Both the position numbers and the translations under genes were made by a program. The notes beneath the pieces are model-generated. The model saw only the letters and a program-made list of their open reading frames with translations, was not told where the DNA came from and searched no databases. Shown here in pieces: positions 1 to 64,000 of a stretch of DNA of 64,000 nucleotides. The stretch lies in assembly GCF_965237845.1 (NCBI RefSeq), contig NZ_OZ250154.1:2589141-2653140 (forward strand), in the 5' to 3' direction. The first letter of the stretch is position 1; every line of letters starts with the position of its first letter. The stretch comes from Candidatus Spongiihabitans sp. (GTDB lineage: Bacteria > Pseudomonadota > Gammaproteobacteria > Arenicellales > Poriferihabitantaceae).

Positions 1-425
1 ATGGCGCCGCCGGCTTTTTCGATGGCGAGGCGCGCGCCTTTGGTCGCGCCGACGCCTCTAAGCGTGACGGCGCGGGTAATCCTGCCGGAAAGTATCGCCT
101 TCGCGCGATTAACGTGCAGGCCGATGACGCCGGCTTTTTGCAATGCTTTCAAGTCCACCACGTCGCCTTCGACTTTGGCCAATTCATTTAAGCGGATTTC
201 AGCAGTGTGGACATTAACCTTTGAACGAAAACCGCGCTTGGGCAATCGTCGTTGCATGGGCATTTGACCACCTTCAAATCCAACCTTGTGGTATCCGCCG
301 GATCGAGATTTCTGCCCCTTGGTGCCGCGTCCGGCGGTGCCGCCCGTGCCGGACCCGTTGCCACGCCCGACGCGCTTGGCATCGGTTTTGGAGCCTGGTG
401 CTGGTTTGAGGGTATTGAGTCGCAT
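1..425 (-). CDS. rplO: 50S ribosomal protein L15 (3' end runs off the window)
   Basis: Not in the ORF track. The reverse strand reads [22 protein letters not shown]...[13 protein letters not shown]...FEGGQMP, and it sits at the expected spc operon position. An alternative ATG lies at 431. Confidence 0.95.
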
Positions 426-441
426 GGTCATTTTTGGTTCA

Positions 442-639
442 CTAACAAAATATCTTTGGCCTTTCATCGAAGTACCCCAACACCAAACATACTTCACCTG
501 TCCACTTGTCCAACCGATAAACTACACTCCTACTAAGAGGACTCCCAGGTATAAGTTCGTAGCGCGTAGAGAGCACAATTACGGCCATTAGGACGAGAAA
601 CTCGACCAGAGCGCTTTTCTGAAAAAGAGGCTTATTCAT
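442..639 (-). CDS. Small hypothetical membrane-anchored protein inserted between rpmD and rplO
   Basis: The ORF fills the whole rpmD-rplO gap. Its ATG at 639 overlaps the end of rpmD. It has an N-terminal hydrophobic stretch ([14 protein letters not shown]) followed by [10 protein letters not shown]. Confidence 0.6.
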
Positions 640-829
640 CTTCAACCTGCTCGCATTTCAGCATGTAGGCGATCTTGTTAATCATGCCGCGGTTAGCCGG
701 CGTGTCTATCACTTCCACGGTTTGGTGCATGCGCCGAAGCCCGAGCCCGCGCACGCACGCCTGGTGCTTTTTAAGACGGCCATGAATGCTGCGCGTCAGG
801 GTTACTTTTAAAGTTTTCTTGTCGACCAT
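632..829 (-). CDS. rpmD: 50S ribosomal protein L30
   Basis: LKVTLTRS...GLGLRR...NRGMINK motif; follows rpsE. Confidence 0.96.
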
Positions 830-874
830 TGCCTTGCTCTTTATTTATTTACTCGTTATTGATTCAGACAAAAT

Positions 875-1384
875 CTATCTCAGGTTGTTTAAATCTTTTC
901 CGCGCTTGGCCGCGATATAACTGGCGCTGCGCATGCCTTTGAGTGCGGAAATAGTTGCCCGGGTCACATTAATCGGATTCGTGGTTCCAATGACCTTGGT
1001 CAGAACGTTTTGTATTCCCATGACTTCAAATACCGCTCGCATGGTACCGCCAGCAATAATTCCGGTGCCGTCGGCAGCGGGTCTTAACACCACTCGAGCC
1101 GAACCATGTCGTCCGATCATCGGGTACTGCAAGGTGTCACCTTTCATATTGACTTTAAACATATTTCGACGGGCATCATCCATCGCCTTTTGTACAGCGA
1201 CCGGGACTTCACGCGCCTTGCCCCGTCCCATTCCAACGCGACCCTCTCCGTCACCCACGACAGTCAATGCAGAAAAACCAAATATTCGGCCACCTTTAAC
1301 AACCTTTGAAACACGCCTGACGTTTATCAGCTGCTCCTGAAAGTTGTCTTTGCGGGCGTTGTCGCGTTCTCTTGCTTTAGCCAT
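875..1384 (-). CDS. rpsE: 30S ribosomal protein S5
   Basis: [23 protein letters not shown] motif. Confidence 0.98.
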
Positions 1385-1427
1385 TTAAAATCTTCTGCTA
1401 TTAAAATTTTGTATGAAAACTTCTGTA

Positions 1428-1784
1428 TTAAAACTTGAGCCCGTGCTCACGAGCGGCATCTGCAAATGCCTGAAGCCGGCCGTGGTACAAATACCCGGAT
1501 CGATCAAATGCAACTCTCTCGATTCCCGCAGAGAGTGCATTTTTCGCCAACATTTCACCAACCGCTATCGCGGCATCGCGGTTTCCGCTATTTTTCAATT
1601 TCTTGCGTAACGCCGCATCCAATGTCGAAGCAGAAACTAATACCTTCTCTCCAGAGGGATCGAAAATTTGCGCATAAAAATGACGGGGTGTGCGATGAAC
1701 CGACAAGCGTATGGCGCCCAGTCGGGCAATCTTACCCCGGATTTTTCTTGCTCTCCTCAGTCTCGCGCTGTTTTTATTTACCAT
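1428..1784 (-). CDS. rplR: 50S ribosomal protein L18
   Basis: RLSVHRT...[11 protein letters not shown]...AREHGLKF. Confidence 0.98.
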
Positions 1785-1816
1785 ATTCGTAATCTTTTCA
1801 ATGCGGTCTATTAGGG

Positions 1817-2362
1817 TTATTTCTTCTTCGCTTGTTTTCTGACAACATATTCATCGGCGTAACGGACACCCTTGCCTTTATAAGGTTCCGGGGGTCGATA
1901 ATTTCTTATTTCTGCCGCTGCCTGCCCAACTGCCTGTTTATCAGCCCCCCGCAATATAATTTCAGTCTGGGTTGGGGTTTGCGCGGTCACGCCATCTGGA
2001 AGTTGGTACACAACCGGGTGCGAAAATCCCAAACTCAAATTTAGCTTGTTACCCTGAGCCTGTACACGGTAACCAATCCCGGTTATTGTGAGTTTTCTCT
2101 CAAATCCGGTAGCAACACCCTTAACCAGGTTGTTGATTATTGCCCGGGTTGTCCCCGACATCGCTAATAGTTGTTCACTAATTTTTTCTTTGTTTCCGGA
2201 AACTTGCACTTTTAGCGCACCGTCGTTCTGGACCAGCTCTATTCCCGGAGACAACGCAAAGCTCAATTCGCCTTTTGGGCCTTTCGCAATCACTGTACCG
2301 TTGTCAATTTTCACTTCAACGCCGGTTGGCACAATTATCGGTGTTTTTGCAATTCGTGACAT
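1817..2362 (-). CDS. rplF: 50S ribosomal protein L6
   Basis: MSRIAK...[13 protein letters not shown]. Confidence 0.98.
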
Positions 2363-2398
2363 TTTGGTTGCCGTGTTCTCTATTTAGTCTATCGGTAT

Positions 2399-2426
2399 AA
2401 ATCGTTGTCTTGAAATCGTTGTCTTG
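2399..2426. repeat. 14-bp perfect tandem duplication (aaatcgttgtcttg x2) in the rpsH-rplF spacer
   Basis: Read directly at 2399-2412 and 2413-2426. Confidence 0.85.
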
Positions 2427-2441
2427 GATTGGCGATGCCAA

Positions 2442-2837
2442 TCAAAATACGGCGCAAATTATTTCTCCGCCCATACCCTGCTGGCGGGCGGATTTGTCAG
2501 TCAGCACTCCTTTGGAAGTGGATACCAGAGCCACCCCCAATCCGCTTTTTATTGTAGGCAGATTATCCTTGCTCGCGTACACGCGACAGCTGGGCATGCT
2601 GATTCGCTTAATTTCTTCAATGACCGGATCGCCTTGAAAATACTTTAACTGAATTTCAAGACTCTTTTTTACGCCTTCACCATCAACGGAATAACCGGTT
2701 ATATAACCCTCTTCCTTCAACACTTCAGCAATGGCCACTTTGCTTTTAGATGACGGCATTGCCACGGCTACTTTATGCGCCTGCAAACCGTTTCGTATTC
2801 GCGTCAACATATCAGCGATGGGATCGGCCATACTCAT
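2442..2837 (-). CDS. rpsH: 30S ribosomal protein S8
   Basis: [12 protein letters not shown]...[12 protein letters not shown]. Confidence 0.98.
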
Positions 2838-2923
2838 TGTAGTGCTCTCATTTTAACGCTCTCGTTTTAGTGTTCATGCTTATATTTCCAACAAAAATTA
2901 TGCTCAAAATTATCCGCGCCAAA

Positions 2924-3229
2924 TTACCAACTAGACTTGACCACGCCGGGCGCTTCGCCACGCATAATGACTTCTCTCAACTTATTTCTGCACAGCCCGA
3001 ATTTTCTGTAATTTCCTCTTGGACGACCGGTAAGCGCGCAGCGGTTTCGTTTTCGTATCGGACTGGAATCCCGAGGCAGTTTCTGCAGATCCAGCATAGC
3101 CTGAAATTGATCTGCTGAACTGGTTTCAGAATTTGAGATTTTGTTTGCCAACTCTTTTCTTTTTTCAGCATGCGCACTGATTAATTTCTGGCGCTTGGCC
3201 TCGCGGGCTATCATTGATTTCTTAGCCAT
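2924..3229 (-). CDS. rpsN: 30S ribosomal protein S14 (101-aa type)
   Basis: [10 protein letters not shown]...[12 protein letters not shown]...PGVVKSSW. Confidence 0.98.
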
Positions 3230-3231
3230 AG

Positions 3232-3771
3232 CTAACGCTTCATTGGAAAATTAAATGCGCGCAACAACGCGCTTGCCTGTTCGTCATTTTTTGCAGAAGT
3301 CGTGATACAAATATCCATGCCCCTCAAAGTATCCACATTGTCATAATCGATTTCTGGAAATACGATTTGCTCCTTAAGACCAAACGAGTAGTTTCCACGC
3401 CCATCGAACGATTTGTTCGACAATCCCCTGAAATCCCGAATTCTCGGGATCGCCACCGAAATCAATCGGTCAAGAAACTCGTACATTTGTCTGCGTCGCA
3501 GAGTCACTTTTGCACCAATTGGCCAACCTTCCCGAATTTTGAAAACCGCTTCGGATTTTTTCGCTTTGGTGACCACCGGTTTTTGACCGGTAATTTTTTC
3601 AAGATCGCTAGTTGCGCTTTGCAACACATTTTTATTGGCTACCGCCTCACCCAAACCCATATTCAGCGTGATTTTCGTAATCCGCGGAATTTCCATTGCG
3701 CTTTTGAACGAAAACGCTTGCTGGAGCTTCGGCGCAACTTCAGTTTTATACTTTTCTTGTAATCTGGCCAT
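3232..3771 (-). CDS. rplE: 50S ribosomal protein L5
   Basis: [11 protein letters not shown]...PRIRDFRG...FDGRGNY. Confidence 0.98.
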
Positions 3772-3822
3772 TTGCTTCTAAAAAATTCTAACCATGGGTT
3801 GTGGACTCAGCTTATAGTGAAA

Positions 3823-4146
3823 TTAAGCGAGATCAATAACTTCGTCATTTGATTTGAAATATCGAACCTTCCGACCGTCTTCCAATGCTTTGAAACCAAT
3901 CCGCTCGCCTTTTTTGGTGACCGGATTATATAAAGCAATATTGGAAAGTTGGATGGGGGCTTCTTTTTCAATAATCCCTCCGGTTTGACCTGTATTCGGA
4001 TTTCCCTTGGTGTGACGTTTAACCAAATTAACATTGTCCACCAATGCGCGACCATCATTGGTGATTTTTAATACACTGCCGCGTTTGCCTTTATCGCGCC
4101 CGGCGATCACGATTACATCGTCATTTTTTTTAATTCTTTGCATCAC
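3823..4146 (-). CDS. rplX: 50S ribosomal protein L24
   Basis: KOW motif DDVIVIAGRDKGKRG. Confidence 0.98.
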   Translation of the reverse strand: MMQRIKKNDDVIVIAGRDKGKRGSVLKITNDGRALVDNVNLVKRHTKGNPNTGQTGGIIEKEAPIQLSNIALYNPVTKKGERIGFKALEDGRKVRYFKSNDEVIDLA

Positions 4147-4220
4147 TCTAATCTCAAATTCCGGCTAATCTCAAATGCTGGTCTTGGGTTTTTGTCTCAG
4201 GTCTTTGTTTCGGTTTCTGA

Positions 4221-4589
4221 TTACAAAACTTCCGGGGCCAAAGAAATAATTCGCATGAATTTTTCTGAGCGCAACTCCCGGGTTACCGGGCCAAAAATTC
4301 GTGTGCCAATGGGTTGGTGCGCCGCATTCAATAAAACTGCTGAGTTTTTATCAAATCGTATCAACGAACCATCGGGGCGTCGCACACCGGATCTGGTTCT
4401 AACAACCACCGCATCATAAACATCGCCTTTTTTAACCCTGCTATTTGGCAATGCTTCCTTGATTGTGATTTTTATAATGTCACCAATACCTGCATATCTG
4501 CGTTTAGAGCCGCCAAGTACCTTTATGCACATCACTCTTTTAGCGCCGCTGTTATCGGCAACTGACATCATTGTCTGCATTTGAATCAT
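4221..4589 (-). CDS. rplN: 50S ribosomal protein L14
   Basis: VADNSGAK...[13 protein letters not shown]...SLAPEVL. Confidence 0.99.
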
Positions 4590-4607
4590 GAGTATTCTCC
4601 CGCGGCC

Positions 4608-4880
4608 CTAAACTGCTCGGGTAACCACTTCAACCAAACGCCAGCATTTGGTTTTTGAAATGGGCCGACACGCTTCAATACGAACTGTATCCCCGGCCTT
4701 GCACTGATTTTGTTCATCGTGAGCATGCAGCTTTGTGGAGCGACGTATATATTTTTTATACAACGGATGCTTAACCCGGCGTTCAACCAATACGGTAATG
4801 CTTTTATTGCCAGCCGCGCCAATCACCCTGCCTTGAATCGCTCGTTTGGTTGTCTGCTCTGTTGTGGATTCTATGGTCAT
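4608..4880 (-). CDS. rpsQ: 30S ribosomal protein S17
   Basis: KHPLYKK...HAHDE...RPISKTK. Confidence 0.98.
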
Positions 4881-4887
4881 TTATTAA

Positions 4888-5097
4888 TTACTCAGGCACT
4901 TGCGCTTTGCTGCCCGCCTTCTCTTGCAAGACGGTTTTTATTCTGGCGATATCTTTTTGGACAACCTTGAAACGCGACGGATTAGCAAGCTGGCCTGCGC
5001 CTCGCTGCATACGAAGATTGAATTGCTCTTTTCTAAGACCTAACAGTTCTTGTTGCAGGTCTTGCGCTTTTTGGGTTCTAAGTTCAGCTGCTTTCAT
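4888..5097 (-). CDS. rpmC: 50S ribosomal protein L29
   Basis: MKAAELR...EQFNLRMQ...DIARIKT. Confidence 0.97.
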   Translation of the reverse strand: MKAAELRTQKAQDLQQELLGLRKEQFNLRMQRGAGQLANPSRFKVVQKDIARIKTVLQEKAGSKAQVPE

Positions 5098-5510
5098 TAG
5101 CCCACCTGACGTCTTGCAAAGTTGGTTTGTACTGGCAATTTAGCGCTGGCAAGCCGAAACGCTTCTCGTGCCAAACTTTCAGAAACACCCTCAATTTCAT
5201 ATAGCATGGTGCCGGGCTGAATCAATGCCACCCAAAATTCAGGGTTTCCTTTGCCTTTGCCCATTCGCACTTCCAATGGCTTCTTCGAAATAGGCTTGTC
5301 GGGAAATACCCGAATCCACATTCGCCCGCCCCGTTTCACATGGCGGGTAATAGCACGACGGGCCGCCTCAATCTGCCTGGCAGTCAACCGGCCTCGGCTC
5401 GAGGCTTGCAGGCCAAACTCACCAAAACTAACGCGATTTCCACGGCTGGCCAGACCGCGGTTGCGGCCCTTGTGCATTTTGCGAAATTTTGTTCTTTTGG
5501 GTTGGAGCAT
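5097..5510 (-). CDS. rplP: 50S ribosomal protein L16
   Basis: [11 protein letters not shown]...RMGKGKG. Confidence 0.99.
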
Positions 5511-5515
5511 AATTA

Positions 5516-6238
5516 TTAACCCGCTTCCGGCTTCTGTTCAGTGGCCGATTGCTCAGTGCTCGGTTGTGCAAGGGCCGGCTGTTCAACGACCTGAACTTCC
5601 GGTTTTTCCGGTTCTAAAATTTCACCCTTGAAAATCCAGACTTTGACGCCGATGATGCCGTAGGTGGTATGGGCTTCATGAACACCATAATCAATATCCG
5701 CACGTAACGTATGCAACGGTACACGACCTTCCCGATACCACTCCGTTCGAGCGATTTCCGCACCATTCAGACGCCCGGCAAGCATGACCTTAACCCCTTT
5801 GGCACCCAAACGCATTGAGTTTTGAACGGCGCGTTTCATTGCTCGTCGAAACATGATTCGCTTTTCAAGCTGCTGGCAAATATTTTCTGCCACCAATTTC
5901 GCGTCAAGCTCGGGCTTGCGTATTTCTTCCACTGCCACCTGAACCGGGTTGCCATTGATTTTGGTCAACTCAAATCGAAGGCGCTCAATATCCTCGCCCT
6001 TCTTGCCGATGACGATACCGGGCCTGGCGGTGTAAATCGTTACGTTCAAGTTTTGCGCTGGTCGATCGATTGCAATCTTGCTCACCGCAGCATTACCCAA
6101 TCGTTTCGTTAAAAACTCACGAATTTTCAGATCGCTCGCCAGCGTATCCGCGTAGCGACTGCTAGGCGCATACCATTTGGCATTCCAATCCTTGACAATG
6201 CCAAGTCGAATGCCGTTTGGCTGTACTTTTTGACCCAT
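5516..6238 (-). CDS. rpsC: 30S ribosomal protein S3
   Basis: MGQKV.P.G.RLG...[14 protein letters not shown]. Confidence 0.99.
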
Positions 6239-6280
6239 TACTCAGATCTCCGCCGGTTCTCTATCTATTAAATTTATAAG

Positions 6281-6631
6281 TTACTTTTTTGATGCTCTTG
6301 GACCGTCACTCACACTAATCGTGATGTGACAATTTCGCTTCAAAATTCGAGTGCCACGGCCCTTCGCCCGCGCCCGAAATCGTTTAATCGTCGGTGCTTG
6401 GTCAACCATCACCTGATTGACCCATAAATCATCAATATCCGCGCCTTCATTGTGCTCCGCATTAGCAATCGCGGAATCCAGCGCTTTCTTCATCGGCGTT
6501 GCTCCTTTTTTTGGACTAAAGTTCAGAATTTCCAGCGCTTTTTCAACCGGCAGGGAGCGAATTTGGTCGGCCACCAACCGACCTTTTTGCGCCGATAATC
6601 TAACATATTTTATGACTGCGCTGACTTGCAT
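6281..6631 (-). CDS. rplV: 50S ribosomal protein L22
   Basis: [13 protein letters not shown]...SAIANAEHN...RAKGR. Confidence 0.98.
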
Positions 6632-6680
6632 CTTATTTTATCTTTTATGGGCTCTTGTGGCTATTGGCGCTTAAGCTCAT

Positions 6681-6953
6681 CTACTTGGCTTTTTTGCTGG
6701 CCACGTGTCCGCGATAGGTTCGGGTTGGCGAAAACTCGCCAAGCTTGTGTCCCACCATATTTTCGTTGATCAGAACGGGTACATGTTGTCGACCATTATG
6801 TACAGCGATTGTCATCCCAATAAATTCGGGCATGATCATCGAACGTCGTGACCATGTTTTAATGGGTTTGCGAGAATTTTCTGATTTAGCTTTTTCAACT
6901 TTGCTCCACAAATGGTGGTCAACAAAAGGCCCTTTTTTAATTGATCTTGGCAT
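6681..6953 (-). CDS. rpsS: 30S ribosomal protein S19
   Basis: [10 protein letters not shown]...MVGHKLGEF. Confidence 0.99.
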
Positions 6954-6955
6954 GG

Positions 6956-7780
6956 TTATTTTTTCCTTCTGCGAATAATCATGGATGATGTTCGTTTATT
7001 AGAACGGGTTCGGTATCCTTTGGTCGGAACACCCCAGGGCGATATCGGATGACGGCCGCCTGAAGTACGCCCTTCACCACCACCATGAGGGTGATCCACT
7101 GGGTTCATTGCGACACCCCGTACTGTGGGGCGAATGCCTCTCCAGCGGTTGGCGCCGGCCTTGCCAATCTTACGCAAGCTATTTTCGGCGTTACCCACTT
7201 GACCAATGGTCGCGCGACAATCCAGATGCACTTTTCTTACTTCTCCAGAACGCAACCGAAGCTGGGCATATGACCCTTCATTGCCGAGAAATTGCACTCC
7301 AGCCCCGGCGGTGCGTGCGATTTGCGCGCCTTTGCCGGGTTTAAGTTCCACGCAATGCACCACGGTTCCGACCGGGATGTTACGCAACGGCATACAGTTG
7401 CCGACGTTATAACCACCACCGACACCAGAAACCACCGTATCACCCGCCGCTAAACCACGCGCAGCAATAATGTAACGGTGCTCGCCATCTTTATAAACCA
7501 GCAATGCAATGTGAGCGCTTCGATTAGGATCGTATTCGATACGCTTAATCGTCGCCGGGACGCCGTCTTTATTGCGCTTGAAATCAACAACTCGATAATG
7601 GCGTTTGTGCCCGCCGCCACGATGCCGCACAGTGATACGACCCTCATTATTTCTGCCGCTGATTGCGGTTTTAGGTTTCAGCAACGGCTTATGGGGTTTA
7701 CCTTTATGCAAATCCGGAGTCACTACCTTGACCATCCCTCTGCGGCCTGGCGTAGTCGGTTTTTGTTTTACTAGTGCCAT
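6956..7780 (-). CDS. rplB: 50S ribosomal protein L2
   Basis: EYDPNRSA...[17 protein letters not shown]; start placed at MALVK. Confidence 0.98.
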
Positions 7781-7815
7781 TTTAATTAACTGCCTACTTG
7801 CCAAACTAATCTTGA

Positions 7816-8175
7816 TTACGCTCCCGCCACGCCAAGAAAATCAATGTCCTGACCTTCCTGTAAACAAACATAAGCCTTTTTCCAACTGCTGCGCGCCCCC
7901 GGAGTTTTGCCAAATCTCTTGACCTTGCCACATACATTAACCACTTGAACATTTTTCACCTTCACCTCAAATAATTTTTCCACGGCCTGGCGAATTTCAT
8001 CTTTACTCGCATCGATTTTGACCTGAAAAACCACCTGATTGTGTTTATCCGCAAGCACAGTCGATTTTTCTGAAATCACCGGCTTAAGGATGATTTGGTA
8101 TAACCGTTCTTCATCAAGCACAACGGACCTCGCTTCGTTGCCTTTATACCTGCTTTTTCGTTTTGGCAAACTCAT
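7816..8175 (-). CDS. rplW: 50S ribosomal protein L23 (start uncertain, possible N-terminal extension)
   Basis: PVISEKS...[10 protein letters not shown]...WKKAYV. Confidence 0.95.
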
Positions 8176-8795
8176 TGGAAAGCCTCATCTATGTTTTTAG
8201 CGGCGTCCACGGTCATCACCACTTTTTCATAACGAATTAAGCTTACCGGATCGATTTCGCGGCTGTTACAAACCGCAACCGATTTCAAATTACGCGCTGA
8301 AAGTTCAACATTATCGTTATCTTCAGCCAATACTATTAATGCTTGTACAGCCTCTAGTTTGCTCAAAGTCTCGAGCAATGATTTGGTCTTGGGCGCATCC
8401 ATAGATAACTCATCCACCACAACCAATCTATCCTGACGCGCTAACTCGGAAAGTATCGAGCGCATGGCTGCGCGATACATTTTCTTGTTCACCTTTTGTG
8501 AGAAGTCCTGAGTGGAAGCGGGAAAAGTACGACCACCGCCGACGAATATCGGGCTACGAATAGTGCCTACCCGGGCACGTCCAGAGCCTTTTTGCTTCCA
8601 GGGTTTGACGCCGCCGCCACGTACCGCTGCGCGATTTTTCTGGGCCCGGGTACCACTCCGACCTCCGGCTTGATACGCGGTCACGACCTGATGCACCAAC
8701 GCTTGGTTAAATTTAACGCCAAAGCTAATGTCGGACAAACCGACCTTGCCGTCTTTGCCATCGGTGAGTTTGTTTACTTTTAATTGAATCGTCAT
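8172..8795 (-). CDS. rplD: 50S ribosomal protein L4
   Basis: [17 protein letters not shown]. Confidence 0.98.
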
Positions 8796-9526
8796 TTCTT
8801 TTCCTCGTCAGACTGCTTACCCGTCTGCTCATCAGCATTGATCTGAGTACTGTGTTCAACAATCGCCGCATTATCAGGCATGGGCAGAACTGCATCAGAT
8901 TTAACCGCTGGCCGAATAATCACATCGGCGCCTTTGGAGCCCGGGATACAGCCGCTGATCAAAATAATGTTTCGTTCGCTATCCACCCTTACCACGACCA
9001 GATTCTGCTGGACTGCTCGTTCGGCACCCATATGCCCGGCCATTTTCTTGCCTTTGAATACTCGACCTGGATCCTGGGCATTACCAATGGAACCACTTAA
9101 TCTGTGGGCTTTAGAGTTGCCATGGGATGCACGACCACCACGAAAACCATGACGCTTCATAACACCTGCAAAGCCCTTGCCGATGGATTGACCAGTGACA
9201 TCAACTTTTTGACCTTCTTCAAACAAACCAACGGTTAGTTCGTTGCCGGCCTGAGCATCAGCTGGCGCTTCAAGTCGAAACTCCCAAACACCACGCCCAG
9301 GCTCTACCCCGGCTTTAGCAAAATGGCCTTTCATTGCTTTGGTTACCCGGTTAGCCGGTCGCTCGCCTGTGGTCAATTGCAAACCGTTATAACCGTCCAC
9401 TGCCTGGGTTTTGATCTGAGTGATCTTATTCGGCAAAACTTCAATCACCGTTACCGGCTGAGATTTACCTTGTTCGGTAAAAATCCGGGTCATGCCGATT
9501 TTTTTTCCAACCAATCCCAATGACAT
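8792..9526 (-). CDS. rplC: 50S ribosomal protein L3 with acidic C-terminal extension
   Basis: GKKIGMT...[11 protein letters not shown]...[10 protein letters not shown]. Confidence 0.98.
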
Positions 9527-9553
9527 TTTCTTAACCTGCTACGCTTCTTGCTA

Positions 9554-9868
9554 TTAGTTCAGTTTGATTTCAACATCAACACCAGATGCTAAATCCAGCT
9601 TCATTAATGCATCGACCGTTTTGTCAGTAGGTTGAACGATATCAAGAATTCTTTTATGCGTTCTAATCTCAAATTGGTCGCGCGCCTTTTTGTTGGCGTG
9701 AGGTGACCGCAAAAGCGTGTACTTTTCGATTTTAGTCGGCAATGGAATAGGGCCCATAACCAATGCGCCGGTTCGCCGAGCGGTATCCACGATCTCCAAT
9801 GCCGAGCGATCAATTGATTTGTGGTCGAACGCTTTCAGGCTTATGCGAATTTTTTGATTTTCAACCAT
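9554..9868 (-). CDS. rpsJ: 30S ribosomal protein S10
   Basis: [10 protein letters not shown]...GPIPLPT...QFEIRTHKR. Confidence 0.99.
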
Positions 9869-9915
9869 TGCTCAAGTTTTCCCGGTTTAATTAATTTACA
9901 AATTTGCTATTTGCA

Positions 9916-11109
9916 CTATGCAATAATTTTAGTCACCACGCCGGCGCCCACAGTGCGACCGCCCTCGCGGATGGCGAAGCGCAAGCCGTCTTCCATGGCA
10001 ATCGGCGCTATCAACTCCACCGCCAACCGCACATTGTCCCCAGGCATCACCATCTCCACATCCTTCGGCAACTCGCACGCCCCCGTGACATCCGTCGTCC
10101 TGAAATAAAACTGCGGACGATAGCCTTTGAAAAATGGCGTATGCCGTCCACCCTCCTCCTTCGACAATATATACACCTCTGCCTCAAACCGGGTGTGCGG
10201 CGTGATTGACTTCGGCTTCGCCAACACCTGACCACGCTCCACTTCCTCTCGCTTGGTACCGCGCAACAAAACACCCACATTGTCCCCTGCCCGACCCTCG
10301 TCCAATAACTTCCGGAACATCTCAACGCCTGTGCATACCGTCGTCATCGTCTCTTTCAAACCAATAATCTCAATCGCTTCATTCACCTTGACCACTCCGC
10401 GCTCAATACGACCGGTCACCACCGTGCCCCGACCGGAAATCGAAAACACATCCTCCACCGGCATCAAAAAGTCGCCGTCAACCTTGCGCTCAGGCTCCGG
10501 AATATAACTGTCCAAGGCCGCCGCCAACTTGAATATCGAACCCTCGCCCATCTCCGAAGAATCACCTTCCAACGCCTTCAACGCGCTGCCGACAACGATC
10601 GGCGTGTCGTCCCCAGGAAATTCGTAACTGTCCAGCAACTCGCGCACCTCCATCTCAACCAACTCCATCAACTCCTCATCGTCTACCAAATCAGCCTTGT
10701 TCAAAAACACCACGATATACGGAACCCCAACCTGTCGCGCTAATAATATGTGCTCGCGGGTCTGCGGCATCGGTCCGTCCGCCGCCGAAACCACCACTAT
10801 CGCGCCATCCATCTGCGCCGCGCCGGTGATCATGTTCTTGACATAATCCGCATGACCAGGACAATCCACGTGCGCATAGTGCCGCGCCTCAGTCTCATAT
10901 TCCACGTGCGCGGTCGCAATCGTGATGCCGCGCTCACGCTCCTCCGGCGCATTGTCTATCTCATCAAACGCCTTCGCCGACGTGCCGCCGTACTTCGCCG
11001 ACAATACCCTGGTCATCGCCGCCGTCAGCGTCGTCTTGCCGTGATCCACGTGCCCTATCGTGCCAACATTCACATGCGGCTTGGTTCTCTCAAATCTCTC
11101 TTTCGACAT
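9916..11109 (-). CDS. tuf: Elongation factor Tu (str operon copy)
   Basis: [12 protein letters not shown] and NKAD motifs; follows fusA. Confidence 0.99.
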
Positions 11110-11201
11110 GGTTTATCTCTTAACAATCTGATTTTTGCGTTGATTTTTTCTTGAAATTTATTTAAACTTATTTATTGGGCTAATGAATCAAACATGCCCG
11201 A

Positions 11202-13301
11202 TTAAGTATTTCTGATGGCTTCAGTTATGCTGGTCGGAACCGGCGCATACCTTTTGAATTCCATCGTATAGTTAGCTCGTCCCTGAGTCGCAGAGCGCAA
11301 CGAGGTGGCATAGCCAAACATTTCAGACAGAGGCACCTCAGCTTTTACAACTTTTCCACTCGCCGAATCTTCCATCTCCTGGATAAGACCGCGACGCGAA
11401 CTCAAATCGCCATTAACACTACCCATATATTCTTCCGGGGTAACTACTTCTACCGCCATCATTGGTTCAAGCAACTGTGGCCCTGCTTGTCTTGCGCCTT
11501 CTCTAAAAGCCATGGCCCCGGCCGCTTTAAAGGCATGTTCGGATGAATCCACTTCATGATACGAGCCATAAAATAACGTGGCCCTCACATCTATCACCGG
11601 GTAACCGGCAACCACCCCTGACTGCATTGCATCCTGAATTCCTTTATCCACCGCAGGAATAAATTCGCGAGGAATAACCCCACTCTTGATTTCGTCAATA
11701 AATTCGTAGCCCGCGCCCATTTTCTGGGGTTTCAGACGAAGGTGGACATGGCCATACTGGCCTCGTCCGCCGGTCTGCTTGGCGTATTTATGTTCGGTTT
11801 CGATAGTTTTAGTAATGGTTTCGCGGTAGGCAACCTGAGGTTTGCCGATATTGGCGTCTACGCTGAATTCCCTTTTTAACCTGTCGAGAATGATTTCCAA
11901 GTGTAATTCGCCCATTCCCGAGATAATCGTTTGTCCAGATTCTTCATCAGACCTGACTCTGAAAGAGGGATCTTCCCGTGCCAATTTGCCCAATGCGATG
12001 CCCAGTTTTTCCTGATCGGTTTTGGTTTTAGGTTCCACCGCCTGGGAAATAACCGGTTCCGGGAATTCCATCCGCTCCAATACCACTTCGGAATTGATAG
12101 CGCACAAGGTATCGCCGGTGGTAACGCTTTTAAGTCCAACTGCAGCGGCTATATCGCCGACATGTACTTCCTTAATATCTTCACGGTTATTGGAATGCAT
12201 CTGTAGAATTCGACCGATGCGCTCTTTTTTACCTTTTACTGAATTAAGCACCGTATCCCCGGATTTGACCATGCCTGAGTAAACTCGAAAGAATACCAGT
12301 TGTCCGAAAAATGAATCAGACATGATCTTAAAGGCCAGCGCTGAAAATGGTTCGTTGTCATCCGCTTTTCGCACTCTTTCAAATGACAATCCCGCGATGT
12401 CTGCCGCAATCCCATTGATAGCTGGCACATCCAGTGGGCTCGGCATGAAATCGACAACACCGTCAAGCATTGCTTGCACACCCTTGTTTTTAAATGCAGA
12501 GCCACAGAAAACCGGAATAATTTCATTGTTAAGTGTACGTATTCGAATTCCTTTTTTGAGGTCCTGCTCGCTTAACGCTCCTTGCTCAAAGTACTTATCC
12601 ATCATTGTATCGTCTGCTTCGGCTGCAGCTTCCACCAGTTTCGCATGATATTCACCGCACAATTCAACTAACTGTTCAGGAATGTCGCGATATTCAAACT
12701 CAACACCCATGTTTTCTTCTTTCCAGTAAATCGCTTTCATTTTGACCAGATCGACAACACCCTTGAAGTTTTCTTCGGAGCCAATGTTTAGCTGCACAAC
12801 AACCGGGTTAGCGCCCAGACGAGTTTTGATTTGTTCAACCACTCGCAAGAAATCCGCGCCAGTGCGATCCATTTTATTGATGAAAGCCATGCGCGGCACT
12901 TTGTACCTGTTGGCTTGTCGCCAAACTGTTTCAGATTGCGGCTCTACGCCACCTACTGCACAAAAAACCGCCACGGCGCCATCCAGTACGCGCAGTGCCC
13001 GCTCTACTTCAATGGTGAAGTCGACGTGGCCCGGGGTGTCGATAATATTGATTCGATGTTCTGGCAGGTCTTTATCCAGGCCGCTCCAAAAACAAGTAGT
13101 GGCAGCGGAAGTGATGGTGATGCCCCTTTCCTGTTCCTGTTCCATCCAGTCCATTACCGCATTACCGTCGTGAACCTCGCCAATTTTGTGGGACAGTCCG
13201 GTATAGAAAAGCACGCGTTCGGTGGTCGTGGTCTTGCCGGCATCAATGTGGGCCATGATGCCAATGTTACGATAACGGTGTAGAGGCGTTTTACGTGCCA
13301 T
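11202..13301 (-). CDS. fusA: Elongation factor G
   Basis: [17 protein letters not shown] and NKMD motifs; start placed at MARKTP. Confidence 0.99.
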
Positions 13302-13329
13302 ATGCTTAATTGTACTACCGCTAATCAAA

Positions 13330-13800
13330 CTAAAAACGGTAATGCGAGAATGCTTTGTTGGCTTCAGCCATTTTCAGCGTGTCTTCACGTTTTTTAACGG
13401 CACTGCCGCGATCATCAGAAGCATCCATCAACTCACCGGCCAAGCGGGCGGTCATGGATTTTTCGTTTCTTTTTCGAGCCGCTTCCACTAACCAGCGCAT
13501 GGCTAATGCTATTTGACGATTGGGTCGCACTTCAATTGGAATCTGGTAGGTTGCGCCACCCACTCGGCGACTTTTTACTTCGACGCTAGGGCTTACTTTT
13601 TCCAATGCTTGGTTGAAAATACCGACAGGGTCTTCTTTGCCGCGCTGTTTGATAATGTCAAGGGCGTCGTAGATGATCTTTTCGGCAATGGATTTCTTGC
13701 CATCAAGCATTATGATGTTAATAAATTTTGCAATGGTCTGGTCCTTAAACTTGGGATCAGGCAATATTTTGCGCTTCGGTATTTCTCGTCTTCTTGGCAT
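13330..13800 (-). CDS. rpsG: 30S ribosomal protein S7
   Basis: MPRRR...RRVGGATYQ...MAEANKAF. Confidence 0.99.
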
Positions 13801-13900
13801 TACTTAGTTTTGCTGCTTCATTTTGTTGCTATAAACTTAATGGCGCGTTAAGGCGATCAAAAAATAATTATAAAATCACTAAAAACTTTCCAAATAGCTG

Positions 13901-14094
13901 AGACGAATCACCCCGCCTGAACTTTGGTAAGGTTCAATATCTCAATGTCGGTCATTCCATAAGAATACGCTCTCCTGATCGTTCAGAAGAGCAACCTTCC
14001 CTTAGCCCCCTTTTGGGTATGACCCAAAGGTTCGGGCGTTAGGGTTTGGCGGGAAAATATAGCTTGCCGATCGGAGCTTAAACTCCGCCCATCT
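13901..14094 (-). ncRNA. Candidate multi-stem cis-regulatory RNA in the rpsL-rpsG spacer
   Basis: Four local hairpins, a closing stem (AGAUGGG/UUCGUCU) and long-range complementarities. G-U pairs favour the minus (mRNA) strand. Confidence 0.6.
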
Positions 14095-14165
14095 GTTAAT
14101 TAACGATGTGTTAATTAAATTTCTTTGCTAAAATATTCTAACGTCTTGTTCAAAAATGACGGGCA

Positions 14166-14540
14166 CTACGACTTAGGCCGCTTCGCACCGTACTTCGAAC
14201 GACCCTGGCGTCTATCAGAAACACCCGATGTGTCCAATGCGCCACGTACTGTGTGGTAACGAACACCGGGTAAATCTTTAACCCGCCCCCCTCTGATCAA
14301 TACCACTGAGTGCTCCTGGAGATTATGACCTTCACCACCAATGTAAGTCGTTACTTCATAGCCGTTGGTTAATCGAACCCGAGCCACTTTACGCAATGCG
14401 GAATTCGGTTTCTTTGGCGTTGTGGTATAAACCCGTGTACAAACCCCTCGTTTCTGCGGGCAAGTCTGCAATGCCGGAACATTGGGCTTTTTTACCTGCT
14501 TTTGACGTGGTTTTCTAACCAGTTGGTTTAATGTTGGCAT
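14166..14540 (-). CDS. rpsL: 30S ribosomal protein S12
   Basis: [11 protein letters not shown]...[12 protein letters not shown]. Confidence 0.99.
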
Positions 14541-14656
14541 GCGCTCAATATACTCAAAATTTATGCCTGTTCCAGATATATACTAGAACCCCGGAAACAC
14601 CTACAACCTATAAAATTCAACGAATTTTGCTAGTCTGGATTTTCGCAAGGGCGGCG

Positions 14657-14685
14657 ATTTTATGCCGATGAGCTAGCAGTGTCAA
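14657..14685 (-). promoter_or_regulatory. Sigma70 promoter of the str operon
   Basis: TTGACA-17 nt-TAAAAT on the minus strand, followed by a GC-rich discriminator (cgccgccc). Confidence 0.8.
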
Positions 14686-14737
14686 GCAAAAAACACCCGT
14701 AAAATCCCCTAAACCGACCACAAATTGCCTGCAAAAC

Positions 14738-17700
14738 TTACTCGGCGGCTGGCTGGGCGGGAGACTCGTTCATCACCTCATCCACTACCATTTCTCCGAG
14801 TTCGACATTTTCCTGTTCCGCTCCACCCAAAAGCGCTTCAATCTCTTGACTTTTGCGAGAATTCTCAATTCTGCTTCGCTTTCGCTCCTGATGAAAAGCA
14901 AGCCCGGTACCGGCTGGAATCAATCGCCCAACAATAACATTTTCTTTAAGTCCACGCAGTCGATCAACCTTGCCGTTTACCGAAGCATTAGTCAGCACCC
15001 GAGTCGTTTCCTGGAATGAAGCCGCCGATATGAACGATTCCGTAGTCAATGACGCCTTGGTGATTCCCAACAACACCGGGTCGTAAGCGGCCGGCCTTTT
15101 GCCTTGTTCGATCAACCTGTCATTTTCATCCAGTAATAAAGACTTTTCTGCTTGTTCGCCCAGCAAATAGCGACTATCACCAATATCAACAACCTTTGCT
15201 TTGCGTAACATTTGACGAACGATAACTTCAATATGCTTATCGTTTATTTTTACGCCTTGCAATTGGTAAACATCCTGGACTTCATTAACGATGTAATCCG
15301 CCAATGCCGTAACACCGAGATACTTCAGAATATCACTCGCCAAATGCGGTCCTTCAACGATAACCTCGCCCCGTTCCACGGTTTCCCCTTCAAACACATT
15401 AATGCGCCGGGTTTTTGGAATCAGGGTGCCATGGGTTTCCCCATCCTTGCTGGTGATCACCAAACGGTGCTTGCTTGCGGTTTCCTTGCCAAAAGAGACA
15501 ATGCCATCGACTTCCGCCAGAATGGCTGGCTCTTTGGGTTTGCGCGCCTCGAACAACTCTGCCACTCTGGGCAAGCCGCCGGTGATATCCCGCGCCTTTG
15601 ATGACTCCTGAGAAATCCGTGCGATGACATCGCCACTGCTCACCTGTTGCCCGTCCACGAGCATAACGATGGCATCCGGCGGTAACTGATATCGCGCATC
15701 GACATCGGTGCCGGGAATCTTCACTGAATTTCCCGCATCGTCCACCAGGCTAATGGTCGGCTTGATATTGTAGGCACTGCCGCGCCGCCGCTGCGGGTCG
15801 ATGATGACATACGCGCTTTTACCGGTTAATTCGTCGGTTTGCACGTTGACCGTTACCCCTTCTTCAAAATCGGTAAACACTACGGTTCCGGCGACCTCGG
15901 TAATAATAGGATGGGTATGCGGATCCCATGTCACTACAATATCGCCAATATTTACTTCAGAACCTTCGACAACCGTTAACACCGCGCCATAAGGCAGTTT
16001 ATGCCTTTCACGGTCACGGCCTTGCTCATCCTGAACGATCAACTCGCTTGACCGGGTTACCACAACGTGATTGCCGTCGCTGTTTTTAATCAGTTTGGCT
16101 GCTTTAAGGTGAATCTTCCCCTTATTCTTCAGCTCGACATGGCTAACCACCGCGGCCGCCGAAGCGGCGCCGCCGATGTGGAAGGTGCGCAAGGTCAGTT
16201 GGGTGCCCGGCTCGCCGATGGACTGCGCCGCGACCACGCCCACCGCTTCACCGACATTGATAGTATGGCCGCGGCCGAGATCGCGTCCATAGCACTTCGC
16301 ACATACGCCAAATCGGGTTTCGCAAGCGACCGCGGAGCGTACGTTAACCTCATGAATATTCATCTGATCAACTTTTATAACAGTCGTTTCATCAATCATT
16401 TCATCTTTTGAAATGATCACTTCATCGGTGACCGGGTCAATCACATTTTCAACGGCATAACGTCCCAATATACGGTCACCCAAAGGCACAACAACTTCGC
16501 CGCCTTGCACCTGCGCCTCGCGCAGCAAGCCCTTTTCGGTGCCACAATCTTCTTCGGTTACCACCAAGTCCTGGCAGACATCCACCAGGCGGCGCGTCAA
16601 ATAGCCGGCATTGGCGGTTTTCAGCGCGGTATCGGTCAGCCCCTTGCGCGCGCCGTGTGCCGAGATGAAGTATTGCAGCACGTTCAGCCCTTCGCGGAAA
16701 TTAGCGGTAATCGGCGTTTCAATGATCGAGCCATCCGGTTTTGCCATCAATCCGCGCATACCGGCTAACTGCCTGATCTGAGCATGGGAGCCACGCGCGC
16801 CGGAATCGGCCATCATGTAAATCGAATTAAACGATTTCTGCGGGACTTGCTCGCCTTTGTTGTCAGTCACTTGCTCTGTGCCGAGCTCGCTCAGCATGGA
16901 ATCCGCGACCTGCTCGCTTCTGCGCGACCATATATCGATGACCTTGTTATAACGCTCGCCGTCGGTCAGCAACCCGTCGGTGTACTGCCCCTGAATTTCC
17001 AGCACCTCCTTTTGCGCCTCGCTCAGGATTTTCGCCTTGTCTTTGGGAATCTCCATGTCGTCCACGCCGATGGAGATGCCGGACAGCGCCGCCATCTTAA
17101 ATCCGGTGTACATCAATTGGTCGGCGAAAATCACGGTTTCCTTGAGGCCCACTTGCCGGTATGAGGCATCGATGAGTTCGGAAATGGTTTTCTTTTTCAT
17201 CGGCCGGTCAATCAGGGAAAAATCCAGCCCCTTGGGCAGAATCTCCGACAACAACGCTCGCCCGACGGTGGTTTTCACCCGCGTCTTGCCTGTTTTGCTT
17301 TTCTCCGGCATTTTCACCGCAACCCGAGGAATCTCAATGCGGGCGTGCAGGTGCACATACCCGCTTTCATGGGCGCGCCGCACCTCGTTGATATCGACAA
17401 AGTATTTTCGAACATCGGCATCATCGGCATAGCATTTTTTGTGTTGGATATTGCCTTTGACTTCGATGCTTTTGCTTTCCCGGGTCATGTAATACAAACC
17501 AAGCACGATATCCTGAGACGGCACAATAATCGGCTCGCCGTTTGCCGGCGACAGAATGTTATTTGTAGACATTATTAAAGCGCGGGTTTCAAGTTGTGCC
17601 TCTATTGAGAGCGGCACATGAACCGCCATTTGATCGCCGTCAAAATCCGCATTGTAAGGCGTGCACACCAACGGATGAAGCTGAATCGCTTTTCCTTCAA

Positions 17701-19024
17701 TGAGGATTGGTTCGAATGCCTGTATTCCTAATCTGTGCAAGGTTGGCGCGCGGTTAAGCATTACCGGGTGTTCACGGATAACGTCTTCCAGAATATCCCA
17801 GACTTCCGCACTCTCGGCTTCCACTATTTTCTTGGCTTGTTTAATGTTGGTCGCTAATCCGCGAAGTTCAAGTTTGCTGAATATGAATGGCTTGAATAAT
17901 TCCAGCGCCATTTTTTTAGGCAATCCACATTGGTGCAACTTTAAAGTCGGCCCAACAACGATAACCGACCGACCGGAGTAGTCCACTCGCTTGCCCAGCA
18001 AGTTCTGACGGAAACGGCCCTGCTTGCCCTTGATGATGTCTGAAATGGATTTCAGCTGGCGCTTGTTGGCGCCGGTAATCGCCTTGCCGCGGCGACCATT
18101 ATCGAGCATCGCATCCACCGCTTCCTGGAGCATGCGTTTTTCGTTGCGCACGATCAGATCCGGCGCGTTCAAGTCCAGCAATCTTTTTAATCGGTTATTA
18201 CGGTTGATGACCCGGCGGTACAGATCGTTCAAATCCGAGGTGGCGAAGCGGCCTCCTTCCAATGGCACCAGCGGGCGTAAATCCGGTGGCAGCACCGGCA
18301 GCACATCCATAATCATCCAGGCCGGATTGTTGCTGGAATTAATAAACGCCTCAATCACCTTTAATCGACTTGTAAATTTTTCAATTTTTGTCACCGATTT
18401 TGTGGCCGCCAGATCTTCCCGCAACAATAACGCTTCTTCCTCCAAATCAATTTCTTTTAGCAACTTGCGGATTGATTCGGCGCCCATACCGGCTTCAAAT
18501 TCATCGCCGAAAGTCTCTATGGCTTCCAGGTAAGACTCTTCGGTCAGTAAATCGCCGCGCTCGAAATCCGTGATGCCGGGATCAATCATCACATAAGCTT
18601 CAAAATACAAAACTCGCTCCATCTCCCGAACGGTCATATTGAGCAACAATCCCAGCCGCGAGGGCAGGGACTTGAGAAACCAGATATGGGCACAGGGGGC
18701 GGCCAGTTCAATGTGCCCCATTCTTTCACGGCGCACTTTGGACAGGGTGACTTCGACGCCGCATTTTTCGCAAATCACGCCGCGATGTTTCAAGCGTTTG
18801 TACTTACCGCATAAACATTCGTAATCGCTGATCGGTCCGAATAATTTTGCACAAAACAAGCCGTCTCGTTCAGGCCTGAAAGTTCGATAGTTTATGGTTT
18901 CCGGTTTTTTTACCTCGCCGAAGGACCATGACCGAATTTTTTCCGGCGACGCGATACTGACCCGAATGGAATCAAAATCTTCGATCGTATCGGTTTGCTT
19001 GAACAGATTAAAAATGTCTCTCAT
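14738..19024 (-). CDS. rpoC: RNA polymerase beta' subunit
   Basis: Zn finger CLCGKYK...CEKC and catalytic NADFDGD. Confidence 0.99.
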
Positions 19025-19081
19025 TTTGTGCTGCCTCTATTATAATGTATATTATGACGTTCGGAGTTAATCTGTGATGCC

Positions 19082-22000
19082 CTAGTGATGCTCCTGCTTG
19101 AGCTCAATATTGAGACCCAATGCACGAATTTCCTTGACCAAAACATTAAACGATTCGGGCATGCCCGCATCCATTCCATAATCACCTCGAACGATGTTTT
19201 CATAGGTTTTCGAGCGGCCGACGACATCATCGGATTTAACCGTCAGCATTTCCTGCAAGGTATAGGCCGCACCATAAGCTTCAAGCGCCCACACTTCCAT
19301 TTCACCGAATCGTTGCCCGCCAAATTGAGCCTTGCCGCCTAACGGTTGTTGCGTGATCAAGCTGTATGGTCCGGTGGAACGGGCATGCATTTTGTCATCC
19401 ACCAGATGGTTCAATTTCAAGATATACATGTATCCGCAAGTGACTGGCCGATCAAACTTTTCGCCGGTTCGACCATCATATAATGTCATCTGGCCGCTGC
19501 TTGGAATACCCGCCAGTTTTAACATGCCTTTGATTTCGGCTTCGTTGGCGCCGTCAAATACCGGCGTTGCCATAGGCACCCCGTCTCGAAGATTATTCGC
19601 TAACTCGAGTATTTCGTCTTCGGAAAATTTATCCAGCGCTTCTTGCTTGCCACTGGTGTTATAGACTTTGTCGAGAAACTTATGGATTTGATCCGGTTTC
19701 TTGTTTTTGCGAAGCATTTCACTGATCTGCACACCAATTTTCTTGGCCGCCCAACCCAAATGCGTTTCCAGAACCTGACCGACATTCATCCTCGAGGGCA
19801 CGCCTAATGGATTCAGGCAAATATCAATCGAAGTGCCGTCATCCATATAGGGCATATCCTCGACCGGAACAATTTTAGAAATAACCCCTTTATTGCCATG
19901 CCGACCGGCCATTTTATCGCCAGGTTGCAACCGCCGTTTAACCGCTACAAAAACCTTGACGATTTTTAGCACACCTGGGGCAAGATCATCGCCCATCTTG
20001 ATTTTTTCGCTTTTTTCTTCGAAGCGGCGATCAAACTCCTGGCGTTGCGCCTCTAATTGCTCACGAATATTTTCTATCGCCTGGTTAGCTTGTTCGTTTC
20101 GGAGTCGAATTTCAAACCATTGCTTGCGAGACAGTTCGGCCAAATAACCATTGGTGACTTTTTCGCCCGCTTTCAGGTCGTTTGGCCCGCCTTCGGCGAT
20201 GTGGTTGTGCAATAGTTTTTCAATGCGCGCATAGGCATCGTCTTCAACGATTCGCAACTGATCATCCAGGTCTTTATGAACTGCCTCCAATTCATCTTCA
20301 TCGTTTGCGGTAGCACGGGCATCTTTGGCTAAACCTTCACGGGTAAACACCTGGACGTCGATGACCGTGCCTTTCATACCCGATGGCATACGCAGCGAGG
20401 TATCCTTGACATCAGAAGCCTTTTCGCCAAAAATTGCTCGTAAAAGCTTCTCTTCCGGGGTCAATTGTGTTTCCCCTTTTGGGGTGATCTTGCCCACTAA
20501 AACATCGTCAGGCTCGGTTTCAGCGCCGATATAGACGATACCGGATTCATCCAGTTTGGAGAGTGCGCCTTCGCCGACATTAGGAATGTCCCGACTGATT
20601 TCTTCGGATCCAAGCTTGGTATCCCTTGCCACACAAGAAAGCTCTTCGATGTGAACCGAGGTATAAACTTCGTCCTTCACCAATCTTTCCGAAATCAGGA
20701 TTGAATCCTCGAAGTTATAGCCGTTCCAGGGCATGAACGCGATCAGGACATTTCTGCCCAGCGCCAACTCGCCCATATCAGTGGACGGGCCGTCGGCAAG
20801 CACATCGCCACGCTCAATTTTATCCGCCAGGCTGACCAGAGGATGCTGATTAATGGTTGTATTTTGGTTTGACCGTTGGTATTTGGTGAGGTTATAAATG
20901 TCAACGCCTGGCTCGCCCACAATGCTCTCGTCGTCGTTGACTCGAACAACGATGCGTGAAGCATCCACTGAATCCACAATACCGCCACGTCGTGCAATCA
21001 CTGTCACGCCTGAGTCAATAGCCACTGTGCGTTCCATACCCGTGCCCACCAGCGGTTTTTCACTGCGTATCACCGGCACCGCCTGACGTTGCATGTTCGC
21101 ACCCATTAACGCACGGTTGGCATCATCGTGCTCAAGAAAAGGCACTAACGATGCCGCCACGGATACGATTTGTTGCGGCGCCACATCGATGTAGTCAATT
21201 TGATCCGATGTCGATAACGAAAATTCATTTTTGTGCCGACATGAAATCAGTTGATCGGAAAACCTGCCGCCAGCATCTACTGCAACGTTGGCTTGGGCGA
21301 TGACAAATTTATGCTCTTCGATAGCCGACAGATAATCAACTTGGTCGGTTGCTTTGCCGTCAACCACTTTTCGGTACGGGGTTTCAAGGAAACCATATTC
21401 ATTGGTTTTGGCGAAACACGCCAGCGAATTGATCAAGCCAATATTCGGACCCTCGGGCGTTTCAATTGGACAGACCCGGCCATAGTGAGTCGGGTGCACG
21501 TCACGCACTTCAAAACCGGCGCGCTCCCGGGTTAATCCTCCGGGTCCCAATGCCGATACCCGACGTTTATGGGTGACTTCCGACAGCGGATTGGTTTGAT
21601 CCATAAACTGAGACAATTGGCTGGAGCCGAAAAATTCGCGAACCACCGCTGAAACCGGTTTTGCGTTAATTAAATCCTGGGGAGTCAGGCCTTCACTTTC
21701 AACCAGGTTCAAGCGCTCTTTAACGGCGCGCTCGACGCGCACCAAGCCAATGCGAAATTGATTTTCCACTAATTCGCCAACCGATCGAACCCGCCGATTT
21801 CCAAGGTTATCGATATCATCCGTTTCCCCCTTGCCATTTTTAAGCGCAACAATTTTACGCATAACATCGACGATGTCCTGCTTGCTCAGTGTGCCTGGCC
21901 CTTCATCTGACTCCCTGCCCAGCCGGCGGTTGAGTTTCATACGACCGACCGCAGATAAATCGTATCGTTCGTGATTGAAAAACAGATTGGCGAATAACGC

Positions 22001-23170
22001 CGCAGAAGCCTCTTTTGTTGGCGGCTCGCCCGGTCGCATCACGCGATAGATTTCAACCTGTGCTTGTTCCTCTGAGCGTGTTCCGTCAATTCGGAGGGTC
22101 TCGGAAATAAACGGCCCGCAATCGATATCATTGGTATAGATTGTGGTGATATCCGCAATGCCATTTTCCCTGAGCGCCTCCAAAACCTCTGGAACGATTT
22201 CCTGATTAGCTTCCGCCAGCAACTCCCCGGTTTCAGTATCAACAATATCCTCGGCCAGAGTTCGACCCAGTAAATATCCATCAGGAATCGGGATTTCGCT
22301 GATTCCAGCTTTTTCCAGTTCGTTAATATGCCGCACCGTAATTCTTTTTTCAGCTTCGACAATGACTTTGCCTTTGGCGCCTTTGGTGTCTTTCAAGGCG
22401 AATTCCAGCCGCTGACCACGCATACGCTCAGGCACCAGCTCTAAAGTTGCGCCGGATTCAGTCAAGGTGATGTTGTCGTTTTCAAAAAACATGGACAATA
22501 TTTCTTCGGTGCTGTATCCCAAAGCACGCAACATAACTGTCGCAGGAAGCTTTCGACGCCGATCAATTCGGATATACAGCAAGTCCTTGGGATCAAACTC
22601 CAGGTCCAGCCATGATCCGCGGTACGGGATGATGCGCGCGGAAAACAGTAGTTTGCGCGAGACATGGGTCTTGCCCCCATCGTGATCAAAGATTACGCCT
22701 GGAGACCTGTGTAATTGGGAAACGACAACTCGCTCTGTTCCATTGATAACAAACGTACCGTTATCCGTCATCAACGGCATATCGCCGAGATACACTTCCT
22801 GTTCGATGATGTCTTTGGGTTTCTTGCCGGCTCCGCCTTTATTGAAAATGACCAGGCGCATGACCACGCGCAACGGGCAGGCATATACCAAGCTGCGTTG
22901 CTGGCATTCGACCACATCAAATCCGGGTTTTTCCATGCGATAGCTGACGAAATCCAGGATTACGCTGCCGTTATAACTTTCAATCGGAAAGACTGACTTG
23001 AAGGCAGCCTGAATCCCTTGATCAATACGCTGCTCTGGAGGGATGAATTCCTGCAGGTATTTGCGGTAAGACTCTTTCTGAGTGGCTAACAGGTATGGCA
23101 CCTGAAAGTCATCGGAACGTTTACTAAAACTCTTTCGAATGCGCTTTTTTTCAGTAAAAGAATAGCCCAT
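19082..23170 (-). CDS. rpoB: RNA polymerase beta subunit
   Basis: [21 protein letters not shown] and GGQRFGEME motifs. Confidence 0.99.
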
Positions 23171-23367
23171 GTTTGCCCTCTATGACAGATCGATCAATAA
23201 AATACAAAATGCTTTCACCTCGTTTAAATATTCCTAGAACGCGGCAGCGGGCATAGAATTAATAAGCTTATGTATTTTCATATGCTCCCGTTCCTTAAAA
23301 ATATTCATGTATCGGGGTGTAATTGCGGGCCGGAACGAATTCCAACCCACAATAATAAGAACCAAAA

Positions 23368-23751
23368 CTACTTGAGCTCGACGGCGCCGCCAGCTTGTTC
23401 AAGTTGTTTTTTCAATTCTTCTGCTTCAGTTTTCGCAACCCCTTGTTTGACCAGGGCAGGCGCGCTTTCAACCAAATCCTTGGCCTCTTTGAGACCCAGA
23501 CCGGTGATTACGCGCACTACCTTGATGACACCGACTTTTTTGTCGCCGAAACTGGTCAGCATTACGTCAAACTCATCTTTTTCTTCTGCCACGTCAGCCA
23601 CCGCGTCGCCAGCAGCGCTGGGCGCGGCCACGGCGACAGCCGTTGCTGCTGATACACTAAATTTCTCTTCCATGTCCTTGATTAAATCGGACAGGTCAAG
23701 CACTGACATCTCGGCAATTGCGTCGAGAACTTCTTCTTTACTTAAAGCCAT
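23368..23751 (-). CDS. rplL: 50S ribosomal protein L7/L12
   Basis: EEKDEFDV...[12 protein letters not shown]. Confidence 0.99.
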
Positions 23752-23832
23752 GGTAATTACTCCTGATAGCTAACAAACATTAAAAATTTTTTACCTTTTG
23801 CGGTCTCCCGCAAGGGGATACTTAAAATATAT

Positions 23833-23897
23833 TTTTTTCGAACAGCACCGAGCCTTTATATGCTTGAAAAAACAGACATGGCAAAGGTTATGCGTAA
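23833..23897 (+). repeat. 65-bp hairpin repeat, copy A (rplJ-rplL spacer)
   Basis: 55/65 identical by manual alignment to the reverse complement of 24608-24672. Confidence 0.8.
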
Positions 23898-23943
23898 ACA
23901 TCTAAAGCTTAATATGAATGAAGCGGGACACAGTGCACAGCTG

Positions 23944-24468
23944 TTACACTGCTTTCTTTGCTTCCGCTACTGCACAAAGCGTTCGCACACACTTACTCGG
24001 CACTTCATTGAGTGTTGACACCAGTTTCTGAATTGGCGCCTGAATAGTCCCTATCAGCCTGGCAATCAATCGCTCCCGGCCAGGCAGTTTGGACAGACGC
24101 TGAATCATTGCACAATCAATCAGGAAGCCATTCATCGCTCCCGCGGTGATCTTCAATTTTTCATTATCTTTCGCAAATGCAGCCATTACCTTAGCAACTG
24201 AAACAGGATCTGCAGATGCCGAGAAAATGACCGGCCCGGTAAAGTGATCGGTTAAACACTCAAAATCAGAGCCTTGGATGACCAGCTTGGCAAGGTTGTT
24301 TTTTACAACCCTGACCCACACGCCAGCATTCCGCGCCTCGGTGCGCAGTGCGGTTATTTGTGCAACATTGAGTCCACGATACTCAGCCAATATCCCAGCC
24401 TGGGCTGAAGCAATTGCTTCAGTTACCTCGCTGACCACGGCTTTTTTCTGATCTACACTTAAACTCAT
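23944..24468 (-). CDS. rplJ: 50S ribosomal protein L10
   Basis: EYRGLNV...LR...VVKNNLA; lies between rplA and rplL. Confidence 0.97.
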   Translation of the reverse strand: MSLSVDQKKAVVSEVTEAIASAQAGILAEYRGLNVAQITALRTEARNAGVWVRVVKNNLAKLVIQGSDFECLTDHFTGPVIFSASADPVSVAKVMAAFAKDNEKLKITAGAMNGFLIDCAMIQRLSKLPGRERLIARLIGTIQAPIQKLVSTLNEVPSKCVRTLCAVAEAKKAV

Positions 24469-24540
24469 AAGCACACTCCCACATTAAATAATAGTGAAAT
24501 AATAGTGTCCTGCATCAGGCTTATTCCTGACTTCGGTCCA

Positions 24541-24790
24541 CCGTCTACGCTGGCCGTCTCTAAAAAATATTTCATGCTCTCGCTTCACAAATATTAAAAT
24601 CTTTGTGTTACGCATGGCCTCTGTTATGTCTATTTTTTCAAGCATATCAAGGCTCCGCGCCGTTCGAAAAAATAGACAACGGAAAGTAAAACAAATCTTA
24701 AAAACACTTAAGAGCCTTTTATGACTCACCTGCGGTCTTTGACGACCCCGCATTGATTCAAGAAATCAAATCAATCGCGAGGTCCCAAAA
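24541..24790 (-). promoter_or_regulatory. L10 (rplJ) leader RNA, expanded by an internal insert
   Basis: Both conserved halves are present: AAGACCGCAGGU (24728-24739) and CCAGCGUAGACGG (24541-24553). Confidence 0.7.
24608..24672 (-). repeat. 65-bp hairpin repeat, copy B (inside the L10 leader)
   Basis: Inverted relative to copy A; forms its own stem gtctattttttcga...ttgaaaaaatagac. Confidence 0.8.
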
Positions 24791-24791
24791 C

Positions 24792-25490
24792 TTACCTGAT
24801 CGCCGAGATACTCGTGCGCTCAACTTTAACGCCAGGTCCCATTGTGCTGGACAATGAAACCCGTCGAATATATTGCCCTTTGGCAGACGCTGGTTTGGCT
24901 CTAATCAAAGCTGAAACCAGCGAATTTAAATTTTCTTCCAGATCATTCGGTGCAAATGACGCTTTTCCAATGGGACAATGGATTACCCCGGCTTTATCAA
25001 TGCGGAATTGCACCTGACCGGACTTGGCATCCTCAACCGCCTTGCTCACATCGGTGGTCACCGTGCCCACTTTGGGGTTTGGCATCATCCCTCGGGGCCC
25101 CAGAATCTGCCCCAGTTGACCGACTACGCGCATGGTATCCGGGGTCGCAATACAGACATCAAACTTGATTTCGCCTTGCTTGACGGCCTCAGCCAGATCC
25201 TCAAGACCCACAATATCGGCGCCTGCCGCTTTAGCCGCTTGTGCATTTTCACCGTCTGCAAATACGGCTACGCGGACAGTTTTCCCGGTGCCATTGGGCA
25301 ACACAGTCGCGCCTCGCACGTTTTGATCGGATTTTCTGGCGTTGATGCCAAGCATGATGGCGACATCAACCGTTTCATCAAACTGCGCCGAACACAATTC
25401 CTTGACCAGCGATAATGCATCGGCAACCGGATAGTGTTGTTCACGATCGACTTTTTCATTTGCCGCGCGAACTCGTTTACTTACTGCCAT
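24792..25490 (-). CDS. rplA: 50S ribosomal protein L1
   Basis: FDETVD...[15 protein letters not shown]...SSTMGPG; start placed at MAVSK. Confidence 0.98.
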
Positions 25491-25503
25491 GTTATGCCCC
25501 ATG

Positions 25504-25935
25504 TTACGCTCCCTCGGTCTCAATGCCCATACTGCGCGCACTGCCAGCGATGATTCGAACCGCCATATCCATGTCATATGAACTCAAATCGGGTTGTTTC
25601 ACTTTGGCAATCTCTTCTAGCTGTGCGCGGGTGACTTTAGCCACTTTATCGCGGTTCGGCACGCTGCTTCCCTTTTGAATTCCAGCCGCTTTCATCAGCA
25701 AAACTGAAGCCGGTGGTGTTTTCTTGATATAGGTAAAGCTTTTGTCAGCATATACCGTGATCACCACAGGTATAGGCAATCCTTGTTCCATGTCCTGGGT
25801 TTCGGCATTGAATGCTTTGCAGAAATCCATAATGTTGACGCCGTGCTGCCCTAATGCCGGACCGACTGGCGGACTCGGTTTGGCAGCCCCCGCTGGAACC
25901 TGCAGTTTAATATATGCGTCTATTTTCTTAGCCAT
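25504..25935 (-). CDS. rplK: 50S ribosomal protein L11
   Basis: [25 protein letters not shown]. Confidence 0.99.
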
Positions 25936-26025
25936 TTAAGACTCCTGATGGGTTCAAACGCTTAGGTTTCGCTAAGCTCCCCGGTTAATATTAAAAAACT
26001 TCTCGAACCGCTTGCTTCTAATCCG

Positions 26026-26730
26026 TTATCCTTTTTCGACCTGGGTGAAATCCAATTCCACTGGTGTGGAACGCCCAAAGATCGTAACCGATACCTTCAA
26101 CTTCGCTTTCTCAAAGTTTGTATCTTCCACGGTGCCGTTAAAATCCTGGAACGGACCATCGATTATTCTGACGATCTCGCCTGGCGCAAAAGTAAATTTC
26201 ATTTTCGGCTTGTCGGCACTGTCTGAAATTTGCTGGATAATTTCTTCCGCCTCTTGCTGGGTAATTGACATCGGCCGGTTTTCAGTGCCGCCAATAAACC
26301 CCGCAACCTTGGGAACGCTCTTGACTAAATACCAGGTTTCGTCTGTCATTTCCATTTCCACCAATACGTATCCGGGGAAAAATTTTCGTTCACTGGTGCG
26401 CTTCTGGCCTGCTTTCATCTCCACCACTTCTTCGGTCGGAACCAGAATCCTGCCGAAGCTGTCCTGTTTTTCAGCGCGAGTAATGTAATCTTGAAGCGAG
26501 TTTTTAACCCGCTTTTCAAATCCGGAAAATGCCTGCACCACGAACCAACGCATGTTGGGATTGCTGTTCTGTTGCTCGGCGCTGACTCCAACATCGGTTG
26601 CCGGCTTGCTTGTTTCACTCGCTCGAGGGGTGGCCTCCGTAGCGTTCTCAGATTGTTCTGCTGATGCCTGCTTAGCTTGAACCTGCACAGCTTCGGTTTT
26701 CCCGGCCTTGATTAATGTTTCATCATTCAT
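26026..26730 (-). CDS. nusG: Transcription antitermination factor NusG (possible long N-terminal extension)
   Basis: [12 protein letters not shown]...[10 protein letters not shown]...[10 protein letters not shown]. Confidence 0.97.
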
Positions 26731-26731
26731 T

Positions 26732-27085
26732 TTATGTGCCTCTTACCCTGAGAATGACATCGTAAATCGTGTAAAACGATAACGCATCAAAGGCCCACAT
26801 CACCAAGCCAATAATGATGACCAATATGATGACGAATAGGGTCACTTGCAAGGCTTCCTGACGAGTAGGCCAAACTACTTTTTGACGCTCAACATTTGCG
26901 CCTTTAATGAAAGACCAGGCTGATTGGCCGGTTTCCGTAGTCAAGATCAAGCCGATGGCCAACGCCACGCCGACAATGACTATGCCGATGCGCCCCAATT
27001 GCATGAGATCACTAAACTGATAGTAGATCGCGACTGCTGACACGATTATCAGAATCGCAACTATTATTTTGATTTTATCTATCAC
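26732..27085 (-). CDS. secE: Preprotein translocase subunit SecE (3 TM type)
   Basis: KVVWPTRQE motif; lies between tRNA-Trp and nusG. Confidence 0.95.
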
Positions 27086-27183
27086 TGGCTTTATATCTAA
27101 ATTTGTAGTCTTGCCGCATAAAAACCATTAACAATAAGGGCTAACAATAGATCGAGGCAAAACATACCATCCGTTAAGCACGA

Positions 27184-27259
27184 TGGCAGGCCAGGAGGGA
27201 ATCGAACCCCCAACCTGCGGTTTTGGAGACCGCCGCTCTGCCAATTGAGCTACTGGCCT
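27184..27259 (-). tRNA. trpT: tRNA-Trp(CCA)
   Basis: AGGCCAGUAGCUCAAUUGG...GCGGU CUCCAAA ACCGC...GGUUCGAUUCC...GCCA. Confidence 0.97.
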
Positions 27260-27446
27260 TCGAACCGACATGGGATGTTATGGACACCCTTATTTTGGAC
27301 CTGTTCAAAACTGTCTCATAATAAAACACCCGAGAGGCGAAACGAATCCCGGATGTTCTGGTAATATTTGATTAAAATCGCCTCTAGTTTACTGGCTAGT
27401 TTGCTGTCTAATTTACCGCCGAACCAATATCCGCGGCCTTTATTGA

Positions 27447-28640
27447 CTATGCAATAATTTTAGTCACCACGCCGGCGCCCACAGTGCGACCGCCCTCGCG
27501 GATGGCGAAGCGCAAGCCGTCTTCCATGGCAATCGGCGCTATCAACTCCACCGCCAACCGCACATTGTCCCCAGGCATCACCATCTCCACATCCTTCGGC
27601 AACTCGCACGCCCCCGTGACATCCGTCGTCCTGAAATAAAACTGCGGACGATAGCCTTTGAAAAATGGCGTATGCCGTCCACCCTCCTCCTTCGACAATA
27701 TATACACCTCTGCCTCAAACCGGGTGTGCGGCGTGATTGACTTCGGCTTCGCCAACACCTGACCACGCTCCACTTCCTCTCGCTTGGTACCGCGCAACAA
27801 AACACCCACATTGTCCCCTGCCCGACCCTCGTCCAATAACTTCCGGAACATCTCAACGCCTGTGCATACCGTCGTCATCGTCTCTTTCAAACCAATAATC
27901 TCAATCGCTTCATTCACCTTGACCACTCCGCGCTCAATACGACCGGTCACCACCGTGCCCCGACCGGAAATCGAAAACACATCCTCCACCGGCATCAAAA
28001 AGTCGCCGTCAACCTTGCGCTCAGGCTCCGGAATATAACTGTCCAAGGCCGCCGCCAACTTGAATATCGAACCCTCGCCCATCTCCGAAGAATCACCTTC
28101 CAACGCCTTCAACGCGCTGCCGACAACGATCGGCGTGTCGTCCCCAGGAAATTCGTAACTGTCCAGCAACTCGCGCACCTCCATCTCAACCAACTCCATC
28201 AACTCCTCATCGTCTACCAAATCAGCCTTGTTCAAAAACACCACGATATACGGAACCCCAACCTGTCGCGCTAATAATATGTGCTCGCGGGTCTGCGGCA
28301 TCGGTCCGTCCGCCGCCGAAACCACCACTATCGCGCCATCCATCTGCGCCGCGCCGGTGATCATGTTCTTGACATAATCCGCATGACCAGGACAATCCAC
28401 GTGCGCATAGTGCCGCGCCTCAGTCTCATATTCCACGTGCGCGGTCGCAATCGTGATGCCGCGCTCACGCTCCTCCGGCGCATTGTCTATCTCATCAAAC
28501 GCCTTCGCCGACGTGCCGCCGTACTTCGCCGACAATACCCTGGTCATCGCCGCCGTCAGCGTCGTCTTGCCGTGATCCACGTGCCCTATCGTGCCAACAT
28601 TCACATGCGGCTTGGTTCTCTCAAATCTCTCTTTCGACAT
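27447..28640 (-). CDS. tuf: Elongation factor Tu (tRNA operon copy)
   Basis: Protein identical to 9916-11109; lies downstream of the Thr-Tyr-Gly-Thr tRNAs. Confidence 0.99.
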
Positions 28641-28786
28641 GGTTCAATTCTCGCAAATTTCAAATAATCAAATAATCAATAACCTTATGGGCTAATTAAT
28701 ACGCCAATTTCACTAAAACCCAAGCTAAAAAACCTGAACTAAAAAACAACATCGTTCGGTTACAAATTCTTCACCGCCATACAAAC

Positions 28787-28862
<76 letters not shown>

Positions 28863-29016
28863 GCTCATAAAGACGGTAGAACCGCTTTAACCGTCATTTC
28901 ATTTCCGGCTACCTACAATCCGGCGATCCAGCCAGAACATCAACTAAACTCCACTAAGCGCTAGCTAAGTCCCGGACCGTTTTCAATCACCCCCCTCTCT
29001 TTCTGACCCGACCTTT

Positions 29017-29091
29017 TGGAGCGGGTGATGGGAATCGAACCCACATCATCAGCTTGGAAGGCTGAGGTTCTAGCCTTTGAACTACACCCGC
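29017..29091 (-). tRNA. glyT: tRNA-Gly(UCC)
   Basis: Cloverleaf with anticodon loop CUUCCAA and CCA end. Confidence 0.97.
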
Positions 29092-29125
29092 ATATCTTTC
29101 TAACTGCCAAGCCCCATTCACCCAA

Positions 29126-29210
29126 TGGTGGAGGGGGGAGGATTCGAACCTCCGAAGGCTGAGCCAGCAGATTTACAGTCTGCCCCCTTTGACCGCTCGG
29201 GAACCCCTCC
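29126..29210 (-). tRNA. tyrU: tRNA-Tyr(GUA)
   Basis: Cloverleaf with long variable arm, anticodon loop CUGUAAA and CCA end. Confidence 0.97.
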
Positions 29211-29359
29211 GACGAAAATCCAAGCAAACATTTAGTTTTCGCTTAATGCGCAGACTCTGTCAATGCCTAATGCTTATAAAATACCTTGTATTTTGAAATG
29301 CTTTTTTGACTCAATCTGAAGATGAGGATTGCTTCCCCCCAGCCATGACCACCTCAAAA

Positions 29360-29726
29360 TGGAGCCCGCAGAGGGAGTCGAACCCACGACCTGCTGATTC
29401 TTACCTGCTACCGTTTTCACGACCCCGATATAGCCTCAGCCATATAGGGTTTGGGGTCTGGACTTTCTCTTCACCATATCATCATCAACATGTCATCATC
29501 AAATTGATTCCGACTTAGGCGGGTGGTGTAAAGTCTCTACACTCCATCCGGGTTAAATATCAACCAGGACGTAGCACGGGATTGCCATTTTAATTTGCTG
29601 AAAGCCATCAATAGTCGCAAAATTAAAAGAAGGTTTCCCCGTTTTAGCCACCTCCACTTCATAAGTTTCCCCATGAAGGTGCAATTATTACAAATCAGCT
29701 GCTCTGGCCAACTGAGCTATGCGGGC
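29360..29726 (-). tRNA. thrU: tRNA-Thr(UGU), intron-split: exon 1 at 29726-29690, exon 2 at 29399-29360
   Basis: The joined exons give a 77-nt tRNA with acceptor GCCCGCA/UGCGGGC, anticodon arm GCUGA-UUUGUAA-UCAGC, T-loop UUCGACU and CCA. It occupies the thrU position of the tuf tRNA operon. Confidence 0.93.
29400..29689 (-). ncRNA. Group I self-splicing intron (IC3/Azoarcus-like), 290 nt, no ORF
   Basis: The 5' splice site follows U and the intron ends in G. P1 has a U-G wobble and P2 has a GAAA loop. P3 is GGUGG/CCACC. Core motifs: P AAAACGGGGAAACC, Q AUGGCAAUCCCGUGCUA, R GUGUAGAGACUUUA, S AAGAGAAAGUCC. P8 carries the CCUAAG...UAUGG receptor. Confidence 0.93.
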
Positions 29727-29842
29727 AGTTACCGCGAATTAATTCATTTAAATTCAATGAATTAAACGAGAATATCCGCCATTTTTTCTATTTCGGAATA
29801 AGATTTTACGAACTTCAAACCGAAATAAAAAATTGGAGCGCA

Positions 29843-29872
29843 ATTTTACGCAAAGTGAGGACTTAAATGCAA
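29843..29872 (-). promoter_or_regulatory. Candidate sigma70 promoter of the tRNA-tuf operon
   Basis: TTGCAT-18 nt-TAAAAT followed by GC-rich tgcgctcc, about 115 nt upstream of thrU. Confidence 0.5.
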
Positions 29873-29886
29873 TGGGCAATATTAAT

Positions 29887-29912
29887 TTTTAGGCAGGAAT
29901 TTTAGGCAGGAA
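29887..29912. repeat. 13-bp tandem duplication (ttttaggcaggaa x2)
   Basis: Read directly. Confidence 0.8.
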
Positions 29913-30060
29913 TTCCAGGCAATGTCGAAATCATTATTGCCCCCCCCCCGGATTTTGCCCGTTTTATGTCGAATGTATGTCGAATTTATTGCCAATGCCA
30001 AATCCTCATGCAATTTCCAGGCGGGTGCGTAGCAAAAAGCCGGCACAAAATGCCCAAAAA

Positions 30061-30927
30061 TCAACAATCGACCTGTAACAAACCTACAGCAGGCTCTACC
30101 CACTCATGGGTGGTCACCCAATTTTGTTCCACACTGTCAACGGCAATAACGATCCAGTTAAAGGGTCCCAATTGACGGTACTCGAGTTGCGATTTAGCCT
30201 GTACGTCTATGGATTGGAGGTGGGCAAGGAATTTTGCGGCCAATTCCTCCTGGGTGAAATAACCCAATGAAATCCTGACCGATCCGTTTTCAGCCAAGGA
30301 AACAAAATGCTCAAGGTTTTTACCTTTCAACCGCCGCACGACGGGCTCGGTGGATGAAATTGAACTGTAAGGTCCTAAATACACTCGAACCGCCCGCAAT
30401 TCTCGGCTTTCGCTGGTAACATGCCGAAATTCTATTCCATTCTGTCCCATCCATTTGGCAGCAGCCTGCCAGGATTGTTCCTGCTTAAACGGGCCCAATC
30501 GGTAGCAGGACTGCACGATGATTTGGGGCGTAGCCGGCGCCAATCCGGTTTTCGCTGTGGCTTCATCTACGCTGGAATTTGAGTCCTCATTTCCAACTAA
30601 CCCGCCATCCGATTGCTGGGCCTGAGTGTTTGTGTTGGCTGTGATTTGTTGGGTGGTTTGCTGTGAATCTTGTAAATCCGCTTCGCTTGACCCGGTTTTT
30701 TTTGTCTGGTCTTGAACCGATGCCATAAACGCCGAAGCAGAGGGTTGATAATCCGCAATATTTCCAAACTGTTTTAAGTTTCCGTTTTCGTTCAACAATA
30801 ACATACCCTCTTTATTAACATCGGGTTTTGAGCTAATGGCAGTCTCATTCACAGTAACCTGATGCCCGCTTGCCCAAAGATAGACCGCGACATTGACAAT
30901 CATCAGCAATGCGGCGATCCATTTCAT
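30061..30927 (-). CDS. SPOR-domain membrane-anchored protein
   Basis: N-terminal TM segment, low-complexity linker, then CYRLGPF...VYLGPY...ISLGYF repeats; usual birA-coaX-SPOR synteny. Confidence 0.8.
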   Translation of the reverse strand: MKWIAALLMIVNVAVYLWASGHQVTVNETAISSKPDVNKEGMLLLNENGNLKQFGNIADYQPSASAFMASVQDQTKKTGSSEADLQDSQQTTQQITANTNTQAQQSDGGLVGNEDSNSSVDEATAKTGLAPATPQIIVQSCYRLGPFKQEQSWQAAAKWMGQNGIEFRHVTSESRELRAVRVYLGPYSSISSTEPVVRRLKGKNLEHFVSLAENGSVRISLGYFTQEELAAKFLAHLQSIDVQAKSQLEYRQLGPFNWIVIAVDSVEQNWVTTHEWVEPAVGLLQVDC

Positions 30928-31736
30928 TGTGCCGATGCCTCGCTCAGCAGCAGCAACCCGATCAGCGCCAAATTTGATGCGTATTTCATATCATGAATGG
31001 ATAAACCGGAGATCCATTCAGCGTCTCCGCCGGTAATAATTACTTTTAATTCACGGTCTTTGGTGGCCAGATGATGAGCAATCGCCTGGTCAATTCCCGC
31101 CACTACCGCCAACATCACCCCATTTTCAACCGCAGATCGTGTATTGGTGTTTACGTAATGTATTTGCTTGGGTATCTGCTTCGTACTATATGAATGTGTC
31201 ATTTTTTGTATCTGACTGGTCGCCGAATTAAGGGATTCGATCATCGTCGCCACACCGGGGAAAATTATGCCGCCCAAAAAACCGCCCTCGCTATCGACAT
31301 AATCAATGGTCACAGCCGTTCCCGCATCAATAACGACAAGCGGCCGCGGTCCGGCGATGTGCCTGGCCGCAATATTCGCGGCCCAACGATCAACGCCCAC
31401 GGTCGCCGGGTTTTCGCAGCAATTTTCAACCCCCATGGCAGCGGCTTTGGCTTGAATAAAAATTGGCGAAAGCTTCCAGATGACCTTGCAAATTTTGACA
31501 ATATCGGTTTTGATGGATTCTGCGGATACGCAAGACACCCAAACCGATTCAGGCGCAGGCAACTTTTTGAACTGCATACCAAGCTGCTCCACCCGCTCGC
31601 TTGAATGAGTATTGATAATTTGATCGCTAATCATTTTATCGAGATCGCTTGGGGTTGGCGCGCCAACTGAAGCATTAATCTGATCGGAAGTTGCCCACTT
31701 CACCCGCCGGTTGCCGATATCGATTAATAATTTCAT
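30924..31736 (-). CDS. coaX: Type III pantothenate kinase
   Basis: LLIDIGN, GVDRW, VIDAGTAVTID and ITGGDA motifs. Confidence 0.95.
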   Translation of the reverse strand: MKLLIDIGNRRVKWATSDQINASVGAPTPSDLDKMISDQIINTHSSERVEQLGMQFKKLPAPESVWVSCVSAESIKTDIVKICKVIWKLSPIFIQAKAAAMGVENCCENPATVGVDRWAANIAARHIAGPRPLVVIDAGTAVTIDYVDSEGGFLGGIIFPGVATMIESLNSATSQIQKMTHSYSTKQIPKQIHYVNTNTRSAVENGVMLAVVAGIDQAIAHHLATKDRELKVIITGGDAEWISGLSIHDMKYASNLALIGLLLLSEASAQ

Positions 31737-32548
31737 GACATTTTATCGTCGTTTTCAGTAAGGGCCGTTTTCGCACGAATAGAAACTTCTCCACCGATAA
31801 CTCGCCTGATTGACCCGCTGCATTCAACCAGAAGCGCGCCGCTTTCATCAACGCCGAGCGCGCTTCCCGACCACTGATCGCCGGCAGACACAACCTCTAT
31901 AACCTGATTCTGATAAACATGCAGAGCATTCCAGCGCGTCGCGAATGATGCAAAACCAGTTAACATATACCGAGACAGAAATCGTTCATGATTGAGCGCT
32001 ATTGCGGCAACCAATTGGTCGCGATCTACCTGACAACCTAACGAGTATAAATCAGTCCACGGTTGATCAATTTGCCTGTCAAACGACGGTGGGATGCTAA
32101 CATTTATACCGACGCCGATTACACAATCCAAACCGGATATTTCAACCAGAATGCCGCCCAGTTTTTTTCCGTCGGCGATAACATCGTTAGGCCATTTCAA
32201 TTTTACCCCCGTAACACCGAGCTCGTGCAAGGACTGTACGACTGCCAAACCGGAAATCAATGACAGGCCTTGAGAACTGCTTTCCTGCAGCCCCCAGCCT
32301 ATCGATATGAGCACAGAACTTGATGCGGGTGCAATCCAGGATTTTCCACGGCGTCCTTTCCCGGAAGTCTGCCTTTCCGCCAGGCAGATACGGCCGTCAA
32401 TCCGCACCGGCGTTTGGTCCGGCGTTTTATTTTGTGCCAGCAACCATGAATTGGTGGATTCAATTTCTTCGAAATAATAAATTCGGTCGCCAGAAAATTT
32501 TTTCGATGGCACCAGCAATTCAGAAATTTTTTCGATGTTATGCTTCAT
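31733..32548 (-). CDS. birA: Biotin-protein ligase lacking the N-terminal HTH
   Basis: STN, Q..GKGRRGKSW, KWPND and KLGGILVE motifs. Confidence 0.93.
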   Translation of the reverse strand: MKHNIEKISELLVPSKKFSGDRIYYFEEIESTNSWLLAQNKTPDQTPVRIDGRICLAERQTSGKGRRGKSWIAPASSSVLISIGWGLQESSSQGLSLISGLAVVQSLHELGVTGVKLKWPNDVIADGKKLGGILVEISGLDCVIGVGINVSIPPSFDRQIDQPWTDLYSLGCQVDRDQLVAAIALNHERFLSRYMLTGFASFATRWNALHVYQNQVIEVVSAGDQWSGSALGVDESGALLVECSGSIRRVIGGEVSIRAKTALTENDDKMS

Positions 32549-32667
32549 GATTGATTTAAAATTAGTCCATTAGCTCGGTATAATTCAGTTTAGACCGAGC
32601 GTAAATAATTTTTGATATTATAAAAAACAGGTATAACACGCCACGCTAAATTCACCAAATAAGACAT

Positions 32668-33828
32668 ATGGCACAACCAAATCAACCGCGGCGCAATCAA
32701 ACTCGGGAAGTAAAAATTGGCGGCATTACCATTGGTAATGGGCATCCCATTGCAGTGCAAAGTATGTGCGCCACGCCAACCACGGATATTCCAGCCACCT
32801 TGAAACAGATAAAATCTCTGCAGGCGGTCGGTGCGGATGTTATTCGCATAGCGGCAGACAACAAAAAAGATGCCCAGGCATTGATCGAACTTCGCCAGCA
32901 AACACCAGCGGTGCTTAGCGTGGATTTACAGGAAAACTATCGTCTGGCAGAAATTTTAGCGCCTCACGTCGATAAAATTCGCTACAATCCCGGCCATCTT
33001 TACCACCATGAACGCAACAAACCGTGGAAGGATAAAGTGCGGTATCTGGCGGATATAGCAGATAAACACGATTGTGCTATGCGAGTTGGCGTCAATGCCG
33101 GATCTGTTGACCCGGATAAACTTGCGCGCCATTCCTCCGACATGCCCGCCGATGCCAGTGCCAGCGAGTCGGTGTTGCCCATGGTAGAAAGCGCTCTTGA
33201 ACATAGCGAATGGTTGGATCAAATCGGGTTTACCCGCTATTGTGTATCGCTAAAAGACTCTGACCCCAAAAAAGCAATTTCGGCATATCGGCAATTTGCA
33301 GACACCCGACCTGACATCCCATTGCATCTGGGCGTTACTGAAGCGGGTATGCCGCCGGAAGGAATAGAAAAAACCAGAATCGCTTTCGAGCAACTGATCG
33401 GCAAGGGCATCGGCGATACCATAAGGGTCTCGCTGACTTTGCCATATGACGACAAACACCAGGAAATTAGCGCTGGTCGACAAATATTAAAAGACATTTC
33501 AGCAGGTCGGGTCAGAACGGTGGTTCACTTCAATGAAAATAAATTGAATCTGATCAGCTGCCCAAGTTGCTCGCGGGTTGAAAACGAAGCCTTTATCGAC
33601 CTGGCCGAAAAAGTAAAAGCAACAACCCGGTATGCCGAAGATCATGCTATTACTATTGCGGTGATGGGATGTCGGGTAAACGGCCCTGGAGAGACTGATG
33701 ATGCCGACCTCGGATTATGGTGTGGCCCAAACTACGTCAACCTTAAAAAACGAGGGGAAAAAATCGGCGCATTCAAGTATGACGAAATTCTCGACCAGCT
33801 CGACAGCCAACTTAAATCCTTGATTTAA
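32668..33828 (+). CDS. ispG: (E)-4-hydroxy-3-methylbut-2-enyl-diphosphate synthase
   Basis: [38 protein letters not shown] and [12 protein letters not shown] motifs. Confidence 0.95.
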
Positions 33829-33951
33829 GGCGGCCTGAGCCTTATTATTCCGTCGCTTTTTGCGTGCCTGCGGTACGACAACAACGCTGAACAAATAAAA
33901 ATCAGGCTCTGGATAACTTGAGCGCAGCCTGTCCACTCCCGAGCAGTCAGG

Positions 33952-34905
33952 TCACAAGAACCCATCCCCCGCATGATCATTAAGGCTATCGGCATCTCGG
34001 ATATATTTCATCACCGTGGCCGGGTTTCGATGGCGGGTGATTTCCATAATTTTGTCTATCCGAGCGCCATGTACCGCGGCGCTGGTTACAAAGCCCGCTC
34101 GCAGCGAATGCCCGGCAATCTCTGAAGCGTCCAAGCCAATCTCGGCGGCGTAATGCTTGACGATGCGCGGCACGTCGGAAGGGTGCATATGCGAGCCGCG
34201 CAACTTGCCGCCGCGAAACATTGTCTGGAATACCGGCCCTGACAAAATACCGGCAGCACTCAGCCAGTCTTGCAAGTATTTTATTGGCTTGAGTTTCTTG
34301 CCTTCGGGGATGGCGATTTTCTGACCCAGCCCCTCCTGGTCGGTTTTCGATTTTCGGATATGCAGAAACATTCTCGGGCGTTCCTCATCATCTATAATTT
34401 CGAGATCGTCAATGGTTAAGCCGCAAATCTCAGACCTACGCAATGCCGCCGCAAACCCTAGCGCGATAATTGCCGCATCGCGCTTGCCGATAAGCGTGTC
34501 CGGGCATTTGTCCAACATTGTCTTGATATGATGCTCACGCAAGGCTTTCACCTGTCTCGGCGGCGCGCTCCTGAGGCGCGCCAAGCCCTTGCAGACGCGA
34601 GCGACTTCCGGGTGGTTGGTGGGCGAGGCTGCATTCTGATCGACATGTTTTCGGTTGATCGCGCTACGCCACAAAATCACCGTGCCCAACGCAGGCAGCT
34701 TGCCGTTGGCGCCCGGCTTGGTTGCCGTTTGCACTAGAAACCGTGCCACATCCGATGGATTCGCTGGCAGCGCAGTGATGTTGTTTTGATTACAGTATCG
34801 CTGCCAAAGATGCCAGCCTTTATCGTAAGCAATGCGCGTGTTGTCGGCTAACACCGATGACAGGATGTCGGTGTATGTGTCGTTAATGTTAAATGATTGA
34901 AGCAT
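33952..34905 (-). CDS. Tyrosine recombinase/integrase (Cre-like, with N-terminal SAM-like domain)
   Basis: Catalytic set intact: ALRRSE (R), SKTD (K), HSLR (HxxR), TRH (H), MKYIR (Y). Confidence 0.93.
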   Translation of the reverse strand: MLQSFNINDTYTDILSSVLADNTRIAYDKGWHLWQRYCNQNNITALPANPSDVARFLVQTATKPGANGKLPALGTVILWRSAINRKHVDQNAASPTNHPEVARVCKGLARLRSAPPRQVKALREHHIKTMLDKCPDTLIGKRDAAIIALGFAAALRRSEICGLTIDDLEIIDDEERPRMFLHIRKSKTDQEGLGQKIAIPEGKKLKPIKYLQDWLSAAGILSGPVFQTMFRGGKLRGSHMHPSDVPRIVKHYAAEIGLDASEIAGHSLRAGFVTSAAVHGARIDKIMEITRHRNPATVMKYIRDADSLNDHAGDGFL

Positions 34906-35146
34906 AGTCTATTCACTCAGTTAAAAATAAACTCACTTTATCCGAGAACTAAAGACTATGAGAAGGCAACCAATGAGAAACGGCTTCGTCTATGGCAGTA
35001 TTTAAGGATTTCTTAGCGGTGGTATGGTAAATATTGCAATGGCGTGTCCGGGTGAAAATTATTTTTTGTTGCTGCGAGTTATCCAGACAAATCACAAAGT
35101 CGCATAGTGGCGCGCAGTGATGGATAAGGTGGTTCTTCCAGATTTC

Positions 35147-35971
35147 TTAAAACAAAGATTCTTGCCGTTCTCTTCCAGGGTAAAAAACACCCACAATAAC
35201 AAACGGATTGGTTGCCCAACCATGATATTTCAGGGTTGTTCCTAAAAATAGCAAAACATCGCATTCTTTAGTAAATTTATCAAAATATTTGTTCCGCACT
35301 TGTTGAATAGCCATTTTTTCATCGCCGTTACAGTTTTTTAAGCAATTCCAATATAGTGCACCTATTTCCCAATCTTCTATCATCAAGGTAGGTTCCTTGC
35401 CCTTTATATCCTCAAATTTATATGAAAATTTATAGGGTAATTTATCAACATGCTCAAACTCTTTTTTTACTTCTTCCTCTGTTTGAAAAAGCGATAATTG
35501 CCTGTATTTTTCTTCTAAAACTGCTAATTTTTCACTGTCCCATTCTCTCTCCACTTCCTCAATAATGAAATCAATAATTTTTGCAGGCTTAAAAGTTGCC
35601 AAGGATAAGACGTTATCCTGATTAGCTTTTGCAATTAAATCGGTTAAATCTTCGTATATGGTGCTTTGATTAACAATTTCCTTACGTCTGTACCAATTCT
35701 GCTCGGTGTTTAATTCCTCAATTATCTTTAAGGATGATAAATTTTTGACTTTACGGCTTTCAGGTCTAATATCTGAATAATTGCGTTCTAAGTCTAATTC
35801 TATCCACTGCCATTTTTTATATTGCTGTTCATTTTCTAATGCTCTAAATGATAATGGATAAATCCTTACCCAAGTCCCATCTTCTAAAAACCCAGCAGTG
35901 CAAACCAACTCACTATATCTTTTTGATAATGTCGGATAGGTTTTGACGCTAATAAGAACCTTGGTCAGCAT
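35147..35971 (-). CDS. Conserved hypothetical protein, partner of the DUF488 gene
   Basis: 274-aa AT-rich ORF with KTYP...ELVCTAG...WVRIYP and IEDWEIGALYW motifs; starts 2 nt after the upstream stop. Confidence 0.8.
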   Translation of the reverse strand: MLTKVLISVKTYPTLSKRYSELVCTAGFLEDGTWVRIYPLSFRALENEQQYKKWQWIELDLERNYSDIRPESRKVKNLSSLKIIEELNTEQNWYRRKEIVNQSTIYEDLTDLIAKANQDNVLSLATFKPAKIIDFIIEEVEREWDSEKLAVLEEKYRQLSLFQTEEEVKKEFEHVDKLPYKFSYKFEDIKGKEPTLMIEDWEIGALYWNCLKNCNGDEKMAIQQVRNKYFDKFTKECDVLLFLGTTLKYHGWATNPFVIVGVFYPGRERQESLF

Positions 35972-35973
35972 AA

Positions 35974-36891
35974 TTACAGATGAATGGTTTGAGTTTTATA
36001 ATTATCAGAAAGATAATCAGTAACGCAATGACGATGGCAATCATGGTGGTGTTTTTCAAAACAAGTCAGGGCAATTCTTCGATGCTTTTTTTGCAAGTCT
36101 AATACCTTATTCAGCGCTTCTTCTCTAGCAGGCAATGTGGTTTTATATTCATCAAATAACTTTTTATAATCCTCTTTATTATTCAAATCTTGTCTTTTAT
36201 TAGACTCAACCCCCAACTGAGGAATATGCACATATTCAATATCCAATTTAGGCAAAATATCATTCAGCGCTTTATAGCTAAAACCAAATTTTCGACTAAA
36301 CGGATTTTTTCTTATATCGCCGATCAGTTTTATATTATTTTTAATCAGTTTATTAATATATGCCTCCAAAGTGATGCCTTCATAACCAATCGTATAAATC
36401 GTTGATTCAAAACTGATAAGTTTTTCTTTTTCTTGTCTGATTTGCTTTATAACTCCAGACGGACAGATATTCGTAATTTGGCTTTTAGTCGCATAATACG
36501 GATAATTTTTATATACAAAAACAACTAAAGCATTACCCTTCAATCGTTTTTGTTCATCAGGATATTTAAACAAACTATTACTATCTTTAATCCTCAACCA
36601 AAGAGCAGGTTTTTCTACTTTCAATTTTATCTTGCTATCAACAATCTCAATAAAACCCCGTTCAGACAAATTCAGTAAATCCTTGTCCAGTTGAAAAGAA
36701 TAGCAGCCATATTGATAAGGAACAAAATCATAACCCATAGGCGCTTGTTGCGAAAATAAAAAGCTATGCTTCTGTAACTCCGTTCTGGTTACTTCTGTAT
36801 TGATAAAACGCAACAAGGACAGTAAAAATCGTTGACGATAGAATTTTGGCTTGTTGTTTTGAATGTTCATAGGTAACATTTTACAATTCAT
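35974..36891 (-). CDS. DUF488-domain protein with N-terminal winged-helix/SocA-like region
   Basis: C-terminal half: IYTIGYEG, DIR..P.SRK.GFS, Y.HIPQLG, ALTCFE....CHR. N-terminal half: LQK..FL...Y.F.PY.YG.YS..L..DL. Confidence 0.82.
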   Translation of the reverse strand: MNCKMLPMNIQNNKPKFYRQRFLLSLLRFINTEVTRTELQKHSFLFSQQAPMGYDFVPYQYGCYSFQLDKDLLNLSERGFIEIVDSKIKLKVEKPALWLRIKDSNSLFKYPDEQKRLKGNALVVFVYKNYPYYATKSQITNICPSGVIKQIRQEKEKLISFESTIYTIGYEGITLEAYINKLIKNNIKLIGDIRKNPFSRKFGFSYKALNDILPKLDIEYVHIPQLGVESNKRQDLNNKEDYKKLFDEYKTTLPAREEALNKVLDLQKKHRRIALTCFEKHHHDCHRHCVTDYLSDNYKTQTIHL

Positions 36892-37267
36892 TTTTTACCT
36901 TGGTGGTCTCTAGTTTCTATTTGTAAAAAATTTAGTATCCATTGGGGACTTCTGCTACTGAGTTAATCAGGTATCCTAGTGTTGTTTTAGTACTGAGGAG
37001 GATGCTCGCTATTTTACTGAATTTTTAGCGTTCTGCAGAATCTTTTAATCACCGTTTACAACGAAACTACAATATTAGGCATGGTTTACTTGCAGTGAAA
37101 AGCAAAGAAAATTTGACATCAAAGTAAAAGGCGCGTCGATTGAAAATAAAGGAAATCGTAGTCACTGAAAGCCATCAAAAAAATCATCTGATACCATTCA
37201 CCGCAGTTATGCCTTGTTTGCTAGAATGCGGTTTTAATTATTCACTACTAACTTTAAGGTACGAAAA

Positions 37268-39109
37268 ATGCCTGACTACCGATCCTGGACCACAACTCGC
37301 GGCAGAACCATGGCCGGGGCGCGCGCTTTGTGGCGCGCTACTGGAATGAAAGAGGATGATTTCAACAAACCCATCATTGCCGTTTCCAACTCATTCACGC
37401 AATTCGTGCCCGGACATGTGCATTTAAAAGACATGGGGCAATTGGTTGCCCGTGAAATCGAAGCGGCCGGTGGCGTTGCCAAAGAATTTAATACGATTGC
37501 CATCGATGATGGCATCGCCATGGGGCATGGCGGCATGCTGTATTCATTGCCGTCTCGGGAAATCATCGCCGATTCGGTGGAATATATGGTTAACGCCCAT
37601 TGTGCAGACGCGTTGGTTTGCATCTCCAACTGCGACAAGATCACGCCGGGGATGCTAATGGCCGCCATGCGCCTTAACATTCCGGCGATTTTTGTCTCGG
37701 GCGGGCCGATGGAGGCCGGCAAAGTAACCTGGCGCGATCATGAGAAATCGGTGGACCTGATTGACGCCATGATGGTGGCCGGCGATGACACTGTGACCGA
37801 CCGCGAATCTGAAAATATGGAGCGTTCCGCCTGCCCGACCTGCGGTTCCTGTTCTGGCATGTTCACCGCAAACTCGATGAATTGCCTGGCAGAAGCTTTG
37901 GGGCTTGCCCTGCCTGGCAACGGCACCCTGGTCGCCACCCATAGCGAGCGCGAGCGATTATTTCTCGAAGCAGGGCGAGCCATCGTTGCCGCCGCAAAGC
38001 GATATTATGAACAAGACGATGACGATGTGTTACCGAGATCCATCGCCAACTTTGAGGCTTTTGAAAACGCGATGTCGCTGGATATCGCTATGGGCGGATC
38101 GACCAATACTGTGCTGCATCTGCTCGCTGCAGCGCATGAGGGAGAAATCGAATTTACCATGAAAGACATCGACCGCTTGAGTCGCAAGGTGCCGAACCTG
38201 TGTAGAGTCGCGCCGGCCACACCCGATTATCATGTTGAGGATGTACATCGTGCCGGTGGCGTCATGGCCATACTTGGCGAGTTGGACCGTGCCGGCTTGA
38301 TAAACCGCAATGCCAAAACTGTCCACGCTTCCAGTATCGAACAAGCCATCGCGCTTTGGGATATACGCTTTGTCAATGACCAAAAACGAAAAGATTTTTT
38401 CCGCTCGGCGCCCGGCGGCGTGCCTACTCAGGTGGCGTTTAGTCAAAGCAAACGTTATAAATCCCTGGATTTAGACCGGGAAAATGGATGTATCCGCGAC
38501 CTCGACCATGCTTACAGCAAGGACGGCGGGTTGGCGGTACTGTTTGGCAATCTCGCCGAACAGGGCTGTATCGTCAAAACCGCCGGCGTCGATGAGAACA
38601 TTCTAAAGTTCACCGGCAAAGCCAGGATTTTTGAAAGCCAGGACGCTGCCGTGGACGGGATTCTTGGAAATCAAATTAACGCAGGAGACGTTGTTGTGGT
38701 TCGATACGAAGGGCCAAGGGGCGGTCCCGGAATGCAGGAAATGCTCTATCCAACCACCTACTTAAAATCGAAAGGCCTGGGCAAAACCTGCGCCCTGATT
38801 ACCGACGGGCGATTTTCCGGCGGCACTTCGGGGCTGTCCATCGGACACGTTTCACCGGAAGCCGCAGAGGGAGGGCTGATTGGTCTGGTAGAAGAATATG
38901 ACGCCATCGAAATAGATATTCCAAATCGAACCATCCATCTTGCCGTCGAGCAAGCGGATTTGGAGCAACGCAGAACAAACATGAATGCAAAGGGCCAGGC
39001 CGGATGGAAACCCAATCGGCACCGAGTGGTTAGTGTTGCGCTTAAAGCTTATGCGCGGCTCAGTACCAGTGCGTCCAGGGGTGCGGTCAGAGATGTAACC
39101 CAGCTATAA
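37268..39109 (+). CDS. ilvD: Dihydroxy-acid dehydratase
   Basis: [39 protein letters not shown] and TDGRFSG motifs. Confidence 0.98.
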
Positions 39110-39320
39110 GCGAAATGGGTTGTTGTTCCGCTTTTGAGTGATCATTCATGTTATGTATGTTACGGTGACTTTTTGGGTAGCCCCTTGGGTTGTTAGCATT
39201 TCAAGCAGCAACGCTTGAATGTTCCCTCTTTGACGGGGGTAACTGATGCTAGAAAAAGTTCGTCAACACGTTCATCAGGATGTGTCCAGTCGTAAATGTA
39301 ACATTTCGGCTTAGGGTGTG

Positions 39321-40499
39321 TCACCCGATGAGGTAGAACGCTGACAAAACGGCCAGCCCTACTGCTGCCTGCACCACAGATCCGCCGCCAAGAATTGCAA
39401 TAGCATTAATTTCTTTGTGATTCGGCAAAGCATGCTGTCGAACCAACCAGTAGAAGCTGTCGTTGGGTAGAATCGCAATAAATGATCCTAGACATATCGC
39501 AAGCACAGCAAGTACTGGCGCTATTCCGGACGCTGTGACGATCGGCAAGGCAAGGGGGCCGACTACTGCAAACGTTGCCATGCTGGACCCTTGCAACAGT
39601 TTGAACAGAGCGCCGAGAGAAAACAAGATAAATAACGCGAATAGACCACCGTGCGCGGCGAACAACTCGTCCACCGGAAATGTTGTGGTCAGAAATGCAC
39701 TGAAAGCACTTGCTGCTCCGATAACCAATAACAGTGCACCCGTTCTTCTCACACCTGACTCAATGCAATTGCGTCGTTCTGACCGATGCACCATGCACAG
39801 CGCCGATGCGGCGGTCAGAATTAGTGCGCCTTTTGGATTGGTTGCAAAATCGATCCACGGATTAGACAAATGTTTAGACAAAACACCAGCCGCAAGCAGG
39901 GCGGCCAAGAGCGCGAACGGCCATAGCCGTGACAGTTCCCTAATGCTGTCTTTGTCGAAGATTTTTATTTCTGAAGAAGGCGCTGGGCGATCAATCGTGC
40001 GCGCAAACAATATCCCTGCGATCCACACTGGAATGAAAATCGCTACGCTATAACCAAAAAGCGCTCGGTCAGCCACAACACCTAAGCTTGCCGCGATAAT
40101 CAGCGGCCCGGCAGGGAAAAGCAACTTGAATCCAGCATAAGAAGAAAATGCCAAAGACAGATGCCAATGTGTTACTGTCGGTGAAAGTGATGCATATGCC
40201 GTATCGGGACAGACCATCCCGGCGCCAGCAAGTGGCGCCATGCCTACTAATATCGGTGATTGCCCTTTGATGTTCAGATGTTCAATGGCCGCAGCAAGGG
40301 TAAAGGAAGGAATCAGGATGAGCGCAAATTCCCCGACTGCCACACCCCAACCTGCACTGAATCGAGAGATCAGTTGTTGCGATGTGCTCCCGGATATGAT
40401 TCCAAGCAAAATGCTGATCAGGATCATCCAGACGACCAAGGGCCAATTTGGGACAAACCTGCGCCAAAAATTCTTTACATTGGATATGGCGGTGTTCAA
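39321..40499 (-). CDS. GntP-family (gluconate permease-like) transporter
   Basis: Multi-TM protein with QGSSMAT and PNDSFYW motifs resembling the GntP QGS.T / NDS.FW signatures. Confidence 0.7.
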   Translation of the reverse strand: MNTAISNVKNFWRRFVPNWPLVVWMILISILLGIISGSTSQQLISRFSAGWGVAVGEFALILIPSFTLAAAIEHLNIKGQSPILVGMAPLAGAGMVCPDTAYASLSPTVTHWHLSLAFSSYAGFKLLFPAGPLIIAASLGVVADRALFGYSVAIFIPVWIAGILFARTIDRPAPSSEIKIFDKDSIRELSRLWPFALLAALLAAGVLSKHLSNPWIDFATNPKGALILTAASALCMVHRSERRNCIESGVRRTGALLLVIGAASAFSAFLTTTFPVDELFAAHGGLFALFILFSLGALFKLLQGSSMATFAVVGPLALPIVTASGIAPVLAVLAICLGSFIAILPNDSFYWLVRQHALPNHKEINAIAILGGGSVVQAAVGLAVLSAFYLIG

Positions 40500-40726
40500 G
40501 CAACCTCTCCAGCGACATAGGCCGCGGTTATGTTTCCCTTGGGATTGGCAAAAAGCTCTTCGGTATTGTTTACTTCAATGATGGTGCCTGCATTGTTGCG
40601 GCACCAGAATACTGCAGATCGGTCCGAAATACGCTTTGCTTGTGCGATATTATGGGTCACCAGCACGATGGTGCATTTCTCCTTGAGTGACGCAATCGAA
40701 TTTTCGACTGTCATACTGGAGATCAT
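40496..40726 (-). pseudogene. pstB: C-terminal remnant of phosphate ABC ATPase PstB
   Basis: ISS..VE..I..LKE..TIVLVTHNIAQA.RISD...F.NP....T..YV.G; Walker A/B and the signature motif are missing. Confidence 0.75.
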
Positions 40727-40930
40727 GACAATAAGACAATATTTTGGTCCAATGCCGTGAGACTGTGAAAGAGCTGCCTTTGGGGAAATTTTGACATGCT
40801 AATATTATTCCATGCTAAAATGAAAATTAGACCCTTTCAAAAATGTCAATATATTTACCTTTTGCTCAATTTGACACAGTTTATTTTTACATCCTGTAAA
40901 ACCTGTAAAATTTCCACTCTATTTCCGCGA

Positions 40931-41386
40931 ATGCTGACTGAACTTGACAAAAAAATTCTCATCGCCCTAAGAGATGATGGCCGGGCAAGTTGGAGTGCGC
41001 TTGCCAAAAGGTTTTCGGTCTCCCGGGTAACCATTCAAAACAGAGTCGAATCCATGCGAGTACGGAAAATCATCAAGGGTTATACGGTGGTTGCAAATGT
41101 TAATTCTGCCAAGGCCGGCATATCTGAGGAAAAGGTATTTTTTATGTTGCAGTTTGTCGCTGGTGATTCTTTTTTTGGTTTGTGCAAGTTGTTGTCCACT
41201 TCGCCGCATGTGCTGGGCATTTGGTGCGTGGCCGGCGAGTGGGATTGTTTTGTGTTGGTAAGTGCGTCAAGTTTGCGGGAGGTGGCAAAATTGCGTGAGC
41301 ACATTTTTGACAAAATAAAAATCAAAAAACTCGAAACTCACCCGGTATTGAACGATTGCCCGCCAGATTTCATGGAGTCCAAATGA
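40931..41386 (+). CDS. Lrp/AsnC family transcriptional regulator
   Basis: LDKKILIALRDDGRAS...LAKRFSVSRVTIQNRV HTH and VAGEWD; start placed at MLTELD. Confidence 0.9.
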   Translation: MLTELDKKILIALRDDGRASWSALAKRFSVSRVTIQNRVESMRVRKIIKGYTVVANVNSAKAGISEEKVFFMLQFVAGDSFFGLCKLLSTSPHVLGIWCVAGEWDCFVLVSASSLREVAKLREHIFDKIKIKKLETHPVLNDCPPDFMESK

Positions 41387-41547
41387 TGTTTAATTATTTG
41401 TCCACGGGTTCTTGAACAACAAAGTTTGGGGCTGACACCTAACATTTGAAATGTGAGGGTTGGAATATGCATGTAAAGCATTGCGAATTAACAAGAACTC
41501 CTGACAACGTTCTTGCTTGATTCGCAACGAACCCAGATGGGCGATGG

Positions 41548-41670
41548 TCAAAGGATAACTCGGTTGTATAAGCCGGCCAGGTCATGGAACAGTTCATCCT
41601 CGTGATAACCGCCGGGGTTTTCTTGGATGGTGCGATTGAAGCGTTCGACATGGGCGTTCATTTTGGGCGA
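41548..41670 (-). mobile_element. Degenerate IS481-like transposase fragment
   Basis: SPKMNAHVERFNRTIQE...YHEDELFHDL matches the end of the integrase core of IS481/IS3-type DDE transposases; the rest is lost. Confidence 0.65.
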
Positions 41671-41798
41671 TCGATTGTTCCAGCACCCGCACCCAAACGG
41701 TTGGCGGATCAATATCGATACAACCAACATCGGTTTATTGTAACATCGTTGGGAAGGATGGTGTAACGCAATCATTCGCCACAATTTCACTTTCAGGA

Positions 41799-42539
41799 TT
41801 ATGCTATCGAGGTTAACAGCCCATAGCCGCAGATAACCACCAACACTATCCCCAAAATGCGTTTGTATTTATCTCCCCCGTCTTGGATTAGCCTGTTATG
41901 CATGTTCAAGCCCAACCAATGACCAATCGCCGCCACAGGAAGAAGATATAGAGAGTATTTAAATTGCAAATCAATTTCAAAAGCCACGAAAGTGGACATC
42001 TTTATCGTCACCAATATCATCCAGGTTACAAATAAGGTGTTACGCAGTTTCTCGATAGCCACGTTTCTGGCGAAAACCGCGGATATGAGCGGCGCGCCGA
42101 TTAGCGAAGTTCCGCTTGCATAACCGCCCATAACCAACAATATGTTGTCCACCAACCGATTTTTACTTTTGAATGAATAATTAAAAACGTAAGTAAGGCC
42201 ATAACAAAATGTGATTCCGTAAATCAGGGGCACCAATAAATCATTGGGTAAATTCAGCAATCCGAATACCCCTATTAATTTGGGAATGAGCAGTATCAAC
42301 ATTGCTTTTTTCAAGTACTGCCAATCGACGTCATGCAAACGGTTGTAAACGGTCAGCGCAGAAAAAATCAGTAAATGAGTGGCCACGATTGGCAGCCAAA
42401 GCAATGGGTTGTCAATAATGAATAACATCAACGGCATGGCCAAGGCGGCCCCGCCAAACCCCAGCCCGCTGCGAACAAATCCGGACCAGACAAAAACCAG
42501 GCACACCAGCGCCCATTCAATGGTGGTCAATGGCGGCAT
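41799..42539 (-). CDS. Sulfite exporter TauE/SafE family membrane protein
   Basis: GFVRSGLGFGGAALAMP motif, about 8 TM segments, 246 aa. Confidence 0.85.
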   Translation of the reverse strand: MPPLTTIEWALVCLVFVWSGFVRSGLGFGGAALAMPLMLFIIDNPLLWLPIVATHLLIFSALTVYNRLHDVDWQYLKKAMLILLIPKLIGVFGLLNLPNDLLVPLIYGITFCYGLTYVFNYSFKSKNRLVDNILLVMGGYASGTSLIGAPLISAVFARNVAIEKLRNTLFVTWMILVTIKMSTFVAFEIDLQFKYSLYLLPVAAIGHWLGLNMHNRLIQDGGDKYKRILGIVLVVICGYGLLTSIA

Positions 42540-42650
42540 TGGGATGGTGTTATTGTGTTAAAAGATACCAGCCAGCGGTCGCGAACGGCGTTGTCAGCCA
42601 GATAGCCAAATAGATTAGATTTTGCCGACAACAATGGCTTCATGCCTTGC

Positions 42651-45600
42651 TTAATGGTTCACTGCAACTTTTGGACGATAAGTCTGTTTTTGCGGAACCG
42701 CATTGATGAGATTTTTCGTATCGTAGTGGCAGTGAATATTCTCTTCTCCAAATCTGCGCGTTAATTGGTCCAGTAATGCCTGCTCTGGATTCACCTTCCA
42801 GGCATCGCCTAGATGTAATCGACCAGACTCTCCTTTTGTACGAGTATAACTAATGCCAATCTCGGTGTTGCCGCCCTGATACTCGCTCAATAATTGGTGT
42901 AGCGACCTGAGCGTATCCTTGCTCAAACTCTGTTCGAATAAGTGCAACCTGATGCCTGCCAACGTTGCCTGCCTGAGTTCTGCGATTTCGTATAAATTCT
43001 CTACCCGAATTTGACATCCCCCGGTAAATTCATCAGCGCTTAACTCCCCTACGGCGATTAACAGATTATCTTTTTGCAATTTACTGAAGTACAGATTAAA
43101 TTTTTCCGAGTATAAATTTGCTTCGACTCGATACATTGCATTATCCAGCGTTATGAATGCCATCTTGCCTCGGCGGGTATTTAATACTCGCATTGCCACC
43201 ATGATGCCGGCGAAAATACCGTTGCGCGGAGTGCTTAAATCCAGTAATGACACATCATGCTCACAGACCGAGTTCAGCTCATGAGCAAAACGATTATAAG
43301 GGTGCCCGGTCAGATATAACCCCAGCGTCTCTTTTTCCGCATCAAGACGTTGTTCATCGCTCCAGTCCGCTGTCTCACTTGACGTCAAATTGCCCACAGG
43401 CACTCGTTCAACGCCAAACATATCAAACTGCCCGGCTTGTTTATCCTGTTGCTGTTGCCCTGCGGCACCAACGGCATTATCAATGTCCGCCATTAACATC
43501 GCCCGGTTGTCCCTCAGGTCATCCATTGCGCCGCTTTTTATCAACACTTCCAAAACCCGCTTGTTGACCTTACGCAGGTCCAGCCGCCGGCAAAAATCAA
43601 ACAAACTTTGATACGAATCATTGGCTTCACGTTGCTCCACTATGCTTTCAATCACGCTCTTGCCCAGGCCTTTTAATGCGCCAAGACCGTAGGAAATTTC
43701 CGTATCACTGGTTGGCTTGAACGAATAGAAACTGGAGTTGATGTCTGGAGGCAATACTGTCAGTTCAAGCGCCTTGCAATCCGCAAGCAGGGTGACGACT
43801 TTATCGGTATTGTCCAACTCGGCCGACAAAGTTGCCGCCATATAAGCGGCTGGGTAATGGGTTTTCATCCACGCAGTATGGTAAGACACCAACGCATAAG
43901 CAGCGGAATGGGACTTATTGAACCCATAGCCTGCGAATTTATCCATCAGAGTAAATATGTTTTCCGCAATCTGTTTATCTGTGCCCCGGCTGACCGCACC
44001 GGTCATAAACGTTTCACGTTGTTTGGCCATTTCCTGCGGTTGCTTTTTACCCATGGCTTTGCGCAGCAAATCCGCGCCGCCGAGGGTATAGCCGGCCAGG
44101 GCTCTGGCAATTTCCATGACTTGCTCCTGATAGAGAATCACGCCATATGTTGAATCTAATATGGATTCAAGATCAGGGTGGAGATATTGAATCGGTTGCC
44201 GACCGTTTTTTCGAGCGATAAAATCATCAACCATTCCGGATTGCAATGGGCCCGGTCGAAACAGGGCAATCAGTGCGATCAGGTCCTCGAATGTTTCTGG
44301 ATGAGAGCGGATGATCAATTCCTTCATGCCGCGAGATTCAAGCTGGAAGATCGCGGTGGTTTGCCCGGTCCTAATAAACTTAAAGGTCTCTTTATCGTCC
44401 AAAGCAATGTGATCCAAATCGAGCATCGATTTATCTGTCGTTGATTTATCCAGCGTTGCTGTATTTTGAGCGACTCGCTGAAGGTTTGCCAATTTCACTG
44501 CACAATCAAGAATAGTCAGCGTCCGTAATCCAAGAAAATCAAACTTGACCAGCCCGATTGCTTCCAGATCGTCTTTATCGAGTTGCGTTATGGCTTGATT
44601 CAAATGGGCGTCGGCATACAGCGGGATGTATTCAGTAAGTGGTTTTGGCGCGATCACCACACCGCCTGCATGTTTTCCGACGTTTCGCGCCAAGCCTTCC
44701 AGTTGCAATGCCGAGTCGATCAATTCCTGCACCTCCGCCTCATCCTCATAACGTTGCTTGAGCGCCTGCTCTTGGCTCAACGCCTGGTTCAAAGTCATGC
44801 CAATTTCAAACGGAATTAACCTGGCAATTTGATCGACAAATCCATAAGGAAGACTCATCACCCGACCCACATCCCGCACCACAGCCTTGGCAGCCATCGT
44901 GCCAAATGTAATAATTTGTGCGACTTGATCATGGCCATATCGCTCGGCCACATATTCGATTACCCGATCTCTGCCATCCACGCAAAAATCGATATCAAAA
45001 TCCGGCAATGACACCCTTTCCGGATTCAGGAAGCGCTCGAAAAGCAACCCATATGGAAGCGGATCGATTTTGGTTATACCCGTTGCCCAGGCAACTAATG
45101 ACCCCGCACCAGAGCCTCGACCAGGGCCCACTGGAATGTCATTTTCCCGGGACCAGCGAATGAAATCCGCCACAATTAAAAAATATCCCGGATACCCCAT
45201 TTGCTCAATCACATCCAATTCCAGATTCAACCGATCGGTATATTGTTGATCCACTGGCATCGCCGCATCAAACACGCTATCGGCCACGCTGTCGGAATGA
45301 GTTTGCCGGTCAACCCCCAAGCGTCTGGCCAATCCCGATTCCGCAAGCTCTCGCAGCACGATCGCAACCGATCGCCCCTCGGCATCGGGATAGATCGGCA
45401 AAAAGCCTTCATCAAAATTGAAAAACAGGTTGCAGCGTTTAGCAATTTCCATTGAATTACTAATCGCTGCGGGTATATCCGCGAATAACGCCGACATTTC
45501 CTTGCTGGATCGCAAATACTGTTGATCGGTAAATTTTCGCGGTCGCCGACTGTCATCCAGTACCCGCCCATCGTTTATGCATACGCGAATTTCATGCGCC

Positions 45601-46274
45601 CCGAATTGCTCCTGATGGATGAACTCGACCCGATTTGTTGCAACCAGGTTAATCTGGTGTTGCCCGCAAAGTTGCACGGCCATGTTGATGTAGGCTTGCT
45701 CGGTTGGCCAACCGATGCGGCTAATGGAAAAATACAATCTATCCCCAAATAGCGCCTGATAGCGCGCCACCACCTTTTCGATACCCGATTCCGCATCCCG
45801 AGTCATCAGGTTTGCCACTGGCCCTTCGTGTTCGTCCAGCATACAGATGAGACCGGGTTGATACTGAGCGAATTCGGCCCATCGAATTACAATTTTGCCT
45901 TTCGCTCTGCTTTGTGAAGATGCGCCTTGCAGATACGCATTGGTCAGCATTTTGCTGAAATTGCGATAGCTCTGGTTGTCCTGGCATAACAAAGTTACCC
46001 GGTCGCAATTTTCTGCCCGCAACTTTTCCGCCTGCGCCTTTTCTATATGCAGTGGACTTTCAACCCATACATCGCAACCGATAATCGGTTTCACCCCATT
46101 TGCCAGGCAGGCTCGATAAAATTTCACCGCGCCATAGAGGTTTGACCAGTCGGTCAGCGCCACGGCAGGTTGTTCAAACTCTACGCACTTATCCGCCAGC
46201 GGTTTAAGCCGCACAATGCCGTCAGCAAGAGAAAACTCTGAATGCAGATGCAAATGTACGAACGGTTGACTCAT
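42651..46274 (-). CDS. dnaE: DNA polymerase III alpha subunit
   Basis: HLHLHSEFS, GPGRGSGAGS, PDFDIDF, KFDFLGL and GYGFNKSH motifs. Confidence 0.99.
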   Translation of the reverse strand: MSQPFVHLHLHSEFSLADGIVRLKPLADKCVEFEQPAVALTDWSNLYGAVKFYRACLANGVKPIIGCDVWVESPLHIEKAQAEKLRAENCDRVTLLCQDNQSYRNFSKMLTNAYLQGASSQSRAKGKIVIRWAEFAQYQPGLICMLDEHEGPVANLMTRDAESGIEKVVARYQALFGDRLYFSISRIGWPTEQAYINMAVQLCGQHQINLVATNRVEFIHQEQFGAHEIRVCINDGRVLDDSRRPRKFTDQQYLRSSKEMSALFADIPAAISNSMEIAKRCNLFFNFDEGFLPIYPDAEGRSVAIVLRELAESGLARRLGVDRQTHSDSVADSVFDAAMPVDQQYTDRLNLELDVIEQMGYPGYFLIVADFIRWSRENDIPVGPGRGSGAGSLVAWATGITKIDPLPYGLLFERFLNPERVSLPDFDIDFCVDGRDRVIEYVAERYGHDQVAQIITFGTMAAKAVVRDVGRVMSLPYGFVDQIARLIPFEIGMTLNQALSQEQALKQRYEDEAEVQELIDSALQLEGLARNVGKHAGGVVIAPKPLTEYIPLYADAHLNQAITQLDKDDLEAIGLVKFDFLGLRTLTILDCAVKLANLQRVAQNTATLDKSTTDKSMLDLDHIALDDKETFKFIRTGQTTAIFQLESRGMKELIIRSHPETFEDLIALIALFRPGPLQSGMVDDFIARKNGRQPIQYLHPDLESILDSTYGVILYQEQVMEIARALAGYTLGGADLLRKAMGKKQPQEMAKQRETFMTGAVSRGTDKQIAENIFTLMDKFAGYGFNKSHSAAYALVSYHTAWMKTHYPAAYMAATLSAELDNTDKVVTLLADCKALELTVLPPDINSSFYSFKPTSDTEISYGLGALKGLGKSVIESIVEQREANDSYQSLFDFCRRLDLRKVNKRVLEVLIKSGAMDDLRDNRAMLMADIDNAVGAAGQQQQDKQAGQFDMFGVERVPVGNLTSSETADWSDEQRLDAEKETLGLYLTGHPYNRFAHELNSVCEHDVSLLDLSTPRNGIFAGIMVAMRVLNTRRGKMAFITLDNAMYRVEANLYSEKFNLYFSKLQKDNLLIAVGELSADEFTGGCQIRVENLYEIAELRQATLAGIRLHLFEQSLSKDTLRSLHQLLSEYQGGNTEIGISYTRTKGESGRLHLGDAWKVNPEQALLDQLTRRFGEENIHCHYDTKNLINAVPQKQTYRPKVAVNH

Positions 46275-46290
46275 TACGGTCCAATAAACT

Positions 46291-46872
46291 TCAGAACGCA
46301 GATTTCAGCAAGTTGCGAATCGGTGCAAAACTGCGTCGATGCTGCTCGGTTATGCCATGAATTTGCAATGCTTGCAGATGTGCTTTTGTAGGATACCCTT
46401 TGTGGCGCTCGAATCCATATTGTGGGAATAAACCAGCCAATTCAACCATGTCCCGGTCTCGGGCTTGCTTGGCTAAAATGGAGGCCGCCGAGATTTCGCC
46501 ATGTAGCGCGTCACCGCCAACCACAGCACAAGCAGGGCAATTCAAGTCTGGCAGCTTATTGCCGTCAATCAATGCGAATTGAGGCTGAATTTCCAGTCCT
46601 TCCACCGCTCTTTTCATCGCCAGCAATGATGCTGCCAGAATATTCATTCGGTCAATTTCTGCTACGTCAGCCAGCGCCACAGACCATGATAACGCCCGAT
46701 CCTTGATAATGAGTTCGAGCTCGGCTCTTCGCCGGGGTGAAATTTTCTTGGAATCATCCAGTCCGTCTATGGGGTTTTTTCGATCCAGTATTACCGCCGC
46801 CGCAAAAACCGCACCTGCCAGCGGCCCGCGCCCAGCCTCGTCAACCCCGGCAATGTTCACAAATACGGTCAT
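46291..46872 (-). CDS. rnhB: Ribonuclease HII
   Basis: [16 protein letters not shown] and AASILAK motifs. Confidence 0.98.
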
Positions 46873-48029
46873 GATGATTCCAGTAATTTCACGATTGCCT
46901 TGCTCGCTTGCAGATTCGCATTGCGTTTTAACTGCTTGTGGAGGTCAATAAAGCCCTGTTCAAGTTTTTTCACTTTTTGCGGATTTTTTATAAATTCATT
47001 GACTGCATGCACAATATTATCCGACGTGGCTTGATCTTGCACCAACTCGGGAATAACCGGCTCAGGTAATAGTTGGTTCGGCATGGAATAATAATCTACA
47101 TGTCGCAGTTTTTGGAACAGCCAATAAGCAATCGGGCTCAACTTGTATACAACAACATGGGGTCGGCACAACAATGCCGCTTCCAATGCCGCAGTGCCTG
47201 ACGCTAATACGACGATGTCGGATGCTTCAATAGCGCCCCGCGATTGGCCCTCCAGAGTAAAAATCGGAAGGTGCTCGATGCTCCCGGCAACGTCGTAAAA
47301 AACCTTCTCCATTTTCGCATCGGCGAAAGGCAAAACAAATTGGACCGTGGAGTCAGCGTTATGAATTTTCTCAACCACCTCGACAAACAGGGCGCCCAGT
47401 TGCTTAACCTCTGGTCGTCGGCTGCCCGGCAATAGCCCGATCACCCTATTGCCTGGACTAATCGGTATGCCAATTTTTTTTCTGGCCGCGATTTTATCCG
47501 GTTGGCCAATTTCATCGGCAATGGGATGCCCGACACAGGTTACCGGGATTTTGTGTTGTTTGTAGAATTCCGCTTCGAACGGAAACAGGGTCAGCATGTG
47601 GTCAACTGCACGGCGGATTTTATGGATTCGATAACCTCTCCATGCCCAAACCGTCGGACTGACATAATGAATAGTGCGTATATTTTTCTTTTTAAGTTTA
47701 CGCTCCAACGCCAAATTAAAATCCGGCACGTCTATGCCAATAAAAAGATTGGGTGGATGCGCTACAAATTTACGGTATAGCGCGGCCCTGATCTTAAGTA
47801 TATCCCCGAATTTGTCGAACAATCCATCAATACCCATTAGTTCAATTCGATTCATATCGTACAGGGTGTCACAGCCTGCCTGACGCATTCTCGGCCCGCC
47901 GATGCCAACGAATTCTGCGCCCGGATACTCAGACATTAGCGCCCTAATCAGCCCGGCGCCTAATTTATCGCCCGAAGGCTCTCCTGCCACAATACCGATC
48001 TGCACTGCCTTGCTACGCATATCGCGCAC
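46869..48029 (-). CDS. lpxB: Lipid A disaccharide synthase
   Basis: [17 protein letters not shown] and LLPGSR motifs. Confidence 0.98.
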
Positions 48030-48806
48030 CTATCGAATGATGCCGCGCTTGGAATGGCGTAAAAATTCGCTAAAGCTGATGCCCTCAGAATTGTTGCCGT
48101 TCATTTTCTCCACTTCATTTATCGCTGACTGAAGATCGAGGCTACGGCGATAAACAACCCGATATGCCTGGTTAAGCAGTTTAATCGACTGTTCAGAAAA
48201 GTTGCGCCGCCGCAATCCTTTTGAATTGATGCCAAATGGCTTTGCTGGATTACCCGCAGCGACAATGTATGGGGGAACATCCTGCAGACAGACACAGCCA
48301 ATTCCGGTAATGCAATGCTGGCCAATTTTACAGAACTGGTGAATCAGGGAAAAACCGCCCAAAATTGCGTAATCGCCGATATCAACATGACCCGCCAGGC
48401 TTGCCCCATTGGCGAAAACAATGTGATCGCCCAGCACACAATCGTGGGCGATATGGGCATATGCCATAATAAAGTTATCGTTTCCAATTTTTGTGGCGCC
48501 CAGGCCATTCGCCGTTCCCCGGTTTATGGTGCAATATTCCCGTATTGTGTTGCGCTCGCCGATTTCAAGTTTTGTCGGTTCCCCAGCGTAGCCCTGATGT
48601 TGGGGCGTTTCGCCTATCGAACAAAACTGGAAAATCTTGTTTTCTTTGCCGATGGTGGTAAAGCTTCTGATGACAACATGAGGGCCAACCCATGTTCCGT
48701 TACCGATGGTGACCTCCGCTTCTACAATGGAATAGGGGCCGATGGTTATATTTTCTCCAAGTTTTGCGGACTCATCGACAATCGCTGTTTGATGAACTTC
48801 GGTCAT
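48030..48806 (-). CDS. lpxA: UDP-N-acetylglucosamine acyltransferase
   Basis: Hexapeptide repeats, HIAHDC, LAGHV and HQF motifs. Confidence 0.98.
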   Translation of the reverse strand: MTEVHQTAIVDESAKLGENITIGPYSIVEAEVTIGNGTWVGPHVVIRSFTTIGKENKIFQFCSIGETPQHQGYAGEPTKLEIGERNTIREYCTINRGTANGLGATKIGNDNFIMAYAHIAHDCVLGDHIVFANGASLAGHVDIGDYAILGGFSLIHQFCKIGQHCITGIGCVCLQDVPPYIVAAGNPAKPFGINSKGLRRRNFSEQSIKLLNQAYRVVYRRSLDLQSAINEVEKMNGNNSEGISFSEFLRHSKRGIIR

Positions 48807-48812
48807 GAAACA

Positions 48813-49286
48813 CTAAAAAACTCGATAGGTGAACATGACTTCGGCGGAAGCAGCTAACTTGCCGTCAACGGATGCTTTGGTCGCATATTTCCATATTCTG
48901 CTTTTGTAGTTGGTTTGCTCGACTTCAATGATGAGTTGGTCTCCTGGTTCCACTAAACGCTTGAACCGGGCCTTGTCAACGCCGGCAAAAAGTAAAACCA
49001 CATTTTCGTCGGTATCCGCTTCGGGACTATGGCTGGCTAAAATCGCCGAGGCTTGCGCCATTGCCTCAAGTATCAAAACACCTGGGAATACCGGCCGATC
49101 CGGAAAATGTCCCTGAAAAAACGGCTCAGTGATGGTTACGTTTTTGATTGCGGATAGCGTTTTTCCCAATTCATAGTCGGTTACCTTATCGATCAATAGA
49201 AATGGATAACGGTGCGGAAGCAGCTCTCTTATCCTGTGAATATCTATAGTCTTTGCTTCAGTCATTGTGCCTTCAATCATTGTCAT
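48813..49286 (-). CDS. fabZ: 3-hydroxyacyl-ACP dehydratase
   Basis: LPHRYPFLLID and FFQGHFP..PVFPGVLILEAMAQ motifs. Confidence 0.98.
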   Translation of the reverse strand: MTMIEGTMTEAKTIDIHRIRELLPHRYPFLLIDKVTDYELGKTLSAIKNVTITEPFFQGHFPDRPVFPGVLILEAMAQASAILASHSPEADTDENVVLLFAGVDKARFKRLVEPGDQLIIEVEQTNYKSRIWKYATKASVDGKLAASAEVMFTYRVF

Positions 49287-49352
49287 TTCAGGGTTTGCAA
49301 CCCTATTCTGTTCTTTTTATTGCGCGCTGTCATTATCCGGTTTTTTCGCGCG

Positions 49353-50363
49353 TCAAGTTTTTTCACCCAGTTTTTTGGTCTCGGCAACCAACTTGTCCAA
49401 CCGCCGAATTATGGCGGCGGTTTTTCGCCATTGTTTGGCTGGTTGCACAGAAATCATTGACGCATACTCTCCTGCTGTTTTAATCGAATTGGTGACCAGG
49501 CTATTGGATAAAACAGTAACGTCGTCGACGATTTCCAAATGTCCGAGAATGCTGACCCGGGCGCCAAGCCGGCATCGTTGACCAATTTTCGCGCTTCCCG
49601 CTATGCCAACACCGCCTGCCATTATGGTGTTATCGCCCACTTGAACATTATGCGCTATTTGCACTTGATTATCGATCTTCACGCCGTTTCCGATTTTAGT
49701 ATCTTGCAGGGCGCCCCGGTCGATTGTGGTATGAGCGCCAATATCAACGTCATCGCCGAGCAGCACGCTGCCGAGCTGCTCGATTTTTTCCCAGCCGCCC
49801 TGATTTGGCGCATACCCGAATCCACTTGCGCCGATAACTGCGCCAGGTGAAATACAGCAACGCTTTCCAATACGACAACCGTGGGAAATAACCACTTGAT
49901 CTTCTATTACCGTGTGCTCGCCAATTTCAACCTGTTCGCCGATATTAACGCCATTGCCCACAACCACTCGGCGGCCCATTTTAACGCCCTGCTCAAGCGT
50001 GGAATAGCGTCCAATGCAGACGCTGTTTTCCAATTTAACATTTGCGGCAATGATTGCGGTGTCGTCAATGCCGGTTTGTCGATGGCGGGGATATTGCTTG
50101 AATAATTTACTTATTCGAGCATATGCAAGATACGGGTCGGCCACTATAATTTTGTTCCCGGCATATAAATCAACATGCTCCTGAGTGATCAAGACCGCAC
50201 CGGCCCGTGTGACCTCCAACTGTTGTTTTTTTTTCTGGTCGCCAAAAAATGAAATTGAATCTCTGGTTGCGCGCTCCAAACTATGTATAAACTTAATTTC
50301 GTAATCGCCATCTCCCAGCACCACGCCTTCAACAATGTCGGCAATCCGGTTCAGTGAAATCAT
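49353..50363 (-). CDS. lpxD: UDP-3-O-acyl-glucosamine N-acyltransferase
   Basis: [13 protein letters not shown] and [12 protein letters not shown] motifs; start placed at MISLN. Confidence 0.96.
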
Positions 50364-50486
50364 GGTTTCGCCTGCTATAATGACGCCTGTATCAATGGCG
50401 CCTGTTATAAACAACACTCGCAATAAATAGCCCTATAATAAATAAGAGCAGGCAATGACTGGACTTAAATGTGGCGTTAGATAAAT

Positions 50487-51011
50487 TCACTGTTGCTGAT
50501 AACGTTTGTTCAGTTCTTCCAACACTCTATCGGTGAAGTCTATGTCGTGACTCGCATACACAGCCTGTTGCACCACCAAATCTATATTTTCCTGTTCCGC
50601 TAATTCAATGATGACGGCAAATATCAGTTTTTCGAGTCTTGCCAATACCTGGTTTCGACTGCGCGCATAGTCTTCATTATAATTTTGCTGCTCATGCTGC
50701 AACGTTCTTTGCAATCCTCTTAGCGCATCCGCTTTGTCGCGAAGTTCCTCGGCGGAAAGAAGCGCCGCGTTTTTTTGCAACTCAGCTTCCTGCGCCTTGA
50801 ATGATTCGATTTTCTCCTTTAACTCGCGGTTTCTCTCGCTGAAATTTTGTTCAAGGATTCTTAGTTCATCTTTGCTCTGGTGCGTCTCATCAAGGAGCCG
50901 ACGCCCATCCACGTAAGCCAGTTTCTCCGCCTGGACTTGCATCGGCAGTGCAACAAACATCGTCAAACAGAGTAATTGCAATGCCAGTGCGGAAGTTGTT
51001 TTGTGATTCAT
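50487..51011 (-). CDS. skp: Periplasmic chaperone Skp/OmpH
   Basis: Signal peptide, K.AYVD, coiled coil and DFTD.V; lies between bamA and lpxD. Confidence 0.9.
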   Translation of the reverse strand: MNHKTTSALALQLLCLTMFVALPMQVQAEKLAYVDGRRLLDETHQSKDELRILEQNFSERNRELKEKIESFKAQEAELQKNAALLSAEELRDKADALRGLQRTLQHEQQNYNEDYARSRNQVLARLEKLIFAVIIELAEQENIDLVVQQAVYASHDIDFTDRVLEELNKRYQQQ

Positions 51012-51075
51012 GTAATAAATTTTTCAAGAAATAAATATAGCTCAGAAGCCAGCGCCATCGTAAATAACCATAACA

Positions 51076-53406
51076 TTATCGAAACACCGTGCCGATTGAA
51101 ATTTGCAGTTCTTCCTTTTTGTCGCCCGATTCATCATTAAACGGCACGCCATAACTGACGGTGAATGGCCCTATGGCCGAGAACCAGTTAAAAAACACGC
51201 CGGCTGAATACCGCAATTTGCCAAGATCGATACTTGCGGAACCTCCATATACCATACCACTATCCACAAATAGCCCCAGTCTTTTGTCATTGCTGTCGGC
51301 GCCGAAAGCGGGAAACAACGCTTCGACGCTAGCCAATACTCGGGTCGAGCCGCCCACGGGCTTGCAGGTTGTTGGGGGCGGGGTGGCATCACAATCATCA
51401 GTTACCGTGCTGGATTCTTGAGGCCCCAAGGAGCGCGCGTCGTAACCGCGCACCGAGCGTGCGCCGCCGACGAAATAGTTTTTGAAAAAGGGCAAGTCAT
51501 CGATGTTCCCGTAGCCATTGCCATAACCGAGGCCGAGGCTGCTTTTGATTGTCAGTTTATCGCCTACTGGCAGGTAATGCGCACCTTGCAAATTCAACTT
51601 GTAGTATTCTAAGTCGCTGCCTGGCAGCGATGCTTCCAGCGAAATGGACCGGGTCGCCCCGCGCGTTGGAAAGAAAAAATCATCCCGCGTATCTTTTGAA
51701 AGACCGGTGGTCGCCACCAAGTTATCTGCCTCCGGGTGTTCTGTAATTAACGTTTTAAATGATTCTGGCGTTCCTGAAGAGGCTGCCAACTCAAGCCGCT
51801 CAAACGACAATCCAAAATTCACCGTATTGGTCTCGGTAATCGGAATTTTATACAACACGCCCGCAGCGCTTGCATCAAGCGTATAGGCTGAGGTGTCGAC
51901 TTTGGCTGAATCCACCTTTCTGGTGGACAACGTAAAGCCGCGACTGATTCCATCCTGGGTATGGTAGGGATTGGTGTAAGCAATGGAGATGGTATTTACC
52001 GAATCTGAATCATTCACTTTTACCGCCAGGTTGCGGCCGGTTCCCAATAAATTGCGCTGATTGAACTCAATGCCGAACAACGCCCCATCTTCGTCGGAAT
52101 AACCGGCTGACACCAATATCGACCCGGTGTCGCGTTCGGTGACGATAACTTTCATGTCAACCTGATCGGTGGTTGCCGCTACCGACGGGGTTTCAATTTG
52201 CACCGAGGCAAAAATTCCCAAGCGCCTCAATCGGTCTTTGGAGCGCCTGATTGCGGATGCCGAATACCACGAACCTTCAAGTTGTCTTAATTCCCTGCGA
52301 ATGACTTCGTCTCGGGTAAAAACGTTTCCGGAAATATCGATTCTGCGAACATAAACCCGGTGCTTTGGAATGATGGAAAAAATGGTATTGACAACTTTTT
52401 CAACCACATCGTCCTCAAACACAGATCGAACTTCGGCAAACGCAAATCCAGCATCAACAAAATGGCCGGTCAGCGCCACCCGGGATTGGTTGACCGCCTG
52501 GCGAGAGAATGACTGGCCCGGCTCAATATTAATCAGGTCCTGCAATTGTGCCGCTTCATCTTCATCAATGCCTTCAATTACGGATTCCCCGAAGGTATAT
52601 ACCGCCCCTTCATTGATGACGATGCCGATAAAAATATTTTGCTTGTTCGGGCTAATTTCAACATTGGATGAAACAATTTCGAATTCATGGTGTCCGCGAT
52701 TCAAATAGTAGCTGCGAATACTTTCAATATCCGCTTCAAGTTGTTGCTTTGAATACTGGTCCTGGCGGGAAAACAGTCGGAATCCACGCTTGTCCTTAAG
52801 CTGCATTTCATCTTTTATCTTCTTGACCGATACCGCCTCAGCGCCAATAATATTAATTTTCTTTATCCGCGCAACTCGACCTTCGTTAATGTTTATCGTT
52901 ATCGCAACGCGATTTTGATCAAGTTCTTCTATGGTTGCATCCACGGTTGCGGAATAGCGACCCATGGATAAATATGAGTTTTTGATATCCTGTTCAACCC
53001 GTTCCAAATTTCCGGTATTAAAAATCCTGCCTTCGACCATCCCTGCCTGCTCCAAGCCTTGTTTCAATGCTTCGTCTTTTAATTTGTTGTTACCCTTAAA
53101 AATGATGCTGGCTATAGAGGGGCGTTCAACAACCGTAACCACCAGAACCGTGCCGTCCTGGCCGAGAGAAACTTCTTTGAAAAACCCGGTCTTGAATAAC
53201 TCTTTTATGCTCAGCCGTGTTTCTTCATCGTTTACTTCATCGCCCACTTTCAATGGCAGATAATTAAAAACCGTACCCGCTTCCAGTCTTTCCAGGCCCT
53301 CGACCCGGATGTCGGTAATCGTGAACGGGGTGATCGCAAAAGCAAATTGAGTCAATGCAAATTGAGCGGATGCAAGGCATAACACGATCAGTGTAATTTT
53401 TTTCAT
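51076..53406 (-). CDS. bamA: Outer membrane protein assembly factor BamA
   Basis: POTRA repeats (DIRVEGLER, TRDEVIRRE) and VRGY motif. Confidence 0.98.
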   Translation of the reverse strand: MKKITLIVLCLASAQFALTQFAFAITPFTITDIRVEGLERLEAGTVFNYLPLKVGDEVNDEETRLSIKELFKTGFFKEVSLGQDGTVLVVTVVERPSIASIIFKGNNKLKDEALKQGLEQAGMVEGRIFNTGNLERVEQDIKNSYLSMGRYSATVDATIEELDQNRVAITININEGRVARIKKINIIGAEAVSVKKIKDEMQLKDKRGFRLFSRQDQYSKQQLEADIESIRSYYLNRGHHEFEIVSSNVEISPNKQNIFIGIVINEGAVYTFGESVIEGIDEDEAAQLQDLINIEPGQSFSRQAVNQSRVALTGHFVDAGFAFAEVRSVFEDDVVEKVVNTIFSIIPKHRVYVRRIDISGNVFTRDEVIRRELRQLEGSWYSASAIRRSKDRLRRLGIFASVQIETPSVAATTDQVDMKVIVTERDTGSILVSAGYSDEDGALFGIEFNQRNLLGTGRNLAVKVNDSDSVNTISIAYTNPYHTQDGISRGFTLSTRKVDSAKVDTSAYTLDASAAGVLYKIPITETNTVNFGLSFERLELAASSGTPESFKTLITEHPEADNLVATTGLSKDTRDDFFFPTRGATRSISLEASLPGSDLEYYKLNLQGAHYLPVGDKLTIKSSLGLGYGNGYGNIDDLPFFKNYFVGGARSVRGYDARSLGPQESSTVTDDCDATPPPTTCKPVGGSTRVLASVEALFPAFGADSNDKRLGLFVDSGMVYGGSASIDLGKLRYSAGVFFNWFSAIGPFTVSYGVPFNDESGDKKEELQISIGTVFR

Positions 53407-53565
53407 GGTTATTCTACGGATTATTAATTTACTTCGATAGCGCTTTGCACAACCATGGATAATACCTCAGACCGGGCAAAAGCCGCATCGGCAATCTGAA
53501 TAGAATATGACGGAAATGTTAGGGAGCCACCCACGCTGGCGACAATGGTGAACAGTATCATAAAT

Positions 53566-54906
53566 TTACAGTAATCGCATAATGTCGTTATAAAACGCCA
53601 ATACCATTAGCATGAGGATCATGGCGATGCCGATTTGCTGCCCCCAAATCATAATTTTTTCCGATGGCGCCTTGCCGGTTATTGCTTCAATCAAAAAATA
53701 CATCAAGTGCCCGCCATCGAGAACCGGGATAGGCAATAGATTTAACAAGCCCAGGCTAACGCTGATGATAGCCAGGAATTTTAAAAAATCAGCATAACCC
53801 GATTTTACTGTTTGCCCGGCCAACCGGGCGATGGTGATGGGGCCGGATAAATTTTCCGATGACATTTTTGCGCTCAACATTCGCCCTAACGAGCGCAGGG
53901 TGATGGCCGTGGTTCTCCAATTATAGTCGAGTGACTGCCAGATGGATTCGAGGGGTCCAAATCGTAATGTCATATTCTCTAGTCGCGGTCTGTATAACCC
54001 GATCCGACCATATTGTTTTCCATCAACGGTGACTGAATTGGCAACCAGTGAAACATCAAACTGTTGCTGCCGCCTTAAAATAGTCAGCAGCAGCGTTTCA
54101 CCCGGTTTTTTAGAAATTTGCCTGGCCATATCAATCCAGTCATGCACCGCTACGCCGTCAATCGCCAAAATTTCATCCTCGGCGATCAGTCCGGCTTGCT
54201 CAGCCGGTGAATTTTCCACCACCTTGCTCACCTTGGCGGCGGGCGCAGGCGGCCAGATGCCTATTAGCGAGGTAATTGGCTGCCCGGCAACGGTTTGCTG
54301 ATCCAGCTCGCTAAAATCAATCTTTATGGTTCGACTGCCGTGCACCGGGTTGGCGACGGAAAATTCCAGCGGGTTTCCCTTCATTGCCTGATGCAACATA
54401 TAAAACTGATGCTGTCCCCAGGTTTTTACCGTCTTCCCATCCAGCTTGAGCATGACATCGCCCGCCTTGAACCCGGCGTTTTCCGCAATGGATTTTTCAA
54501 CGACCTGTCCTACAACCGGTTCAATGTCTGCGCTTCCGCTGACAAATACCAGCCAAATCGCAAAAATCGCAAACAGAAAATTAAAAATTGGCCCGGCCGC
54601 AACCACTGCGGTGCGCACCGCAAGTGATTTTCTATTGAACGCCTGGTGGATTTCTTCTGGCGCAACATCTCCCTCCCTTTCATCCAGCATTTTAACGAAT
54701 CCTCCTAACGGAATAATGCCAATGGAATACTCCGTGGGATCGTTTTTTCTTCGCCATTTAAGCATCGACTTACCAAATCCTATGGAAAACTTCAGTACCT
54801 TGACACCCAGTTTACGCGCCACCCAAAAATGCCCATACTCATGCACCGCAACTAAAATTGCGATAGCGAGTAAAAACCCCAAGAAACTATAACCAAAATC
54901 ACTCAT
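53566..54906 (-). CDS. rseP: Intramembrane protease RseP
   Basis: HEYGH motif, PDZ domains, NLLPIPVLDGG. Confidence 0.98.
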   Translation of the reverse strand: MSDFGYSFLGFLLAIAILVAVHEYGHFWVARKLGVKVLKFSIGFGKSMLKWRRKNDPTEYSIGIIPLGGFVKMLDEREGDVAPEEIHQAFNRKSLAVRTAVVAAGPIFNFLFAIFAIWLVFVSGSADIEPVVGQVVEKSIAENAGFKAGDVMLKLDGKTVKTWGQHQFYMLHQAMKGNPLEFSVANPVHGSRTIKIDFSELDQQTVAGQPITSLIGIWPPAPAAKVSKVVENSPAEQAGLIAEDEILAIDGVAVHDWIDMARQISKKPGETLLLTILRRQQQFDVSLVANSVTVDGKQYGRIGLYRPRLENMTLRFGPLESIWQSLDYNWRTTAITLRSLGRMLSAKMSSENLSGPITIARLAGQTVKSGYADFLKFLAIISVSLGLLNLLPIPVLDGGHLMYFLIEAITGKAPSEKIMIWGQQIGIAMILMLMVLAFYNDIMRLL

Positions 54907-54966
54907 CTTCTTTTCTTAACATGACTAAAATAAATTACCAGAACATCTTATTAACGCAGAACTGCG

Positions 54967-56241
54967 TTAGTTAAATGACGCACAAAGCAACTCTTTACAC
55001 TCCATCCTCGCGGCGCGGTCAGCGGCTAACACCGTGTCCAGATCGTTTGCGTTATCAATATCTGATCGCTCCATTGTACGCTCAACCAACCGCGCGATTT
55101 TATCAAAAGTAATCTGTCCATTCAGAAATGCGTCCACTGCCACCTCATTGGCGGCATTCATAGTCGCAGGCAACGTTCCGCCGCTTTGTGCTGCATTTTG
55201 AGCCAGTCTTAATGCCGGAAAGCGACCGTCATCCGGAGCTTCGAAATCGAAGCGGGCAATTTCTCGCAAGCTTAGCGGCTTGGCGCCAGACGCTATTCTA
55301 TTCGGCCATGCCAAAGCACTTGCAATGGGCGCCCGCATGTCGGGGCTGCCCATTTGCGCGAGGATTGATCCATCAATGTATTCCACCATGGAATGAATCA
55401 CGCTTTGGGGATGAACCACAATTTCGATCATGCTTGCGGATACACCGAACAATGCACAGGCCTCGATCAACTCCAATCCTTTGTTCATCATAGTCGCGGA
55501 ATCCACAGAAATCTTTCGCCCCATTTGCCAGTTTGGGTGGGCGCAGGCTTGGTCTGGTGTGACCGATGACAGTTTATCCAGCGGTAACTGTCTTAACGGC
55601 CCGCCAGAACCGGTCAATAATATTTTCTTAATGCCCAGGTTTTTAATGTCCAGGTTTTTAATGCCCAGGTTTTTAATGCCCAGGTCTTCGGTAGCCGTTG
55701 CATTGCCACGGCCATTGAGATGCGCCAAAAACTGTTGCGGCAGGCATTGAAATATAGCGTTGTGTTCACTGTCCAGAGGTAACAGGCAGGCCGCATTGTC
55801 TCTGGCCAACTGCACGATATATTCGCCCAGCATCACCAAGGGCTCCTTATTGGCTATCAAAACCTTGTTGCCCGACTTTACCGCGGCAATCGTCGACATC
55901 AATCCGGCTGCCCCGACGATAGCGCATACTATTGTTTCGCCCAGTTGACCCGCAATTGAACATAGCGCTTGTGGTCCGCTTTCCAAATCAATACGCATGC
56001 CTGTTTTCTTGATTTTTTTTTGTAGTTCCTGTGCACAATTTGGATCTACCATCACAACTTTTTCGGGTTGGAACTTCTGGCATTGCGCGAACATCACCGA
56101 CACATTGGTATTCGCCGACAACGCGCAGACATGGTATTTATCCGGGTGCCTTGAGATCACATCCAGGGTGTTTATCCCAATTGAGCCGGTGGAGCCCAAC
56201 AATGTTACTCCGATGGTCTTGCCGGTGGTCATAGCGGCCAT
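54967..56241 (-). CDS. dxr: 1-deoxy-D-xylulose-5-phosphate reductoisomerase
   Basis: LGSTGSIG, LPLDSEH and HPNWQMGRKISVDSATMMNKGLE motifs. Confidence 0.98.
   Translation of the reverse strand: MAAMTTGKTIGVTLLGSTGSIGINTLDVISRHPDKYHVCALSANTNVSVMFAQCQKFQPEKVVMVDPNCAQELQKKIKKTGMRIDLESGPQALCSIAGQLGETIVCAIVGAAGLMSTIAAVKSGNKVLIANKEPLVMLGEYIVQLARDNAACLLPLDSEHNAIFQCLPQQFLAHLNGRGNATATEDLGIKNLGIKNLDIKNLGIKKILLTGSGGPLRQLPLDKLSSVTPDQACAHPNWQMGRKISVDSATMMNKGLELIEACALFGVSASMIEIVVHPQSVIHSMVEYIDGSILAQMGSPDMRAPIASALAWPNRIASGAKPLSLREIARFDFEAPDDGRFPALRLAQNAAQSGGTLPATMNAANEVAVDAFLNGQITFDKIARLVERTMERSDIDNANDLDTVLAADRAARMECKELLCASFN
55628..55685. repeat. In-frame 15-bp tandem repeat x4 inside dxr (ttaatgcccaggttt)
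   Basis: Encodes DLGIK-NLGIK-NLDIK-NLGIK. Confidence 0.92.
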
Positions 56242-57092
56242 TTCCCCGGCATTATAAAAACAGGCGTCATAAAAACCAGCGTCGCAAAGACCGGTGTTGC
56301 TGCGATTACACCGTCAATTCGATCCAAAACACCGCCGTGTCCGGGTAATAAATGACCACTATCCTTAACGCCTGCGAGTCGTTTTAACCGACTTTCGTAC
56401 AGATCGCCCACCACACTAAAAACGGCGGCGCATAACCCCGCTGCCATCCAAACCGATAAAATATCAGATGAAAAATCGAGCACAAAGAACCCAAACAAAC
56501 CAGCGATTAAAAAAGAGCCAAACAAGCCGCCAATGACGCCTTCCACGGTTTTATTTGGGCTTAAACCGGGCGCCAGCCTGTTTCGGCCAAATGCCTTGCC
56601 GGTGAAATACGCAAAACTGTCGGCGGCCCAGACCATGACCAATAGGGCTATGGTTGCAATTGGCCCCTGTTCAGTTTGCTGATGGAGAAGAACCAGTGCT
56701 GCCCAGGCCGCGAGCAAACAAAATACGCCCAGGGGAAATGCACACTTCGAACCCGATGCCGAACTAGACACCGAACCAGACAATTGCGATCGATTAAATC
56801 GTTGTCCGAATTGTTGCAAGGCATAAATTTGATAAGCCCAAAATAAAGCGGCCAGAGCGCATATCGCAAACAATAATTTGGGTTGGGAAACCAACCACCA
56901 GGCTGCGACCGCCAACCCAATGGCTGCGATTGAAAATATCCCTGAAGATTTAATGGTTAATCGGTTCCATTCATATAATCCCATCAGCGTCACAGCCAAA
57001 AGAAAAACGCTGAACCAGTGGGTTGACAGGGTCAGGGTCAGCAGAATAACTACCGGGGCCAACACCAGGACGGTAATAATACGAACCAACAT
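56229..57092 (-). CDS. cdsA: Phosphatidate cytidylyltransferase
   Basis: SPNKTVEG and GDLYES..KR.AGVKDSG..LPGHGGVLDRID motifs. Confidence 0.97.
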   Translation of the reverse strand: MLVRIITVLVLAPVVILLTLTLSTHWFSVFLLAVTLMGLYEWNRLTIKSSGIFSIAAIGLAVAAWWLVSQPKLLFAICALAALFWAYQIYALQQFGQRFNRSQLSGSVSSSASGSKCAFPLGVFCLLAAWAALVLLHQQTEQGPIATIALLVMVWAADSFAYFTGKAFGRNRLAPGLSPNKTVEGVIGGLFGSFLIAGLFGFFVLDFSSDILSVWMAAGLCAAVFSVVGDLYESRLKRLAGVKDSGHLLPGHGGVLDRIDGVIAATPVFATLVFMTPVFIMPGKWPL

Positions 57093-57844
57093 TATTCCAG
57101 TTGTTTAATTTGTGCACTGGTCTTGCCAAAACGTCGTTGCCGGTTTGCAAAGGTTTGCAACGCCTTATCAAAACATGCTTGATTAAAATCAGGCCAATAA
57201 ATATGGGTAAAGTACAGCTCTGTATAGGCTAATTGCCATAACAAAAAATTACTTATTCTTTGTTCGCCGCCGGTGCGAATAAAAAAATCCGGTTCCGGAA
57301 GTTCATGGGTGCATAACTGCGATTCGATCAGCTCAGGGGTGATTGATGCGGATGGAATCTCTCCCTGCTCAACCAACTCCACTATGGATTTGCACGCTTC
57401 CAGCAGGTCCCATTTACCGCCATAATTGATGGCGATGGTAAGATTTAGCGCTTTATTGTTGCGGGTAAGTTCATCGGCATCGGTAATGGCCTGCTGCAAT
57501 CGCTGTGGAAATCTGCTCAAATCCCCAATTATCCGCAGTCTGATCCTGTGCTCATGCAAGCCAAGCAGTTCGTTTTCCAACGTTGACGCTAACAGCTCAA
57601 GTAAAAGTGTTACTTCGGTAGAGGGGCGTTTCCAGTTTTCACGGCTAAATGCAAACAGGGTTAGATAGGGAATTCCGCGTTGGCCACAGGTTTGAACCAT
57701 GCTTTTTATGATCTCGACACCCTGGCGGTGTCCGGCAACTCTGGGCAGTCCCCGTTGTTTCGCCCAACGCCCATTACCATCCATGATTACCGCAATGTGC
57801 CGCGGCGTATTGCCATAGTTTTCGACTGGATCTGGAGCAGACAC
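57092..57844 (-). CDS. uppS: Undecaprenyl diphosphate synthase
   Basis: HIAVIMDGNGRWA and RTGGEQRISNFLLWQ motifs. Confidence 0.98.
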   Translation of the reverse strand: MSAPDPVENYGNTPRHIAVIMDGNGRWAKQRGLPRVAGHRQGVEIIKSMVQTCGQRGIPYLTLFAFSRENWKRPSTEVTLLLELLASTLENELLGLHEHRIRLRIIGDLSRFPQRLQQAITDADELTRNNKALNLTIAINYGGKWDLLEACKSIVELVEQGEIPSASITPELIESQLCTHELPEPDFFIRTGGEQRISNFLLWQLAYTELYFTHIYWPDFNQACFDKALQTFANRQRRFGKTSAQIKQLE

Positions 57845-57896
57845 GGCAGAGTAATTTGAAGGCGCAGTAAAAGGCTTTTTATTTCCCGAATAAAAC

Positions 57897-58454
57897 CTAA
57901 ACTTCCATTACTTCTTTTTCTTTTTCCGTGACCACGCTATCGATTATCCCAATATACTTATCTGTTAATGCCTGCATCTCGGTTTCCGACCGTTTTTCCT
58001 GATCTTCGGTAATTTCCTTTTCTTTTAAAAGCTCCCGAGCGGTATGGATGGCATCCCGACGAATATTTCTGATCGCAATCTTGCCATTCTCGCCCTCGTG
58101 TTTAACTACCCTGCCGAGTTCGATGCGACGCTCTTCGGTCATCGGTGGCAATGGAATTCTCATGCTCTCACCCGCAGTAACCGGATTCAATCCCAAATCC
58201 GACTCCAGAATCGCTTTTTCAATCACTGGCAGCATTTGTTTTTCCCACGGCTGCACGCTCAGTGTCCTCGCATCCGCAACGGATACGGTAGCAACCTGGT
58301 TTATCGGGGTCGCTGTGCCATAGTAGTCAACCGACAAATGATCTAAAAGTGCAGTGGTGGCGCGCCCGGTGCGAATTCGAGCCATTTCGTCCCGAGTCGA
58401 ATCCACGGTTTTATTCATTCGTTGTTCGGCATCTTTTTTGATTTCATTTAACAT
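57897..58454 (-). CDS. frr: Ribosome recycling factor
   Basis: IRTGRA, LGLNP, P.MTEERR and AIRNIRRDA motifs. Confidence 0.98.
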   Translation of the reverse strand: MLNEIKKDAEQRMNKTVDSTRDEMARIRTGRATTALLDHLSVDYYGTATPINQVATVSVADARTLSVQPWEKQMLPVIEKAILESDLGLNPVTAGESMRIPLPPMTEERRIELGRVVKHEGENGKIAIRNIRRDAIHTARELLKEKEITEDQEKRSETEMQALTDKYIGIIDSVVTEKEKEVMEV

Positions 58455-58686
58455 GACTAAAAACGCTTATGGTAGGTGATTCTTTTCACAAAAATGAGAA
58501 CGGTCAGCAAAGGGGATATAGTAGCAGAAACCCAATACGGATATTGATCGCAGACGCATCAGCGCCTCAACATGCAGATAACGAATTGCAGATGACCCAC
58601 CAGGATTGCCGCGGGGTGCCGCCAAGGGAGAGCAAGTGGGGTGAGCAAGCGCCGTTAGCGCGATCAGCATGAGCGCCGAGCGTTTA

Positions 58687-59622
58687 TCAGGCGCCCGCCT
58701 GGGCCATTACGTCCGCGACAAAGTCATGCTTATGCTTTTCAATGCCTTCGCCAACCTCAAACCGCACCATCCGGGTTATGGTCACGCCCGCTTCTTTTAT
58801 CAAGTCGCCAACAGTTTGATCAGTATTTTTTACGAAAGGCTGCCCAAGCAACGTATTTTCTTTCAGGAATTTCGTTATGCGACCGCCCACCATTTTCGTT
58901 ATGATATCCGCCGATTTTCCACTTTCTTCAGCCTGGGCAATAAAAATTTCTTTTTCTTTATGCAGCAAACTACTGTCCATCTCTTGTTCAGAAATGCACA
59001 AAGGCCTGCTGGCGGCGATGTGCATTGCGATATCGCGACTCAGTGCCTTAACGCCGTCCTTGATGCCGTCTGCAGTACCGCCACTTAGTTTGACCAGCAC
59101 GCCGATTTTTGAGCCATGCAAGTAACATCCGACAACACCGTCTTCTGCGTCAACCCGAGCAAATCGCCGGACGCTGATGTTTTCTCCGATTTTGGTAATT
59201 AACGCCTGTCGAGCGGCCTCCACAGAATGACCATTTTCTAGATTGATTGACGCCAGCCACTCGTTGTCAGTAGCGTTGTCCGCAGGCACGTTGCTCAAAG
59301 CCGCCTGGGCAACGCTGTTAGAAAAACTTTGAAAGGAGGCGTCTTTGGCAACAAAATCGGTTTCACTGTTGACTTCCACCAATACGCTGGCAGATGGGTC
59401 ATGAGCGGAAACAATGACACCTTCGGCGGCAATACGTCCCGCTTTTTTCTGTGCCACAGCGGCCCCTTTTTTACGCAAATTTTCTATCGCTAAGGCCATA
59501 ACATTGGCCATATCAACATTGGCCATATCGCCACCGGCTTCGGCCAATGCTTTTTTGCAATCCATCATGCCCGCGCCGGTTCGTTGGCGCAGTTCTTTAA
59601 TCATTGCTGCAGTAATTGCCAT
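58687..59622 (-). CDS. tsf: Elongation factor Ts
   Basis: ELRQRTGAGMMDCKKAL, EVNSETDFV and RFEVGEG motifs. Confidence 0.98.
   Translation of the reverse strand: MAITAAMIKELRQRTGAGMMDCKKALAEAGGDMANVDMANVMALAIENLRKKGAAVAQKKAGRIAAEGVIVSAHDPSASVLVEVNSETDFVAKDASFQSFSNSVAQAALSNVPADNATDNEWLASINLENGHSVEAARQALITKIGENISVRRFARVDAEDGVVGCYLHGSKIGVLVKLSGGTADGIKDGVKALSRDIAMHIAASRPLCISEQEMDSSLLHKEKEIFIAQAEESGKSADIITKMVGGRITKFLKENTLLGQPFVKNTDQTVGDLIKEAGVTITRMVRFEVGEGIEKHKHDFVADVMAQAGA
59494..59529. repeat. In-frame 15-bp tandem duplication in tsf (aacattggccatatc x2 plus a partial copy)
   Basis: Encodes DMANV-DMANV-MA. Confidence 0.88.
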
Positions 59623-59704
59623 TTATTCAGGCTCCTGATAATGTGTTATTTGGTCTATCAACCAGAAACAATTTGTTTTTGAAAAAACTCCGGGCAGCTT
59701 CGGT

Positions 59705-60724
59705 CTAGGTGGTTTTTGATGTTATTTTCTTTTTAGCGGCTTTTTTCTTGGTCACTTTACCCTGTTTACCCCTGGACGTTTTTTCTTTATCGGCGTCTTT
59801 TGTTTCTGCTTTATTTTTGGTCTCTTTCTTACTGGCAATTTTCTTCCTGGTTACTTTCTTCCTGGTTACTTTTTTGACTTCTGGTTTTTCTTCTGGTGCG
59901 GAAGGCGCTGCATCAGCCGCCGCGGCTGGTTTGGCAACTGACTTCTTTACCACAACCTTTGCGCTGACCGTGGTCGCAATCTGGTCCAAATCATCGACTT
60001 CAACGTATTCGTCGTCACCCGCGACGATGTCTATGCTTTTGGCGGCGGCGCGGGCTTCAATAATCGCGTCCGCGGCCGCTTCCAAATACAACGTGATCGC
60101 CTTGGAGGAGTCATCGTTGCCAGGTATGACATAGTCCACGCCTTTCATGGAGCAGTTGGAATCAACTACCGCAATGACAGGAATACCCAGTTTATTGGCT
60201 TCAGCCACCGCGATATATTCATGCTCAACATCAATCACAAACAAAGCGTCTGGCAGGCCGTTCATATTTTTTATACCGGAAAGCGTTCTATCCAGTTTGG
60301 CGCGCTCTCTTTCAAGGGATAATCCTTCTTTCTTGCTTAATCGCGCAGTCGCATTTGAGGCGATGCGCTGCTCAATCTCTTTTAGGCGAACAATCGAATT
60401 CTTTACGGTTTTAAAGTTAGTTAACATGCCGCCCAACCAGCGGTGATCAACATAGGGTGTCGCGCAACGGATGGCCTGCTCTCTTACGATTTTTCCTGCC
60501 TGGCGTTTAGTGCCGACAAAAAGTACGTTGCCGCGTTGATTGGTAACCGATCCGATGTAGTTCATTGCCTCGTTCAACATAGGCAATGTTTTATCCAGGT
60601 TTATAATATGGATTTTATTGCGGTCGCCAAAAATATACGGCGCCATTGAGGGTGACCAGTAACGCGTCTGGTGTCCGAAGTGCACGCCAGCTTGCAGTAG
60701 CTGGCGCATAGTAATCTCTGTCAT
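59705..60724 (-). CDS. rpsB: 30S ribosomal protein S2 with long Lys-rich C-terminal tail
   Basis: [18 protein letters not shown] and IPGNDD motifs; start placed at MTEITM. Confidence 0.98.
59841..59870. repeat. In-frame 15-bp perfect duplication in the rpsB tail (ttcttcctggttact x2)
   Basis: Encodes [10 protein letters not shown]. Confidence 0.88.
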
Positions 60725-60744
60725 GCAAATGTTTATTGTGTCGT

Positions 60745-60854
60745 GGGTTGAGCCTCCACGGTTACTGTCGCCAACCTGCAAAAATCGGCTTCATTGCTGT
60801 ACCATTAACGAAGCTGGCTTTGCCGGCACCCAGGCGAACATAATTGCCGTGTGC
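60745..60854 (-). promoter_or_regulatory. rpsB leader (S2 autoregulatory / t44-like RNA)
   Basis: CACAC...GGGUG...GUGGAGGC..AACCC motifs directly upstream of rpsB. Confidence 0.75.
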
Positions 60855-60907
60855 GAATTAATGCCGATACGCTATTTATGGTTAGCGCATCGGCATCAGG
60901 GTGGCGG

Positions 60908-60916
60908 ATTCTACCA
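60908..60916 (-). promoter_or_regulatory. Extended -10 promoter of rpsB-tsf
   Basis: TGgTAGAAT followed by GC-rich ccgccaccc; rpsB promoters of gammaproteobacteria are typically extended -10. Confidence 0.55.
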
Positions 60917-60984
60917 AAAAGAGTTGAATAAAAAAGCGTAATTTGGGAGCATAGCCATCCTTTTTCGCATAATTATGATAAAAA

Positions 60985-61737
60985 ATGCCTGTAACCATCA
61001 AAAATAAGGAAGAAATCGAAAAAATGCGTGTCGCCGGGCGTCTTGCCGCCCAGGTACTCGATATGATTCAGGGGGAAGTCAAAGCCGGCGTTTCCACCGA
61101 ACAGCTCAATGCCATCTGCCATGACTACATCGTTAACGAGCAGGATGCCATCCCGGCGCCGCTAAATTACCGTGGCTTCCCCAAATCAATTTGCACCTCG
61201 GTCAATCATGTAATTTGCCATGGCATCCCGTCCGACAAAGTTCTAAAAAACGGTGACATTATCAATATTGATATTACTGTGATCAAGGATGAGTTTCATG
61301 GCGATACCAGCAGAATGTTTTATGTTGGAGAACCCTCTATTCGAGCGAAGCGGCTGAGTGAAATCAGTTTCGAATGTATGCACAAAGGGATTGAACTGGT
61401 CAAACCCGGGGTGCAGCTCGGTGATATCGGGCACGTGATTCAGCAACATGCCGAAAATAATGGTTTCTCAGTGGTTCGTGAATACTGCGGCCACGGCATC
61501 GGTCGGGTGTTCCATGAAGACCCGCAAGTTTTACACTACGGAACCCCTGGAACCGGGCTGGCAATAAAACCGGGCATGACGTTTACCATCGAACCCATGG
61601 TCAATGCCGGCAACAAGGAAACCCGGCTGCTCAAGGATAACTGGACCGTGGTCACCAAAGACCGAAGCCTTTCTGCACAATGGGAGCACACCATACTGGT
61701 CACCGATAGTGGTTACGAGATTCTCACCCTGCCATGA
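60985..61737 (+). CDS. map: Methionine aminopeptidase
   Basis: CHGIP, HGDTSR, GHGIG, TIEPM and AQWEHT motifs. Confidence 0.98.
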   Translation: MPVTIKNKEEIEKMRVAGRLAAQVLDMIQGEVKAGVSTEQLNAICHDYIVNEQDAIPAPLNYRGFPKSICTSVNHVICHGIPSDKVLKNGDIINIDITVIKDEFHGDTSRMFYVGEPSIRAKRLSEISFECMHKGIELVKPGVQLGDIGHVIQQHAENNGFSVVREYCGHGIGRVFHEDPQVLHYGTPGTGLAIKPGMTFTIEPMVNAGNKETRLLKDNWTVVTKDRSLSAQWEHTILVTDSGYEILTLP

Positions 61738-64000
61738 GCCGCTTGACTCACGCCGAGTTATTTGACGCCACTCGTTTCGATGGTCTGGATGAAGACCATA
61801 ATAAAGCCATTAAGACATTTCAGTCGGTCCTGGACAATGGCAAAACCACTCTCGCCGAGTATCACCTTGAAGGCGGTAGCGCTGCTGTCCTTAGCAGGCA
61901 ACAAAGTTGGTTGATCGATCAAATCCTGGTGCAGAGCTGGCACCGATTCTTTCCGGTTCACGGGTCGATTGACACTAAACACCCTGCGCCGTCTCTCATT
62001 GCAGCTGGAGGGTATGGGCGGCGGGAGCTGAATCTTGAATCCGATATCGACCTGCTTTTACTATTGCCGGATAGAATTCAAAAATCTCAACTGGGAACCA
62101 TTGAGTCATTTATTGAGTCGTTTATTCGATTTTGCTGGGATATTGGCTTAAAGGTCGGGCATAGCATCGGCAAAATTTCCGAGTGCGTTAAGTTTGCATC
62201 GAAAGATTTGACCGTTATAACCAACATAATGGAAACTCGACTGATTGAGGGAGATCAATCGCTATTCGAAAAACTGCAATCAAAATTAAGAGCGAAGCGC
62301 GTATGGCCCGCGGATGAGTACTTTAAAAGCAAACTTCAAGAACAACAGGCGCGTCATCTACATTTTGGCGACACTGCATATAATCTGGAGCCAAATTTAA
62401 AGGAAAGCCCGGGCGGTCTTCGAGACTTGCATATGATTAGCTGGATTGCCAACCGCTATTTTGGAACCAGCGATTTCGCTGAACTGGTAGAGCATGACTT
62501 TCTTACCGATCAGGAATATCAAGCACTTATCAAAGGGCGGAATTTTCTGTGGACCCTGAGAAATGGACTGCATTTGCTTGCCAATCGTTGCGAAGACAGA
62601 TTGTTATTCGACTATCAACGAGATCTGGCCAAACAGCTTGGATATAAACAGCAGGAAAATCATCTTGCCGTAGAGCAGATGATGAAACGTTATTACCGCA
62701 CCGTGAAAGAATTACAGTTGTTAAATGAATTGTTGTTACAGCACTTTCAGGAAGTCCTTCTCCATATCAAAAAGCCGCAAACCCAAAAACCGAGACCTCG
62801 AAAAATCAATAGCCGATTTAACTGTGTCGGCAATTTTCTCGAAACATCTCATGCCGCCGTATTTGAACAGCAGCCAAACGCGATCCTGGAACTGTTTTAT
62901 TTGATGCAACAACATCCGAAGTTAATTGGCATCCGCGCAAGCACCATTCGCCAGCTGCGCAGCAATCTCCAGATAATTGACAGCGATTATCGCAAGGACC
63001 CGGCAAATCAAGCGACTTTCCTGAATATTTTCAAATACCAGAAAGGCTTAACCAATGCACTGCGTCGGATGAATGCATACGGTGTGCTCGGCGCATTCTT
63101 TCCGGAATTCGGAAAAGTGGTCGGACAAATGCAGCATGATTTATTTCACATCTTCACCGTGGATGCGCATTCACTATTTGTAGTGGGCAATATCCGTCGC
63201 CTTATGTTGGACAAATACAAAGAAGAATTCCCGATTCTCACGACGATATTGAACCAGTTAAATCGACGCGAGCGATTGTACCTGGCTGCGTTATGTCATG
63301 ACATTGGCAAAGGCAGCGGTAGCGACCACTCGGTCGCAGGAGAAAAAATAGCCCTGGCTTTATGCAACCGACTTGACTTGTCTGAATACGATGCGCAATT
63401 GGTCGCCTGGTTGGTCAGGAATCACTTGATTATGTCCTGGACCGCGCAACGTGAAGACACCTCGGCTTCCAGAGTAATAGACCGATTTGCCGAGATCGTT
63501 GGCGATCAGGAGCATCTTGATAACTTATACCTGCTTACCGTTGCGGATATCCGTGGCACCAGTCATAAAGTTTGGAATGAATGGAAAGGTCAGTTGCTGT
63601 TCAATTTATATACCGCGACATCGCGCCGCTTGCGCTCTGGAATAAGCGGCGCACAAGCCATTCGCCAGCGCATTGGTGATCGCAAGCGGGCGATTAGAAA
63701 ATTAGTGGGCAAATCAATCACCGAAGCCGCATTAACGCAAGTCTGGGCGCAATTGGATCAGGAATATTTCCTGCGTAACGGCCCTGAAACCTGCGCCTGG
63801 CATGCACAGCAGATTGAAAACGCCAGATTGCTCGACCTGCCTCTGGTTGCAACGCGCTATCGCCCGGGAATCAAGGCGCGACAAATTCTTGTGGTGGCTC
63901 CGGAATCGGACAATTTATTGCCGCAAAGCACGGCCGCCGTCGACAAACTTGGATTAAGCATTCTTGATGCCCGAATTCATAAAACCAAATCAGGGCTGGC
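61734..64000 (+). CDS. glnD: Bifunctional uridylyltransferase/uridylyl-removing enzyme (runs off the window)
   Basis: Not in the ORF track. Its ATG overlaps the map stop. It reads AAGGYGRREL..SDIDL, NLEPNLKESPGGLRD, MQHDLFH.FTVD.H and HDIGKG. Confidence 0.95.
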   Translation, partial: MSRLTHAELFDATRFDGLDEDHNKAIKTFQSVLDNGKTTLAEYHLEGGSAAVLSRQQSWLIDQILVQSWHRFFPVHGSIDTKHPAPSLIAAGGYGRRELNLESDIDLLLLLPDRIQKSQLGTIESFIESFIRFCWDIGLKVGHSIGKISECVKFASKDLTVITNIMETRLIEGDQSLFEKLQSKLRAKRVWPADEYFKSKLQEQQARHLHFGDTAYNLEPNLKESPGGLRDLHMISWIANRYFGTSDFAELVEHDFLTDQEYQALIKGRNFLWTLRNGLHLLANRCEDRLLFDYQRDLAKQLGYKQQENHLAVEQMMKRYYRTVKELQLLNELLLQHFQEVLLHIKKPQTQKPRPRKINSRFNCVGNFLETSHAAVFEQQPNAILELFYLMQQHPKLIGIRASTIRQLRSNLQIIDSDYRKDPANQATFLNIFKYQKGLTNALRRMNAYGVLGAFFPEFGKVVGQMQHDLFHIFTVDAHSLFVVGNIRRLMLDKYKEEFPILTTILNQLNRRERLYLAALCHDIGKGSGSDHSVAGEKIALALCNRLDLSEYDAQLVAWLVRNHLIMSWTAQREDTSASRVIDRFAEIVGDQEHLDNLYLLTVADIRGTSHKVWNEWKGQLLFNLYTATSRRLRSGISGAQAIRQRIGDRKRAIRKLVGKSITEAALTQVWAQLDQEYFLRNGPETCAWHAQQIENARLLDLPLVATRYRPGIKARQILVVAPESDNLLPQSTAAVDKLGLSILDARIHKTKSGL

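Follow-up and report, generated by a model that had tools for sequence, protein, structure and literature searches.

Within the window, that is, the whole 64,000-nucleotide stretch of Candidatus Spongiihabitans sp. DNA that was analysed, two open reading frames (ORFs) on the minus strand form a cassette: gene A (35974..36891; 305 aa from its first ATG) and gene B (35147..35971; 274 aa), separated by an intergenic gap of 2 nt (35972-35973). Both were delimited as ORFs and assigned through profile matches, complemented by fold matches; since the database form of gene A has 298 aa, its true start is probably M8, at position 36870. The two genes are co-oriented with a tyrosine recombinase of 317 aa (33952..34905, minus strand; Pfam Phage_integrase, 6.3e-19, and PHROG integrase families), and the block is flanked by two core ORFs on the plus strand, ispG on the left (32668..33828) and ilvD on the right (37268..39109), the latter with 72-94% nucleotide conservation in relatives. 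The GC content of the cassette is 0.327, against 0.481 for the whole window, 0.489 for ispG and 0.543 for both ilvD and the integrase. An earlier note on this DNA had described these features, namely two tightly coupled genes, far richer in AT than their flanks, beside an intact co-oriented tyrosine recombinase between ispG and ilvD, and the coordinates, composition and domain match bear out each of them. The observations support an accessory module made up of two closely joined genes whose composition is foreign.

Together with its low-GC flanks, the cassette makes up a strain-specific segment of about 2.2 kb (approximately 34978..37183), delimited by the points at which alignment with the congener G005 breaks off and picks up again (BLAST edges and two junction alignments). 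No convincing att-type direct repeats bound the insert, where just chance-like pairs of 12-24 nt occur; a promoter and terminator scan returned 15 promoter-like sites (9.3 expected) and 6 terminator-like sites (3.8 expected), none of them well placed, and Rfam gave no match at E <= 0.1 over 33000-38000. Capture of the integron type by the recombinase was considered and set aside, the integron-integrase model having matched at only 0.0024. The adjacency of ispG and ilvD, with gaps under ~800 bp, is found in seven other genera of the family.

Comparison with congeners separates the history of the recombinase from that of the cassette, which the earlier note had described side by side. Integrase orthologues (85-86% at the nucleotide level) adjoin ispG in congeners G005 and G002; in G005, where the cassette was not found, the same slot holds the integrase and a HipA-like kinase. 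In congeners G002 and G003 the cassette itself occupies different positions (75-79% at the nucleotide level), and the G003 pair adjoins a low-GC island that contains PDC-S19, a type IIG restriction-modification (RM) system, VapBC and an SNF2 helicase. Since the integrase is retained next to ispG in congeners where no cassette accompanies it, it is an older resident of the locus, and integrase and cassette are not one recent unit.

As judged from profile matches, the cassette is another copy of PDC-M19, an already catalogued anti-phage candidate, so that the kind of system is not new. Gene A matches the PADLOC model PDLC04505 (PDC-M19A) at 4.1e-95, with residues 17-300 on profile positions 2-289 of 294, and gene B matches PDLC04508 (PDC-M19B) at 5.8e-114, with residues 2-274 on profile positions 3-269 of 269; matches to PHROG 14939 (gene A, 3e-58) and PHROG 25907 (gene B, 9e-70) accompany them. 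Being near full length, the matches to both models point to a further copy of a known, unstudied candidate system, and adjacency, shared strand and the order A then B agree with PDC-M19 as well. The source preprint presents PDC systems as candidates whose genes were singled out for lying inside BREX, DISARM or type I RM systems, and states that its 145 "guilt-by-embedding" PDCs, PDC-M19 among them, are untested (Payne, Hughes, Fineran and Jackson, bioRxiv 10.1101/2024.01.29.577857). The suggestion of a possibly uncharacterised defence module is accordingly half right: the PADLOC run does place the genes in a family flagged as a defence candidate, but the family is PDC-M19 of Payne et al. (2024) rather than an unlisted one. 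Literature searches found no publication naming PDC-M19 or reporting an experiment on it, nothing relevant linking DUF488 to phage or defence among the papers listed and, judged by title or abstract start, nothing relevant on DuOB.

Gene A combines two domains, both covered by an AlphaFold2 (AF2) model with a pLDDT of 91.9. The C-terminal half carries the DUF488 domain that had been claimed for it (PF04343; 36010..36369, minus strand, residues 175-294 of the 305-aa form), matched at 6.8e-25 and 88.5 bits against a cut-off of 22.2, over profile positions 2-121 of 121. Across 39 sequences, C270, E272, C278, H279, R280 and H281 are invariant, giving the motif C-x-E-x5-C-H-R-H, and so are the GYE and D-R-N-P columns of the domain. 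The motifs listed previously for this protein (LQK, FVPYQYGCYS and the cysteine motif up to CHR) are all present on conserved columns, except that the spacing had been written with four dots, as C.E....CHR, where the protein has five residues. In VIA-align comparisons, the fold lies near PTP and dual-specificity phosphatases and the N-domains of CbiL-type methylases (Z 8-8.9). The domain is thus best described as a cysteine-based, phosphatase-fold member of the rhodanese-phosphatase superfamily, which may well act as an enzyme.

The N-terminal half of gene A (36442..36846, minus strand, residues 9-143 of the 298-aa form) is modelled as a winged-helix domain. Its best VIA-align match is 7yk3_D, the chain that represents DarG in the DarTG complex, at Z 10.9 and rmsd 3.3 over 133 aligned residues with 16% identity, a likeness at the level of fold, followed by ORC/Cdc6 winged helices (Z 8-9.4). 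Foldseek gives the same DarG chain with a probability of 1.00 (E 2e-3), the alignment profile of gene A reaches PDB 7yk3_B at E 0.026, and DarG models match at 4.4e-4 (NCBIfam) and 6.2e-5 (PADLOC); a single-sequence search of the PDB with gene A gave no match. On the predicted structure, gene A joins DUF488 to a winged-helix domain whose closest likeness is to the C-terminal part of DarG, which sequesters the toxin. The earlier comparison of this region with SocA/Panacea-type antitoxins (SocA/DUF4065, PF13274), which was based on the conserved F-x-P-Y-x-Y-G-x-Y-S stretch, holds as regards an antitoxin-type winged helix but gives way to DarG as the best specific match. In common with Panacea, gene A has a small winged-helix-type domain of the kind that toxin-antitoxin-like operons combine, by fusion or pairing, with a variety of partners; in contrast, the Pfam SocA_Panacea model has no match in gene A at E <= 0.1, and the Atlas feature leads to PF13274 are weak (0.83-0.84), pointing to clusters where that family is present in 13-21% of the members.

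Equally informative is the structure of gene B, which the earlier note had considered enzyme-like and could not name. The motifs on which that impression was built (KTYP, VCTAG, RIYP, D.RPES and EDWE) are all present on conserved columns, but AF2, Foldseek, VIA-align and Atlas point to a double OB fold instead. The AF2 model (pLDDT 95.0, pTM 0.91) retrieves the tandem-OB proteins RPA, HIN-200, Teb1-AB and LEF-3 by Foldseek at E 2e-5 to 5e-4, with low TM scores of 0.23-0.33; residues 1-100 align with the OB folds of SSB, RPA, PriB and POT1 at Z ~7 (VIA-align), and an Atlas structure search matches the protein at TM 0.67 to a cluster of Pfam DuOB (PF22557). At the sequence level, no Pfam family, DuOB included, was found in gene B at E <= 0.1, Atlas assigns it to the newer family PF30888, which the Pfam release searched does not contain, and the best match of a single-sequence PDB search reached just E 0.4. 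The models thus describe gene B as a probable RPA/HIN-like double OB fold, perhaps structurally near DuOB, and not as a recognisable enzyme, and such a protein would be expected to bind single-stranded DNA (ssDNA) or DNA ends. Since the residues R36, D67, R69 and D200, acidic or basic, are invariant in 98 sequences, along with W201, gene B is possibly more than a passive binder.

The D-x-R-P-E stretch of gene B resembles the D-T-P-E of staphylococcal nuclease. A reading of gene B as an SNase-like nuclease is nevertheless unsupported, with no SNase chain among the best 50 VIA-align matches listed and a TM of only 0.49 to an SNase cluster of the Atlas. Two longer homologues of gene B, P0391 (876 aa, with a KAP NTPase domain) and P0392 (531 aa, with a glycosyltransferase and other domains), are single records and possibly merged gene calls.

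The pairing of a DUF488 enzyme with a double OB-fold protein is also the common feature of the DuOB/DUF488-N3 systems and of PADLOC PDC-M45, which reportedly go back to Burroughs and Aravind in 2023. The expectation, stated in the earlier note, that DUF488 genes often occur near OB-fold genes finds its instance here, with gene B as the OB-fold partner. Besides the TM of 0.67, gene B may be connected to DuOB through a Gordonia phage relative that has a weak match to the Pfam DuOB model (E 0.002), a model that gene B itself does not match at E <= 0.1, and gene A also matches PDC-M45B (6e-16) and PDC-M45C (4e-12). On the other hand, PDC-M45 comprises two DUF488 paralogues, whereas PDC-M19 has a single DUF488, joined to a DarG-C-like winged helix, and the match of gene A to DUF488-N3a (PF22751) is just marginal, at 27.7 bits against a cut-off of 27, with profile positions 57-116 of 118 alone covered.

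Genes A and B are strictly linked. Their co-occurrence, named in the earlier note as a point to check, was confirmed at 79 of 80 species loci, where B follows A immediately and in the same orientation; at the one exception, B is at a contig edge. The A-B junctions across loci are 2-nt or overlapping, and at three of the 79 loci the B ORF is apparently shortened with A retained. In a sample of 401 genomes of the phylum, full-length A occurs in three, with B adjacent in all three. The pair is found in more than 599 species genomes from many phyla, as well as on 23 plasmid records and seven Gordonia phage records, and has thus moved between loci and phyla; a colinear A-B fusion protein occurs once (P0390, 595 aa).

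Relatives of the cassette frequently have defence genes as neighbours, and some sit embedded in or beside RM systems, as is the case for PDC-M19. A PADLOC match at E <= 1e-12 lies within four ORFs at 17 of 35 loci, a raw count without a matched control, often as a type IIG or type I RM system; RM genes are those neighbours at nine of the 35 loci, and at one locus (L080) the pair lies between the two halves of a type IIG-like system. By the same measure, a strong PADLOC neighbour is absent at 18 of the 35 loci. In the Gordonia phage Nymphadora, a B relative and a DUF488 gene adjoin the immunity repressor. The copy in the window differs from this pattern, standing alone beside the recombinase between housekeeping genes: its neighbours are the recombinase, ispG and ilvD, and no BREX, DISARM or RM gene, nor any other defence gene, lies in the slot. 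The proposal of a defence candidate finds support in the neighbours of the relatives (17 of 35, uncontrolled) and not in the immediate surroundings of the pair in this window.

Taking these lines together, we lean, if only slightly, towards a combined reading in which the cassette, a copy of the two-gene PDC-M19 module, came by horizontal transfer into a variable slot beside a resident recombinase, and in which A and B would together sense nucleic acid, DUF488 would act on it and replication of an invader would be blocked. The two proteins would work jointly, as a complex or a relay. B would locate a particular nucleic-acid structure, which could be a DNA end, a replication intermediate or ssDNA and would most plausibly belong to a phage or plasmid entering the cell; the adaptor domain of gene A would couple A to B or to DNA; and DUF488 would remove or transfer a phosphate-linked group at a nucleic-acid end or on a sugar, with a block of invader replication as the anti-phage outcome.

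The principal alternative, unlikely on balance, is a toxin-antitoxin or abortive-infection pair in the style of DarTG, in which B would be a growth-arrester coating or damaging ssDNA and A an antitoxin with two modes: its DarG-C-like domain would sequester B, and DUF488, in the place of the macrodomain, would reverse the lesion or compete at the DNA. In DarG, the task of sequestering DarT falls to the C-terminal domain and that of reversing the DNA modification to a distinct enzymatic domain (Lawaree et al. 2020, PMC7003065), and this division of labour has a counterpart in gene A, which fuses a domain with the DarT-sequestering fold (the DarG chain of the DarTG complex being its top structural match, echoed by three sequence libraries) to one that would plausibly undo a nucleic-acid modification. 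The antitoxin-like gene comes first and the junctions are 2-nt or overlapping, as is typical of type II pairs; in addition, the invariant charged residues of gene B, its apparently shortened ORFs beside a retained A at three of 79 loci, and the HipA-type kinase, member of a toxin family, in the slot of G005 all fit such a system. Against this stand the differences from DarTG itself. The domain order of gene A is reversed, the DarG similarity is fold-level at 16% identity, the cassette has neither a macrodomain nor DarT, as the earlier note had remarked (Pfam finds a macro domain in neither protein), and the partner is an OB-fold protein instead of an ADP-ribosyltransferase, with neither a DarT-like nor another transferase fold in gene B. 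In the 2.74-Mb genome, the sole match to the DarT model is marginal (E 8.9e-4) and ~2.1 Mb away, and the DarG model matches only the N-terminal domain of gene A itself. Furthermore, OB folds are not known as toxin folds, and relatives of DuOB occur as fusions with helicases (DEAD/ResIII cluster), an arrangement easier to reconcile with a targeting module than with a toxin. A more far-reaching version appears more doubtful still: PDC-M19 as a reversible DNA-targeting system analogous to DarTG, of toxin-antitoxin or abortive-infection type and built from unrelated parts, with B as a new ssDNA-directed growth arrester and DUF488, tethered by a DarG-type sequestering domain, reversing a phosphate-linked DNA lesion. 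If true, it would provide the first biochemical function for DUF488, a very widespread domain for which we know of no demonstrated activity.

A role outside immunity, as an accessory module for DNA repair or DNA-end processing that serves the host or its mobile elements, seems improbable. B would then bind at ssDNA gaps or at ends, leaving DUF488 to clear away adducts or blocked termini, roles consistent with the resemblance of the double OB fold to RPA, SSB, PriB and RecO, with the place of DUF488 in the phosphatase-fold superfamily and with the 18 of 35 loci that have no strong defence neighbour. Such a pathway fits poorly, however, with the sparse and patchy distribution (full-length A in three of the 401 sampled genomes), and other traits mark conflict genes and not a repair pathway: the GC is low, the pair has changed its place among congeners, plasmids and prophages carry it, and it often lies embedded beside RM genes. 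Very improbable indeed is that the pair is cargo serving the recombinase element itself, for instance by helping an integrative element to replicate or to be maintained: beyond its co-orientation with the adjoining tyrosine recombinase, the cassette differs from it in GC (0.33 against 0.54), att-type repeats are missing, congeners keep the recombinase without the cassette, other genomes have the cassette without this recombinase, and the pair is largely found with no recombinase nearby.

Returning to the favoured reading of an acquired PDC-M19 copy, its value lies less in the system as such, which is one among many predicted defence systems, than in the form in which it is found, as a compact (1.75 kb) and intact two-gene example. 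The fusion of a DarG-type sequestering domain to DUF488, paired with a double OB protein, offers a structural lead from which specific hypotheses on toxicity, binding and phosphoesterase activity follow. Moreover, the locus reveals a small slot in the chromosome, adjoining a conserved recombinase, whose conflict-type cargo differs between congeners.

The cassette between ispG and ilvD consists of two minus-strand genes, gene A (35974..36891, minus, 305 aa), which joins a winged helix to DUF488, and gene B (35147..35971, minus, 274 aa), separated by 2 nt in the ORF call. Its composition is foreign, with a GC content of 0.327 vs 0.481 for the whole window (ispG, 0.489; ilvD, 0.543; recombinase, 0.543), and the two adjoining AT-rich genes described in the earlier note are borne out. 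The stored database copy of gene A has 298 aa rather than 305, which makes M8 at 36870 a likelier start than the first ATG. In PADLOC model searches, both products match over almost their full length, gene A to PDC-M19A (4.1e-95) and gene B to PDC-M19B (5.8e-114), the components of a phage-defence candidate (Payne et al., 2024 preprint, bioRxiv 10.1101/2024.01.29.577857); a literature search found the name PDC-M19 in no paper. By these model matches, the cassette is a further copy of PDC-M19, a candidate pair already catalogued by PADLOC, and the earlier note rightly sensed a real conflict-type module but not an unlisted one.

Linkage of the two genes is strict. Gene B has 7,065 relatives among 90%-identity clusters and 2,073 among 50%-identity representatives (E <= 0.001), and a one-genome-per-species scan yielded at least 599 encoding stretches, the best 80 of which, picked by similarity to gene B, span Pseudomonadota, Desulfobacterota, Nitrospirota, Bacteroidota, Bacillota, Spirochaetota, Planctomycetota, Verrucomicrobiota and others. 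In 79 of these best 80 loci gene B is immediately preceded, on the same strand, by a gene A homologue; in the one exception gene B is right at the contig start. The crude ORF caller gave gaps of -67 to +37 nt in 76 of the 79; at loci L021 and L068 the gap is larger owing to a shortened B ORF. From the gene A side, full-length copies occurred in only three of 401 sampled genomes of the phylum, the window's own among them, with gene B adjoining both others, and the remaining 60 matches comprised the DUF488 half only. In addition, a single metagenome protein record (P0390, 595 aa) is colinear with both genes, its A part covering residues 7-310 (36% identity) and its B part residues 328-595 (47% identity), and may have arisen by natural fusion or through loss of a stop codon.

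Gene A has a two-domain architecture. Pfam places DUF488 at residues 175-294 (6.8e-25), and the AlphaFold2 model (pLDDT 91.9) shows an N-terminal domain standing apart. Comparison of this domain with 48,161 chains gave as top match DarG from the M. tuberculosis DarTG complex (chain 7yk3_D; Z 10.9 and rmsd 3.3 over 133 aligned residues, with 16% identity), followed by generic ORC/Cdc6 winged helices at Z 8-9.4; Foldseek also returned DarG, with probability 1.00, and gene A weakly matches the same DarG region in three sequence libraries. The Panacea/SocA likeness previously proposed for this N-terminus gave way to DarG, having no match in the Pfam search and only sub-threshold Atlas leads. The DUF488 part aligns with PTP and dual-specificity phosphatases and with CbiL-type methylase N-domains (Z 8-8.9). 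In alignments of 39 gene A and 98 gene B sequences, every motif quoted earlier for the pair falls on columns that are invariant or nearly so, but the Glu-to-CHR spacing is five residues, not four. In PADLOC, a type I RM specificity-subunit model also matches the N-terminal domain of gene A weakly with its C-terminal end (window 35974-36891, residues 53-139; E 1.3e-4).

For gene B, no family was found in the Pfam copy searched and no sequence relative in the PDB. Its predicted structure is of high confidence (pLDDT 95.0, pTM 0.91), and the eight Foldseek matches that pass E <= 0.001 all belong to tandem-OB DNA binders, including archaeal RPA, HIN-200, Teb1-AB, CST and LEF-3, with low TM-scores of 0.23-0.33. 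Residues 1-100 fit the OB folds of SSB, RPA, PriB and POT1 at a middling Z of ~7 (VIA-align). The ESM Atlas's own model reaches TM 0.67 to a cluster in which Pfam DuOB ("dual OB") occurs, and the Atlas assigns gene B to PF30888, a newer Pfam family missing from the copy searched. Since these matches are joined by a weak DuOB match (E 0.002) of a Gordonia phage relative (26% identity, E 3e-19), gene B is taken, from modelled structure, as the OB-fold partner of DUF488, a kind of gene that the earlier note named as a frequent DUF488 neighbour.

Defence genes recur around the pair. In 35 loci with ~9 kb or more on each side (L059 dropped as a duplicate of L053), four crude ORFs per side, 280 in total, were scanned against PADLOC; at least one match at E <= 1e-12 was present in 17 loci and RM genes in nine, both figures being frequencies, not enrichments. 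A type IIG enzyme lies directly upstream of the pair in L016, L031 and L045. The pair of L080 is flanked by ORFs 7607-9148 and 10849-13761, which match different parts of the type IIG RM model PDLC03626 (positions 1010-1356 and 152-801), a clear case of either embedding or an RM gene split by insertion. Gene B relatives also occur in 23 plasmid records, several annotated beside a "DUF488 domain-containing protein", and in seven Gordonia phage records. In phage Nymphadora (L096 3021-5268), gene 43, a gene B relative with a weak DuOB match, follows the immunity repressor and abuts gene 42, a 150-aa DUF488 protein (Pfam 1.2e-29) that the record calls "HipA toxin"; their placement between integrase and cro suggests a prophage-expressed DuOB-DUF488 module.

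In the mechanism proposed here as the most likely, gene B would bind ssDNA or DNA ends, the winged-helix domain would couple gene A to gene B or to DNA, and the DUF488 cysteine-motif domain may target a phosphate-linked group on the terminus or sugar of a nucleic acid, thereby interfering with the invader's DNA. Burroughs and Aravind, in 2023, reportedly placed DUF488 in a RapZ-C/DUF488/DUF4326 clade, whose predicted role in conflict systems is said to be the processing of sugar-phosphate groups and DNA ends. Simple repair or end processing by the pair is the conservative rival and a doubtful one, less probable than a DarTG-style toxin-antitoxin system with gene B as toxin and gene A as dual-mode antitoxin, which is the most interesting rival though itself unlikely. 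In DarTG, according to Lawaree et al. (PMC7003065), the DarG C-terminal domain sequesters the toxin DarT and the macrodomain reverses the DNA modification; it is this C-terminal domain that the winged-helix domain of gene A resembles, a specific likeness added here that points to direct experiments.

Also added here is the picture of a recombinase-marked slot with alternative cargo among congeners. Across seven further genera of this family, ispG and ilvD are less than ~800 bp apart; in this genome the two are separated by the cassette and the tyrosine recombinase (33952..34905, minus), whose claimed intactness Pfam and PHROG support. Congener G005 has an orthologous recombinase in the same place (85% nt), and its recombinase-ilvD slot, equivalent to window 34978-37183, holds a 445-aa HTH-HipA_C kinase instead (locus L012 2275-3612, minus; N-terminal ArsR-type HTH, HipA_C domain at 2e-17), without a PADLOC match; PDC-M19B was not found in that genome. 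The cassette is mobile: G002 keeps the recombinase at ispG and carries the cassette on another contig (75% nt), and in G003 it lies beside lptE-holA (79% nt), on the margin of a low-GC island that holds a GIY-YIG gene, PDC-S19, a type IIG RM enzyme, VapBC and an SNF2 helicase. Junction alignments delimit a strain-specific segment at ~34978-37183, with no att-like repeats bounding it. Because congeners keep the recombinase without the cassette there and such repeats were not found, the recombinase is, on comparative grounds, a longer-standing occupant that marks a variable slot; the integrase-cassette link drawn earlier holds as adjacency, but not as ownership.

An 11-nt unit, repeated in a short tandem run, precedes the G005 kinase (junction alignment A4). 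Outside the window, at G000:C1:435451-435635 of the same genome, short segments with 71-81% identity to the recombinase gene suggest a paralogue or fragment. Within the window, four tRNA genes (Trp, Thr, Gly, Tyr) cluster at 27184-29210 (minus), and a second GC dip (0.39-0.40) spans 40600-41800 around a 196-aa ORF (40796..41386). A short ORF nearby, at 41548..41790 (minus), resembles by eye a transposase-core fragment.
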